Shown here piece after piece: positions 1 through 58,422 of a DNA stretch of 58,422 nt. A model generated the notes under the pieces. The model was not told the origin of the DNA. It ran no database searches and saw only the letters and a program-made list of their open reading frames with translations. The DNA comes from Bacteroidota bacterium (GTDB taxonomy: Bacteria; Bacteroidota; Bacteroidia; AKYH767-A; OLB10): positions 1-58,422 of the forward strand of contig JANOPQ010000038.1 in the NCBI GenBank assembly GCA_031421935.1. Direction: 5' to 3'. How positions within the stretch are numbered: position 1 is the first letter of the stretch; each line of letters starts with the position of its first letter. Position numbers and translations under genes: made by a program.

Positions 1-234
1 ATCATCTTTGGTTGGACCTAATCCACCCGTATTCAATACCACGGATGCCCGTTGAGAAGCTTCCTTGAGTGCAATCAAAATATGATCGCGAGAATCGGAA
101 ACTGAAGTGATTTGATGCACTTGAATGCCAATATCACTCAACTGCTTTCCCATCCATGCCGAATTGGTATCAACAATTTGCCCGATGAGAATTTCATCAC
201 CTATTGTTATAATTTCTGCTCTTACTGTTGACAT
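1..234 (-). CDS. cinA: Competence/damage-inducible protein CinA, N-terminal part (runs off the window)
   Basis: Manual translation [28 protein letters not shown]...[10 protein letters not shown] shows the CinA molybdopterin-binding-like motifs; not in the ORF track. Confidence 0.92.
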
Positions 235-259
235 CTTTTATTCACTAAAATATTTACGG

Positions 260-267
260 CAAAAGTA
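260..267 (-). promoter_or_regulatory. Bacteroidota -7 promoter box (TACTTTTG) for cinA
   Basis: Matches TAnnTTTG 25 nt upstream of the cinA ATG. Confidence 0.6.
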
Positions 268-387
268 AACAATGTAGCTATCTTGAAGTGACTATTTATC
301 GATATAAACTTCAGTAGAATAGCAACCAATTCAAACTAAAGCATGAAGAGAACATGACTTCAAATTTCATTATTACTCAATTGGCAG

Positions 388-395
388 TATATTTG
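388..395 (+). promoter_or_regulatory. Bacteroidota -7 promoter box (TATATTTG) for the DUF4197 gene
   Basis: Matches TAnnTTTG; supports ATG 424 as the start. Confidence 0.6.
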
Positions 396-423
396 AATCG
401 TGGCGACAAAAAAATTTATACTC

Positions 424-1137
424 ATGAAAAAAATACTCCTGCTCATTTTTCTAATCTCGAGCGCATCCTGCAAAAGTCAAATCAACATCAACAACGTTCT
501 TAATACAGTAAATAATTCCTTAGGAAATGGTTTATCCAATGCTGATATCACAGCCGGACTCAAAGAAGCCTTAAACGTGGGAACCAAAAATGCAAGTTCA
601 CAAGTTTCAAAGGTAGATGGGTTTTATAAAAATAATTTAATCCGCATTCCTTTTCCAAAAGATGCTCGCGACATGAAAACCACGCTCGAAAGAATGGGCA
701 TGAAAAAGCAAGTCGCTGCATTTGAAAAACAACTCAACAGAGCCGCTGAAGATGCAGCAAAAAAAGCCGCTCCCATTTTTATGGCAGCCATCACTTCCAT
801 GACCATCAACGATGGACTCACTATTTTAAAAGGAAAAGACGACGAAGCCACACAATATTTACGCAGAGCAACCACAGCTCAACTTGTAAAAGAATTCAGA
901 CCTATCATTGCCGCGTCGATGAAAAAGGTAAATGTGACGAAGTATTGGAATCCGCTTTTTAGCACCTACAACAAAGTTCCACTCGTTAAAAAAGCAAATC
1001 CCAATTTAGATGATTTTGTAACTGAAAAAGCAATTGAGGGATTGTTTCTCATGGTTGCTGGAGAAGAATTAAAAATTAGAAAAGATCCGGAAGCGAGAAT
1101 TTCTGAGATTTTGAAGAAAGTGTTTGGAGGAGGATGA
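424..1137 (+). CDS. DUF4197 family exported protein
   Basis: Signal peptide MKKILLLIFL; motifs GLKEAL, LNRAAEDAA, EELKIRKDP, LKKVFG. Confidence 0.88.
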   Translation: MKKILLLIFLISSASCKSQININNVLNTVNNSLGNGLSNADITAGLKEALNVGTKNASSQVSKVDGFYKNNLIRIPFPKDARDMKTTLERMGMKKQVAAFEKQLNRAAEDAAKKAAPIFMAAITSMTINDGLTILKGKDDEATQYLRRATTAQLVKEFRPIIAASMKKVNVTKYWNPLFSTYNKVPLVKKANPNLDDFVTEKAIEGLFLMVAGEELKIRKDPEARISEILKKVFGGG

Positions 1138-1143
1138 GGTTGG

Positions 1144-1178
1144 TTGTTAGTTGTTAGTTGTTAGTTGTTAGATTTTAG
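1144..1178 (+). repeat. Tandem heptamer repeat (TTGTTAG)x4 plus one degenerate unit
   Basis: Directly visible just after the DUF4197 stop codon. Confidence 0.9.
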
Positions 1179-1256
1179 ATATTGGTCGCTAAGCTTCGCG
1201 ATTAGAATGTATTACTTTAGTTTAAAATTTCCAACCTAAATTAAATCTAATTTAAA

Positions 1257-1275
1257 CCTGCCTGCAGCAGGCAGG
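1257..1275. repeat. Palindrome CCTGCCTGC-A-GCAGGCAGG (REP-like)
   Basis: Perfect 9-bp arms; GC-rich in an AT-rich context. Confidence 0.88.
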
Positions 1276-1354
1276 CGCAGCGTTCGCAACGTTTAGCTAC
1301 GGTAGCAGCGGTCTAATTTTACTAATTTAGAAATTATAAAAATCCGCGACTAAG

Positions 1355-1476
1355 CAAATCCGTGAAAATCCGATTTATCCGCTTCATCCGCGCCTGCCTG
1401 CCGGCAGGCAGGTTCCCTTTTACTCTTCGCCAATCCACAAAAACACATCGGCTTTTGTTAAGGGTTGTAGATGACC
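1355..1476. repeat. Direct repeat copy 1: displaced 3' end of ostA plus its downstream AATCCG-rich flank
   Basis: Aligns with 3430-3531 apart from a 20-bp insertion and 6 substitutions; the minus strand encodes GHLQPLTKADVFLWIGEE*. Confidence 0.93.
1393..1412. repeat. Perfect 20-bp palindrome CCTGCCTGCCGGCAGGCAGG within direct repeat copy 1
   Basis: Self-reverse-complementary; absent from the homologous site at 3467/3468. Confidence 0.93.
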
Positions 1477-1668
1477 CGTAATATTTGTCAAAAAGCTAAA
1501 ACAAATAGGATTTTTGTTTCAAAATCTTGTATAATTATGATTTAATGGCAATTAACTAACAATATTCTCGTTGCCCTATAGCCTGTACTATCAACACCAT
1601 AATAATTTCATTATATTAGCATTCCTATTTAACATCTTCTAATTATTTTGCCATTAAATTTTATACCC

Positions 1669-2355
1669 ATGACTAAAATCATTAGACGCATTTCGATTCT
1701 AATTCTTCTTAGTACATTCTTTTTTACAAATGGATATTCGCAACCAATGTGTAATATTGACTCCATTTATATTTCACCATCAAATCCTGATGATCAAACT
1801 CCGATAAAATTATTTCTTCACGTTGATCTTTGGGCTTCGTATTGTAATCCAAACATGATTCCGACTGGACAAATAGTTCAAACTGGTAATGACTTTAAAA
1901 TAAATAGAAGATTCTGCTCGAATGGTTGGACTAGTTCATGTGTTAATATTGATACTTTTTCTCTTGGAATTTTACCAATTGGCAACTACACAATTACTAA
2001 TTTAATTTACACGGAATTTTGTTTTCTTAGCAACCCTGGCCCATGGGGATCATGCAGCTATCCAACTGTTCAATTCACAGTAAGTACTTTTACTGGGATT
2101 AAGGAAACTAACATACCTCGTTTCAAAATTTGCCCAAATCCATCTAATGGGAAAATTCGAATCAGCGAACTCGATTATCTGAAAGATGGCATCATTTCTT
2201 TGATTGATATGGAAGGGAGAATAATTTTTCAAAAACCATGGAATCCGCTCGAAAACGTATTTGATTTTGGAGATTTAAAACAAGGGATTTATTTCTTAAA
2301 TATCAATTCAATAGATGGAATTAATTCAACCGAAAAATTAATTATAATGAATTAG
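1669..2355 (+). CDS. Cys-rich secreted protein with T9SS type A C-terminal sorting domain
   Basis: Signal peptide; CTD with PNPSNG...GRII...LKQGIYFLNI...EKLII; ATG 1669 preferred over TTG 1648. Confidence 0.88.
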   Translation: MTKIIRRISILILLSTFFFTNGYSQPMCNIDSIYISPSNPDDQTPIKLFLHVDLWASYCNPNMIPTGQIVQTGNDFKINRRFCSNGWTSSCVNIDTFSLGILPIGNYTITNLIYTEFCFLSNPGPWGSCSYPTVQFTVSTFTGIKETNIPRFKICPNPSNGKIRISELDYLKDGIISLIDMEGRIIFQKPWNPLENVFDFGDLKQGIYFLNINSIDGINSTEKLIIMN

Positions 2356-2644
2356 CTCACTAATAAATTTTGGATTTATTATTTTAATTCATCTTATATT
2401 AATCCTAAATAAAAGATATAAAATTGACTATTAAAAAATAATCATGGATGTAAATTGACATTAGACAATCTAAACTAATTAGAACTTTAAAATTAAAATC
2501 TTGTATAACTATGGCTTGTAAACAATTAACAACCCATTTTATCACTGCTAAAAACCTATTAATCTAAATGCCTTCATTCATTTAGATACATTGGCAATCC
2601 TACTTCAACTCTTTATTATTAATTTAACAGATAATTTCACTCTC

Positions 2645-3340
2645 ATGAATAAAATTTTTCGACCTATTTTATATATAATTATCCTAATCACCATTTATAA
2701 TACAGCTGCATTTTCTCAATCTTGCAATGTAGATACAATTTATATTTCACCATCTAACCCTAATAATCAAACTCCAAGTTATATTATTGCAAAAATAAAT
2801 CTACATGGTTATTACTGCAATTTATATTCAACACAAGGAGTTAATTTTAGCGCAACGCTGATCAATAACAATTTCACTTTCGACAGAATTTTTTGTGGAC
2901 CAACCAATGGAATACCTGGGCAATGTTTGAATACTGACACTGTTTTTCTTGGTATCGTACCAATTGGAAGTTATACTATAACATCTAGAATTATGTGGGA
3001 AAATAGTTGCAATGGATTAAGTGTTTATCAAGGAGGATGTAGTTACCCAGTAATTCAATTTAATGTTGGTGCGTTTACAGGTATTAACGAACATCACAAA
3101 TCACTATTTAAAATCTCTCCAAACCCATCAAGTGGTATAATTCAAATCAATGAACTTGATCAACTATTAGACGGCATCATTTCTTTGATTGATATGGAAG
3201 GGAGAATAATTTTTCAAAAACCATGGAATCCTCTCGAAAAAGTATTTGATTTTGGAGATTTAAAACAAGGGATTTACTTTTTAAATATCAACTCAAAAGA
3301 AGGAGTTAGTGCCACTGAAAAGCTAATTCTAATTAAATAA
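2645..3340 (+). CDS. Cys-rich secreted protein with T9SS type A sorting domain, paralog of 1669..2355
   Basis: Signal peptide; shared IYISPSNP and CSYP motifs; near-identical CTD; ATG 2645 preferred. Confidence 0.88.
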   Translation: MNKIFRPILYIIILITIYNTAAFSQSCNVDTIYISPSNPNNQTPSYIIAKINLHGYYCNLYSTQGVNFSATLINNNFTFDRIFCGPTNGIPGQCLNTDTVFLGIVPIGSYTITSRIMWENSCNGLSVYQGGCSYPVIQFNVGAFTGINEHHKSLFKISPNPSSGIIQINELDQLLDGIISLIDMEGRIIFQKPWNPLEKVFDFGDLKQGIYFLNINSKEGVSATEKLILIK

Positions 3341-3429
3341 TCTCTCAAAAATAAATTGAATTTCTAATTTTTATAAGTGGTGTTTATTAGAATCACGATT
3401 AGAGGTAGAAAAAACAATTTAACTTTAAT

Positions 3430-3531
3430 CAAATCCGCGAAAATCCGATTTATCCTCTTCATCCGCGTTCCCTTTTACTCTTCGCCAATCCACAAAAACA
3501 CATCGGCTTTTGTTAGTGGCTGTAGATGGCC
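3430..3531. repeat. Direct repeat copy 2 (functional ostA 3' end and downstream flank)
   Basis: Homologous to 1355-1476 and lacks the 20-bp palindrome. Confidence 0.93.
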
Positions 3532-5052
3532 TTTCCATTTAAAATCTTTTAATCGCATTTGAGTAGGATCGGTTTCTTTGACTGGAAAAAGGGTAGCGTC
3601 GGCTTTGTTGATGAGTGAAATTTTACTGACTTTATTTTCCTTAATGCGAATAAGCATATTGCTACAATCGGCTTGATTAACACCTGTAATTTGTTTCTTC
3701 TTGTTACGGATGTGATAAATGGATTGTCCATTCCCAGTCACGTCTATCGTACTTAATTTATTATCTACAAAATAGCCAATCATTTCTCGCCCCTTAATTT
3801 GATTGAAACGCAAAGAATCTTCGAAGCCTGCAATAAACGAATTCGAATACAAATTCATTCTCTTAATTTCACTTCCCGCTAACAACAATGAAATTTTATC
3901 GGCCGTAAGTTGATTGTTGTTGCTCCATAAAATAGGATTCTTATAAAACCAAATCGTTGAATCAACAGAACTGTAAACCAAAGAATCACATTGCCCTTGC
4001 AAATCGGTTTTAAAAATACGAACATGACGGTAGGCGAAGTACGTTTTTTGTTCGGTAGCGGTGTCTTGCTTCGCATAAAGCGTATCGGCATGCATGTAAA
4101 GTGAATCAACATCAAAAACTTTGGTGAGCAATCCATTTCCTGTCACGAATGAGATTCCAGTAATTTCATTGAGCCATGCATAATCACCACTGATAATTAC
4201 TTTTTGGTTGGTATCGACAAGCTGAACATTGTTATAAGCGATACCAATTTTTTCAACACGATCATACAGTATACTATCACCACTCAATCTATTTTCCTTC
4301 GATTCAATATATGCATTTTTACTAAACCTCGATTTCTCCGTTTTGGTATTATACCATCCATTCTCGCAGTAAATATGAGCGCTATCGGTTCCCGTACTGT
4401 ATATATGCGACGGACCAAAGAAATAGGTTGTAGACGATGGCGTATGATATTTTAATGTATCACTAAACATCTTATATTTAGGATTGGTAAGCACCACACT
4501 ATCTTTAAAAAAAACCATTCTATCTTTCGAATAATAATATCCTTTTTTACTGGTGAGCACATTGTCTTTATCAACAACCTTCCCTCCTACTTGATAGTTT
4601 CCAACATCGTTCTCCGTATCGTACTGCATAGCGGTAGTGGTTAATTCCATCTTCCCATCCGTCATGCGAACTACTTTACCCGTCACGTCGGCATTTTTAG
4701 TATTGCCATCATAATGAACAAAGTCGCCATACAATTTTGCGCTTGGACCTTCAATACGAATGGTTCCGTACGCATCAATACTATTCGTGCTTTCGTAAAA
4801 CAAAGCACTGTCGCAATACATATAGGTGTTTTCTTGCTTGAAAATAACATCGCCTACTAATCGGCGTACTTCGATGCCATCAATTTTTACACCTTCTAAA
4901 CTACCAGCTTGAACAATTTCAATCTGCTTGCCTTGTTGTGCAAAAGATGAATGAATATTCAATCCAAAAAGCAATAAAAACAAAAACAGTTTACCGCCAT
5001 TAATTTGAAGCAGTAAATTATTTTTTTTAAACATGACAGTAGAATTATTCAA
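3475..5052 (-). CDS. OstA-like (LptA/LptD N-terminal beta-jellyroll) protein
   Basis: Signal peptide; repeated CDSA, ADTL and CDSLVY motifs; position after purA as commonly seen in Bacteroidota. Confidence 0.85.
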   Translation of the reverse strand: MNNSTVMFKKNNLLLQINGGKLFLFLLLFGLNIHSSFAQQGKQIEIVQAGSLEGVKIDGIEVRRLVGDVIFKQENTYMYCDSALFYESTNSIDAYGTIRIEGPSAKLYGDFVHYDGNTKNADVTGKVVRMTDGKMELTTTAMQYDTENDVGNYQVGGKVVDKDNVLTSKKGYYYSKDRMVFFKDSVVLTNPKYKMFSDTLKYHTPSSTTYFFGPSHIYSTGTDSAHIYCENGWYNTKTEKSRFSKNAYIESKENRLSGDSILYDRVEKIGIAYNNVQLVDTNQKVIISGDYAWLNEITGISFVTGNGLLTKVFDVDSLYMHADTLYAKQDTATEQKTYFAYRHVRIFKTDLQGQCDSLVYSSVDSTIWFYKNPILWSNNNQLTADKISLLLAGSEIKRMNLYSNSFIAGFEDSLRFNQIKGREMIGYFVDNKLSTIDVTGNGQSIYHIRNKKKQITGVNQADCSNMLIRIKENKVSKISLINKADATLFPVKETDPTQMRLKDFKWKGHLQPLTKADVFLWIGEE

Positions 5053-5157
5053 TATGGCAAGAAGAAATTATTTATACGATTTGAAATTTATCTCTACGGA
5101 TGCACTCTAATTTTGAATACATCCATCTAAAAAAAACAAATCAAATTTAGTTACAAA

Positions 5158-6438
5158 TTAAAATGCAACTTCTTTACGCATCAACGTTTGTTTACGATCT
5201 GGACCCACCGAAATAATTGTGATCGGAAGTCCGGTAGCTTGCTCGATATAATCCACGTAGTGCATCAAAGAAGCAGGGAGTTGATCGAAATCACTTACCT
5301 TCATCAAGTCTTCCTGCCATCCTGGAAGTTCATCGTAGATAGGCTCAATTTTTTCATTGACTACATCATAAGGAACGTGTTCAATCTTTTTTCCTTTGTA
5401 TTTGTAGTGCGTACAAACTTTAATGGTATCAAATCCACTTAGCACATCCGATTTCATCATGATCAACTGTGTAACGCCGTTCAACATAATGGCATATTTC
5501 AATGCTGGCAAATCCAACCATCCACAACGACGCGGACGACCTGTAGTAGAACCAAATTCATTTCCATTTTTACGCAACGTTTCGCCAGTGGAATCCTCCA
5601 ACTCGGTTGGAAAAGGTCCGCTGCCTACACGTGTACAATATGCTTTGAAGATTCCGTACACCTCACCTATTTTACCAGGAGCTAATCCAAGACCAATACA
5701 AGTTCCAGCAGTTACCGTGTGCGAAGAAGTAACAAAAGGATACGAACCAAAATCAATGTCAAGCAATGATCCTTGAGCACCTTCTGCTAAGATGGCTTTG
5801 TTATTTGCCAAATAATTATTGAGCACATACTCACTATCAATCAACATTAATTGTTTGATCGCTTCAACTCCTTCAAAAAATGCAGGCTCTAATTCACTTA
5901 AATTATATTTATAATTATAATGGCCTAACAATTCCTTGTGTTTAGCTACTAAAGTATCATACAAAGATTTAAAATCGGCGTGTTCCAAATCACCAATACG
6001 TAATCCGTTTCTACCGGTTTTATCCATGTAAGTTGGACCAATTCCTTTTAAGGTAGATCCAATTTTTGAAGTACCTTTCGATGCTTCAGAGGCTGCGTCG
6101 AGCAAACGATGCGTTGGTAAAATAAGATGCGCTTTTCGAGAGATATATAAATTTTTCTTTACATCTACACCTAACTTTAACAATGCATCAATTTCCTTTT
6201 TAAAAACCACAGGATCAATTACCACCCCATTGCCAATCACATTTGCTTTTGTAGGATGAAATATTCCAGATGGAATGGTATGCAACACATGTTTTATTCC
6301 TTCAAATTCCAACGTATGACCCGCATTAGGTCCACCCTGAAATCTAGCAATCACATCATAACGTGGAGTGAGCACATCCACCACTTTTCCTTTACCCTCA
6401 TCGCCCCACTGAAGGCCTAACAATACATCCGCTTTCAT
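5158..6438 (-). CDS. purA: Adenylosuccinate synthetase
   Basis: QWGDEGKGK, GGPNAGHT, EGAQG and TTGRPRRCGW motifs; start placed at MKADVLLG. Confidence 0.98.
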   Translation of the reverse strand: MKADVLLGLQWGDEGKGKVVDVLTPRYDVIARFQGGPNAGHTLEFEGIKHVLHTIPSGIFHPTKANVIGNGVVIDPVVFKKEIDALLKLGVDVKKNLYISRKAHLILPTHRLLDAASEASKGTSKIGSTLKGIGPTYMDKTGRNGLRIGDLEHADFKSLYDTLVAKHKELLGHYNYKYNLSELEPAFFEGVEAIKQLMLIDSEYVLNNYLANNKAILAEGAQGSLLDIDFGSYPFVTSSHTVTAGTCIGLGLAPGKIGEVYGIFKAYCTRVGSGPFPTELEDSTGETLRKNGNEFGSTTGRPRRCGWLDLPALKYAIMLNGVTQLIMMKSDVLSGFDTIKVCTHYKYKGKKIEHVPYDVVNEKIEPIYDELPGWQEDLMKVSDFDQLPASLMHYVDYIEQATGLPITIISVGPDRKQTLMRKEVAF

Positions 6439-6495
6439 AGTACTAACAATAAAAGGTGTTACTTCCACATGAAGCACACCAACGTTTAATAAATA

Positions 6496-6843
6496 TTAAT
6501 TATTCAATGCTTTCACAGCCAACTCTTCATTGTCGACAACAGAAAACACATTTATCAACTTGGTAATTACCAAGAGCGTTTTAATTTTTTCAGGAACGGT
6601 ACAGATCACTGCTTCGCCACCTGATTTTCGTGCTTTAGCTAAAATACCTAACAAGACGTTCAAGCCTGTACTGTTCATGTATTTAAAATCGGAAAGATTA
6701 ATGATGAAATTCGATCCATCTTTTTCAGAGATCTGATTGATATCGTCCATTAATTCATTCGCTTGATTCTTTTCAATCAGGTTTCCCTTCAGGCTGATGA
6801 GCGAGTAGGATACTTTGTCTGTGATTTTATATTCGAAGTCCAT
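6496..6843 (-). CDS. STAS-domain anti-sigma factor antagonist
   Basis: YMNSTGL phosphoacceptor motif; 115 aa. Confidence 0.9.
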   Translation of the reverse strand: MDFEYKITDKVSYSLISLKGNLIEKNQANELMDDINQISEKDGSNFIINLSDFKYMNSTGLNVLLGILAKARKSGGEAVICTVPEKIKTLLVITKLINVFSVVDNEELAVKALNN

Positions 6844-6861
6844 ATTTTGTTTTGTTAAAAA

Positions 6862-7380
6862 TCAGGTCAAAGTTATCTGTTTTTTCTTTGTTTGATGGTC
6901 ACAATTCTTATTCTCCAAAAGCTTTCTACACTTTCCAAACAGATTTAAACTATGGTGAGTCACTTGAAAATCAAGTATATCCCCCATCATGGTCTGAATT
7001 TGTTGAATACGTGGGTCACAAAACTCCAAAACTTTATCGCAATCGAGGCAGATAAGATGGTCGTGTTGCTTGTAAGTATACGACTTTTCGAATAAAGCAA
7101 GGTTCTTTCCAAACTGATGCTTTGTCACCAGATCACAAACTAAAAGATGATCGATGGTATTGTATAAAGTAGCGCGACTCACCACAAATTTTTTGGTTTT
7201 CATCTGCAAGAAAAGAGAATCAATGTCGAAGTGCTCATCCATGGAATAGATTTCACGCAAGATGGTGAAGCGTTCAGGAGTTTTTCTCAACCCTTCGCGC
7301 TCGAGGTAATCGGTAAATACTTTTTGCACCTTTTCAAAAATTTCATCTTGAATGGATGCGGCTTTCGTCGACTTACTCAT
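6862..7380 (-). CDS. fur: Fur family transcriptional regulator
   Basis: [16 protein letters not shown] and HDHLICLDC motifs. Confidence 0.92.
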
Positions 7381-9626
7381 TTCGTGGTATCAATTCGGGT
7401 TACGGCTAAAATTCCAGGAACCTTTGCCAATTTTTTCATTAACGTTTTTAGATGTTCTGTATCGTGAACAAAGAGCATGATGATCCCTTCAAATAATCCG
7501 TCGGTGCTTTCAATATTAATGGATCGCATGTTGATGTTTAACTCGGAAGAGATTACTTTCGAAATATTGCTTACAACACCTCTATCGTCCATTCCTGTGA
7601 TCTTAATTCCCACCAGGAATGCAATTTGTTGTTGACCGAACCAGCGCGCTTTCACAATGCGATACGCGTAATTCGACATGAGTTGAATTGCATTTGGACA
7701 ATTCGTACGATGAATCTTTATTCCTTCATTAATGGTAATAAATCCAAACACTTCATCACCGGGAATTGGATTACAACAAGGCGATAATTTATAATCAATT
7801 TTATCGATACCTTCTCCGATCACAAGCATATCGCTATTGCCACGAATGCCTTTTACTAAATCATCGAACTTTTGCTTATCCGTTTGCGCAGGTACTTTCG
7901 TAGTAGCAGGTTCTTTCTTATCAAAGAAATCGCGTAGATTTTTAAGGTCGATCGCTCCAAGACCAATGCGGTGATAGAAATCGGTAAGGTTAGAAACTTT
8001 ATAAAATATTAAAAGCTCATTTACATTATAATGTTTGTTATGCATTTTCAAGCTCTTCAACTTTCGCTCGAAAACTTCTTTTCCATCTTCCGCTAATTTT
8101 CTTCTCTCCTCTTTTAAAGCTGCTTTGATCTTAGACTTCGCCTTTGCTGTAACTACGTTCGCCAACCAATCATCTTTAGGATGTTGCTTAGAAGAAGTTA
8201 AAATTTCAATTTGGTCACCACTGTTTAATTTATAACTCAGCGGAACGAGTCGGTGATTTATTTTAGCTCCGATGCATTTTTCACCAATGTCGGAATGAAT
8301 TTCAAATGCAAAATCGAGCGCGGTACTTCCCACTGGCAATGTTTTTATTTCACCTTTTGGAGTGAATACAAAAATTTCATCTGCAAATAAATTCAACTTA
8401 AAATCATCAATAAAATCCAGTGCATTCGATTCAGGACTTTCTAGCAATTCACGAATGCGAGAGATCCATTCATCTAATGCGCTCTCTGTTGTTTTCTCTT
8501 TATACTTCCAATGCGCTGCATATCCTTTCTCAGCAATTTCATCCATGCGGCGAGTACGAATTTGCACTTCCACCCACTTTCCTTCCTTGCTCATCACCGT
8601 AGTATGCAAACTTTCATATCCATTTGCTTTCGGTGTACTGATCCAATCACGAAGACGATCGGGATTAGGCGTAAAATGATCGGTTACGATGGAATAAGCT
8701 TTCCAGCTATCGGCTTTTTCTGTATCGAGTGGTGAATCGATGATGATGCGAATAGCAAACAAATCATACACTTCTTCAAAACTCACTTCTTGCTTTTTCA
8801 TCTTTGTCCAAATCGAATTGATGGACTTCGGTCGACCTTTTATCTCGTATTTGTAACCTTCCTTATCAAGTTCTGCCTTGATGGGTTTTGTAAAATCAAG
8901 AATAAATTTTTCTCTTTCCTTTTTACTTTCTTGCAACTTGAGTGCAATCGATTTAAAAACTTCGGGCTCGGTATATTTCAATGCAAGGTCATCCAATTCC
9001 GTTTTGATGGAATAAAGTCCAAGACGATGCGCTAATGGTGCGTATAGATAAGCTGTTTCAGAAGCAATCTTCAACTGTTTATCCTTTGGCATCGAACCCA
9101 ATGTTCGCATGTTATGCAAACGATCTGCTATCTTAATTAAAATTACGCGCACATCGTCACTCAACGTGAGTAACATCTTCCTAAAATTCTCCGCTTGCAA
9201 GGAAGATGTGTGATCGAAGACTCCAGAAATTTTCGTCAATCCATCAACGATACCAGCCACCTTCTTATCAAAAAGTTTTTCAATATCCTCTAATGTGTAC
9301 TGAGTGTCTTCCACCACATCGTGCAACAAAGCACAGACAATTGAAACACCACCCAATCCAATTTCTTCTGCCATAATCATGGCTACGGCTATGGGATGAA
9401 AAATATAAGGCTCTCCGCTCTTGCGACGCATATCTTTATGCGCTTCGAGTGATAGATCGAAAGCTTTCCGAATCATCTTCCGATCGCCCTTATCCATATT
9501 CGCTTTACAAGCGCGCAAAATCGCCCGATAGCGTTTAAGAATTTCCTTCTTTTCGGCTTCCGGGTCAAGTACTATAGGCTCTTCGCTGGTATCGGCTTTT
9601 AGGAGAGGTTGATTCGGCTCTGACAT
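7377..9626 (-). CDS. relA: Bifunctional (p)ppGpp synthetase/hydrolase (RelA/SpoT)
   Basis: RKSGEPY, intact [22 protein letters not shown]; TGS and ACT domains. Confidence 0.96.
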
Positions 9627-9712
9627 TCATGCGAAGGTACGAAAGACTACAATTTTATCCCAATTTTGCATAAAATTTGATTGGTGCCCTAAAAATATCA
9701 TTCCACATCGGA

Positions 9713-9754
9713 AATTCAGAATTTAGAATGCAGAATTCAGAATTAAGAATTAAG
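9713..9754 (+). repeat. Tandem heptamer array (AATTCAG/AATTTAG/AATGCAG/AATTAAG) x6
   Basis: Directly visible; inverted partner at 10004-10029. Confidence 0.85.
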
Positions 9755-10003
9755 TCAATGCCTATAGCACAATGGTTAAGATTAAAGATCCTGGATTTAT
9801 TGGGTACACTATAATCCCAATCAATTTCGAATAACGATTTCAGATCCTTTAATCTACAGGCTACTCCAAAATAATTCTAAAGTTTAATAAATATCCAATT
9901 ACAAATCCAATTACCAATCTTCACTTAGATAATTACGTCAGTAAGATAAAAAAGAACATATAAATTATCGAAAGATAAGCACAGACTTCACACCAAACCA
10001 TTA

Positions 10004-10029
10004 AAATTCTTAATTCTGAATTCTAAATT
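10004..10029 (-). repeat. Inverted heptamer array adjoining the dnaN stop codon
   Basis: Reverse complement reads AATTTAGAATTCAGAATTAAGAATTT. Confidence 0.8.
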
Positions 10030-10030
10030 A

Positions 10031-11152
10031 TTAATTAACCATCACCGGCATCACCAACATCAGTAAATCCTCATTGGGATCTGACTCTGCTTTGGGTGAA
10101 GAAAGTAATCCTGCGCGGTTGGGAAGAGAAAGTTCTAACAACACATTACCAGAATCAATATTGCTGAGCATATCTTGAATGAAACGAGCGTTGAAGGCGA
10201 TTTCAATATCTTTTCCCTCGTAGCTGCAACTCAAACGCTCATCAGCATCATTTCCATAATCTACATCTTCTGCAGAAATTTCCACTTGGCTACCTGCAAT
10301 GCGGAATTTTACTTGATGCGTGGTTTTGTTAGAGAAGATACTCACACGACGAATTGCATTTAAAAAACTCAAGCGATCTACTTCCATCTTATTTGGATTA
10401 TCCAATGGAATTACAGCTTCATAGTTTGGATAACGACCATCAATCAATCGACAAATCAAACTCACATTATCGAAAGTGAAAAATGCATTGGCTTCATTAT
10501 AATCGATTTTAATTTGTGTAGTAGTTCCTACCATAGAAGCTTTCAAAAGTGCTAATGGTTTTTTAGGCATAATAAACGAACTCTCTTTTGCAGAACGAAT
10601 ATCATTACGACGATAACGCACTAAACGATGCGCATCCGTTGCAACAAAAATGGAACCTTCTTTACCAAACTGACAAAATACGCCTGTCATCACTGGACGC
10701 AACTCATCGTTTCCAGTAGCAAACAAAGTATGATTGATTGCCGCTAATAAAACATCAGAAGGCATTTCGATAGAATTTGGTTTATCGATTGCTGGAAGTT
10801 TTGGAAAATCTTCACCATTCAAACCGCTTAACTTATACTTTCCTTTATCGGAACTGATTTCAATATGAAATGAATCTTTTTGAATTTTGAAATTCAATGG
10901 CTCTGCACCAAATGTTTTCAAAGTATCCAATAAAATTTTAGCAGGCACTGCTACTTTTCCACTTTCCTTGCTTTGCACAGAGATAATGGTAGTCATGGTA
11001 GTTTCTAAATCAGAAGCCGACGCTTTCAGGCTATCAGGACTTAATTCGAAAAGAAAATTCTCAAGGATAGGCAATGGAGTGCTGTTTTGAAGAGCTCCAC
11101 TAATGAGCTGCAATTGCTTCAATAAGGTATCAGCGTTTACTATAAATTTCAT
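10031..11152 (-). CDS. dnaN: DNA polymerase III beta sliding clamp
   Basis: ASDLE, VATDAHRL, RLIDGRYPNYEAVIP and LVMPV motifs. Confidence 0.98.
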   Translation of the reverse strand: MKFIVNADTLLKQLQLISGALQNSTPLPILENFLFELSPDSLKASASDLETTMTTIISVQSKESGKVAVPAKILLDTLKTFGAEPLNFKIQKDSFHIEISSDKGKYKLSGLNGEDFPKLPAIDKPNSIEMPSDVLLAAINHTLFATGNDELRPVMTGVFCQFGKEGSIFVATDAHRLVRYRRNDIRSAKESSFIMPKKPLALLKASMVGTTTQIKIDYNEANAFFTFDNVSLICRLIDGRYPNYEAVIPLDNPNKMEVDRLSFLNAIRRVSIFSNKTTHQVKFRIAGSQVEISAEDVDYGNDADERLSCSYEGKDIEIAFNARFIQDMLSNIDSGNVLLELSLPNRAGLLSSPKAESDPNEDLLMLVMPVMVN

Positions 11153-11195
11153 AGGTAATATTCTATCTTAAACTCCTTTAACGCAAAGGAATGCG

Positions 11196-11203
11196 CAAAT
11201 ATA
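11196..11203 (-). promoter_or_regulatory. -7 promoter box (TATATTTG) for dnaN
   Basis: TAnnTTTG consensus upstream of dnaN. Confidence 0.55.
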
Positions 11204-11269
11204 GTTGATGCAGCCGTTCTACATGGCTACTACACTACTCACTTTATTAACAAAAAGCAAAAAAAATTG

Positions 11270-12319
11270 CTATTCAAAACGTTGCTGAGCTGGAACTACA
11301 TCTTTTCCTGGTAAAAAATTGCGTGGATCTTTCAGTATTCTATCAAAATGGAAATATTGACAAACCAACAAAGAGGTATCATCAGACATAACCGCATAAA
11401 ATTTATCCAAATCAAAAGGCAAATCTTCGCCTTCATGATCTATTTGCAAGCGAGAGCCAGGCGTTACAGGCTTTCGAAAACAAACTAAACTTTTCTCCCC
11501 GCCATTGTCCATTTTCACCTTCACAATGCCAAATGGCCCTACTTTAAATATAGAGTCTTTTGAAGCCTGCTTGATATCATTATCTATTCTTTCAAAATAA
11601 GTTTCTGAAAACGCGCTTAAGAATGTTCTTACCTTATTGATATCCAAAGGATTAACACTTTGACCATCGATTAATCTTTTCACTGCAAAAGTGGTATCTG
11701 CCAACCGAGTTAAATTAAAAGCCCTAATGGGTCGAGCTCTGTCGTTTATGTCTACTTCTACAATGCGTCGAGGATCAAAGCGAAATATTGACTTATCTCT
11801 CCATTCAGGTTCAGAAGCAAAATATCGTGTTGAAAGAAATCCATTAAAGCCAGGAATAAAAGTGATGAAGGGAACAGAACTACCTTCCAAGTACATAAAT
11901 GTACCTAAATTATCCATGGTAGGATGTCCTACATAATAGGTTTTAATATTCTCCCCTTTGGAATAGATTTCAATCTTCACTGATTTTGAAGCCATCAACT
12001 TCATGGTATTATTATAAAGATTTTTTCCTACTGGACTACGCACTTCTACATTCTTAATTGTGGCTAAAAGATTTTGAACTCCATCTTCACGAGCTAAAAA
12101 TTTTCCGTTTACCATCCAATGATTTGATGCTTCGCGCACTAAAGTCACTTCTCGTCCTTCTTTATCTGCTAAAAAAATCTTATCAATACTGCTTGTATCT
12201 GCTACAGCAAAATCTCTCAGTTCTCCTTTGATGGATTTATTAGATTCAAAATACCAGAGTCCGCAGGCAACGACAGCCAATAACACAAACACGATCAATA
12301 CTATTTTATTTTTTTTCAT
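11270..12319 (-). CDS. DUF4340-like membrane-anchored protein of the gldFG operon
   Basis: N-terminal TM anchor; WRDK motif; lies directly downstream of gldG. Confidence 0.7.
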   Translation of the reverse strand: MKKNKIVLIVFVLLAVVACGLWYFESNKSIKGELRDFAVADTSSIDKIFLADKEGREVTLVREASNHWMVNGKFLAREDGVQNLLATIKNVEVRSPVGKNLYNNTMKLMASKSVKIEIYSKGENIKTYYVGHPTMDNLGTFMYLEGSSVPFITFIPGFNGFLSTRYFASEPEWRDKSIFRFDPRRIVEVDINDRARPIRAFNLTRLADTTFAVKRLIDGQSVNPLDINKVRTFLSAFSETYFERIDNDIKQASKDSIFKVGPFGIVKVKMDNGGEKSLVCFRKPVTPGSRLQIDHEGEDLPFDLDKFYAVMSDDTSLLVCQYFHFDRILKDPRNFLPGKDVVPAQQRFE

Positions 12320-12323
12320 AGAA

Positions 12324-14030
12324 CTAAGTATAACGACGCAAACGCAAATAAAATTTTATTAATCCGAAAACAATTAAAAGGACAATTGGCAAAGTTACAT
12401 TTAACCACTTTAACAAAGAAGTATCTGCTTCCAATACTGCTGGATCGATCATTCTCAAACGAAATTCTTTACTTCGTACTGACATCAATCCTGAATCATC
12501 GCAGAAATAATCCATGATATTTAAAAAGAAAGATTTATTGCCATACGTTGTATTAGTATAGCGATCGAAGCCAAGAGCTACAGGAGAACCTTTCACAATA
12601 TCATTTCGAATAATATCTCCATCAGAAATCACAATTACTTTTGTTTGAACACTAGAGTCTTTAAAGTCAATTTCTTTATTTTCAGCTATTGTAGGCGGGA
12701 TTCGATTTTTAAACAATGAAGTAAAACTTCCTTCCATCAACACAGCCACCGGAACATCCTTTTGAGGGAACATTTTCGGATCAGGTTTAAACTGCATAAT
12801 ACCTAAACTCACGCGTACTGGTGCAGGTAAAATCCGACTATATTGAGAGGTTGTTAAGAGTACGGTATGTTTAATTCCTTCAGCATCGATAGGATCAATA
12901 CTTGACACAAACTGACCTTTTATTGAATTCAAATTATTGACGATAGGATGTTTTGAAGTAGGGTTCATCAACGGAAAAAAGTACCAAGGTAATAATTGTT
13001 GCTTTGGTTGATTTCCCACCATGCCAGTGACGACAGGAATTAAAGAAGAAAGTAAATCCTGTACTAAATCATAATTCACACGAACTCCATATCGAAACAA
13101 CATATCATCCAATTTTAAGTCGCGGGCAGGTGCTAAAATTTCACCACGTCTTTCCAAACTATCCATAGATGCTTGAATGGGATCAATCAATATAATTAGT
13201 TTACCACCATGCATTACATATTGATCAATCACAAACTTATCCTTTTCGTTAAAAGCGCTATCGGGCTTTGCTATCACCACCGCTTGATAATCTTTCAATG
13301 CATTTAACTTTCCATCTATTCGAACTCTTTTCAATTCATAAGACGCTTTTAGTGCGTTAGCAATATCATTAACATTTGTAGTATCTAATTCGCCGTGCCC
13401 TTCTAAAAATGCTATGGATGGACGCATTGGATCCGTCACTTTCCGAATCACATTACAAATTTCGTATTCCAGATTTTGAATAGAGTTATTTAAAATCAGT
13501 TCAGGTGGAAATCCATTTTGATTCTTCAACAACGTAATACTCATCTCCACATTCGCATAACTCACCAAGGCACCGGGGAAAATATAAGTACGTTTCACGC
13601 CTTCATTCGTTCTTTCCTCAACTGTGGTTGGTTGAATTCCTTTTTGATAAAGTTGAGCATAAAAATTATTCCGTTCCTTTTCATCGGGATTGGCAGATGG
13701 ATCAATAAATTCAAACTGGAGATTACCATTAGAATAAATACTCAGCTCATCTAAAATTTCACGTGTACTTTGCTGCAAACGAGAAAATCCAGGAGAGAAA
13801 TCTCCTTCCAAATAAACTCGAATATAAACCACATCTTTAAGTTGAGATACTAGTTTTTTGCTATTATCTGATAACGTAAAACGACTATCATCCGTTAAAT
13901 CAATTCGTGTAAAAACGAAAGAGGAAACAATATTCGTCAACACGATAATCCCCAAAAGCAAAATCAATTGCATGATGGCTTGACCTTTCGGACTTTTTCT
14001 TTTATGAGACTCCATTTCCGACTTTTCCAT
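12324..14030 (-). CDS. gldG: Gliding motility-associated ABC transporter auxiliary component GldG
   Basis: RIDLTDDSRFTLS, LEGHGEL, DQYVMHGGK and VISDGD motifs; TGATG overlap with the gldF stop. Confidence 0.93.
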   Translation of the reverse strand: MEKSEMESHKRKSPKGQAIMQLILLLGIIVLTNIVSSFVFTRIDLTDDSRFTLSDNSKKLVSQLKDVVYIRVYLEGDFSPGFSRLQQSTREILDELSIYSNGNLQFEFIDPSANPDEKERNNFYAQLYQKGIQPTTVEERTNEGVKRTYIFPGALVSYANVEMSITLLKNQNGFPPELILNNSIQNLEYEICNVIRKVTDPMRPSIAFLEGHGELDTTNVNDIANALKASYELKRVRIDGKLNALKDYQAVVIAKPDSAFNEKDKFVIDQYVMHGGKLIILIDPIQASMDSLERRGEILAPARDLKLDDMLFRYGVRVNYDLVQDLLSSLIPVVTGMVGNQPKQQLLPWYFFPLMNPTSKHPIVNNLNSIKGQFVSSIDPIDAEGIKHTVLLTTSQYSRILPAPVRVSLGIMQFKPDPKMFPQKDVPVAVLMEGSFTSLFKNRIPPTIAENKEIDFKDSSVQTKVIVISDGDIIRNDIVKGSPVALGFDRYTNTTYGNKSFFLNIMDYFCDDSGLMSVRSKEFRLRMIDPAVLEADTSLLKWLNVTLPIVLLIVFGLIKFYLRLRRYT

Positions 14031-14764
14031 CACCATTTTCTACTTTCAATAACCATTCTTGTCAAGAAAAGAAAACAAAGAATTGCCGAAAAAAAGAAAA
14101 CTAAATCTCGAGTATCGATCACTCCTCTACTCAAACTCAAATAATGCGCATTAAAACTTAAACCGAAAACAATGGTTGAAGCCTTTCCTATTCCAAAAAT
14201 GGCGGAAATCGATTCAAAACCTTTCAAACAAATCAAACAAAGAAAAAAACCAATAATAAATGCGACAACTTGATTATCGGCCAATGAGGATGAAAAAATT
14301 CCAATGGCAACGAAACTTGCCCCTAGCAACAACAACCCAATATACGAACCCAAGATGGCTCCAGAATCTACATTTCCAACAGGCAAACTAATCGAATGTA
14401 TCGTAAAATAGTACACGATAGTTGGTAGTAAAGAAAACAAAACGAGGATCGCACCAGCAAAAAACTTGGCGCTCACCAATTGCATTTCTGTCAATGGACG
14501 AGTTAACAAAAGCTCAATAGTTCCGGACTTCTTCTCTTCAGAAAAAAGTCGCATCGTGATCGCTGGTATTAGCAATAAATACATCCACGGAGTAATTACA
14601 AATAGCGAATCTAAATTCGCATAACCAGCACTTAAAATATTATAGGATGAATCTGGGAATATCCACAGAAACAAACCCATCGTTAAAAGGAAGACAACGA
14701 GAACGATATACCCAATGAGGGAGTTCAAGAAGCTGTTAATTTCCTTGAGGATCAGGGAAAACAT
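14030..14764 (-). CDS. gldF: Gliding motility-associated ABC transporter permease GldF
   Basis: KEINSF, IPAITMRLFSEEKKSGTIELLLT and SRGVIDTRD motifs. Confidence 0.94.
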   Translation of the reverse strand: MFSLILKEINSFLNSLIGYIVLVVFLLTMGLFLWIFPDSSYNILSAGYANLDSLFVITPWMYLLLIPAITMRLFSEEKKSGTIELLLTRPLTEMQLVSAKFFAGAILVLFSLLPTIVYYFTIHSISLPVGNVDSGAILGSYIGLLLLGASFVAIGIFSSSLADNQVVAFIIGFFLCLICLKGFESISAIFGIGKASTIVFGLSFNAHYLSLSRGVIDTRDLVFFFSAILCFLFLTRMVIESRKW

Positions 14765-14904
14765 AGGAGGCAAAAGTAAACGATTTCATTTAAGAACAAG
14801 ACATTCATTTTTCTAAATCAAAAAAACAAATCCAATCCATCTTTCGGAAAAAGGATATTTCAAGAAAATTTTATTTCCCAACTGCTAAGGCTTACTTTTG
14901 AAGA

Positions 14905-16092
14905 GTGACCAAAGTACTACAAATCGTTAACCGACTGAATTTAGGAGGAATAACCTATAATGCAGCAACAATAGCAGCTCATTTACGACCGGAATTTGAG
15001 ACCATGATTGTAGCTGGGATGAAAGATGAGAGCGAAGAAAGTTCTGAATTCATGGTTTTAAAATTAGGACTTGAGCCAATGTATCTCCCGGATATGCATC
15101 GAGAGATAAATTTACGTTCTGATTACAAAGCCTATAAGCATTTACTTAAAATCATCCGTGAATTTAAACCTGATGTAGTTCATACTCATGCAGCGAAGGC
15201 TGGACTAATAGGTCGACTTGCTGCCAAGAGAGCTGGAGTAAAAGTTATTGTTCATACTTTTCATGGTCATGTATTTCACAGTTATTTTGGGAAATTAAAA
15301 ACCTCCTTTTTTATAAATCTTGAACGTGGTTTAGCTTGGATCAGCAGTGCGATAATTGCTATCAGTGAAAATCAAAAAAAAGAGCTTTGCGAAACCTATA
15401 AAATTAGTTCGTGCAAAAAGATTCATCTCGTTGAATTAGGATACGATTTAGTGCCTTTTCAAGAAAACCCAGAAGTTAAAAGAGCAAAGTTTAGAGAACA
15501 ATATTCCATTCAACCCCACCAAATTGCGATCGGAATTATAGGTCGATTGGTACCCATTAAAAACTTAAAATTATTTATAGAAGCATTTTCCATTACCCAT
15601 CAAAAATATGGAGATAAAACCAAAGCATTTATTATTGGTGATGGCGAACAAATGGCTGAATTACAAGAATTTTGCGAAACTTTAGGCTTAACAATTTCAA
15701 CTCCTAAAAATATTAATGAAAGTTCTTCCCTCGTTTTTACTTCGTGGATTCATGAAATAGACATTGCCATGAATGGTATTGATATATTGACAATCAGCTC
15801 ATTAAATGAAGGGACGCCTGCCAGTTTGATAGAAGCACAGGCTGCAGGAAAGCCTATTGTAGCAACTAATGTTGGAGGAGTTTCAAATATAGTTCTAGAA
15901 GGAGAAACGGCTTTATTGGTTGAAAGTGGTGATATCATAGGATTTTCAAATGCTTTAAACCAACTTTTATCCAATGAACAATTAAGACTCAAAATGAGTT
16001 TAAAGGGGCCTTCTTATGTGCTTTCCCGCTTTCACGAAAAAAGATTATGTAAAGATATCTCTGATTTATACGCCAAGCTTTTGAAGAATTAG
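14905..16092 (+). CDS. Glycosyltransferase family 4
   Basis: PDVVHTHAAKAG, HTFHGH and EGTPASLIEA motifs. Confidence 0.92.
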   Translation: MTKVLQIVNRLNLGGITYNAATIAAHLRPEFETMIVAGMKDESEESSEFMVLKLGLEPMYLPDMHREINLRSDYKAYKHLLKIIREFKPDVVHTHAAKAGLIGRLAAKRAGVKVIVHTFHGHVFHSYFGKLKTSFFINLERGLAWISSAIIAISENQKKELCETYKISSCKKIHLVELGYDLVPFQENPEVKRAKFREQYSIQPHQIAIGIIGRLVPIKNLKLFIEAFSITHQKYGDKTKAFIIGDGEQMAELQEFCETLGLTISTPKNINESSSLVFTSWIHEIDIAMNGIDILTISSLNEGTPASLIEAQAAGKPIVATNVGGVSNIVLEGETALLVESGDIIGFSNALNQLLSNEQLRLKMSLKGPSYVLSRFHEKRLCKDISDLYAKLLKN

Positions 16093-16141
16093 AGCTTCTC
16101 CCAATTAGCAATAAAAAATACTTACTTTTGCTACCAATCAA

Positions 16142-16936
16142 ATGATTCATGATTTTATGAAAAAGCTAATACCAGCACTATCTATTCTATTTATTATCAG
16201 TTCTTGCCAAATTAATCCGAGTGTCATGTTCAAAGTACCTAAGAACTATGAATATTCAAATGATCAAACCATTGGCAATATAGAATACCGTATTACTCCA
16301 AATGACATAATCGGATTTAGTGTTTATACTAATGATGGTTTTAAGTTAATTGATATGACCACCTCAGCAGCATCTATTGCAGGTGGATTTCAAAGTGTTA
16401 ACGGGCAAGGTAATACTCAAACACAATTTTTAGTAGAACCTGATGGACAAATTAAACTTCCAATAGTTGGAAAAATTAAAATTGCCGGTCTTACTGTTCG
16501 AGAAGCTGAAAAATCACTAGAACAAGAATACGCCACTTTTTACAACAAGCCCTTTGTCATGATCAAAGTCTTAAATAGACGCGTGATGGTCTTCCCTGGA
16601 ACTGGGGGAACAGGAAGAACCGTAAATCTTGATAATGAGAATATGAATTTAATTGAAGCTTTAGCCTTAGCTGGTGGATTAACGAATACAGGAAAATCAT
16701 ATAAGATCAAATTAATTCGGGGTGATTTAAGAAATCCAAAAGTGATGTTAATTGACTTATCAACAATTGAAGGAATGAAGCAGAGTAATTTATTACTTCA
16801 GTCGAATGATATCATTTATGTGGAACCAGTTCCAAGAGTTTCACAAGAATTACTTTCTCAACTCGCCCCAATTATTGGAATCATTACCAGTTTAGCTTTA
16901 GTATATCAAATTGCAGATGGTTTAAGAACTCCATAG
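16142..16936 (+). CDS. wza: Polysaccharide export lipoprotein (Wza-like)
   Basis: Lipobox IISSC; DGQIKLPIVG poly_export motif; SLBB motif EALALAGG. Confidence 0.88.
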   Translation: MIHDFMKKLIPALSILFIISSCQINPSVMFKVPKNYEYSNDQTIGNIEYRITPNDIIGFSVYTNDGFKLIDMTTSAASIAGGFQSVNGQGNTQTQFLVEPDGQIKLPIVGKIKIAGLTVREAEKSLEQEYATFYNKPFVMIKVLNRRVMVFPGTGGTGRTVNLDNENMNLIEALALAGGLTNTGKSYKIKLIRGDLRNPKVMLIDLSTIEGMKQSNLLLQSNDIIYVEPVPRVSQELLSQLAPIIGIITSLALVYQIADGLRTP

Positions 16937-16952
16937 GAGCTACAAGGAACGA

Positions 16953-19379
16953 ATGGCAAAGAAGAAAATATCGCCGATTAACGAAGATTTTGATTTCAAA
17001 CTTCTTGTGACTATAGCAAGAAAGAATTTGCTATGGTTTACTTTTTTCATTTTAATGGCCATTCTTATCGCACTCTTAATTTTACGATACACGGCTCCAG
17101 TTTATGAATCTACGGCTGTAATACAACTTTCTGAGCAAGATAATGCAAGTAATGTCATCAACTCAAAACAATTTAAAACTTTCACCGATCAAAACAACAA
17201 ACTAGCATCGAGCATCGAATTAATGCGTTCTCGAGTAATTTTAGAACGAGTTGTAAGTAAGCTTCCCTTTAAAATTAGTTATTATTCTAAAGGTGAAATT
17301 TTAACTTTTGAATTGTATAAAATGTCACCTTTTACAGTTGAATTAAGGATGAAAGACAGCTCTTTAATTGGCAAACCCATCAATATAGATTTTCTAACTT
17401 CAAATACTTTTAATCTTAACTATAGTAGCAAAAGAGTTCACAGAAAAGGTCCTTTTAAAACAGACGAGTGGCTAAGTTTTCCAGAAGCCGACATGAAGAT
17501 TTCAATATATGATTTCAAAGCAATTTCTCTATTACAACAAGCTCTAAACAAGGATGCATTTTATTTTGTAATTAACAGCTTACCTGAATTAACAAATCAA
17601 ATTTCAAAATCCATTATGATCACTCCACTAAATGTGGATGCACAAACTGTACAAATCAAACTAAAAGATAAGACTCAGCAAAAAGCTTCTGATATTGTTA
17701 ATGGAATAGCCGTTGAATTTAATAAATATGATTTAGAAAAAAACTCTGAAGTTGCAGATAAAATTCTTGATTTTATTGACAATACTATTGCTAGTATTGA
17801 TATTGAACTGAGCAATTCCGAAAGCTCTCTTGAGCGATTTAAGAAAGAAAACAAAATCTTAAATCCAGAAATGTCGGCTGGTATTATTATGAATCAGCTG
17901 CAAGCGTTACAAACTGAAATTTTTGCATATGAACATGAAATTAATCTATATGCAAGTATTAAGAAAGAGCTTCAAGGATCTCCTGATGTAAGTAAATTCC
18001 TATTGAGTTTGTCAGGAAGATCAGAAAACAATTTAATTTTATCTCATTTGGAAAAGTTAAGTGTATTATTAGATCAAAGAGATCAAATAAAACTACAAGC
18101 TACTGAAAAAAGTGAGTTATACAAATCGGTTCAAGTACAAGTTGAAAATCAACAATTGCTCTTAAGCAAAATGCTAATCAATGAAGGTTTAAGTTTTAAA
18201 GCGAAAAAAGAAAGTAAACTTTTAGAAATACAAAAAATAGAAAAAAAATTCGGAATTATACCGCAACAGCAAGCTGAATTTGGACGCTTAACGCGATTGT
18301 TTACTATCAATGAAAAATTTTATTCTCTTCTACTAGAGAAAAAAGCAGAATTTTCAATAACACGAGCTGGTTATGTTCCTCAACATATCATTTTACAAGC
18401 AGATTTAGGTAACTCCCCTCCTGTTTCTCCGAATAAGGCGTTAATTATTAGTGCTTGTATGATCATTGGTTTTCTCGCTGGATTTATTTTAATAGTTACG
18501 AGGTATCTACTTTACGATGAAATCAACTCGCTTGAAGAGGTTGCACAATATACTGATGCAGCGATGTTAGGTATCATTCCAAAATATAAACGTGAAATTC
18601 CTATTTCTCAATTATTGGTTGATAAAAATCCAAAATCAGTTATATCTGAAGCCTTTCGCTCCATCCGAACGAATTTGCAATTTATCTCGAATAAAGATGG
18701 AGCAAAAATTATTGCTTTAACATCAACCATTTCTGGAGAAGGGAAAACATTTAATGCAATAAATCTAGCTGGTGTAATTGCATTTTCCGGTTTGAAAGTA
18801 GTCATCCTTGACCTTGATCTCAGGAAACCAAAAATCCACTTGGGTTTTAATGTTGAAAACAACCATGGAATTAGTACACTATTAATCGGTAAAGACAAAC
18901 CTGAAAATTGTATCATTAAAAGTTCACTTGCTAATCTTGATTTCATCACTGCAGGACCAATTCCACCTAATCCTGCGGAGTTAATTATTAATCCTACTAT
19001 GGAGTCGCTGCTAGTTCACTTAAAGACGATTTATGATATTATCATTATTGACCTACCACCCGTTGGTATTGTTAGTGATGGAATTCCGATTATGCAGATA
19101 GCTGATTACCCACTTTATATTTTAAGAGCAAAGTATTCAAGAAAAATGTTTGTTGCACAAATCAATAAACTGATTACTGATAACAAAGTAAAAAATATGA
19201 GTGTTATTTTGAATGGGGTTGAAATGTCGAAGCTAAAGTATGGCTACGGCTATGGATATAGTTATGGATACGGTTATGGATATGGATATAGTTATGGATA
19301 CGGTTATTACGAAGAAGATGAAGAACCTAAAACTTTATGGAATCGCGTAACTGATGTATTCAAAAAGAAAAAAGTTTAA
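16953..19379 (+). CDS. wzc: Polysaccharide co-polymerase / BY-kinase (Wzc-like)
   Basis: Two TM segments; SEAFRSIRTN, Walker A GEGKT, DLDLRKP; C-terminal Tyr cluster. Confidence 0.93.
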   Translation: MAKKKISPINEDFDFKLLVTIARKNLLWFTFFILMAILIALLILRYTAPVYESTAVIQLSEQDNASNVINSKQFKTFTDQNNKLASSIELMRSRVILERVVSKLPFKISYYSKGEILTFELYKMSPFTVELRMKDSSLIGKPINIDFLTSNTFNLNYSSKRVHRKGPFKTDEWLSFPEADMKISIYDFKAISLLQQALNKDAFYFVINSLPELTNQISKSIMITPLNVDAQTVQIKLKDKTQQKASDIVNGIAVEFNKYDLEKNSEVADKILDFIDNTIASIDIELSNSESSLERFKKENKILNPEMSAGIIMNQLQALQTEIFAYEHEINLYASIKKELQGSPDVSKFLLSLSGRSENNLILSHLEKLSVLLDQRDQIKLQATEKSELYKSVQVQVENQQLLLSKMLINEGLSFKAKKESKLLEIQKIEKKFGIIPQQQAEFGRLTRLFTINEKFYSLLLEKKAEFSITRAGYVPQHIILQADLGNSPPVSPNKALIISACMIIGFLAGFILIVTRYLLYDEINSLEEVAQYTDAAMLGIIPKYKREIPISQLLVDKNPKSVISEAFRSIRTNLQFISNKDGAKIIALTSTISGEGKTFNAINLAGVIAFSGLKVVILDLDLRKPKIHLGFNVENNHGISTLLIGKDKPENCIIKSSLANLDFITAGPIPPNPAELIINPTMESLLVHLKTIYDIIIIDLPPVGIVSDGIPIMQIADYPLYILRAKYSRKMFVAQINKLITDNKVKNMSVILNGVEMSKLKYGYGYGYSYGYGYGYGYSYGYGYYEEDEEPKTLWNRVTDVFKKKKV
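19251..19307 (+). repeat. Perfect 27-bp duplication (30-bp period) in the Wzc Tyr cluster
   Basis: TATGGATATAGTTATGGATACGGTTAT at 19251-19277 and 19281-19307. Confidence 0.9.
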
Positions 19380-19381
19380 AG

Positions 19382-19948
19382 ATGGAAGTAACACGATTTA
19401 ATATTGAAGGTCCTCTCCTATTCAAACCAAAAATTTTTCATGATGACCGAGGTTATTTTTATGAATCTTACAATGAAAAGGTATTTCATACATTAGGACT
19501 AGAAATGAAGTTCGTTCAAGATAATCAATCGAGTAGTCATAAAAATGTTTTGCGAGGCTTGCATTTTCAACATCCTCCATTCGATCAAGGGAAATTAGTG
19601 CGCGTATTAAAAGGGCGTGTGCATGATGTAGCTGTCGACATCCGAAAAAATTCACCCACGTTTGGACAACATTTACGGGTTGAATTGAGTTCATTCAACA
19701 ACTTTATGTTCTGGATCCCGCCTGGATTCGCACATGGTTTCTTATCTTTGGAAGAAGATACTATTTTTCTGTATAAATGCACCAACGTTTATCATAAAGA
19801 ATCAGAAAGTGGTATTTTATGGAATGATAAAGATCTGTCTATTGACTGGGGCAGCAACGGCACGCCCATTGTCTCTGAAAAAGATATGGAACTGCCCTCT
19901 TTCCAAGAATTAGAATCAAGATTTGAAATCATGACGTCCAATGACTGA
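19382..19948 (+). CDS. rfbC: dTDP-4-dehydrorhamnose 3,5-epimerase
   Basis: DDRGYF, VLRGLHFQ, DVAVDIR and GFAHGF motifs. Confidence 0.96.
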   Translation: MEVTRFNIEGPLLFKPKIFHDDRGYFYESYNEKVFHTLGLEMKFVQDNQSSSHKNVLRGLHFQHPPFDQGKLVRVLKGRVHDVAVDIRKNSPTFGQHLRVELSSFNNFMFWIPPGFAHGFLSLEEDTIFLYKCTNVYHKESESGILWNDKDLSIDWGSNGTPIVSEKDMELPSFQELESRFEIMTSND

Positions 19949-21086
19949 ACAGTTTCTTCAACATAGCAGCTTTATTCTGTACACGCTCTTTCTAATAATT
20001 GCGGTAACCTTTTCTTTAATGATTAACGCTTTATTTTTACGATTCTTCAAAACACTTGGTATTCGAAATAATTTAGACGGTACTATTATTCGTTGGGGGG
20101 CTATGTCGAAACCTAGTATTGGAGGAATAACTTTTTATATTATGTTTCTTCTTTCATTGGCCAGCTATTCTATTTTATTTGAACCTGCACAAGATGCTTA
20201 CCAACTCGGTTTTGTTGGACTTCTTTTATCAAGTGGTACTGGGTTTTTGATTGGCTTAGCCGATGACGCGTACAACACAAAGCCTTGGCTAAAATTTGGA
20301 GTTCAACTTCTCTCTGGTCTTATTTTAATTAGCACGGGTATTAGTATTCATATTTTCTCAAGTGATTTATTGAATTATATCGTTACCCTATTTTGGGTGG
20401 TTGGTATCATGAATTCAATAAATATGCTCGACAATATGGATGGAATCACCACTATAGTTTCCATTGGAATTATTTTAAATACCATTTACATTATTATTCA
20501 TAACGATGATATCGTTAACATGCATCTATTGGTTTTAATTGGTGTATTAGCTTCTTTGGTTGCCTTCTTACGTTTCAATTGGCATCCTTCAAAAATGTAT
20601 ATGGGTGATACGGGAAGTCAATTTCTAGGTGTCTTTTTAGCCACCATGGGAATTATTTATTTCTGGAATGATCCTTACTCTTCAGAAGCGCCAGCGACTG
20701 GAAAATTATTAGCTGGAACGATTATGACATTTATACTTCCCATTTTAGATACAACCGTCGTCGTTGTAAATAGACTTTCTGCAGGTCGATCCCCATTTGT
20801 AGGTGGAAAGGATCATACAACACACAGCCTTGCTTTACTTGGGCTAAGTGACACTCAAGTAAGTTTTGTTTTTGTCGGACTCGCCTTACTTTCTCTTTTG
20901 ATGAATGTGCTTATTGAAGAATTTGTTGGAGAGTGGAACTATTCTGCGTCCATTTTCTTCCTTTGTTACTTTGTTATTTTATTAAGTTTCTTCTTTTACA
21001 CCACAAGAAATAAGAAAATTAAAAGCAGAGAGCGGCTTCGCGAAATCAAATTGAGTCAAGGAGAAACTTCAAGCGTACAAAATTAA
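19941..21086 (+). CDS. WecA/MraY-family undecaprenyl-phosphate sugar-1-phosphate transferase
   Basis: [22 protein letters not shown] and DHTTH motifs; multiple TM segments. Confidence 0.92.
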
Positions 21087-21766
21087 TTCTTCTTATCGAG
21101 CAAATTTGGTCTGCGTTCCTTTGTTCGCTGAAGTGACTTTTCATATTTCCACTGCTCAATATTCTTTTCATGTCCTGATAATAAAATATCGGGAACTTTC
21201 CATCCTCTAAATTCAGCAGGACGTGTATAAACAGGTGGAGCTATTAAATCATCTTGAAAAGAATCTGATAGCGCTGATGTTTCATCATTTAAGACGCCAG
21301 GAATTAAACGAATTAAAGTATCGCATAGCACAGCTGCTCCCAACTCTCCTCCCGACAAGACATAATCTCCTATACTTATTTCACGAGTAATAAAATGTTC
21401 ACGTACTCGCTCATCCACTCCTTTGTAATGTCCACAAAGGATCATCATATTTCCAGAAAGTGATAGTTGATTTGCTAATGGTTGGTCCAACAATGTTCCA
21501 TCCGGACTCATATAAATCACTTCTTCGTAATCATTTTTACTTTTCAATGTTTCAATACAAAGTACAATTGGTTCAATCATCATCACCATTCCTGCACCAC
21601 CACCAAAGGCGTAATCATCGGTGTTACGATGTTTACTTAATGCATAATCTCTCAAATTGATTAAATTCACTTGAACCAATCCTTTTTCCTGAGCACGTTT
21701 CAAAATAGAATGCTGAAAAGGACTTTCCAGTAATTCGGGATGCACGGTGATGATATCGATACGCAT
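21083..21766 (-). CDS. trmD: tRNA (guanine-N1)-methyltransferase
   Basis: [29 protein letters not shown] and YTRP motifs. Confidence 0.98.
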
Positions 21767-21781
21767 GTTTTGTTCTGAAAT

Positions 21782-22231
21782 CTAAATTTTCTTGATCATT
21801 AAATAATGTTGAATGTCGTTGTAAAGTAAAAAAGTTTCCTTCACTTTTGTATAACCACAGGCAATGTAAAATTCCAAAGCGTTTTCACGCGCTTGTAAAA
21901 CGATGGTTTTTACTCCGGCACTCATTGCTAAACTTTCCAACTCTTCCATCATCATTTTCCCAATTCCCTTTCCACGTTGTCCGGTATCAACTGCCATATA
22001 TCTAATTTGAGCTTCATGTGGAGAGTTGAGGTGAAAACGTCCACAAGCGATGATATTTCCATCTTCATCAACGATCATTCGTTGTAAACTATTTTCTTCC
22101 TGATCGTCACGTTCGGTTCCTTTGGGTTGACCCCATGGCTTACGAAGTAATTTCCATCGAAAGAAAAAATAATCCTCAATCCTATTTTCATGGTAAGGAT
22201 CTGCAAATTTTAATTTACTCATCGTCATCAT
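21782..22231 (-). CDS. GNAT family acetyltransferase (YiiD N-terminal-like)
   Basis: LRKPWGQP, QIRYMAV, RGKGIG and ARENALEFY motifs. Confidence 0.88.
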   Translation of the reverse strand: MMTMSKLKFADPYHENRIEDYFFFRWKLLRKPWGQPKGTERDDQEENSLQRMIVDEDGNIIACGRFHLNSPHEAQIRYMAVDTGQRGKGIGKMMMEELESLAMSAGVKTIVLQARENALEFYIACGYTKVKETFLLYNDIQHYLMIKKI

Positions 22232-23307
22232 ATATTCTCTATTTTAAAGGCCACTGTCGCCATTCGCTTGCTTATTTTTCCGTTGGGTTCCACTTGCTCC
22301 AACACCATTGCTTTTGCCAGAGAATCATTCAATACTTCGTCTAACTTTCTAATTTTCGCAGCAGGAACTTTAGCCTGGTGCAACTTTGATAAAACGGTAG
22401 ATGCATCTTGCCTGCTGAATAATGCAGTTAACTCTGATTGTAAATCAATTCTATTTTTAACACGATCCGCGTTAGTTAAAAATTTACTTTCATCTGCGAG
22501 TGATTGTTTGCCCAACACATCACATAAAACTCGAAACTGTCCATCGGTACCCACCGCCAATAAAATCGGCTGGTGATCTTTACTCAATACCTTTTCACCA
22601 TAAGGGGCAATATTGGGATGTAAGGAACCTAACTGTGACGGCACTACGTTCGTATTGAGATAAGCACTGGATTGATTGATTAATGATGCCAATGCAGATC
22701 GATATAACGAAGTAGAGACGATGGCTCCTTTTCCTGATTTTTCTCGTTTCCATAACGCTAATAGTATTCCTTCTTTGAGTTGATGAGCGGCCAATACATC
22801 AATGAAAGCAATGGGAAGCTTCAAAGGATCGTCACCTGGATTTCCGTTTATTGACATCATTCCTGATTCCGCTTGCAATACGGCATCATAAGCTACACGA
22901 TCTTCGGAATCAAACCCATGAATTTCACCAATGACTAATGAAGGATAACGGTCAAGCAGTACCGAACTCTTTAAATCAAACTTTTCTGCATCGCCCTCTT
23001 TAAAATTGACGATAAGCACATCTGCACTTTGCAAATATTCTGAAAGTTGCGCTCGATCGGAAGACGCCCCTAAATCAAGAAAAACAATTTTCTTGCGCCA
23101 ATTCACACAATGATAATACGCAGAAGCGGGATCATCCTTAGATTCATAAACTGATTTCCATCCGCGGGTTGGATCACCACCGCTCCTTTTATTCTCAATT
23201 TTAATGACTTCAGCACCTAACTCAGCGAAAAACATTCCCACTGCTGGACCCGCCAATACCGTGGCCAATTCAATTACTTTAAGTCCTTTCAGGGAATCCG
23301 TCAACAT
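22228..23307 (-). CDS. CoA-transferase family III (CaiB/BaiF)
   Basis: LKVIELATVLAGP, GAEVIKIE, YDAVLQAESG and HPNIAPY motifs. Confidence 0.92.
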   Translation of the reverse strand: MLTDSLKGLKVIELATVLAGPAVGMFFAELGAEVIKIENKRSGGDPTRGWKSVYESKDDPASAYYHCVNWRKKIVFLDLGASSDRAQLSEYLQSADVLIVNFKEGDAEKFDLKSSVLLDRYPSLVIGEIHGFDSEDRVAYDAVLQAESGMMSINGNPGDDPLKLPIAFIDVLAAHQLKEGILLALWKREKSGKGAIVSTSLYRSALASLINQSSAYLNTNVVPSQLGSLHPNIAPYGEKVLSKDHQPILLAVGTDGQFRVLCDVLGKQSLADESKFLTNADRVKNRIDLQSELTALFSRQDASTVLSKLHQAKVPAAKIRKLDEVLNDSLAKAMVLEQVEPNGKISKRMATVAFKIENI

Positions 23308-24235
23308 GCGTCACACTTCTAGCCCTCAAAAATACTTCAGCCAGCATGCAACGAATGCCACCTCCTCCAATTTTTTCAATCATCCGGATGTCAACAACCA
23401 CAAAGTTGGATCGTTTAGAAATCAATCCTTTCTGATCTATTGTCAGATTTTGATAGGCTGATGTTGAACAAATCGTAAATAATTTCCCCTCTTTAGTTTG
23501 GAGTTGAAGCATGTTCCCACAGAAATGCTGGACTTGATTCCAGGTAATAGAAATTGCTTCCAAATTGCCCTCTTTAAAAAACTGCAAGAGCTTTGATTTT
23601 TCGAATGGATCAATAATCCCATCTTCATAATAAAGTACATAACCCAACCCCATATTCATGATCACATTGGTATGGTAAATCGGTTGTTGATACGCATCGA
23701 TACAGGTAAATAAAAATGGAGTATAGTTTAAAGCAGAACATACATCAGTAAAAACTTCTTCATCTGTTCTTGGACTTCGAATCGCGAAAGCTGTTTTTTG
23801 CAGATGGTCAAATACAATACTTCCTGTTCCTTCTAAGAATAAAAACTGTTTTTCATATTTACTGTAATCATGAATCTCATCTACTTCAAAATTATACTTC
23901 AAATCAACGAGCATGTTTCCGTTTCTTTCTCGCTGTCGATTTGCAGCCATCATTGGGTAAATAAATAATTTATTTTGCTCATGCGTGCTGAAACAATTAT
24001 TCGGGAAGATACAATCAGGCGCTAACAAATCATCAGATTGAGAAACGAGAACATCAATTCCAACATCTCTCAATTGATCTACTACGCTATCAAATTCTAC
24101 CAATGCCATGTCAGACACCTTTTCAACTTCCAATTTATTTTGAAACGAATTACTGCTAGAAGTTTCGGGGTTATAACCAAATTGCGCGGGACGAACCATC
24201 AAAACGGTATGTGCAATATGATTGTGAACCAACAT
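23279..24235 (-). CDS. Amidinotransferase-family (CtlX-like) hydrolase
   Basis: LMVRP, PDCIFPNN, LEGTGS, IYHTNV and GGGGIRCMLAE motifs. Confidence 0.88.
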   Translation of the reverse strand: MLVHNHIAHTVLMVRPAQFGYNPETSSSNSFQNKLEVEKVSDMALVEFDSVVDQLRDVGIDVLVSQSDDLLAPDCIFPNNCFSTHEQNKLFIYPMMAANRQRERNGNMLVDLKYNFEVDEIHDYSKYEKQFLFLEGTGSIVFDHLQKTAFAIRSPRTDEEVFTDVCSALNYTPFLFTCIDAYQQPIYHTNVIMNMGLGYVLYYEDGIIDPFEKSKLLQFFKEGNLEAISITWNQVQHFCGNMLQLQTKEGKLFTICSTSAYQNLTIDQKGLISKRSNFVVVDIRMIEKIGGGGIRCMLAEVFLRARSVTHVDGFPERT

Positions 24236-24237
24236 TA

Positions 24238-24669
24238 TTATATGCTTTTATTTGAATCTATAAAATACTTTATTGCCAATTCATACCCTTTTAATCCAAG
24301 TCCACCGATGAGTCCAACACATTTGCTCGCCATTAAACTCTGATGACGAAATTCTTCTCTAGCAAAAACATTAGAGATATGCAATTCAATTACTGAAGTT
24401 CGAATGGCTGCAACGGCATCGGTAATTGCCACAGAAGTGTGTGTATAACCGCCAGCATTCAAAATGATTCCTTGAGAGGAAAAACCAACTTCATGCAATC
24501 GATTAATGAGTTCACCTTCCACATTACTTTGAAAATAATGAAGATCGATATCTGGAAAAAGCTCCTTTAAATTTGAAAAATATTCTTCAAAAGTCTTCAC
24601 ACCATACACTTCGGGTTCACGAATACCCAACAAATTCAAATTTGGACCGTTAATAATATCTACACGCAT
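24238..24669 (-). CDS. aroQ: Type II 3-dehydroquinate dehydratase
   Basis: INGPNLNLLGIREPEVYG, QSNVEG and HISNVFAREEFRH motifs. Confidence 0.97.
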   Translation of the reverse strand: MRVDIINGPNLNLLGIREPEVYGVKTFEEYFSNLKELFPDIDLHYFQSNVEGELINRLHEVGFSSQGIILNAGGYTHTSVAITDAVAAIRTSVIELHISNVFAREEFRHQSLMASKCVGLIGGLGLKGYELAIKYFIDSNKSI

Positions 24670-24719
24670 CATGTACAAATTTACAAAAAATATGAATCAT
24701 TAATTATCTTCGTACAGTC

Positions 24720-25622
24720 ATGAACGCTTGGACGCCCTACATTAAAGGATTTAGAAGTTATTCGCAATTGGAACGTTCACTGTCCTCCAATACGGTGGAA
24801 GCTTATGAGCATGACATTGAAAAATTAGTACAGTTTTTAGATTTCAAACAATACTCCTATTCCCCCGAGCAAATCAAACATGAACATCTACAGGAATTTC
24901 TTCGATGGGTGAGTGATTTGGGAATGATGGCAAGAACGCAAGCACGCGTGTTATCAGGAGTAAAAGCCTTTTACAAATACTTGTTGATGGAAAATGTTTT
25001 GCAAGATGATCCCACCGAATTAATAGAAGGTCCGAGCATTGGGAAGAAACTTCCTGATTTTCTTACGGTGGAAGAAATAAATATATTGTTAAACGCTATC
25101 GATTTAAGTTTACCTGAAGGACAACGAAACAAAGCGATGCTCGAAACATTATATTCTTGCGGCTTGCGTGTATCGGAACTTATCGGATTGCAATTAAGTC
25201 AAAGTTATTTTAATGATGGTTTTGTAAAGGTTACTGGTAAGGGTAACAAAGAAAGAATAATTCCGATGGGAGATTCAGCCATAAAACAAATTGGGTTGTA
25301 TACGGATGGAATTCGAAATCATTTGCCGATACAAAAGGGGCATGAAGATTATATTTTCTTAAATCGAAGAGGACGAAAATTAAGTCGGGTGATGGTTTTT
25401 ATGATCATCAAAGATTTGGCTTCGCGAGCTGGAATTAGAACTACAATAAGTCCGCATACATTTCGACATTCATTTGCCACCCATTTAATTGAAGGCGGTG
25501 CCGATTTACGAGCGGTTCAAGAGATGCTTGGCCATAGCAGCATTACCACTACGGAGATTTACACCCATCTCGACAAGGACTATTTGCGATCGGCTATCTT
25601 ACAGTTTCATCCACGCAAATAG
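24720..25622 (+). CDS. xerD: Site-specific tyrosine recombinase XerD
   Basis: GLRVSEL, GKGNKER, SPHTFRHSFATHL and LGHSSITTTEIYTH; divergent from aroQ as is usual in Bacteroidota. Confidence 0.93.
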   Translation: MNAWTPYIKGFRSYSQLERSLSSNTVEAYEHDIEKLVQFLDFKQYSYSPEQIKHEHLQEFLRWVSDLGMMARTQARVLSGVKAFYKYLLMENVLQDDPTELIEGPSIGKKLPDFLTVEEINILLNAIDLSLPEGQRNKAMLETLYSCGLRVSELIGLQLSQSYFNDGFVKVTGKGNKERIIPMGDSAIKQIGLYTDGIRNHLPIQKGHEDYIFLNRRGRKLSRVMVFMIIKDLASRAGIRTTISPHTFRHSFATHLIEGGADLRAVQEMLGHSSITTTEIYTHLDKDYLRSAILQFHPRK

Positions 25623-25822
25623 CGGAGTTAGCTATAAGTTTGAGTGAAATTATTCGAATCGTTAAGAAGAAATAATAACTTCTAATTACGTCATAAACTA
25701 CTGTAAATCTATGTATTAATTAAAATATTAAAGCAAAAAAATGAACTGATTCACTCAGGAAGACTGGTATTTTTTTGGGGTTAAATCAATAAGCCTTAAT
25801 TTTATCAAAATACAAGAGATAC

Positions 25823-26539
25823 ATGGCATATACCTATCAAGACGCTTCGATCGTAGACATTATAGACGAGACAGAAAAAGTGAAACGATTTTTCATTAAA
25901 GTTCCAGATGAAATACCTTTTTCCTTTAAGGCAGGACAATTCATTATGTTGGATTTACCCCTCGATTCAAAATATACAAATCGCAGTTATTCGATTGCAT
26001 CAGCTCCTTCGAAAGATAATATTTTTGAGTTGTGTATTGTACTTAATGAAAAAGGATTAGGAACACCACTCTTATGGGAGAGATATAATATAGGAACACA
26101 ATTAAAAATCTCAAAAGTGTTAGGTAAATTCCAATTGCCTGATCCTATTGATCGCGACTTATGTTTTATTGGAACTGGGACTGGTGTTGCTCCGTTACGT
26201 TCACAAATCGTACATATCTTAAAAAATAATATTCCACATAAAAATTTATACTTGATTTTTGGTAATCGTTGGGAGAAAGATATTCTTTATCGCAAAGAGC
26301 TAGAAGAATTGGCAGCAGAATATCCAAGCTTCCAATTCATTCCTGTTTTATCACGTCAAAATGATGGATGGAAAGGTAAGTCAGGATATGTGCATAGCAT
26401 TTACGAAGAAATTTTTGCGGATCAACGACCAGCTTATTTTTATATCTGCGGATGGGCGGATATGCTAAAAGAAGCGCGACAAAGACTCGATATTTTAGGA
26501 TATGACAAAAAAGCGATTCGCTTTGAGTCGTATGATTAA
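25823..26539 (+). CDS. Ferredoxin-NADP reductase-like FAD/NAD(P)-binding oxidoreductase
   Basis: FKAGQF, RSYSIAS, GTGTGVAP and YICG motifs. Confidence 0.9.
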   Translation: MAYTYQDASIVDIIDETEKVKRFFIKVPDEIPFSFKAGQFIMLDLPLDSKYTNRSYSIASAPSKDNIFELCIVLNEKGLGTPLLWERYNIGTQLKISKVLGKFQLPDPIDRDLCFIGTGTGVAPLRSQIVHILKNNIPHKNLYLIFGNRWEKDILYRKELEELAAEYPSFQFIPVLSRQNDGWKGKSGYVHSIYEEIFADQRPAYFYICGWADMLKEARQRLDILGYDKKAIRFESYD

Positions 26540-26613
26540 AAAGTTGCAAAACATAGTATACTAAATTTCGTTTTAAACTGTTATCTTCCTCTAACTCATC
26601 AATTTCTTAAAAA

Positions 26614-27612
26614 ATGCTAAACGAGTTGAGATCGAAAAAACTAAGTCAGATTTTAAATCAGAGCCCTGCTTCTGAATTTGGATTTGGCAATACCACCAAT
26701 GAATCCGGAGAGCGAACATTAAACAAAGATGGCACGGCCAATATTAAACGTATTGGAGAGCCACATTTCAATGTAGTGAATATTTACCATTCACTCATCA
26801 CTATGTCGTGGTTAAACTTCAGCATCTTGGTTTTTGGTTTTTACTTTTTTGTCAATTTATTATTTTCTACACTCTATTATATTCTTTGTCCCGATGCTAT
26901 TGCAGGAATGATTTATACCAACGAAGCAGAAAAGTTTTTGGAAATATTTTTCTTTAGTTCACAATCACTAACCACAGTTGGATATGGAAGATTAAATCCG
27001 ACAGGCATACTTGCAAGTTCCATTGCCGGCATTGAATCCATGATGGGGTTATTGGGATTTGCATTAGCCACAGGATTATTGTATGGAAGATTTTCTCGCC
27101 CCACCGCAAAACTATTATACAGTGAAAATATTATCATTGCACCTTACAGCCACCCTACTTTATCTGTCGATTCACCTACCGCACTGATGTTCCGCGTGGC
27201 TAATTTGAGAAGAAATCAATTAATTGAAGTAGAAGCCTTGGTATTATTTTCGTACAATCAAAATGTAAACGGAGTAATACAACGAAAATTTGCTAACCTA
27301 AAACTTGAGGTTGCAAAAATAAGTTTTCTTGCACTTTCTTGGACCCTTGTTCATCCCATCAACGAGGAAAGTCCACTACGCAACTTAGTAGAAAATGATG
27401 TAGAAGAACTTGACGCTGAATTCATGATTAGTATTAAAGCCATTGATGATACCTACGCACAACAAATCTTTGATCGAAATTCTTATTTTTGGAAAGAAAT
27501 GAAATGGAACGCAAAATTTTTGCCGATGGTATCTAAGTCAGAAACAGGAAAAACCATTATCGATTTAAAAAAAATATCTGAAATTGAAAATATTGAAATT
27601 GAACATGTATAA
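26614..27612 (+). CDS. Inward-rectifier potassium channel (KirBac family)
   Basis: Two TM segments; filter TTVGYG; RFSRP, LMFRVAN and HPINEESPL motifs. Confidence 0.92.
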   Translation: MLNELRSKKLSQILNQSPASEFGFGNTTNESGERTLNKDGTANIKRIGEPHFNVVNIYHSLITMSWLNFSILVFGFYFFVNLLFSTLYYILCPDAIAGMIYTNEAEKFLEIFFFSSQSLTTVGYGRLNPTGILASSIAGIESMMGLLGFALATGLLYGRFSRPTAKLLYSENIIIAPYSHPTLSVDSPTALMFRVANLRRNQLIEVEALVLFSYNQNVNGVIQRKFANLKLEVAKISFLALSWTLVHPINEESPLRNLVENDVEELDAEFMISIKAIDDTYAQQIFDRNSYFWKEMKWNAKFLPMVSKSETGKTIIDLKKISEIENIEIEHV

Positions 27613-28372
27613 AATATTTCTAATACTTTTTTTCACTTGTATTGCAGGAACTTCGTGGTCACAAGTAGGAAAAAGTGAAATCCAAAAATTTCAACAAGGA
27701 GAAAAATTACAGCAGGAAGAAAAATGGAGTGAAGCCCTTGTTATTTATAAAGATCTATTGAAAAGCGATTCATCCAACATCGAATATTTATGGAGAACGT
27801 CTTTCATGTATTCCATCATTGGCTTTGAACAAAAAACAGAGAGTTCAAAACAAGATTGGTATGAAAAGGCAGCTTATTTAGGAAAGAAAGCCATCACACA
27901 ACATCCTCAGAATGCGAATGCACATTACGTCTATGCAGTTGCGCTAGGCAGAATGACTGAATTTGCAAGCAACAAAATAAAAATCGAGAATGCTAAATTA
28001 ATTAAATCAGAGGCGGAACTCACTATTAAACTTGATCCGAAAACGGCAGGAGCCTATCATATTTTAGGAAGATGGCATCGCGAAATTGCTGCATTTAATT
28101 TTTTTGAAAGAACCATGATAACAGCCATCTTCGGAGGGTTGCCTGGTGGAACTTATGATGAGTCCATTAAGCATTTTGAAAAAGCCATTTTGTTAGAGCC
28201 CATGAATGCATTGCATTATTTCGAGTTGGCACTTTCGTATCTAGCACGCGACGAAGAAAATGACAAACAGAATGCGAAAAATTGGCTGATTAAAGCAACA
28301 CAAATTCAAGTAAGGAGCGTAGACGACAAAAACAATAAGAGTAAATGTGAGAAATTGTTAAAAGAAATATAA
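27605..28372 (+). CDS. Exported TPR protein resembling the RMD1/RMDN family
   Basis: Signal peptide; LWR, HYVYAVALG, ILGRWH and GTYDESIKHFEKA motifs. Confidence 0.7.
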   Translation: MYKIFLILFFTCIAGTSWSQVGKSEIQKFQQGEKLQQEEKWSEALVIYKDLLKSDSSNIEYLWRTSFMYSIIGFEQKTESSKQDWYEKAAYLGKKAITQHPQNANAHYVYAVALGRMTEFASNKIKIENAKLIKSEAELTIKLDPKTAGAYHILGRWHREIAAFNFFERTMITAIFGGLPGGTYDESIKHFEKAILLEPMNALHYFELALSYLARDEENDKQNAKNWLIKATQIQVRSVDDKNNKSKCEKLLKEI

Positions 28373-28386
28373 AGTAAATTTTTATT

Positions 28387-29850
28387 TTACTTTTTTCTTT
28401 TCAACCAATCAAAAGCTTCGGGTGTCAAATTTTTCAAATAGACAAAAGCAATATAAATTCCAGAGATTATTATTCCTTTGTAAAGGATATTAATTAATGG
28501 GTATCCTGTGGATGGTAACAAAAATCCCAATCCAAAAAGAACAACAATTAAAAAGAGCAACACTTTATTTTCCTTCTCGAAAGGTTGCAAATTGAAATGC
28601 TTTTTAACATACCAAAACAAGAGACTATTGTAAATAAATGAAGCTAAAGCGGTAGCGGTGGCGGCTCCTATCATCCCTAACCAAGGGATTAAAATAATTT
28701 GCAATGCCAATACAATTACGGCTAAAGAAATTAAAAACACGGCGCCTAGCTTATACTTATCAGAATTAAATAAAATAGCTGCATTTAATCCTGTAGCCAT
28801 ATTGTAAAGACTTGACAAACTTAAAATAATTACGATGGGTGCACCCTGATCATAACCTGCAGGTAAAAAAGTGAACAAATCGTAAATATTGATATTCACA
28901 TTCAGAAAAAGAAATCCACCAATCATAAACATATACAAACTTGACTTTTGGTAAATCGAATTGATTTCTTCTCTATTATCTTCTTGCCAAGCAAATGCAA
29001 TTTTAGAAGAGGCGATGCGATCGAATGCATTCAATGGCGCTTCAATGATTGTTGGAATAAAGGCAGCTACAGTATAAATTCCTACAAAAGCTAGAGGCAT
29101 ATATTGACCAATCATAATGGCATCAAAAAATTTCAATCCGATAGAGGCAACAGAAGCAAACCAAAGTAACAATCCGTAACGAATCAACTGAATAAAATTT
29201 TGTTCTTTAAAAAAGGGCCAATCAATTTTAAATCCGGGTCTGTCGAATTGAAAAATATAGACCAACAAACCGATCATTTGAATTCCATAAATGGCAACAA
29301 AAGCCATTATAAACTCATCTAAGGTAAACCATTTGAGATAATACAAACTCACCACTGCAATAGCCATGAAGCGTACTATAATATCATTGAGGTATGTGGG
29401 AATTGTACTCTTATAATTCGAGGAGCAATAGATGCTTAATACAGAAATAATTGAAACAAAAAATGTAAGCGGAAAAACATAATAAAAGAACTCATTAAAC
29501 AAGGGCGATTCGGCAGCATAGCGACCCATGATAAAATCCTTAGACAAATAAAGTACTGCGGCTGCCAACACAAATCCAATCAAAGGAAACAGCAACATAA
29601 ATCCAAAAAAACCATGATGACGATTCTCAATACTTTTAAATCGAGGGAAGAAGCGTGTGGTAGCATTTCCAATGCCAAGGGGCACAAACATCGCCACCAA
29701 CAGAGCGAATGAATATAGTACTCGAGTTAAGCCTAACTCCTCTTTTGTAAGAAAATTTGGCTGGATAACAATCAGGTTTACAAAGCCCACCACAAAACCA
29801 ATATAGGTAGCTATGGTGTTTTTTATGCCTTGACGTTTGATGACTCCCAT
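28387..29850 (-). CDS. Polysaccharide flippase (Wzx/MATE-like)
   Basis: About 14 TM segments; MGVIKRQGIKNT start; GMIGAATAT motif. Confidence 0.87.
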   Translation of the reverse strand: MGVIKRQGIKNTIATYIGFVVGFVNLIVIQPNFLTKEELGLTRVLYSFALLVAMFVPLGIGNATTRFFPRFKSIENRHHGFFGFMLLFPLIGFVLAAAVLYLSKDFIMGRYAAESPLFNEFFYYVFPLTFFVSIISVLSIYCSSNYKSTIPTYLNDIIVRFMAIAVVSLYYLKWFTLDEFIMAFVAIYGIQMIGLLVYIFQFDRPGFKIDWPFFKEQNFIQLIRYGLLLWFASVASIGLKFFDAIMIGQYMPLAFVGIYTVAAFIPTIIEAPLNAFDRIASSKIAFAWQEDNREEINSIYQKSSLYMFMIGGFLFLNVNINIYDLFTFLPAGYDQGAPIVIILSLSSLYNMATGLNAAILFNSDKYKLGAVFLISLAVIVLALQIILIPWLGMIGAATATALASFIYNSLLFWYVKKHFNLQPFEKENKVLLFLIVVLFGLGFLLPSTGYPLINILYKGIIISGIYIAFVYLKNLTPEAFDWLKRKK

Positions 29851-29884
29851 AATTCGCTAAAATAGCTTAATATTATAATCGACT

Positions 29885-30061
29885 ATGAGATATTTACTTA
29901 TTTGTTTCATCTTGATTTCAACTACAATAGAAGCTCAAAAAGAAGGAAATTGGTGGGTATTCGGCAACACAACCAGCTTTGATTTTTCAACAAGCCTCCA
30001 ACTGCAGCTTGCAATAGATGGATGTGTAACAAATCACATCCATCTTTTATACCATAATTGA
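29885..30061 (+). pseudogene. 5' remnant of a T9SS-cargo-type secreted protein gene
   Basis: MRYLLICFILISTTIEAQKEGNWWVFGNTTSFDFST: signal peptide plus the QKE-N-W-FG-DF start typical of large Bacteroidota secreted proteins; the frame then runs into the asnB 3' end. Confidence 0.6.
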
Positions 30062-31926
30062 AAAACAAAAAGAAACCAAATTCTTTCTGTATCATGAAGT
30101 TTTCCTTCTAAAAATTTATCTTTTAGGCGCTCCACTAGAGCTGGATTAAATAGATTTTGCTTTACAATAAAATCGTGATCCATCACGTCCAAGAATAAAT
30201 CCTTTAACTCAACTCTCAACCAATTTTTCACAGGAACACCAAAACCCATTTTAGGTCGATTCATAATTTCGACAGGAACATATTGGTGTACGATATCTTT
30301 TAAGATACGCTTCCCTTTCCCTTCAAACAATTTATATTCGTCTGGTAAAGTTGCGACAAACTCAAGTAATCTATGATCCAAAAAGGGCTCTCTTCCTTCT
30401 AGACTTGCTGACATAGTGGCGCGATCCACTTTTTGTAGTATATCATCAACTAAATACGTCTTGTATTCTACTGCTAAAATTTTATTGAGATTTGAGATTT
30501 TGCTATTTAATTCTGAGCCCTGATTAAAAACTGTTTTAGGAATTTGAAAAGGATGAATTAGCAATCGATCCAACTCAGCCGTACTAAATGTTTCATTAAA
30601 ATGATTGAATGCTTCAAGTGGATCTTTTGAACTCAGCACATCATGCAGTCGACTCCATTTATCCGCTTTTTCAAAATCACTAGAAAATAAATTTGAAATC
30701 AAAGAAGATGGTTTTGCAGCAACTTTTTGCAAGAAAGTTGGAATCTTACTTATTGCATCAAGATAATTTCTACCTTTTTGATGCCGCGGATATCCTGCGA
30801 ACAATTCATCACCTGCATCTGCTGAAAGTGCAACCGTCACATATTGTCTAGCAATTCGACTGACTAGTGTTGTTGGAATAGCAGATGAATCTCCGAAAGG
30901 TTCATCATACAAATCAGGTAACAATGGAATAATATCCATAGCATCCTTCATTTTACAAATATATTCGTGATGATTCGTTCCGAGATGATCCGCTACTTTC
31001 TTCGCTTCCTTCGATTCATCAAAATCCTTATTTTCAAAACCTATAGTATAAGTATTTATTTTTTTCTGCGACTTACTTAAGAGCGCTGCAACAGCAGTAC
31101 TATCATAACCGCCACTTAAAAATACGCCAACTGGAACATCGGCAACCATTCTATAATTAAAAGCAGATTCCATTAGTTCTTCTGTCTTCAACTTAGCATC
31201 CTCATAACTTAACAAAGAAGGTTCTTGATTGTAAGCATCAAAAGCATTCCAATAGCAATGCGAAGTTTCTTCTTTTGACTTTAAATCAATACACAACCAA
31301 TGACCAGGATTAATTTTGAAGGTATTCTTAAAAATACAGAAAGGTGCAGGAATATTTCCATGCTTAAAATAGAGTGCAAGAGCATCTTTATTCAACTCCT
31401 TTTCAAATGATGAACATTGGTGAAATGCTTTTAATTCAGAGGCAAACAAATACACTCCATTATTTTTATAATAAAACAATGGTTTTACTCCAGCACGATC
31501 ACGAACCAAAAAGATTTTTCCTTTCTCATCGTCAAACAAAGCAATCGAAAACATTCCAATAAATTTTTCTATTACGGATATCCCCCACTCTTTATAACCG
31601 TTTAAAATAACTTCAGTATCAGAATTAGATTTAAAGAAATGACCTAAATCTATTAACTCTTTTCTTAACTCCTGATAGTTGTAAATTTCACCATTCAACA
31701 TCACTAACAACTTACCATCTGCATGGTACATGGGTTGATGACCTAATGGACTTAAATCAATAATTGACAATCGACGAAAACCAAAACCAATATGGGCATT
31801 TGCATTCTGCAAAAACTCATAGCCACTGTCATCAGGTCCACGATGAACAAGTGTGTCGGCCATTGCCTTTAAGACTTTTAGATCTTCACGCTTATTAAAG
31901 TCAATAAATCCGGCAAATCCACACAT
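30034..31926 (-). CDS. asnB: Asparagine synthase (glutamine-hydrolysing) family amidotransferase
   Basis: N-terminal MCG, HRGPD, RRLSIIDL, NGEIYN, LSGGYDS and KVDRATM motifs. Confidence 0.93.
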   Translation of the reverse strand: MCGFAGFIDFNKREDLKVLKAMADTLVHRGPDDSGYEFLQNANAHIGFGFRRLSIIDLSPLGHQPMYHADGKLLVMLNGEIYNYQELRKELIDLGHFFKSNSDTEVILNGYKEWGISVIEKFIGMFSIALFDDEKGKIFLVRDRAGVKPLFYYKNNGVYLFASELKAFHQCSSFEKELNKDALALYFKHGNIPAPFCIFKNTFKINPGHWLCIDLKSKEETSHCYWNAFDAYNQEPSLLSYEDAKLKTEELMESAFNYRMVADVPVGVFLSGGYDSTAVAALLSKSQKKINTYTIGFENKDFDESKEAKKVADHLGTNHHEYICKMKDAMDIIPLLPDLYDEPFGDSSAIPTTLVSRIARQYVTVALSADAGDELFAGYPRHQKGRNYLDAISKIPTFLQKVAAKPSSLISNLFSSDFEKADKWSRLHDVLSSKDPLEAFNHFNETFSTAELDRLLIHPFQIPKTVFNQGSELNSKISNLNKILAVEYKTYLVDDILQKVDRATMSASLEGREPFLDHRLLEFVATLPDEYKLFEGKGKRILKDIVHQYVPVEIMNRPKMGFGVPVKNWLRVELKDLFLDVMDHDFIVKQNLFNPALVERLKDKFLEGKLHDTERIWFLFVFQLWYKRWM

Positions 31927-32014
31927 TATTTACAAAATTATCATAAAGTAGCTAGAGAGGAGAACTAAAGTAGAAAAAACACTAATTTTACAGCATAATA
32001 GTCGTAAAAATTCA

Positions 32015-32953
32015 ATGATTCCATACGTTTCCCCGCATTCAAAAAAGGAGTTGTCAATACATGGCAACAAACTTCAAAATACTGACAATGAATCTTTTCC
32101 AGTTATAAATGGGATTCCTCGATTTGTTCCTGTGGACAATTATGCTTCAGCATTTGGGCTTCAATGGAAAACATTTGCAAAAACACAGTTAGATAGTTTT
32201 AGCAAGACAACGATCACTCAAGATCGTTTAGAGCGTTGCCTTGGTTTTCCCATTGAAGGACTTGAAAACAAAACAGTTTTAGAAGTTGGTTGTGGAGCTG
32301 GTCGTTTCACCGAACTTCTAGTAAAAGGAAAAGGCTTAGTACATTCAATAGATTTAAGCGTTGCCGTAGAAACCAACAAAGAAAATATTGGGGATGCGGC
32401 GAACTACCAAGTTGCCCAAGCAAGCGTTTATGAACTGCCCTATGCTGATGAGAGTTTTGACATTGTTATCTGTCTTGGTGTAATACAGCACACTCCATCA
32501 TCAGAAAAAACAATGGAAGCCTTATGGACGAAAGTGAAGCCAGGTGGACTGCTTGTTATTGATCATTATAAATGGCGAATTGGTTATTATTCAACATTAG
32601 TTCCAATTTACAGAGCAATTTTAAAAGAAATGAAGCCTGAGAAATCAAAGAAAATTGTTGACTCATTAGTAGACTTCTTTTTCCCATTACATTGGAAACT
32701 GAGAAACCAAACTATTTTAAATTGGTTGCTACATCGCGTTTCACCTTTGATTGTATATATTAATCTATTCAAAGATCAGGATCGCAACTTCCATTATGAA
32801 TGGAGCAAACTCGACACCTACGATTCGCTCACGGACTACTACAAACACTTACGAACTCCATCTCAAATAAAAAATACTTTAGAACAATTAGGAGCTAAAG
32901 ATATTTGGATAAATGAGGGTGGAAATGGTGTGGAAGCGAGGTGTAAGAAATAG
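32015..32953 (+). CDS. Class I SAM-dependent methyltransferase with Trm112-like N-terminus
   Basis: FPVINGIPRF; VLEVGCGAGR; GVIQHTP; KPGG. Confidence 0.88.
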   Translation: MIPYVSPHSKKELSIHGNKLQNTDNESFPVINGIPRFVPVDNYASAFGLQWKTFAKTQLDSFSKTTITQDRLERCLGFPIEGLENKTVLEVGCGAGRFTELLVKGKGLVHSIDLSVAVETNKENIGDAANYQVAQASVYELPYADESFDIVICLGVIQHTPSSEKTMEALWTKVKPGGLLVIDHYKWRIGYYSTLVPIYRAILKEMKPEKSKKIVDSLVDFFFPLHWKLRNQTILNWLLHRVSPLIVYINLFKDQDRNFHYEWSKLDTYDSLTDYYKHLRTPSQIKNTLEQLGAKDIWINEGGNGVEARCKK

Positions 32954-32955
32954 AA

Positions 32956-33777
32956 ATGGAAGCAATTACTAAAGATAAAGCCAGTGAGGAGTATTGGTCT
33001 AACTTTTGGCTGAATCACCCGCTACCTGCTGAAATAAATGTGAGCATAAAAAGCAATGCTACTTTCCCTGCACGACAATTTCATGAATTCTATTTACAGC
33101 TTTTCCAGTCAACTAATACTGATAAAAAATTAATTGAAATTGGATGTGGTAACTCAGTTTGGTTATCTTATTTTGCCAAACAATATCAATTTAATGTTTC
33201 TGGAATTGATTATTCGGAATTCGGATGTGAGCAAACACGCAAAATACTTTCCAGAGATAACATTGCAGGAAGTATCCACTTTGGAGATTTGTTTAATCCA
33301 CCTATTGAATTAAAAAATAAATTTGATGTGGTCTGTTCCTTTGGTGTTGTTGAACATTTTAATAACACCGAAGATGTATTAAAACACATTGGAGAATTTA
33401 TGAATGCTGATGGACTATTGATAACGACTATTCCAAACCTCACTGGAATTACAGGATGGTTACAGAAATGGATGAACAAACCTGTTTATGATATTCACAA
33501 AGTCATGACTTTAAAAAATATTCAAACACATATTGAGAATGCTGGATTTACCATTGTCAAAAGTACTTTACTCAATCCTATTTCATTTGGAGTTACATTG
33601 GATGAAATCGACAATCAAAAGGTGAAATTAAAAGGATTCAAGAAATTAATATTAAAATGCTTTCAAGTGATGGAGCTCATTGGACGAAAAATTGATGACC
33701 ACCTTTTCAAGCTTCCTAAAACTGAATTACTTTGTGCTGGAATGATCGTAGTAGCCAAGAAAAACAAAGCCGAATAA
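32956..33777 (+). CDS. Class I SAM-dependent methyltransferase
   Basis: IEIGCG, GIDYS and FDVVCSFGVVEHF motifs. Confidence 0.88.
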   Translation: MEAITKDKASEEYWSNFWLNHPLPAEINVSIKSNATFPARQFHEFYLQLFQSTNTDKKLIEIGCGNSVWLSYFAKQYQFNVSGIDYSEFGCEQTRKILSRDNIAGSIHFGDLFNPPIELKNKFDVVCSFGVVEHFNNTEDVLKHIGEFMNADGLLITTIPNLTGITGWLQKWMNKPVYDIHKVMTLKNIQTHIENAGFTIVKSTLLNPISFGVTLDEIDNQKVKLKGFKKLILKCFQVMELIGRKIDDHLFKLPKTELLCAGMIVVAKKNKAE

Positions 33778-33786
33778 CGAACGGCC

Positions 33787-34827
33787 ATGAAAATCATTCA
33801 TACTTATCTCAGCAATTCATCTTTTATAAAAAAAGATGCGGCCATTTTTTCTGAAATCGGTGAGTTGGAAAATTATGAATTCATAATTAAGAGTAAAATC
33901 CATTTACCATTCTCTTTCATACGCCAATTCATTTTCCTTCTTACTTCGGGATGGAAAGCACATGTGTTCATTGTACAGTTTTGTGGTTATCATGCATTCC
34001 TTCCTACTCTATTCGCGCGAATTACTGGAAAAAAATCGATTATCATATCAGGCGGGACCGACTGTGTTTCTTTTCCAAGAATAGGTTATGGTTATTTTAA
34101 TAAACCCATTTTAAAAACGTTCACGAAATGGTCATATCAACTTTGTCATCACATTTTACCGAAACATGAATCATTATGGTTTTGTGATTATCATTACGAT
34201 GCGACCGAACCATCAGCACAAGGGATAAAAGCTTTTATCCCTAAATTAAAAACTCCACATACAGTAATAACAAACGGCTATGATCCTGAGCAATGGCCCT
34301 TGCAAAATTTAGATAGGAAAAAAAATAGTTTTATCACTTTGTCGGGAGCTTTCGAATATCCATTCCAGGTTCAACTGAAAGGCATTGATTTGATTTTAGA
34401 AGTTGCTCCACATTTTCCAGAATGTACATTTACAATTGCTGGAGTACCATCACATATTCAATTAAATATCCAATCAGATAATATTATTGTTCTTCCTCCT
34501 ATTCCACATCATGAATTAGCAGCTTTTTTTAATACTTATGAATATTATATGCAATTATCGATGGCAGAAGGATTTCCGAATGCATTATGTGAAGCGATGC
34601 TTTGTGGATGTATTCCTATTGTTTCAGATGTATTTTCGTTGCGAGAGATTACAGGAAACGAAATAAAAACACTTTCAACAAGAAACAAAGAAAAATTAAT
34701 TGAACTAATTTATACTTTGTTAAACGAAACTAAAAGAGATACTTTTCGACAGCGTACATTAATTTCTGAACGGTTTCCAATTTCAAACAGGAAAAAACAA
34801 ATTGAAAAATTACTTTCTAGTTTATAA
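33787..34827 (+). CDS. Glycosyltransferase family 4
   Basis: KGID and EGFPNALCEAMLCG motifs. Confidence 0.88.
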   Translation: MKIIHTYLSNSSFIKKDAAIFSEIGELENYEFIIKSKIHLPFSFIRQFIFLLTSGWKAHVFIVQFCGYHAFLPTLFARITGKKSIIISGGTDCVSFPRIGYGYFNKPILKTFTKWSYQLCHHILPKHESLWFCDYHYDATEPSAQGIKAFIPKLKTPHTVITNGYDPEQWPLQNLDRKKNSFITLSGAFEYPFQVQLKGIDLILEVAPHFPECTFTIAGVPSHIQLNIQSDNIIVLPPIPHHELAAFFNTYEYYMQLSMAEGFPNALCEAMLCGCIPIVSDVFSLREITGNEIKTLSTRNKEKLIELIYTLLNETKRDTFRQRTLISERFPISNRKKQIEKLLSSL

Positions 34828-34834
34828 AGAATCC

Positions 34835-36670
34835 TCAACTCCGACCTTTCCCCATCCACCACCTCAAAACCAATAATCGCCAAACTAAGTTTGCGTTTTT
34901 GTTATTACCGCGCTTAAAATCGTCGATAATCAACTTTACTTTATCATTTTGCAAGAAGTCGATGTCTTTGAAATTTTGGTCGAGTAAGAATGACAACGGT
35001 CCTCGCAACCACTTTACTTCGCCCGGCGTAACGAATCCCTTTTTGTCTTTACGGTCGGTGATAGCAGGTGGCATGATGTCGCGCATGGACTCACGCAAAA
35101 TACGTTTAGTAACGCCTTTATGGATCTTTGCCTCGTCAGGTAAACTAAATGCCAACTCAACCAAACGATGATCTAAGAATGGAACCCTCGACTCGATTGA
35201 AAACGCCATAGAGTTGCGATCTTCAAACTGTAATAGTGTTGGTAAACTGCTGGCAAAGGTGAGTTGATATAAGAATTGATTTAAGCGAGAACCCTTGTTC
35301 TCTTTTAACTGAAATGGAATTTTATTACTCTTTGATAAAAATGGATAGTATCTTTTATACTCTAATTCATACAGAGCTTGCTCAGGTTGAAATCCTGCTA
35401 ATACACTTTTCAAAAACAAACTTGATTTCTTTCCCAATGAAAAATCTTGCATAGCAGCATGTGTATTCAATTGCTGCAATGCGGAACCGATTCTTCCCTT
35501 CCCCAATTCTCCGCCAATAAGTCGAAAAAGTGAATGCATATAACCACCCAACATTTCATCCGACCCTTGCCCATCTAATAATACCTTTATTCCTTTCGAA
35601 GCCGCCAATTGCATGACGAAGTATTGAGAGATAGGCGAAGACCCCGCTAAAGGCACATCCGCATGCCAGATGGCTCTTTCGAAGGAATTTCGAATGTCGT
35701 CATCGCTAGGTGTAAAATAGTAAGGATCCAATTGCGGATACTTTTTTAGAACTTCTGTAACCCAAGGACGTTCGTCAACTTCATTTTCCCCCTCGTAGTA
35801 AACGGTAAATGTTTTAAATTTTGAATTGGGAAACTCTTTTCCAATAACGGAAGCAATAGCTGAACTATCCAATCCTCCGCTTAAACAACCACCTACTTCC
35901 ACATCACTGCGCATGTGAAGATTCACACTATCTAAAAACAAATCTCTAAACTTCGCCTTCGACTCTTCCCAACTTAAATTACTTTGCTTTTGAGTATCGA
36001 TATCCCAATAGCGAACTATCTCTATTTCTTTATCTGCTTTGTAAATCAAATTACAACCTGCAGGCAATGCATGAATGGAATTATAATAAGTTTCATCCTT
36101 CCAAGTATTCCATCCTAACTGCAATCCACGAGCAACCTGTGCTTCGTTAATTTCTGAAGTAAAGAGTGAAGAAGGAAATAACGCTTTATACTCCGAACCA
36201 AAATAAAATCGATCACCTTGATTTAAATAGAAGAAGGGTTTGATCCCAAAGCGATCTCGGGAACAAAACAACAGTTGCTTCTCTTCATCCCATAATGCAA
36301 ACGACCACATTCCAACAAAATGTTGAACGCAATCGAATCCATATTTTTCATATGCCGCTAAAATAACTTCCGTATCCGAATTGGTTTTGAATGCAACTCC
36401 AGTAGCTTCTAATGTTTTTCGTATCTCCCTATAGTTATATACTTCACCGTTGTACACAATTGCATTACGTCCTCTGAACATGGGCTGATTACCATCCACA
36501 CTCAAGTCGATAATGGATAAACGATTATGCCCTAAACCAACGGCACCGTCAAAATATTTTCCGCGAGCATCGGGTCCACGATGGGCAATAGACTGCAGCA
36601 TTTTTTCCAAAAGCGGATCCTGATCTGCCTTTGATAATCTACTATCAATAAAACCTGCAATACCACACAT
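34835..36670 (-). CDS. asnB: Asparagine synthase family amidotransferase, second copy
   Basis: MCGIAG, HRGPD, RDRFGIKP, LSGGLDSS and EDRNSMAFSIESRVPFLD motifs. Confidence 0.93.
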   Translation of the reverse strand: MCGIAGFIDSRLSKADQDPLLEKMLQSIAHRGPDARGKYFDGAVGLGHNRLSIIDLSVDGNQPMFRGRNAIVYNGEVYNYREIRKTLEATGVAFKTNSDTEVILAAYEKYGFDCVQHFVGMWSFALWDEEKQLLFCSRDRFGIKPFFYLNQGDRFYFGSEYKALFPSSLFTSEINEAQVARGLQLGWNTWKDETYYNSIHALPAGCNLIYKADKEIEIVRYWDIDTQKQSNLSWEESKAKFRDLFLDSVNLHMRSDVEVGGCLSGGLDSSAIASVIGKEFPNSKFKTFTVYYEGENEVDERPWVTEVLKKYPQLDPYYFTPSDDDIRNSFERAIWHADVPLAGSSPISQYFVMQLAASKGIKVLLDGQGSDEMLGGYMHSLFRLIGGELGKGRIGSALQQLNTHAAMQDFSLGKKSSLFLKSVLAGFQPEQALYELEYKRYYPFLSKSNKIPFQLKENKGSRLNQFLYQLTFASSLPTLLQFEDRNSMAFSIESRVPFLDHRLVELAFSLPDEAKIHKGVTKRILRESMRDIMPPAITDRKDKKGFVTPGEVKWLRGPLSFLLDQNFKDIDFLQNDKVKLIIDDFKRGNNKNANLVWRLLVLRWWMGKGRS

Positions 36671-36679
36671 ATAAATTTT

Positions 36680-37990
36680 TTATTTTGAATCGGCTAATAT
36701 TATTGATAGTCGTTTGGTGAGTGTCTCTCGTGTATAATTTTTAATGGAATCATTTGCGAATGCATACTCCTTGCCACTCTTCCATAATTCCAATTTCTGA
36801 CAAAGCCAAGCAAACATTTTAGTCTCTTCATTTCGCTCAAACATTTCACCTGCCTCGCATTCTCGCAAAATAGCAGCAGCATCACCATGCTTCGGACCAA
36901 TGCCAATGATGAATCGTTTTGAACCCAAATATTCAAATAATTTTCCTGTTAAAATACCTTTGGCACCTGCAGTATCTGGAATAATCAACAGCAATGCATT
37001 AGCCTTTTGCATTTCAGTTACGGCTTCATCATGACTGATATGTCCACCCCATTCACAAAAGGATTCGAGTCCTAATCCGTCCACCATTTTCTTTAGCGTC
37101 CAAGGTGCATCTCCAATAAACTTAAAACGAATTTTTCGATTAGAATTTTGAGTCACTAATTTTTTGAATACATTAAAAAATATTTCAGGATGATATGAAT
37201 CTGCCATCGTGCCTACATAGGTAATCGTAAATGTATCTTTGGAATTTTCAACATCAGTTTTAAAGTCGCTTTCATCATACCCATTGGGCAACACTTGAAT
37301 TTTATCGGGAATAATCAAGACCGATTTCTTTAAAAATGAATACTTGATGGGTTCACTCACCACTATAATTGAATCTGATTCCTCCAGCACTCGCTTCTCA
37401 AATTGCGCATCCTTTTTCTTGGCACGCCCGCCATGCAATAAATCTTTATAGTAATAAATATCGGTCCATGGATCACGCAAATCTGCCACCCAACGAACTG
37501 CAGGAAATTCTTTCTTCAATTTCAAACCTATCAACTGAGAAGAATGCGGGGGGCTCGAAATATAAACACAATCTATTTTTTCTTCTTTAATAATTCTTTT
37601 TGCTTCCTCAAAAGCATATTTTGTCCAACCTACACGCGCATCTGGAATAAAAAAATTACCACGCACCCATCTCAACAATTTTTGCTTTTTCGATTCTTTA
37701 TTTGCATTGGCGAATCCACCATAAGGCACATTCTTCTTTCCGATCAGAGAAGATAAAATATTAAGTGGCTCGAATGAATTTGTTCTAACTACTTTCACAT
37801 GGGCCGGAACTTCCTTCATTAAAGAATGATCATTCAACGGATAACTTGCTTTTGTTTCATCCACCGTTAACACGATTGGAGAAAATCCCATTTGCGAAAG
37901 ATACTTGACAAACTTAAGTGAACGCTGCACCCCTGCTCCACCGCTTGGCGGCCAGTAGTAGGTGATGACGAGCACTTTTTTCAAATTCAT
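36680..37990 (-). CDS. Glycosyltransferase family 4
   Basis: YYWPPSGGAGVQR, SSPPHS, ADLRDPW and GKLFEY motifs. Confidence 0.9.
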   Translation of the reverse strand: MNLKKVLVITYYWPPSGGAGVQRSLKFVKYLSQMGFSPIVLTVDETKASYPLNDHSLMKEVPAHVKVVRTNSFEPLNILSSLIGKKNVPYGGFANANKESKKQKLLRWVRGNFFIPDARVGWTKYAFEEAKRIIKEEKIDCVYISSPPHSSQLIGLKLKKEFPAVRWVADLRDPWTDIYYYKDLLHGGRAKKKDAQFEKRVLEESDSIIVVSEPIKYSFLKKSVLIIPDKIQVLPNGYDESDFKTDVENSKDTFTITYVGTMADSYHPEIFFNVFKKLVTQNSNRKIRFKFIGDAPWTLKKMVDGLGLESFCEWGGHISHDEAVTEMQKANALLLIIPDTAGAKGILTGKLFEYLGSKRFIIGIGPKHGDAAAILRECEAGEMFERNEETKMFAWLCQKLELWKSGKEYAFANDSIKNYTRETLTKRLSIILADSK

Positions 37991-37996
37991 TGGGGT

Positions 37997-40417
37997 TTAT
38001 GCTTTCTTTTTCAATTCAACATAAGTAGCCGTTGCAAACAAGAGCAATAAAAGGATAGAACTTGCTAAGGCAATATTTTCTCCGTTCTTGTAAGCTGGAG
38101 GTTCAAACTTAAATTCAACTTTATGTTTTCCAGCAGGAATTTCCATCGCTCTTAAAACATAGTTGGCTCTGATATGTGGAACTAATTTACCATCTAAATA
38201 AGCATCCCAGCCAATAGGATAATGAATTTCAGAAAACACAACTAAGTTATTTTTACTTCCATTTACTTCATACTCGAGATAATTGGGTGCCACTTTTCCA
38301 TTTTTAGCAATCAATTTTACACTTGCTGTAGAATCAACACCTTTTTGAGCATCTTTAATATCAGCCGTAAAACGTTGATCAAATACTGCTGTGGTTTTGG
38401 TATCCAAACTATCTAACGCTTTAATCTCAGCATCCGAATTTGGAACTACTTTCCAATCACTCACCACCCATGCGGCACCTAATGCTCCTGGATTCATTTG
38501 CACCATAGGCGATTGATTTTCTGGATTGCGAACAATGAAATATTTTGCGTTCAACATATTTAACACATTCATATTCCCTTTGCTGATCTGGTTTTCAATT
38601 AACTCTTGATAGCGCTTCAACTTTGCACCGTGATATCCTCCAATAGAACGATGGAAATAAGAAGTACTGGCATCGTTGAAAGTACTAACGGATGTATTCA
38701 TCACTCGGTAATATCCTTTATCTTGCATGATTTGTTCATCAGCAGGTGTCATTTCAAAAGGTTGTTCTGCCTTTGATTTAGACGTAAAATGGCTATCATT
38801 TAAATAACGTTTATCCACGGTCCACATATCGGCAAGAATTAAAAATGCGAGGATAGGCAACATTACAGAAAGCTTTAATTTATCTTTCAACCAATAAAAC
38901 ATCAAACCAAATGTCAATGCAATAAAAAAGAAAGACCTAAACGCATCTGAAGTTAATGCATGTTCACGATCTTGTCTTAAAGCAGTCAACAACCAATCAT
39001 ATTGTTTTAACTGCTCATCACTTTGCCCTTGAAAATCACAAAACAGTCCAGGCAGCAATGCAAATAATAAAGTTAATCCTCCACATATGTAAAACGAATA
39101 CAATAAATTTTTCTTCAATTTCGCTTTATCTACCTCTCCAGAAACAAATCGCATCAACCCTAACATTCCACCTAGTGGAATCATAAATGAAGCGATGGTT
39201 AACGCCATGGCAACGGATCTGAATTTATTATAACCTGGAACATGATCGAAGAAAATATCGGTAAGCGGTAAGAAATTTTTTCCCCACGATAACATCAAGA
39301 ATAATAAAAAAGAAGAAGCTATCCAAATACGTTGTGTTCCTTTCAATAAAAACATAGAAAGCACAAACAAGAAAAAGGCGATGGCTCCACTGTAAACAGG
39401 TCCTGATGTCATGGGTTGATCGCCCCAATACAAAGGAGCTTGTTGCGCAAATGAACGGGCTTGGGCATCTCCTGCATTCGAAGAAACGGCTTTATAAGAT
39501 TCAGATTTGCTATCGAGTTTATAGGCTGATGATCCGCCTGCAAAGTCAGGAATTAAAAGCGTCATCGATTCCATCTGCCCGTAACTCCATCCTAATGCAT
39601 AATCCTTATCGAGTCCTGTACTAATTTTTTTCTCAGTGAGTTCTGATGGACCACGAGTAGAATAATTTCCATACTCATAAGTTAATAACAAATTAGTGAT
39701 GTTTGGTAAGACAGCCAATGCTGCGGCCAATACAAGAAACACACTTGCTTTCATGAAATTGGCAAATTGCTTTTCTTGAATAGCCCGAACGAATTCGGCG
39801 ATTACCAACAGACCAATGGTGATGGCTACATAATATGTAATTTGTAAGTGATTTGCATACACCTGCATTGACAAACCTAAGGCTGTGATGGCAGCACCCA
39901 ATAACCATTTCCCTCGATAAGCCATCAATACACCCGCAAAGATGAGCGGAATTAAAGCGATAGCATGCACCTTTGTATTATGTCCTGCTTGGATAGAAAC
40001 AAAATAAAAAGAACAAAAAGCATAAGCAAAAGCACCGGCAATGGCTATCCGAAAATCGGCTTTGAAGGAAATCATCAACAAATAAAATCCGAGCATCGCC
40101 AAGAATAATAAGTTGATTGGATTTGGCATCCACAACCACATTATTTTATTTACATACTGAACCAAATTGGAAGGATATAAAACCGAAATTTGATAGGCAG
40201 GCATTCCACTAAACATAGAACCCGTCCATAAAGGCTCATCGGGATTTTCGGCTCGGTAGTCGGCAATTTCCTTTTGCATTCCGGTCCATTGTGCGATATC
40301 GTGCTGCTGCAAAGCTTTCCCCGAAAGTGCTGGACTAAAATAGATGAATGATATTAAGAGAAAGATTCCAATAGCAATTAAATGAGGTTGTAACTGCTTT
40401 AGCAAGGATGGTTTCAT
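37997..40417 (-). CDS. YfhO-family (GT-C-like) membrane protein
   Basis: WTGSMFSGMPAY, NHLQITYY, YWGDQP, GGYHGAKL and RANYVLRA motifs; many TM segments. Confidence 0.87.
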   Translation of the reverse strand: MKPSLLKQLQPHLIAIGIFLLISFIYFSPALSGKALQQHDIAQWTGMQKEIADYRAENPDEPLWTGSMFSGMPAYQISVLYPSNLVQYVNKIMWLWMPNPINLLFLAMLGFYLLMISFKADFRIAIAGAFAYAFCSFYFVSIQAGHNTKVHAIALIPLIFAGVLMAYRGKWLLGAAITALGLSMQVYANHLQITYYVAITIGLLVIAEFVRAIQEKQFANFMKASVFLVLAAALAVLPNITNLLLTYEYGNYSTRGPSELTEKKISTGLDKDYALGWSYGQMESMTLLIPDFAGGSSAYKLDSKSESYKAVSSNAGDAQARSFAQQAPLYWGDQPMTSGPVYSGAIAFFLFVLSMFLLKGTQRIWIASSFLLFLMLSWGKNFLPLTDIFFDHVPGYNKFRSVAMALTIASFMIPLGGMLGLMRFVSGEVDKAKLKKNLLYSFYICGGLTLLFALLPGLFCDFQGQSDEQLKQYDWLLTALRQDREHALTSDAFRSFFFIALTFGLMFYWLKDKLKLSVMLPILAFLILADMWTVDKRYLNDSHFTSKSKAEQPFEMTPADEQIMQDKGYYRVMNTSVSTFNDASTSYFHRSIGGYHGAKLKRYQELIENQISKGNMNVLNMLNAKYFIVRNPENQSPMVQMNPGALGAAWVVSDWKVVPNSDAEIKALDSLDTKTTAVFDQRFTADIKDAQKGVDSTASVKLIAKNGKVAPNYLEYEVNGSKNNLVVFSEIHYPIGWDAYLDGKLVPHIRANYVLRAMEIPAGKHKVEFKFEPPAYKNGENIALASSILLLLLFATATYVELKKKA

Positions 40418-40657
40418 AGTACCTAATTCTAATTTAAGAGGATGAAAATAGTGAGATTAATTTAGATAATTGCTTTTCGCTACATCCTTTAAAAAAGTTT
40501 AACCTTAAAAAGGGTAAAAAGGGATAAAAATCTATTATTTAATCTTAATCAAGCTACGTTCCTAGCCTATCCATTCATGTAAGTTAATGCATTGACGTCA
40601 GGCTAAATTAAACCTATATCAACAATTCGCAGATTGTTTGATTGCTATAATTCAAAT

Positions 40658-40687
40658 TGTAGAGTCGCCATTCATGGCGACTCTACA
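40658..40687. repeat. GTAG-type REP palindrome TGTAGAGTCGCCAT-TC-ATGGCGACTCTACA
   Basis: Perfect 14-bp arms with GTAG/CTAC termini. Confidence 0.85.
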
Positions 40688-40708
40688 GGATTTCACCCAC
40701 TTAATTGA

Positions 40709-40757
40709 GCCCGCCTTCCATAAAATTGGATTTCATCCAATTTTATGGAAGGCGGGC
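40709..40757. repeat. 49-bp palindrome with perfect 23-bp arms and CCCGCCT...AGGCGGG termini
   Basis: GCCCGCCTTCCATAAAATTGGAT-TTC-ATCCAATTTTATGGAAGGCGGGC. Confidence 0.92.
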
Positions 40758-40779
40758 ATAAGTATAAGGTTTGAATTCT

Positions 40780-40809
40780 TGTATGGGCGCATTATCATGC
40801 GCTCTTACA
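40780..40809. repeat. Degenerate REP-like palindrome TGTATGGGCGCAT-TATC-ATGCGCTCTTACA
   Basis: Same 30-bp length and TGTA/TACA ends as 40658-40687. Confidence 0.7.
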
Positions 40810-40925
40810 TTTATTTTTTATCTGGTTAAAATATTTAGAAAATGTTGTTTGGAATAAAAATTAGCCTGAACCTATGCGATTACTATCGAACCCCTCTCCA
40901 GAGAAGTGGGGCTCTAAAAATCCTG

Positions 40926-41198
40926 TTAATCCTTCACTTCCTCAAAATCAACATACTCTCCATGATCGTTGGAAACGCCTTTGTTGGACTTACTTTTGAC
41001 TTGTTCTTTTTGAGTGGGTTGCTGTGGATTTTGCTGCTGGTTTTGCTGCTGATTAAAACCAGACTGACGCTCGTTCATCTTATTCATTTCTTTGAATACC
41101 TTCTTAGACAGAGCAGTCATCAAGAAAAAAAAGATGTAGCGCCGAAAGACACCGAAGATTATAAAAATGATAAGAAGTATAAACAAGAAGTCGGACAT
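40926..41198 (-). CDS. Small membrane protein, DUF4834-like
   Basis: N-terminal TM segment, Q-rich linker, C-terminal GEYVDFEEVKD. Confidence 0.82.
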   Translation of the reverse strand: MSDFLFILLIIFIIFGVFRRYIFFFLMTALSKKVFKEMNKMNERQSGFNQQQNQQQNPQQPTQKEQVKSKSNKGVSNDHGEYVDFEEVKD

Positions 41199-41240
41199 TT
41201 TAATTCAATAATTTAAAGACGTGTATTACCAGTCTGTATT

Positions 41241-44057
41241 TTATCTTGATAAATATAAATTTCTTTCGTCGTATAATTTTGTAAAGACCTCGTCCTGCAA
41301 ATCATCAATAAAATAAATAGCTTCGCCCGTTGATTTCATCTCTGGGCCTAACTCTTTATTTACATCTTTGAATTTATCGAAAGAGAAAACGGGCAATTTA
41401 ATGGCGTAACCACCTTTCTTGGGATTAAACGTAAAATCACTCAATTTCTTGTCTCCCAACATCAGCTTCGTTGCATAATTCACATACGGTTCGTCATAGG
41501 CTTTCGCTATAAATGGAACGGTACGGGAAGCTCTTGGATTTGCCTCAATCACATAAACGATTTCTTCTTTGATTGCAAACTGAATATTGATCAAACCTTT
41601 TACTTTCATGGCTAGAGCAATTTTTTTCGTTATGTCTTCAATTTGTTTGATCACATGGTCGCTCAAATCAAAAGGCGGCAACACGGCATTACTATCGCCC
41701 GAATGAATTCCTGCAGGTTCAATATGCTCCATGATTCCAATGATATAAGCATCTTCTCCATCGCAAATGGCATCCGCTTCTGCTTCAATAGCGCGATCTA
41801 AGAAATGATCTAACAATACTTTATTGCCTGGAATGTCTTTCAAAATATTTACAACATGCGTTTCTAACTCTTGTTCGTTGATCACAATTTTCATTCCTTG
41901 TCCGCCCAACACATACGAAGGTCGAACTAAGAGTGGAAAACCTAAATCTTTCGATAACTCCACGGCTTGATAAGCATCTTCAATTACACCAAACTTTGGA
42001 TATGGAATATTTAATTCTCTCAACAAATTTGAAAACGATCCACGGTCTTCGGCTAAGTCTAAGGATTTGTAACTCGTTCCAATAATTTGAATTCCGTACT
42101 TATCTAATTTCTCTGCCAGTTTCAATGCAGTTTGTCCACCTAGTTGTACAATGACTCCCTCTGGTTTTTCGTGTTGGATGATATCGTAAATATGCTCCCA
42201 AAATACAGGTTCAAAATAAAGTTTATCGGCAATATCAAAGTCGGTAGAAACCGTTTCCGGATTACAATTGATCATGATGGTTTCATAGCCACATTCTTTT
42301 GCTGCTAATACGCCATGCACACAACTGTAATCGAATTCGATTCCTTGTCCAATACGATTAGGACCTGAGCCTAGAATAATTATTTTCTTTTTATCAGAAG
42401 CGATGGATTCATTTTCGGTTTCAAAAGTGGAATAGTAATAGGGTGTTTTAGCTTCAAACTCTGCAGCGCAAGTATCTACTAATTTATACACGCGGTGAAT
42501 ATTCATCTCCTTTCGTTTCGCATGCACTTGACTTTCCAAGCAACGAAGTAGATGTGCAATTTGTCGATCGGCATAGCCTTTTTGCTTTGCCTCCATCATC
42601 AAATCACGAGACAATGTATCGAGCGTGTACTTTTGAATTTCTTTTTCTAATTCAACAAGTTCTTCAATTTGATTTAAGAACCATGCATCAATTTGTGTTA
42701 ATTTTTGAATTGTTTTAAAGGGTATTCCCAACTTAAACGCATCGTAAATATGAAACAAACGATTCCAACTTGGATTCTTTAAACTATCTAAAATTTGTTC
42801 TTGATTCGTCAACTCTTTTCCATCAGCACCTAACCCATTTCGTTTTATTTCGAGCGATTGACAAGCTTTTTGCAAGGCTTCTTGGAAACTTCTTCCAATT
42901 CCCATCGCTTCACCCACTGATTTCATCTGCAAACCTAAATGACGATCGGCTCCTTTAAATTTATCGAAATTCCATCTTGGCACTTTAACAATAACATAAT
43001 CGATGGTAGGTTCAAAAAACGCAGAGGTAGATTTTGTAATTTGATTTTGCAATTCATCTAAATTATAACCGATGGCAAGCTTTGCAGCAATTTTTGCAAT
43101 AGGATAACCTGTCGCTTTGGATGCTAACGCCGATGAACGTGATACACGTGGATTAATTTCAATGACGATTATTTCATTCTCATCATTTGGATTTACAGAA
43201 AACTGAATATTACATCCTCCAGCAAATTGTCCAATTCCATTCATGCATTTGATAGCTAAATCACGCATGTTCTGGTAACAACGATCACTCAGTGTCATCG
43301 CAGGAGCAACCGTAATGGAATCTCCTGTGTGGATACCCATCGGATCAAAATTTTCGATGGAACAAATGATAATTACGTTACCTACATTATCTCGGAGCAA
43401 CTCTAACTCATACTCTTTCCAACCCATGATAGATTGCTCAACCAACACTTCATGAATGGGGCTAGCATGTAATCCATTATTCAAGGCTTCATCAAATGCT
43501 TCCTTATCAAAAACAAATCCTCCACCCGTTCCACCTAAAGTAAACGAGGGGCGAATGACTAAAGGAAATCCAATTTCTTGAGCAATTTCTTTCCCTTCTA
43601 AATAGGAAGTTGCCGTTCTTCCTTTACAAACATTAGCGCCAAGAGCAAGCATACAAAGGCGGAATTTCTCACGATCTTCCGTTGTCTTGATGGCATCAAT
43701 ATCTACTCCGATAATTCTTGTATTGTACTTATCCCAAATTCCTGCTTTTTGGCAATCGATGCAAAGATTCAATGCAGTTTGTCCACCCATGGTGGGTAGC
43801 ACCGCATCAATTTTATGCTTTTCTAAAATTTCAATGATCGACTTCTTCGTTAAAGGCTTTAGGTAGATGTGATCCGCTGTAACCGGATCCGTCATAATGG
43901 TTGCTGGATTCGAATTAATCAGTATCACCTCAATGCCTTCATCCTTCATGGAGCGGGAAGCTTGACTGCCGGCATAATCAAATTCACATGCTTGACCGAT
44001 GATGATGGGACCACTTCCGATAATAAGTACTGATTTAATTGAATGATCGCGAGGCAT
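41241..44057 (-). CDS. carB: Carbamoyl-phosphate synthase large subunit (short form without the C-terminal MGS domain)
   Basis: [40 protein letters not shown] and GPEMKSTGE motifs; 938 aa. Confidence 0.97.
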
Positions 44058-44237
44058 ATGTTAGATTTTAGTATCGTTAATTGAGGAGATGAATGGTTGA
44101 TTGATGAATGAAAATGTAAAAAATAGCGAAGTCAATGAAGACAGGGAAATCAAAGAAAACAATCGACTAGAGTTGAAAAAAGCTAATGGATCATGGTTGG
44201 CTGATGGTTGCATCAAGTACATCACGATTTTAGAATA

Positions 44238-44245
44238 CAAAACTA
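44238..44245 (-). promoter_or_regulatory. -7 promoter box (TAGTTTTG) for carB, implying a ~175 nt leader
   Basis: TAnnTTTG consensus match. Confidence 0.5.
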
Positions 44246-44316
44246 AGAAAACTGAAGGTTAAAGAGGGGTGTTGTTGAAAAGTTAGGATAAGTTGATTGA
44301 ATGTACCTTTGTGTTC

Positions 44317-45150
44317 ATGATGGACGCTGAATATTCTTTTTTGAAGGATAGTGAATTCACACTTCCTTATAAATCATACGGAAGTGGAGATGAACTCTTG
44401 CTTTGCTTTCATGGTTTCGGTCGAATTTCAGATGATTTTCATCGGTTTGAGAAGAGTTTGGGTCATAAATATACCCTCATCGCTTTCGATTTTCTATACC
44501 ATGGACCTCATTCCGTTTCTGTAAAAAAGAGATTACCTGTTTTTACACCTTCTATTCTTTCGAACATGGTGGAGAAGTTACTCTGGGAAAAGAAAAAGGT
44601 AAGATGTTCCTTAATGGGATATAGCCAAGGGGGAAAAACGGTAATGGGCTTAGTTCATAAAATTCCACATAGAATCCATGAATTATTTGTGTTGGCTCCT
44701 GATGGAATGAAGAACAATAGAGTAAGGAATTTTATTGCGAAAACTTATCTGGGAAGAAGAATAGGATCCAACTTAGTGAAGTCGCCTGAATCATTACACA
44801 ACATTATTCGCACCATGCGTTTGATGAAAATTATTTCCGAAAAAGTCAAACTTTTTTTCATCAGTAATACCGATGAAATCGAAAAACGATATCGCATTTA
44901 CCACAGTTGGCTTACCTTGAGAAACTATGAAATTCATCCAAAGTTGATGAATCATTATTTCCACGCAAAGAAAATTAGAGTGGAGTTTTTCATTGGTAAA
45001 TACGATGCGATTATCACTCCCAAATCGGCTGATTTATTTCTTACAAAATTTAATTACAAAATCAATTTACATGAGTTAGCCTGTGGACACGACTTGCTGT
45101 CGTTACATTCACAAATTGAAAAAATTATTCTATCCTCCACACCTTCATGA
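44317..45150 (+). CDS. Alpha/beta hydrolase
   Basis: FHGFG, GYSQGG nucleophile elbow, GKYD and GH; TACCTTTG box 5 nt before ATG 44317. Confidence 0.87.
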   Translation: MMDAEYSFLKDSEFTLPYKSYGSGDELLLCFHGFGRISDDFHRFEKSLGHKYTLIAFDFLYHGPHSVSVKKRLPVFTPSILSNMVEKLLWEKKKVRCSLMGYSQGGKTVMGLVHKIPHRIHELFVLAPDGMKNNRVRNFIAKTYLGRRIGSNLVKSPESLHNIIRTMRLMKIISEKVKLFFISNTDEIEKRYRIYHSWLTLRNYEIHPKLMNHYFHAKKIRVEFFIGKYDAIITPKSADLFLTKFNYKINLHELACGHDLLSLHSQIEKIILSSTPS

Positions 45151-45158
45151 AAATGAAA

Positions 45159-45180
45159 AAGGCAACCGAGGGGTTGCCTT
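45159..45180. terminator. Intrinsic terminator between the convergent hydrolase and rpmH genes
   Basis: AAGGCAACC-GAGG-GGTTGCCTT hairpin with a U tract on the minus strand. Confidence 0.75.
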
Positions 45181-45202
45181 CACTATTTTTTTCAGTAAGA
45201 AA

Positions 45203-45361
45203 TTATTTTCTCCAACTACGTTCGTCAGATACCGTTAATTTTTTACGTCCTTTCTTTCTGCGTGCTGTTAAAACCCTACGACCATTAGCTGAACTCATGC
45301 GCTTACGGAAGCCATGTTTATTTCTACGTTTACGTAGCGAGGGTTGGAATGTCCTTTTCAT
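45203..45361 (-). CDS. rpmH: 50S ribosomal protein L34
   Basis: Manual translation [52 protein letters not shown]; below the ORF-track cutoff. Confidence 0.98.
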
Positions 45362-45437
45362 ATCGATCTATTAATTACCCCCAAAGGGAGCGCAAAGATA
45401 GAAAAAATGTCTTTTACTCAAAAAGATTTTTTATTTT

Positions 45438-46088
45438 TCATAGAATTTGTCTGGCTAAATATACAATGAGCTTAGTTTCAAAGAATTCATCTTGCCAATA
45501 GTCGCTAATCTTCTGAATTTCAACCATTTTTCTGTAAAAGCCAAGTTCTTCAGACAAGTCACCTCCTTTCAAAATCACCCATCCATTAGGCAAAGATCCA
45601 ACTTGACCTTCTATTAATTTATCTTTTGTCCAGTGAATTATGTCGTTCATGGGCGCAACGGCTCTACTTAAAACATAATCTACTTCAAGATCCATTTCCT
45701 CTACACGTCCCCTTTTAACGGTTACATTCTTCAGAGCAAGTTGCTCAACAATGTCGGCTACCACTTTCATTTTCTTTTCGATGGAATCCACTAAAATGAA
45801 TTTTACATCTGGAAAAAGGATGGCGAGAGGAATACCCGGAAAGCCTCCACCTGTTCCCAAATCCAAGACTCTTGCGCCTGGATTAAATCGAATAAACTTA
45901 GAAATAGAAAGAGAATGAAGTACATGTTTCACTTCAAATAGCTCTGTATCCTTTCTCGAAATCAAGTTAATATGGCTATTCCATTCTAAGAATATCTCCT
46001 TAAATCGACCCAGCAGTTCTACTTGCTCCGAAGTAATTTTTGGCAGGTAATTTTGATAAGAAAAAGAAAGCCCCATGTTTTCTGACAT
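45438..46088 (-). CDS. rsmG: 16S rRNA m7G527 methyltransferase
   Basis: WNSHINLISR, HVLHSL, DLGTGGGFPGIPLAI and SRAV motifs. Confidence 0.96.
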   Translation of the reverse strand: MSENMGLSFSYQNYLPKITSEQVELLGRFKEIFLEWNSHINLISRKDTELFEVKHVLHSLSISKFIRFNPGARVLDLGTGGGFPGIPLAILFPDVKFILVDSIEKKMKVVADIVEQLALKNVTVKRGRVEEMDLEVDYVLSRAVAPMNDIIHWTKDKLIEGQVGSLPNGWVILKGGDLSEELGFYRKMVEIQKISDYWQDEFFETKLIVYLARQIL

Positions 46089-46093
46089 GGGGC
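46058..46093 (-). terminator. Intrinsic terminator of the sigma-factor operon overlapping the rsmG start
   Basis: Minus strand GCCCCATGT-CAGAAA-ACATGGGGC followed by TTTCTTTTTCTT. Confidence 0.65.
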
Positions 46094-46127
46094 AAAGGTA
46101 ATTTAGTTCTCTATGATAAATCCAGTT

Positions 46128-46841
46128 TTAATGATTTACGTACTCAGAGTTTTTCATGATTTGGTATAAAAATTCACGTGCACGGAATAATTGAGCTTTT
46201 ACAGTTCCTAAAGGAAGCTTTAACTCATCAGCAATTTCTTCATAGGATAATTCTTGATAGTAACGTAATTCAACTAAGCGACGGTAGCGAGGCTTTAACT
46301 TCTCCACCACATCCTTCATCATCATCACTTTTTGCTTCTTCATCATTACATCGTCGGGACTTGGCCCATCCGATTTAATTTCAAGCGTGATATCTTGTCC
46401 ATCTTCGTTTTCAAAACCACGATCTATTGACAGCATCAACTTTCTTTTCTTGCGAATAAAATCGATACAATTATTCGTTGCGATTTTAAACAACCAAGTA
46501 CTGAAAGCGTAATCGGGAGTGTATTGTTTAATATTTCTAAATGCTTTCCCAAAAGCTTCTATGGTTAAATCCTCGGCATCGTCACGATTATTAACCATTT
46601 TGAGGAGCATATAATAGATAGAATCTTTGTAACGAGACATTAACTCAGCATAAGCTTTTTGGTCACCATGATCGACAGCGCGACGCACGATCTTATAATC
46701 TTTGATGGCCTTATCAGATAAATGCTGAATTTCACTATCTGCTACTTCTACAATGGGTTTTACAATTTCCTCGGTAGAAACATTTGTTGATTTACTACTG
46801 CTTTTCTTTTTTGCAGGTTGAAGGGTAGATGTGACAGCCAT
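46128..46841 (-). CDS. ECF sigma-70 factor
   Basis: DAEDL, FSTWLFKIATNNCID (region 2); SYEEIA...GTVKAQLFRAR (region 4). Confidence 0.94.
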   Translation of the reverse strand: MAVTSTLQPAKKKSSSKSTNVSTEEIVKPIVEVADSEIQHLSDKAIKDYKIVRRAVDHGDQKAYAELMSRYKDSIYYMLLKMVNNRDDAEDLTIEAFGKAFRNIKQYTPDYAFSTWLFKIATNNCIDFIRKKRKLMLSIDRGFENEDGQDITLEIKSDGPSPDDVMMKKQKVMMMKDVVEKLKPRYRRLVELRYYQELSYEEIADELKLPLGTVKAQLFRAREFLYQIMKNSEYVNH

Positions 46842-47998
46842 TATTTCCAGGATTTGGTTTTGATGAAGAGATTAGAAACAGCTAAGATAGGATATGAGAA
46901 AGCAGTAATGAAATCAAAAGCAGGTAGAAAAAACACCAGGTCTTTTTCACCTAATGCTTTAAATCCTTTCCAACAAACTATCATTTGAGTCATAAGACGT
47001 ATTGCGATAACTCCTACGATGATTTGCCAATTAAGTTTCAATATAAATGCAAGAATTACACTTAACCAGAACAAAAACAAGCTAAAAAAGTAACCACCCA
47101 CGAATCCACGGTCACTGCTTTTATAATGCTTACCTGTGCTCATATGTCGTTTTTTTTGCCAAATCCAGGTATAAAGACTTGATTTAGGCTTTGAATAAGT
47201 AAAAGCATCTGGATTTAGGATTACAGACGTATTACTTTGATTGGAAGTTTCGTTCACAAAGAGATCGTCATCGCCTGACATAATATGGTAGTGTTTAGCG
47301 AAACCTTTGTTTTTAAAGAAAAGAGATTTGGTGTAAGCCAAATTTCGTCCTACGCCCATATAGGCTTTACCCTTTAACGCACGACTAAGGTACAGCATTG
47401 CATTCATCACCGTATCGAAGCGAATCCATTTGCTGAGTAATCCGGGCTCATTATTATAGGCTCCATAAGAAATCACAATTTCTTTCTCCTTGGAAAAGCC
47501 CTGTACCATGGCTCTGATCCAATTCCTTGAAGCAGGTTTACAATCAGCATCAGTCAACAAAAGGTGCTCATAGGAAGCTCCTTTAATGCCTAAAGTAAGC
47601 GCGAATTTCTTACCGTGTTGGTATTTCTCTTGCTCCTTTAAAGTGATGACTTTCAAATTGGGATAGGCATCTTCCATTTCCTCCAAAAAATTGGCTGACT
47701 CATCCCAAGAACAATCGTTCACAACTACCACTTGATATTCGGGATAGTCTTGATCGAGAACAGAAGGCAAGAAACTACGTAAATTCTTTAATTCATTTCG
47801 AGCACAAATAACTACAGATACAGGAGCCGTGAATGGAGCGATTTTCCCTTCCGATTTTTTGTAAAATGACGGACCCGACATTCCAATTAGAAAATAAAAA
47901 AGCTGTACGAGTGTCGCACTTCCTAATATGACTAAAACAATTTGATTAATTAACTCTAATTCTAAGGCTGGCATCTTCAATGGATCGTTGCTAAACAC
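46841..47998 (-). CDS. Membrane glycosyltransferase family 2
   Basis: SVVICARNE, VNDCS, GKK, TDAD, SGDDDL and QKKRH motifs. Confidence 0.9.
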   Translation of the reverse strand: MFSNDPLKMPALELELINQIVLVILGSATLVQLFYFLIGMSGPSFYKKSEGKIAPFTAPVSVVICARNELKNLRSFLPSVLDQDYPEYQVVVVNDCSWDESANFLEEMEDAYPNLKVITLKEQEKYQHGKKFALTLGIKGASYEHLLLTDADCKPASRNWIRAMVQGFSKEKEIVISYGAYNNEPGLLSKWIRFDTVMNAMLYLSRALKGKAYMGVGRNLAYTKSLFFKNKGFAKHYHIMSGDDDLFVNETSNQSNTSVILNPDAFTYSKPKSSLYTWIWQKKRHMSTGKHYKSSDRGFVGGYFFSLFLFWLSVILAFILKLNWQIIVGVIAIRLMTQMIVCWKGFKALGEKDLVFFLPAFDFITAFSYPILAVSNLFIKTKSWK

Positions 47999-48225
47999 AC
48001 AAATCTATTGGATGAGTCGGCGCTAAAAGGAGAGTTCAATTTATAAATATTAACATTTCAATATTGAAAATAAATCCATCTAAAAGACACCTTAGCAAAC
48101 ACTTATAAAATTAAAATTTGCATTTCCTCTTTTATGAGATGAATTTACCTAGAGATGAATGAAATTTTTATCTCCTTTAATGAAATTCCTGTCTGAGCTC
48201 AAGCGGAATTAAAACATGAATTCAA

Positions 48226-49425
48226 TTAAATGGTTCTGCCTGGATACACTTTTAATGCTTCTTCCAGACAAGACATCGCATTCTTTAGCGATTCTTGATT
48301 CAGAACATATGCAATTCTTACCTGATGTTTTCCAAGTTCGGGAACAGAATAAAATCCACTTGCAGGAGCTAACATAACTGTTTGGTTATTGAATGCAAAA
48401 GATTCCAAGAGCCATTGGCAAAACTTGTCTGCATCATCGACGGGCAATTCGGCCATACAATAAAAGGCTCCACTTGGTTTAGGACAAAATACGCCTTCCA
48501 TTTTATTCAATGAATCCACAACAAAATCTCGTCGAGAAATATATTCCTTATGTACTTCAGCAAAATAAGTCTCGGGGGTATCAATAGCGGCTTCGGCAGC
48601 TATTTGGCCTAAAGTTGGCGGACTCAAGCGAGCTTGTGCAAATCGCAAGGCAGCAGCCATCACTTCCTTGTTTTTTGAAATTAAAGCTCCTATACGAACT
48701 CCACAGGCACTGTACCTTTTCGAAACACTATCCATTAAAACAACATGTTGATCCAATCCATCTAAATGCATGGATGATACATACTCACGCCCATCATAAC
48801 AAAACTCGCGATACACTTCATCGGAGAAAAGGTATAAATCGTGTTTTAGAACAATTTTTCGAAGAATTTCCAACTCTTCCTTTGTATACAAATACCCAGT
48901 TGGATTACTTGGATTACAAATTAAAATTGCTTTTGTTTTAGAAGTGATTGCTTTCTCGAATTCTTCGATTGGAGGCAGAGCAAACCCTGTTCTAATGCTA
49001 GAAGCAATTGGTTTTACAATTACATCTGCTTGCGTGCTGAATCCGTTATAATTTGCATAATAAGGTTCAGGCACAATAATTTCATCTCCCGCATTCAAGC
49101 AAGCCATCATTCCAATTTCAATCGCTTCAGATCCCCCGGTAGTAATTATAATATCTTCCCAACTTAGGTTAATATCAAACTTTTGATAATATCCAACGAG
49201 TTTTTTTCTATAAGACTCAATACCAGCAGAATGACTATACTCAATGACTTTCAAATCTATCTTATGAATCGCATCCATCATGACCTGAGGGGTATGAATA
49301 TCAGGTTGACCAATATTCAAATGAAAGATGTGTACTCCTCTTTTCTTAGCTTTCTCTGCAAACGGAACTAGTTTACGAATAGGGCTTGGGGGCATTTTAA
49401 GCCCTTTATCAGATATTTTTGGCAT
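48226..49425 (-). CDS. PLP-dependent aminotransferase class I/II (aspartate aminotransferase-like)
   Basis: LNIGQPD, NPSNPTG, SDEVY and DSVSKRYSACGVRIG motifs. Confidence 0.93.
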   Translation of the reverse strand: MPKISDKGLKMPPSPIRKLVPFAEKAKKRGVHIFHLNIGQPDIHTPQVMMDAIHKIDLKVIEYSHSAGIESYRKKLVGYYQKFDINLSWEDIIITTGGSEAIEIGMMACLNAGDEIIVPEPYYANYNGFSTQADVIVKPIASSIRTGFALPPIEEFEKAITSKTKAILICNPSNPTGYLYTKEELEILRKIVLKHDLYLFSDEVYREFCYDGREYVSSMHLDGLDQHVVLMDSVSKRYSACGVRIGALISKNKEVMAAALRFAQARLSPPTLGQIAAEAAIDTPETYFAEVHKEYISRRDFVVDSLNKMEGVFCPKPSGAFYCMAELPVDDADKFCQWLLESFAFNNQTVMLAPASGFYSVPELGKHQVRIAYVLNQESLKNAMSCLEEALKVYPGRTI

Positions 49426-49438
49426 GGTATTAAAATAT

Positions 49439-49465
49439 TAATCCCGGCCAAACGGGCCGGGATTA
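49439..49465 (-). terminator. Hairpin/terminator after the DUF1573 genes
   Basis: TAATCCCGGCC-N5-GGCCGGGATTA, an 11-bp stem. Confidence 0.65.
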
Positions 49466-49492
49466 CAAAATTAAACTTTTTTGTTGATAGAA

Positions 49493-49978
49493 TTACTTCG
49501 CTGGAGTAGCATTTGCTGGCTGAGCAGCAGGCGCTTCAACAGTTCCTTTCAAATGAAGGATACGAGGACTGTTCTTAGCGTTAGAGGTAATAGTAACGGT
49601 TTTGTCTTGCATACCCATTTTACCTGCAGAATTAAAAGTTACTTTAATAGATCCTGTAGCACCTTTCTTAATTGGTTCTTTTGGGTAAAGAGGAACAGTA
49701 CAACCGCAAGATCCTTGAGCATTTGTGATGATCAAATCTTCCTTTCCGTCATTAGAAAAAGTGAATTCATGCGTTACAGACTCACCTTGTTTAATGGTAC
49801 CGAAATTAAATTCTTCGTTACCGAAAGTCATTTCAGCAGCGTTTTTGTTTTCAGCAGGAGTAGCTACTTGAGTAGCTGCTGGAGTTGCTGATTTGCTCAT
49901 CGCTTTGTCAGTTTGAGCGTTTACCATTGTAGCTGCGAATAACATTCCACAAGTGGCGAGAATGATTGATTTTTTCAT
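49493..49978 (-). CDS. DUF1573 domain exported protein
   Basis: Signal peptide; FGTI, FSNDGKEDLII and SCGCT motifs. Confidence 0.9.
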   Translation of the reverse strand: MKKSIILATCGMLFAATMVNAQTDKAMSKSATPAATQVATPAENKNAAEMTFGNEEFNFGTIKQGESVTHEFTFSNDGKEDLIITNAQGSCGCTVPLYPKEPIKKGATGSIKVTFNSAGKMGMQDKTVTITSNAKNSPRILHLKGTVEAPAAQPANATPAK

Positions 49979-50008
49979 AATGAATTGTTTAGTTTATTAA
50001 TTTATTAA

Positions 50009-50473
50009 TTATTTCGAATGATTTTCTAAGGGCGACAATCCGTTATCCTTTTTAAGAGGCATTTGATCATCGGTTTGTTCTTGAGATCTAACTACTCCTT
50101 TAATCGTAATTACTTTTGAAGCAGACTTTGCATTAGAGTTAATGGTAACTGTTTTTGTAAAAGGTCCCGGGCGTTTGGTATCGTAAGTTACATTGATATA
50201 TGCTGATTGTCCTTTTAAGATGGGTTCTTTTGGCCATTTTGGAACAGTACATCCACATGAACCTGTAGCATTCGTTATTACTAATGGATCTTTTCCAGTA
50301 TTCGTGAACTTAAAAGCATAACTACCATCACTGGCATAGTCAATGGTACCATAATCGTATAATTCTTTTTCAAATGTGATTTCAGCTGTTGAAGTAAGCG
50401 TTTTAGCATCTTGTGCATTGGCAAAAACACCAATTGAAACGAAGTAAATACAGAGTAAGAAGATTTTTTTCAT
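50009..50473 (-). CDS. DUF1573 domain exported protein
   Basis: Signal peptide; FTNTGKDPLVI, SCGCTVP and KTVTI motifs. Confidence 0.9.
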   Translation of the reverse strand: MKKIFLLCIYFVSIGVFANAQDAKTLTSTAEITFEKELYDYGTIDYASDGSYAFKFTNTGKDPLVITNATGSCGCTVPKWPKEPILKGQSAYINVTYDTKRPGPFTKTVTINSNAKSASKVITIKGVVRSQEQTDDQMPLKKDNGLSPLENHSK

Positions 50474-50652
50474 AATTAGATGAGTTCTACTTTTAACGTG
50501 TAACGGAAAACAAAGTTCATTCTTTTACATGAAGTGGAAATGAACTATACTCCTACTACTTCAAGAGTACGATGCAAAACAAACCTTTTCTTATGAACTA
50601 AACATGAAGTCATTAGTTTCTACATAATAATGAAGAAAAAGGAGGCTCAAAT

Positions 50653-51420
50653 CTAAGACTCTTCCGCAATGGCGCCACTCAACTCTACCAAAATTGTTTT
50701 GAAGAAATAAGCGGACCATAGGGCAATTCCCATAAATTTCAATCCATCTTCAATGTAAGTTCCAAAGGGGACTATCTCCTCAAAAAACACATCAAATACG
50801 ATTGATATCGCTAAAAAGAAATAAGAGGTAATAAGTATGCTGAAATATTTATTCATCAATGTATTTACATATTTAATATTAAAAACAATTAAAATAAATG
50901 TATAGGCTATATAGAAGCTGACTTCAGGGATTCCAATATAATCGGGAACGATGACTTCATGAAACTGAAATAAATCATCAACGGCAATGATGGCAGTGAT
51001 AAGTCCGCTAACAAAAAAGAAATTTTTACGACCAGAATTTGGATTTCTCATTCTCAAAAAATACCAAGAAAACCAACATAAGGTCACAGAGGCGCACCAA
51101 ATAAAAATCCCCAACGAACTTAACATTCCAACGTAGGGTTCCAAATGATAAACTCCGCTATAATCTCTAGACAGATCGGATGGTTCAATTCCCGACTTAA
51201 CAGCAATTACTAAAACTGTAAAAAGAAAAACTGAAAACAAGAAAACAATTTTAAAAATATTCTTAAAGTTACTTTTTAAAGTCAGCCAAAAATTATTGAA
51301 GATCAACAGCAGCCCATGCTTGGTTAAAATCTGCTTCAAAATCGAACCGAAACTCATTTCTCTTTTCATGTGAAACAATTGCGTTTTCTTAGATCCCCAT
51401 TTTTCACTCTTAGATTCCAT
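50653..51420 (-). CDS. Uncharacterised multi-pass membrane protein (DDxFQxHE motif)
   Basis: About 7 TM segments; paralog of 51438..52097; true start uncertain. Confidence 0.75.
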   Translation of the reverse strand: MESKSEKWGSKKTQLFHMKREMSFGSILKQILTKHGLLLIFNNFWLTLKSNFKNIFKIVFLFSVFLFTVLVIAVKSGIEPSDLSRDYSGVYHLEPYVGMLSSLGIFIWCASVTLCWFSWYFLRMRNPNSGRKNFFFVSGLITAIIAVDDLFQFHEVIVPDYIGIPEVSFYIAYTFILIVFNIKYVNTLMNKYFSILITSYFFLAISIVFDVFFEEIVPFGTYIEDGLKFMGIALWSAYFFKTILVELSGAIAEES

Positions 51421-51437
51421 CTTTCCTTCTCTCTTTC

Positions 51438-52097
51438 TTACTTTTTAACTACATTAATTTGTTGTACGATGAATGACATCGCGGTTCTTAAATAATAGGC
51501 AGTCCAAAGAACTATACCTGTAAATTTAAAGCTATCCTCCCAAAACGCATGATCTGAATTTGCCTTAATTATTTCACGATCTACTACTAAGGACATTGCA
51601 AACATCAACAAAGCAAGAGACCACAGTACGAAGTCGGTTTGTAAAAAAGTTTTAAAACAAACGATAACAATAAAGACAATACAAACAAAGTAAGCCAAGA
51701 AAAACAATTGTTCCGGAATGTATCGAATGTCGCTAAACATTTTTTCATGCATTTGAAATACATCATCAAAGCCTAAAACAAATGAGAGCAGACCAGCAAA
51801 GAGCATCAACAAAAACTGTTGTCGAGGACCTTTTAATCGATACAAAAAAGCTGCGGTAAAAAAGCATATAGTGGCCGAAGCGCTCCAAAAGAAAATTCCG
51901 GCATTAGATATCATTCCTGTATAAGTATGACCTTTTAGAATGGTATTGGGGTCACGAGTGAGATCGCCCAAATCAATTCCGAGCATTCGACCTACTTTGT
52001 AGGTGATGAAAAGGATGGTGGTAGGAATCAATAAAGCAATAAAATAGGCTTTATAGTTTTCCTTAATTCGGTCAAAAGTTAAAATAACAATATACAT
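51438..52097 (-). CDS. Uncharacterised multi-pass membrane protein (DDxFQxHE motif)
   Basis: About 7 TM segments; shares DLxRD, GMxS, DDxFQxHE and EDxxKFxGI with its neighbour. Confidence 0.78.
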   Translation of the reverse strand: MYIVILTFDRIKENYKAYFIALLIPTTILFITYKVGRMLGIDLGDLTRDPNTILKGHTYTGMISNAGIFFWSASATICFFTAAFLYRLKGPRQQFLLMLFAGLLSFVLGFDDVFQMHEKMFSDIRYIPEQLFFLAYFVCIVFIVIVCFKTFLQTDFVLWSLALLMFAMSLVVDREIIKANSDHAFWEDSFKFTGIVLWTAYYLRTAMSFIVQQINVVKK

Positions 52098-52230
52098 AGG
52101 ATGTGAAGAGAGAATAATACGTTATTCTGCGAAAATAGTTAACCTTTGCATAACATAATCGATCCTAGATCGACTAAAGTAAACTACAAGTATTTGATAA
52201 TTGACCTATTAAGTAAAAAATAGAGATTTA

Positions 52231-52261
52231 TTTGTCAAGAATACAATTTGACTTATCTTTG
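52231..52261 (+). promoter_or_regulatory. Bacteroidota housekeeping promoter for tRNA-Asp (TTTG-N19-TATCTTTG)
   Basis: Both -33 and -7 elements at canonical spacing. Confidence 0.7.
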
Positions 52262-52346
52262 CAGCCCTTCAACAGGAGTTTTCTGTTTAGGGAAACCAAC
52301 AGAGTGGTATTTCCGTTACAAGAAATACAATATAACGTTGCGAAAC

Positions 52347-52420
52347 GGTTCGGTAGTTCAGCTGGTTAGAATACATGCCTGTCACGCATGGGGTCGCGGG
52401 TTCGAGTCCCGTCCGGACCG
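52347..52420 (+). tRNA. tRNA-Asp (GTC)
   Basis: Cloverleaf: acceptor GGTTCGG/CCGGACC, anticodon arm CATGC-CTGTCAC-GCATG, T loop TTCGAGT; CCA not encoded. Confidence 0.97.
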
Positions 52421-52430
52421 CTTAAATTAA

Positions 52431-52465
52431 GCACAAATGAGAGCAGAAATGCTCTTTTTTTGTGC
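52431..52465 (+). terminator. Intrinsic terminator after tRNA-Asp
   Basis: AGAGCA-GAAA-TGCTCT followed by a T tract, within a longer GCACAAA/TTTGTGC stem. Confidence 0.75.
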
Positions 52466-52621
52466 CTAATAATTTCGTTTTGAATCAATTAAGATAGACT
52501 TATCAACTTTTTCATTATTATAATATTAGCCGAATCATCATTTTATTAGCCTAAATTCTATAATTATTTGCAGCTAAAACCCATGTATACCAGAGTTAGC
52601 TGTTAAATAATAAGTGATAAT

Positions 52622-52669
52622 GTATCCTATAAAGTACTTTTTTCGTTATATTTGTATTATATAGTATAC
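52622..52669 (+). promoter_or_regulatory. hipBA promoter (TATATTTG, 52647-52654) flanked by two GTA-N3-TATA-N3-TAC putative operators
   Basis: GTATCCTATAAAGTAC at 52622-52637 and GTATTATATAGTATAC at 52654-52669. Confidence 0.6.
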
Positions 52670-52674
52670 GTTAA

Positions 52675-53013
52675 ATGGATGCGCAGAAGTATATATTGCC
52701 TAAAAACCTTCGAATTCTTGATGGTTTAGGCCAGAATATTAAGCTGGCTAGGTTGCGTCGGAAAATGAGTACAGAACAACTGGCAGAAAGAGCCGGTATT
52801 GGTCGCATGACGTTATACAAGATTGAAAAGGGGTCTCCGGTTGTTTCTATTGGGAATTACATGCTTGTGCTTTTTATTTTAGGCTTAGAAAAGGACTTGA
52901 TGTTAATTGGAGCTAATGATCCGCTTGGAAGGAAAATACAGGATGCAAAGCTGCTGGTTAAACAGCGTTCTCCAAAATTGAAAAAGAAGAAAGATGATGG
53001 CAATGGAGAATGA
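52675..53013 (+). CDS. XRE-family HTH antitoxin (HipB-like)
   Basis: LGQNIKLARLRR...LAERAGIGRMTLYKIEKG; overlaps the hipA start. Confidence 0.88.
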   Translation: MDAQKYILPKNLRILDGLGQNIKLARLRRKMSTEQLAERAGIGRMTLYKIEKGSPVVSIGNYMLVLFILGLEKDLMLIGANDPLGRKIQDAKLLVKQRSPKLKKKKDDGNGE

Positions 53014-54274
53014 GAAAAGAGAAGTATTTGTCTATGCCGATTGGGATGGACTCGCAGAACCAATGTTGATGGGTAAGCTCTTGGTCAATCGTACCAGGGG
53101 AAAGGAAATATTTGCATTTGAGTACGATTCCGAATGGATGAATTCCGAATTCAATATGTACCTGGACCCTCATCTTGGACTTTTCAATGGACAACAATAC
53201 TTACCAGACGATAAACCGAATTTCGGAATGTTCCTCGACTCTTCACCTGACCGTTGGGGGCGATTGCTAATGCGCAGAAGAGAAGCAGCCATGTCGCGTA
53301 AAGACGGTCGCAAAGAAAATACACTTTACGAAACTGATTATTTACTCGGTGTATTTGATGGGCACAGAATGGGCGGTATTCGCTTTAAAACAGATCTAGT
53401 TGGTGGTTTCTTGAACAATCAAAAGGAAATGGCCTCACCGCCTTGGACGTCGTTAAGAGAACTAGAAAATGCCAGTTTGAAATTAGAAAGAGAAGATGCA
53501 TCCAGTGATCCAGAATATTTGAAATGGCTCGCATTACTTATTGCTCCCGGTTCTTCACTAGGAGGTGCAAGACCGAAAGCCGGTGTTCTCGATGAAAAAA
53601 ATAGTTTATGGATCGCAAAATTTCCAAGTGTAAATGATGAACAAGATACAGGAGCATGGGAAATGGTTTTACATCATCTTGCCGAGGCATGCGGAATTAT
53701 TGTTCCAGAAGCGCGACTACTCCAATTTGGAAGCAAGCATCATACATTTTTAACAAAACGATTTGATAGAAATAATGATAGCCGCAGAATTCATTTCGCT
53801 TCTGCAATGACACTCCTTGGATACAATGATGGATCAAGTCATGAAGACGGTGTTAGTTATTTAGAAATGGTTGAAATAATTCAACGCTATGGAGCTGAAC
53901 CGAAACGGGATTTAGAACAACTTTGGAGAAGAATTTTATTCAATGTTTGCGTTTCGAATACAGATGATCATTTACGCAATCATGGTTTTCTACTAACAGA
54001 AAGAGGTTGGAGGCTTTCTCCGGCGTATGATATGAATCCCAATGAAACAGAAACCGGATTAAAATTAAATATTTCAGAAAATGATAATTCATTAAGCGTA
54101 GATTTGGTAATGAGTGTAGCTGGATACTTTACGCTGGATGAAACAAAATCAAAAGCCATTCTGAATGAAATGCAGGGAATAATTTCAAAATGGAATGAAG
54201 TTGCAAAAAAAATAGGGATTTCCAGTCAAGAAAGGCAGAAGATGAGTGCAGCATTTAATCATGAAAATAAATAA
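52994..54274 (+). CDS. hipA: HipA-family kinase toxin
   Basis: DSSPDRWG, GSSLGGARPKA, WIAKFP, KRFDR, NTDDHLRNHGF and LSPAYD motifs. Confidence 0.94.
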   Translation: MMAMENEKREVFVYADWDGLAEPMLMGKLLVNRTRGKEIFAFEYDSEWMNSEFNMYLDPHLGLFNGQQYLPDDKPNFGMFLDSSPDRWGRLLMRRREAAMSRKDGRKENTLYETDYLLGVFDGHRMGGIRFKTDLVGGFLNNQKEMASPPWTSLRELENASLKLEREDASSDPEYLKWLALLIAPGSSLGGARPKAGVLDEKNSLWIAKFPSVNDEQDTGAWEMVLHHLAEACGIIVPEARLLQFGSKHHTFLTKRFDRNNDSRRIHFASAMTLLGYNDGSSHEDGVSYLEMVEIIQRYGAEPKRDLEQLWRRILFNVCVSNTDDHLRNHGFLLTERGWRLSPAYDMNPNETETGLKLNISENDNSLSVDLVMSVAGYFTLDETKSKAILNEMQGIISKWNEVAKKIGISSQERQKMSAAFNHENK

Positions 54275-54454
54275 TATTTAATTTGAGACTGTTAAATAAT
54301 CTGACAATTATTTAAGTCATTCAAACAATCTGGTTTATTAGACTAATTATAGAGGATGAATTCAAACTGAAATTAGTTCCTTTCAATCTTGTTCCGTACC
54401 TTATTCATATTCTTCTTTCATTTAAAATTTAGTTGTTTTATCTACTTTAGTCCT

Positions 54455-55111
54455 ATGAAACCAACATCAATCTCCCTCCTCTTTCTGTTTCTATCCGCTT
54501 CACTCTCCTTTGCACAGCGTCTCCCCCTCTTTGGTTCTGAAACTAGCCAACGCAAATATGGAGAACAAGTGAATCGAAACCCTTATGATGCTTCGTTGAG
54601 TTATTTCGAGTGTATTGACCCAGGAAATGCTTTTGTTGTAAATGAAAATGGAAAGGAATTTTACACACTTTACTTTTTTATAGAAGATACTTTAACTGAA
54701 TTAGGCTTTCGTGTTTTATCACCTGTTCCTGAATTAACAAGTCCGAACAAGGGCCATCTTGCCACCGAAGATTTTTATAATTCTAAAAATAAAAACAAGG
54801 GATTTAATTCATTCTTGTCGATCAGCAAAGCAGATGGTCTCGAAAAAAGAAATGAGCTTTTAAATTATAAGGCAGAACCCACTTGGAAATTAATTGGTGA
54901 AAACGATGATTCGAAGGAAATGGATAATCCAGAAAATTCGTTGATTCGAATTGTGAATGGAAAAAATAATATTTTCTTGTGGCCTGGACTTTATCGAATT
55001 CAGATTGCTACACCTGAAAAAAAAGAGTTGATTGGAAGTTTTTTATTGCAAACAGGAACAATTCCTGCTGTACAGCTTTCTCCTCTCGTTTCCGATTGGA
55101 GAAAGCTGTAA
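54455..55111 (+). CDS. LipL32-like exported protein
   Basis: Colinear resemblance to Leptospira LipL32 (recalled sequence): FYTLYFFI...ELGFRVLSP, NDDS, NSLIRI, GLYRI...GSF; signal peptide starts at ATG 54455. Confidence 0.75.
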   Translation: MKPTSISLLFLFLSASLSFAQRLPLFGSETSQRKYGEQVNRNPYDASLSYFECIDPGNAFVVNENGKEFYTLYFFIEDTLTELGFRVLSPVPELTSPNKGHLATEDFYNSKNKNKGFNSFLSISKADGLEKRNELLNYKAEPTWKLIGENDDSKEMDNPENSLIRIVNGKNNIFLWPGLYRIQIATPEKKELIGSFLLQTGTIPAVQLSPLVSDWRKL

Positions 55112-55130
55112 TACCCAGTTGCAAGTATTT

Positions 55131-57656
55131 TTAATTTCCTGTAAAAAGCAACTTGAATGTTTTCTGCGTATTTCCTGCAACGAATCGAAGTAAATAAATT
55201 CCTTCCTTCATTCCGTTTGAAACCATTGACAAATTCATGGTATGGAATCCAGCTGCCATTTGCGATTTATTAGCAAGCGTTGCCATTTTTTGTCCGGTAA
55301 TATTGTACAATTCTATATTTACATTTTCCACTTTAGGCAAGCTAAAATCAAGAGTAGTTAAATCGGAGACGATAGTTGGATAAACATTGGCGACGGGCAC
55401 ATCTGATGTAATTTCCCATACCGGCGTAGCAAATGAAAAATGGGCTACAATAGAATCATTCGAAGTAAAATTCACTCGAGCAATGGCTGAACTATCATTC
55501 GGGTTAAAGACTTGTGAATTGGAAGTCCAATTCACAAACTGATACGTAGTATTTGCATTGGCTTGTAAAATATTATCCATGCCACCAAAGTATTTTCCGG
55601 TCCAAGGTAAATCAGTATGTAAAAGTGTATTGAGTTGAATAGTTCCTGCTCCTACTGGATCTGCATTCAAAGTGATATCATAGGGGCCATTCAGATTATA
55701 GCAGCTATTATATCCATTCGACATCCAATTACAACGATTTGTAATGTAAGTGCGAAGTGTATCTACGTTCATTAACCACTCTGCATGGGTACCACTCCAT
55801 CGAGTAGCCTGCATAGCCATTTCTGGATCCAATTTGTTGACCACACTGTCTAATTGAGTCAGCATATTATCACAACTAAATACAGTATTCCACAAATCAA
55901 TCATACGTGAAACATAATATTGTTGGAAGTCGGGGTTTTGACGCAAACGATTTAACACTTGAATATGACCCTCTGGATCGGAGTTACTGTTCAAGCCTTG
56001 CACATCGCATGGTAATGCATTAAAATTTCGATTCGGAATTCCAGTATAATTGATATAATGTCCAAAGGTTGCGTCATTGTCCCAAAGTATATAACCCCAT
56101 CTTAAGTGAGTTCCAGTGGAATCCAAACCTCTCCACCAGCCCGTATTATAATTTAACCAATCGGATGCGACAGTTGCACTATTCACTATAATATAGTCCA
56201 CCAAGCTGGTTGCGTCGTATTGATTGATGACAGTGTTATAATTTGTCAGGTTCGCCATGCTGTTACTCATAATATAATTATAAAGTGTAGACCAAGCAGT
56301 TAAAGCGGCCGCACCACCGTGTTCAGCCCAAGTATTACCCCAGGTTTCAATATACTGTAAATGATATTTATCCTGACCGTATGTAAATTCAGTAAAGTCA
56401 GGATCATCCGGATTATCGCGAATGTCATATAAACCCCAATACACATTATTTAAATACACAATTACTTTTTCCGAATTACGTACATCTAATTTCAATCCAC
56501 CTTTTAAAGCTAGCATATGTATATAGGCATCACGAAGATGTGTACTACCTATATTTGGAGTATTATGATCAGCTGGATAATTATCATCACCTGAACAACG
56601 TAACATGATTCGTTGATACTCATCTCTGGTCGAATAGTGGAATAATTTTTCTTCAATACTATGATTATATCCCATTTCATCGCGCGAAATAAAATCCAAA
56701 CTACGTTGACTAAGTGCCCACGAATCTTGACCGTGACGATTAAATTCTCCATAAGTATCCGCTTTTCTCACTCCTGCGGTATCAAAATATTCAAAAGTTC
56801 CTTTGGGTTCTAAAGTACCTGATCCATTAGCCAAATTTGTAAGTTGTGTTCCGGATATTGAAATAATCGGTAAAGTATGACTTACATTGATAAAGTAAGT
56901 TTTATATTCTGTAAAACTAGGTAATACAGTAGGATCTGGACTCCAGGTCATAGCTTTTAACACCGTTGTAGATGGAATGGAAACTGCTGATGCATAAATC
57001 GGAGAAGAGGTAGTAGGTGCAGTACCATCGGAAGTATATCTTGTAGTTCCGCCCGGCTCTGTACTCGTAATAAGTGCTGTGAATGCTGCGGAATAAAATC
57101 CAGCTGGAGTTGGGAAATCAGGTTTAGAGGCGTAGCGAGCATAAGAAGTGGCATTATTGTTAGTGCCATTTGGTGTAGGAGCCACAAAAATCCCCCAAAC
57201 AGGAGAGCCATTTGTTACCCTACCATAAGAGTGTCCTAACTGCGTTTTTGTAAGGGTCAAACTATCTAATATAACACCCGATACATCAGACAAAATAATA
57301 TTCTCTTTATTGTTTTTTGTTTGTGATAATTTAAAGTTGGTATGGTATGTTGTAGTTGTATATGTATTTCTACCACTACACCATACTCGCATAAATCCAT
57401 TTGATCCGATGGTAGCTGTTGAAGGAAAAGTATACTTCAAAATATTTGTTTTATTATCACTTAGGTGATATCCTGCTAAAGAAATTACAGTGGGAGAGGC
57501 ATTATAAATTTCAATCCAATCGCCATAATCAGCATGGTTGTCGACAAATTGAGTAAGATTAGAAGTAGAATATTCATTGATGACTAATTGGCTTTTTGCA
57601 TCATACGATTGTAGAGCAAATAATAGCATAAAACTAAATGTAAGTAATTTTTTCAA
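55131..57656 (-). CDS. CotH-kinase family protein with lamin-tail and FN3-associated domains and a T9SS CTD
   Basis: LVINEY/DWIEIYN (LTD), RYTSDGTAP, YLNNVYWGLY, DWLNYN, ILWDND; CTD VYP...GIYLLRF. Confidence 0.87.
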   Translation of the reverse strand: MKKLLTFSFMLLFALQSYDAKSQLVINEYSTSNLTQFVDNHADYGDWIEIYNASPTVISLAGYHLSDNKTNILKYTFPSTATIGSNGFMRVWCSGRNTYTTTTYHTNFKLSQTKNNKENIILSDVSGVILDSLTLTKTQLGHSYGRVTNGSPVWGIFVAPTPNGTNNNATSYARYASKPDFPTPAGFYSAAFTALITSTEPGGTTRYTSDGTAPTTSSPIYASAVSIPSTTVLKAMTWSPDPTVLPSFTEYKTYFINVSHTLPIISISGTQLTNLANGSGTLEPKGTFEYFDTAGVRKADTYGEFNRHGQDSWALSQRSLDFISRDEMGYNHSIEEKLFHYSTRDEYQRIMLRCSGDDNYPADHNTPNIGSTHLRDAYIHMLALKGGLKLDVRNSEKVIVYLNNVYWGLYDIRDNPDDPDFTEFTYGQDKYHLQYIETWGNTWAEHGGAAALTAWSTLYNYIMSNSMANLTNYNTVINQYDATSLVDYIIVNSATVASDWLNYNTGWWRGLDSTGTHLRWGYILWDNDATFGHYINYTGIPNRNFNALPCDVQGLNSNSDPEGHIQVLNRLRQNPDFQQYYVSRMIDLWNTVFSCDNMLTQLDSVVNKLDPEMAMQATRWSGTHAEWLMNVDTLRTYITNRCNWMSNGYNSCYNLNGPYDITLNADPVGAGTIQLNTLLHTDLPWTGKYFGGMDNILQANANTTYQFVNWTSNSQVFNPNDSSAIARVNFTSNDSIVAHFSFATPVWEITSDVPVANVYPTIVSDLTTLDFSLPKVENVNIELYNITGQKMATLANKSQMAAGFHTMNLSMVSNGMKEGIYLLRFVAGNTQKTFKLLFTGN

Positions 57657-57867
57657 GGTGGTTTTGGATTGAGTTGTGTTAAATTAACATTAATAATTTA
57701 CTAATTTACAGAAAACTTAACTCTAGGCAAGTTGGATATTCACTTCAAAGCAATTAGAATTTCAAAGTGCTGAATATCAACCATTTTATTTAAGATCAGT
57801 GCTAATTGCAATTCAAAAAACACCAACAATTACAATAATTTTATCTGAGTTCGAATTGATACAGAAA

Positions 57868-58422
57868 TTATTGAATTTTCTTTAGCTCTGATTTGCCCAT
57901 CATCGTAAAACCAACAAAAGCGAGCAAACTCATCAAAATTATGGTTGTAAACATCATATCGAAACCAAAAGTATTAGCGATCCCAAGACCAATTAATGGC
58001 GCAGCAATATTTGCAATTCCAAATGAAATTGAATACAAAGCAGCGTATTGTCCTTGCCTTTCAGCATGTGACCTGGACAAAGAAAAATTCATCATAAACG
58101 GCATAGCATATATTTCAGAGAAAGTGATAATGACTGTATAAAGTATCGCCCAAATCATCATTCCTTTTCCGAAAAACAAAACCAAAAAAGAAACAGGAAG
58201 TAATAAAGCACCAATACGAATGAATGGAAAAATATTAGTTTTACTTTCCAGTTTCATCATGAGTGGCATCTCAATTAAAACTACTAAGAATCCATTCAAG
58301 GCTAATAGAAGTCCAATTGTTCCCTCGTCATATTTACAAACTTTACTGAAATATTGAGGTATACTCGCAAAGATTTGAAAGAAGCAAGTACCCCAAAGTG
58401 AAACTAAAAAAATAAAAATTAA
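57868..58422 (-). CDS. MFS transporter, C-terminal part (begins beyond the window)
   Basis: Frame is open to the window edge; NGFLVVLIEMP, SEIYAMP, RQGQY and APLIG motifs. Confidence 0.85.
   Translation of the reverse strand, partial: LIFIFLVSLWGTCFFQIFASIPQYFSKVCKYDEGTIGLLLALNGFLVVLIEMPLMMKLESKTNIFPFIRIGALLLPVSFLVLFFGKGMMIWAILYTVIITFSEIYAMPFMMNFSLSRSHAERQGQYAALYSISFGIANIAAPLIGLGIANTFGFDMMFTTIILMSLLAFVGFTMMGKSELKKIQ

Follow-up and report, generated by a model that had tools for sequence, protein, structure and literature searches.

An integrase-free islet behind an OstA-like gene in a Bacteroidota genome is bracketed by two allele-like gene tails and may have entered by host recombination

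A small islet of 2,055 bp (positions 1477-3531) was found between a DUF4197 gene and an OstA-like gene (ostA) in the genome of a Bacteroidota bacterium (hereafter G000; 3.97 Mb), where it is bracketed by two versions of the last 18 ostA codons that differ only by synonymous changes. The window is the whole stretch of DNA that was analyzed, 58,422 nucleotides of contig JANOPQ010000038.1 (assembly GCA_031421935.1), and all coordinates refer to it. That the segment was acquired from another lineage of the genus by the recombination machinery of the host, and not by an enzyme encoded by the element, is the explanation preferred here, and its chances are judged to be about even. The genomes G004, G005, G007, G010, G011, G017 and G018 belong to congeners. 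The features of the locus are the following.

400..1137, plus strand: DUF4197 gene (PF13852, E 2.5e-76), the conserved left flank, convergent with ostA
1351..1392, no strand: REP-like dispersed element, copy A, orthologous to the element after ostA in G005, G007 and G018
1393..1412, no strand: GC-rich palindromic hairpin of 20 nt, confined to copy A; the dispersed element can be with or without this module
1420..1476, minus strand: displaced dead tail, copy A (last 18 codons and stop of the OstA-like gene)
1476..1477, no strand: sole novel joint, tail A to islet, at the ostA codon boundary K/G, where homology to the empty sites of congeners stops
1477..3425, plus strand: islet body, of low GC, absent from 19 congener genomes
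1669..2355, plus strand: cargo gene 1, 228 aa (PF18962, E 6.2e-10)
2645..3340, plus strand: cargo gene 2, 231 aa, tandem paralog of cargo gene 1 (Por_Secre_tail, E 3e-10)
3426..3467, no strand: REP-like dispersed element, copy B; the repeat has its left end at the outer edge of this copy
3475..3531, minus strand: functional OstA-like tail, copy B, four synonymous sites apart from copy A
3475..5052, minus strand: OstA-like gene, 525 aa (OstA_2 and LptD_N, Pfam E 7.5e-48 and 1.3e-13)

The direct repeats that bracket the islet comprise 126 nt on the DUF4197 side (1351-1476, copy A) and 106 nt at the end of the functional ostA (3426-3531, copy B). They were recovered by the repeat search as two blocks, 1412-1476 matching 3467-3531 (65 nt, 94%) and 1351-1392 matching 3426-3467 (42 nt, 93%), and the alignment attributes the 20-nt offset between the blocks to the extra hairpin of copy A at 1393-1412. 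This hairpin is absent from the description given in the initial annotation, which had been made from the sequence alone; its motif occurs in 27 copies in the genome (regex search), and members of the REP family were found with and without it. The non-coding half of the repeat (about 1351-1392) is one of a family scattered over the genome (nhmmer gave 12 matches at E<0.01, including the two at this locus), so the locus-specific duplication is reduced to about 65 nt, and the coding half occurs twice in the whole assembly, both times at this locus. On the minus strand copies A and B encode the identical peptide GHLQPLTKADVFLWIGEE followed by a stop codon. The four codons at which the tails differ (GGT/GGC, CAA/CAG, CCC/CCA and TTA/CTA) are all synonymous, an outcome with P = 0.0027 given a chance of 0.228 per random substitution in these codons.

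Both spellings are in use among congeners: the A-type states at the four sites occur in the working ostA of G004 and G007, and the B-type states in that of G005, G010 and G018, so that by their sequence tails A and B look like two working alleles. By hand count, tail A is identical to tail B at 61 of 65 positions and to the G007 tail at 62 of 65. The central 68 nt of A and B are identical and include a spelling of the last codons that is absent from the five closest relatives, and the four coding differences are confined to the final 16 nt beside the gene body. Copy A is a dead stub, with no start codon and a frame that is shut 14 codons upstream. It directly adjoins the native intergenic flank; copy A and this left flank together align colinearly with the DNA between DUF4197 and ostA in G005, G007 and G018, and the REP element of copy A has the state of these three genomes at the three positions where copy B deviates. 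The repeat is present as a single copy in G004, G005, G010 and G018, and the OstA-like protein shares 91-96% amino acid identity with those of G004, G005, G007 and G010. An origin of the two copies by tandem duplication was rejected, as the sequence following copy A is unrelated to that following copy B, and no inverted repeats were seen by eye at the ends of the islet.

At 13 of 15 congener loci the DUF4197-ostA junction is empty and carries one tail, with the two genes convergent and roughly 10-460 nt apart. G005 aligns to positions 1-1476 and 3459-5200 of the window with an overlap of 73 nt, and subtraction of the 2,055 bp from G000 leaves an intergenic region of 282 nt, as in the closest relatives. 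The junction of G017 holds an 819-aa gene with DUF2341, Ig_7 and Por_Secre_tail domains, a different T9SS cargo, and that of G011 an insertion sequence (IS) of the DDE_Tnp_1 type (501-aa transposase, 14-nt inverted repeats). The latter is flanked by a perfect repeat of ~205-215 nt, one end of which falls on the same codon boundary of ostA (within 0-1 nt); in G000 it matches C139 only, where the homolog is flanked by a 55-nt repeat. G007 carries a 58-nt insert, an anomaly located within 20 nt of the ostA breakpoint, which was considered as a MITE and rejected as such, being unique in G007. One syntenic junction is thus occupied by alternative gene sets (none, the G000 pair, the G017 gene or the G011 IS), the pattern by which minimal mobile elements (MMEs) are recognized. 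The breakpoint that is common to G011 and lies near the G007 anomaly is the sole hint of a site preference.

The islet has a GC content of 0.24-0.35, versus 0.35-0.43 in the flanks, and contains only two ORFs of note, both with a Por_Secre_tail domain (PF18962) as their only Pfam match. They are tandem paralogs (56% identity, 985-nt spacing), and cargo 1 consists of a signal peptide, a Cys-containing orphan N-domain and a T9SS C-terminal sorting domain. Neither a recombinase, another mobility gene, a transposase or an IS remnant nor any restriction-modification (RM) homolog was detected among the ORFs and Pfam matches of the islet. The cargo family has three members among 5.8 billion proteins, and the AlphaFold prediction from the three-sequence alignment has a mean pLDDT of 51 and exceeds 70 in the sorting domain only; in the ESM Atlas the best score of the cargo was 0.84, below the useful range. 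Islet DNA gave only a 38-nt match in 19 congeners, and the cargo N-domain three weak matches (E 1e-4 to 7e-4) in 146 genomes of the order. Nothing useful was obtained from metagenome_contigs, either in a protein scan or with the exact 26-nt pattern across the joint of copy A and islet, and the scan of genome_contigs (185,579 species by its description) with the three-sequence alignment gave no donor. A donor with the islet beside ostA was therefore found neither in the 19 congeners and 146 order genomes nor in genome_contigs and the metagenome scans.

The initial annotation agrees in part with these results. It had described a duplicated ostA 3' end with silent differences only, enclosing two T9SS cargo genes and no integrase, and had read the islet as an insertion that brought its own gene end, with both tails descending from working alleles; the duplication is real, ostA is kept whole by the tail that adjoins the islet, and the empty or differently loaded junctions that it had suggested looking for in relatives were encountered.

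The same kind of scar was found elsewhere in G000. Direct-repeat pairs of 45-500 nt with a spacing of 300-15,000 nt and an identity of 78% or more were screened; in 8 of the 90 pairs one copy coincides with the 3' end of an ORF (100 aa or longer) and the other lies outside any ORF. Tail duplication affects seven other genes (AMP-binding, TP_methylase, dnaG and ComM-like genes, among others), with similar displaced stubs at C141, C159, C119, C29 and other loci, and at least eight such scars are present in G000, some of them stacked (C159, dnaG). The islets concerned carry unrelated cargo and no integrase (AAA_21 with RloB, T9SS cargo, Fic, TraB/GumN, a Y1 transposase). The counts of synonymous and nonsynonymous differing codons are 4:0 at ostA (C38), 9:4 at C141 and 17:4 at C159, that is, 30 of 38 synonymous when the three loci are pooled (P = 5e-13 against 0.23). 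At C141 and C159 the reading frame of the stub has stayed open for 65 and 71 codons, respectively, and none of the dead stubs at C38, C141 and C159 shows an excess of nonsynonymous change or frame damage. No motif shared by the breakpoints of C38, C141, C159 and G011 was seen by eye. Since the scar occurs at seven other genes with unrelated cargo, a general recombination route would be at work, and its recurrence speaks for recombination by the host rather than for a new self-mobile element.

At C159 the repeat (218 nt, 88.5%) contains roughly two dozen differences that extend to 1-3 nt from the distal edge, and stub and tail match different congeners site by site. The order in G000 is flank, extra ORF, stub, islet, tail and gene, which suggests successive gene-proximal insertions. 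G004 shows the arrangement expected of a donor, with the islet gene (97% identity) beside the corresponding core gene and no second tail, and the locus is empty in G005 and G007. At dnaG (C29) the locus is empty in G005 and holds a portion of the islet in G004; G007 possesses a displaced dnaG tail copy of its own.

According to the preferred explanation, the incoming DNA would have comprised the two tandem orphan T9SS-cargo genes and the REP-like element along with the donor's allele of the final 18 ostA codons; in that donor the islet would lie beside ostA without a second tail. One side would have been anchored by homology in or at the ostA tail and the other closed by the single illegitimate joint at 1476/1477, either through one-sided homology-facilitated illegitimate recombination of a linear fragment or through a single crossover of a circularized fragment (natural insertion-duplication). 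The incoming tail would thereby complete ostA, and copy A would be the resident tail, left as a dead stub still attached to the native REP element and the DUF4197 flank. Against import, no donor was found in the collections named above, and the sliding identity of ostA with five congeners revealed no clear foreign tract. The identical central 68 nt with their private spelling fit a very close donor but also a duplication in place, and the coding differences in the last 16 nt could alternatively stem from exchange between alleles at a later time, with a tract end within copy B. A breakpoint shared with G011 (0-1 nt) and approached by the G007 anomaly (<20 nt) is, moreover, unexpected for a random illegitimate joint. 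ComEC and DprA homologs are present in G000 and are uninformative on natural competence, because the same families match in 10-11 of 14 control genomes.

A broader proposal is put forward tentatively, with somewhat less than even confidence: that many "long target duplications" at integrase-less islets are allele pairs and not duplications, together with a hot spot at the K/G boundary of ostA. Cassettes may enter with a foreign 3' end of a core gene, which takes over the gene while the resident tail is pushed outward as a fossil allele, and the K/G boundary may be a site of frequent breakage or nicking that was used independently by the G000 islet, the G011 IS and the 58-nt filler of G007.

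The alternative that survives best assumes that copies A and B were identical at first, as in a target duplication, and were later rewritten by exchange, the gene-proximal end of copy B by homologous exchange with congeners and its distal end by REP-to-REP conversion. Such an origin is of a documented kind, as the portion of PMC2853133 available reports RM genes within target duplications of >30 bp without mobility genes, and the excerpt of PMC2266710 describes direct repeats of 8-514 bp generated by IS1634 and IS1549. The G011 IS with its perfect repeat at the same boundary, the C139 homolog with its 55-nt repeat, the identical centre and the clustering of coding differences beside the gene body all speak for it. 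However, several loci would each require two or three separate events. The differences at C159 span the whole repeat, and a conversion tract from a donor lacking the islet would find no homology at the distal edge in which to end; the stubs at C38, C141 and C159, moreover, show neither a nonsynonymous excess nor frame damage. The islet retains no IS remnant, and the IS of G011 has C139 as its only match in G000. The two published repeats also match one another almost perfectly (e.g., 417/423), better than either matches the empty target, as far as the same portion of PMC2853133 reports, whereas tail A is closer to the G007 allele than to tail B. On balance, rewriting of an original duplication is considered unlikely.

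A self-propagating circle, composed of the islet and one tail, would be excised by RecA-mediated recombination between the two repeats and enter other lineages by a single crossover in the ostA tail of these, leaving hybrid repeats with native outer and foreign inner arms. The architecture of the locus equals that of a laboratory insertion-duplication, and both the native REP element of copy A and the differences on the two arms of the identical core fit hybrid repeats; a similar life cycle was hypothesized for RM units, for which the available part of the source gives no evidence of release (PMC2853133). Its probability is rated as low, because repeats are not needed for the presence of an islet, as illustrated by G004 with the C159 islet and no second tail, and no carrier of the ostA islet other than G000 was found among congeners, order genomes and genome_contigs.

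Slightly less probable still is a site-specific, non-autonomous cassette (CIME-like), in which the repeats would be attL and attR and a recombinase would act in trans at the ostA tail. A cassette of this type was tentatively suggested by the initial annotation, whose overall reading is supported as regards the insertion, the lack of a recombinase and the allele-like tails, and not supported as regards an attachment site dedicated to ostA. The direct repeats, the restored gene end, the identical 68-nt core between differing arms and the breakpoint shared with G011 and lying <20 nt from the G007 anomaly would suit a cassette. The islet carries no recombinase, however, and the search for integrase-bearing elements at the ostA 3' end that the annotation had recommended revealed none in the ostA loci examined of 29 relatives. 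In addition, the seven other scarred genes, with their unrelated tails, breakpoints and cargo and no common motif by eye, would call for many specificities, and the distal edge of the repeats coincides with the edge of a dispersed REP element or with a stop codon, where allelic homology ends, and not with a recombinase arm.

The physical arrangement was compared with Logan contigs, which are produced by a different assembler and drop rare variants; a joint was considered bridged from 31 nt. The joint of copy A and islet is bridged with A-specific bases and 0 differences in X1 (record 3, 1431-2217) and X2 (record 11, 1431-1817), and the joint of islet and copy B in X1 (3247-3515), where contig depth is alike over flank and islet (6.8-8.7). 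For the former joint the independent support is confined to a single study, and the genome itself may stem from the X1 sample. Contigs of X3 and X5, which belong to other studies, contain the islet as well; one extends 27 nt into the islet (X3, record 21) and one 12 nt into tail A (X5, record 29), both below the 31-nt threshold, and gaps within the islet in X3 (cargo 1) and X5 (cargo 2), at a depth of 2-4, are given no weight. Minor-variant contigs with G010-like and G005-like ostA tails indicate that several congeners co-occur in the same samples, and neither an islet-skipping joint nor a circle joint was seen among the Logan contigs, which cannot show rare forms. A chimera of two co-occurring strains joined during MAG assembly, named as a potential refutation by the initial annotation, is hardly credible: G000 is in 273 contigs with 1.6% contamination and related strains or species are present in the same runs, but independent contigs bridge both joints at even depth in X1.

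Integrase-less islets form a large part of the accessory genome, and their route of entry is largely unknown. If the repeats are two alleles, the mechanism of entry would become one-sided homologous recombination, each stub would be a dated sample of the pre-insertion allele that separates donor from recipient, and annotators could recognize such islets by tail repeats with synonymous differences only. In this host, secreted surface proteins of the T9SS-cargo type and defense-type genes are gained at fixed spots behind core genes. A literature search on genomic islets turned up no account of this pattern.

Integrase-dependent islands and CIMEs at gene 3' ends likewise have attL/attR-like repeats and a restored gene end. 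The ostA islet differs from them in that no recombinase occurs in it or was seen at the site in relatives, and in that many target genes are affected in G000. Direct repeats of tens to hundreds of bp are shared with IS1634 and IS1549 (excerpt of PMC2266710). Relatives of this IS type are found in G011, at exactly the ostA position of the islet, and at another locus of G000 (C139); unlike them, the islet has no transposase, terminal inverted repeats or IS remnant. The MMEs of Neisseria (Saunders and Snyder, 2002, cited in PMC1797815) resemble it, in the part of that source available, by a junction of conserved genes that holds varied small gene sets or none, without mobility genes; they are described there as clean allelic replacements through flanking homology with no duplicated gene tail, unlike the ostA islet.

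Closer in mechanism are the Rhs and T6SS effector-immunity arrays, in which displacement proceeds by homology-facilitated illegitimate recombination (Kirchberger et al., 2017, PMC5361080, as far as the text was available). In both cases homology anchors one side, the module enters beside a conserved gene and the old 3' end is displaced downstream as an orphan stub, and the formation of arrays by successive events is comparable to C159 and dnaG in G000. The exchange in those systems serves to bring in a different toxin tip, encoded by the incoming 3' end, along with its immunity gene. At ostA the incoming tail leaves the 18 residues unchanged in a protein of housekeeping type, and displacement would thus be a by-product.

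Of the systems already described, the ostA islet comes nearest to insertion with long target duplication (Nobusato et al., 2000, cited in Furuta, Abe and Kobayashi, 2010, PMC2853133), which, as far as the latter reports, has lacked a mechanism ever since its description. As reported there, the insert is <20 kb, of low GC and free of mobility genes, repeats of >30 bp contrast with a single copy in the empty genome, and a repeat can reach into the 3' end of an adjacent gene, all of which apply to the ostA islet. Unlike the insertions of that survey, its cargo consists of two T9SS orphan proteins and not of RM genes, so that breaks made by RM systems are not needed here. The host is a member of the Bacteroidota with at least eight scars in one genome, and the repeats, instead of being near-identical as in that source, appear to differ like two selected alleles.

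Contig C38 of the 3.97-Mb, 273-contig assembly under study (G000) carries two copies of the 3' end of an OstA-like gene, which bracket a pair of cargo genes in the following arrangement:

400-1137, plus strand: DUF4197 gene, leftmost of the region and followed by an intergenic stretch
1351-1476: repeat copy A, left of the cargo genes
1669-2355, plus strand: cargo gene 1, with a T9SS C-terminal sorting domain
2645-3340, plus strand: cargo gene 2, a tandem paralog of cargo gene 1 with the same type of domain
3426-3531: repeat copy B, right of the cargo genes
3475-5052, minus strand: OstA-like gene (OstA_2 and LptD_N), its final 57 nt inside copy B
right end of the region, beyond the OstA-like gene: purA

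The initial annotation had described an ostA tail duplicated with silent differences only, and this was confirmed. Two blocks make up the repeat, one of 42 nt (93% identity) and one of 65 nt (94%); a 20-nt GC hairpin stands between them in copy A but not in copy B. Both copies encode the tail peptide GHLQPLTKADVFLWIGEE followed by the stop codon, and the four codons that differ are all synonymous (chance of 4 of 4, 0.0027). Copy A lies outside any gene, its frame being shut 14 codons upstream and lacking a start. Across the assembly, the coding half and the short spacer that precedes the stop codon are present just twice; the non-coding half is a member of a dispersed REP-like family (12 nhmmer matches at E<0.01 in the whole assembly, A and B included). 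The hairpin motif was found 27 times in G000, and family members occur both with and without it. Since the left (outer) edge of copy B is the edge of this dispersed element, the sole truly novel joint is that between 1476 and 1477, placed precisely at the boundary of the K and G codons in ...WK/GHL....

The REP-like element (window 1351-1416, 3426-3471 and also 1258-1276) is found immediately behind stop codons and may or may not contain a GC palindrome; it has 12 long copies in G000, is present in congeners too, and is probably either a terminator or a mobile repeat. Directly behind the DUF4197 stop codon lies a short tandem repeat (1141-1180); other short tandem arrays occupy the matching spot in congeners, and contigs of the sequencing runs X1 and X2 include a repeat-number variant.

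Copy A agrees with the congener genomes G004 and G007 at the four sites that differ, and copy B agrees there with G005 and in part with G010 and G018; both spellings therefore exist in working ostA genes. Copy A is colinear with the intergenic region of G005, G007 and G018, and its REP part agrees with these genomes at three positions where B departs. Judged from these sequences, A and B appear to behave as two alleles and not as a fresh copy. Counter to this reading, the central 68 nt are identical between A and B, with a common spelling of the final codons absent from all five relatives.

An OstA-like protein was detected in 37 of the 41 genomes searched (G000 counted). Inspection of DUF4197-ostA junctions in relatives, proposed earlier as a check for empty sites or other cargo, yielded both. 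In 13/15 congener loci examined the two genes are convergent neighbours separated by ~10-460 nt, and only one tail is present; six genomes gave a DNA match to the tail, and G000 alone of these has two copies. G005 aligns to window 1-1476 and 3459-5200, with alignments overlapping by 73 nt, a clean empty site; removal of 2,055 bp from G000 leaves 282 nt between both stop codons, like the nearest relatives. G017 holds another T9SS cargo gene at this junction (819 aa; DUF2341, Ig_7, Por_Secre_tail) with no copy of the ostA tail beside it. In G011 the junction is occupied by an insertion sequence (L060, G011:C16, 161-2237) that encodes a 501-aa DDE_Tnp_1 transposase, has inverted repeats of 14 nt and is single-copy in that genome. 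The perfect direct repeat on either side of it, ~205-215 nt long, takes in the final 54-55 nt of ostA. The DUF4197 gene of G011 lies at the end of another contig, which shares repeats with the start of the IS-ostA contig. The ostA genes of G018 (L025; two frames, split near residue 237) and G009 (L022; two in-frame stop codons) may be assembly errors or pseudogenes.

The islet DNA was not found in 19 congeners. Its cargo family has three members among 5.8 billion proteins, the two described here and one on a 1-kb contig, and neither the genome_contigs collection nor the metagenome scan contained relatives; on these searches the family is an orphan.

The gene is broken at the same codon boundary in G000 and G011, where the repeat ends at K/G within 0-1 nt; a match within 1 nt has a chance of ~1% if the boundary is uniform over the last 300 nt. 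In G007 a unique 58-nt A/C-rich filler lies within ostA (L014, G007:C31, 3003-3100), flanked by a 20-nt direct repeat that spans this same boundary. The filler would, if real, replace the conserved OstA C-terminus, and may be an assembly error. The common breakpoint may reflect a break hot spot, IS target preference or chance.

When G000 was compared with itself, 90 pairs of direct repeats emerged (length 45-500 nt, spacing 300-15,000 nt, identity 78% or higher). In eight pairs one copy forms the 3' end of an ORF of 100 aa or more, and its partner lies outside any ORF.

Codon differences between repeat copies at the eight loci (synonymous:nonsynonymous)
C38, 4:0
C141, 9:4
C159, 17:4
C119, 14:10, with one stop codon
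C29, 4:1, with two gapped codons
C169, 14:19
C46, no differing codon, one gapped
C204, decayed

For C38, C141 and C159 pooled, leaving out the other five, 30/38 differences are synonymous against ~0.23 expected (P = 5e-13). No integrase was found within the bracketed islets of G000, and their cargo is unrelated: a 536-aa T9SS cargo gene behind a TP_methylase gene, TonB_C and two T9SS cargo genes behind dnaG, a Y1 transposase behind a ComM-like gene, Fic within a duplicated sorting domain, TraB/GumN behind a glycosyltransferase, and AAA_21 and RloB behind an AMP-binding gene. This last, defence-like pair (L069, G000:C141, 1510-4679) is bracketed by a 189-nt, 94% repeat of the gene tail and lies in an island of at least ~9.7 kb missing from congeners. 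Further long direct repeats bracket an AbiE pair, a YhcG-type nuclease and a second Y1 transposase, and on C139 an IS related to that of G011 is flanked by a 55 nt direct repeat. The two IS200-like Y1 transposase genes (L074, G000:C224; L092, G000:C46) have long direct repeats of 259 nt and 84 nt, one including the ComM-like gene tail, and may be REP-associated transposases.

Two of these loci retain traces of their history. On C159 the order in G000 is syntenic flank, extra 365-aa ORF, stub, islet, tail and gene (L070, 1496-4324), the stub being a displaced TP_methylase tail; compared site by site, stub and tail match different congeners. The locus is empty in G005 and G007, and G004 (L076, G004:C75) has the islet gene at 97% identity by the same core gene, without a second tail, in a flanking core gene region about 82% identical overall. 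This disparity between cargo and flank points to a recent inter-species transfer into the same locus. The 5.3-kb dnaG islet (L095, G000:C29, 2365-7759) is accompanied by a 48-nt dnaG tail that has been displaced. The site is empty in G005, part of the islet is found in G004, and G007 carries, at a different position, a displaced copy of the dnaG tail of its own. Both loci look like successive gene-proximal insertions that pushed older material, stubs too, outward. A dispersed element of ~190 nt (L095, 5073-5270), with many copies in G000 and congeners (75-99% identity), looks MITE-like.

An insertion that leaves an intact gene and a dead stub on the native flank, with allele-like differences, no recombinase and many targets, is most simply explained as a single event by host recombination. 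We give an even chance to the host's own machinery having acted by homology-facilitated illegitimate recombination, or an equivalent single crossover of a circular fragment. Core-gene homology would anchor donor DNA bearing the islet and the donor's tail, and a single illegitimate joint would close the opposite side; such a model was put forward to explain how effectors are displaced in T6SS and Rhs loci (PMC5361080). The main rival, a genuine long target duplication followed by allelic exchange, is a more doubtful explanation, kept alive by the G011 IS at the identical ostA position. Long target duplication is documented for RM genes, with its mechanism unresolved (PMC2853133), and IS1634-type elements generate 8-514-bp repeats (PMC2266710). 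A self-propagating circle is unlikely. The cassette suggested initially, with ostA as its attachment site, was not supported, given the many target genes and the lack of a recombinase, and a site-specific recombinase acting in trans has a slim chance. An assembly chimera, named at the outset as what would refute the islet, is very improbable: Logan contigs, from a different assembler, bridge the joint of copy A with the islet with A-specific bases and no differences in X1 (1431-2217) and X2 (1431-1817), and that of the islet with copy B in X1 (3247-3515), at similar X1 depths over flank and islet (6.8-8.7).

X1 and X2 belong to one study, X1 possibly being the source sample; islet pieces at 99-100% identity occur in X3 and X5, from two other studies. 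No empty-site or circle joint occurred among the Logan contigs, which cannot reveal rare forms. Minor-variant contigs with G010-like and G005-like ostA tails (X1 and X2, window 3490-3601) indicate that several congeners co-occur in these sediment samples.

By itself the ostA locus is an ordinary gene gain; it is the allele signature together with its recurrence that makes an old open question testable. The DUF4197-ostA junction also suits the concept of minimal mobile elements, since it has alternative contents between two conserved genes. Compared with insertion with long target duplication, as delimited in PMC2853133, the islet fits in all respects but cargo; its repeats, however, behave as two alleles, an exception in substance.
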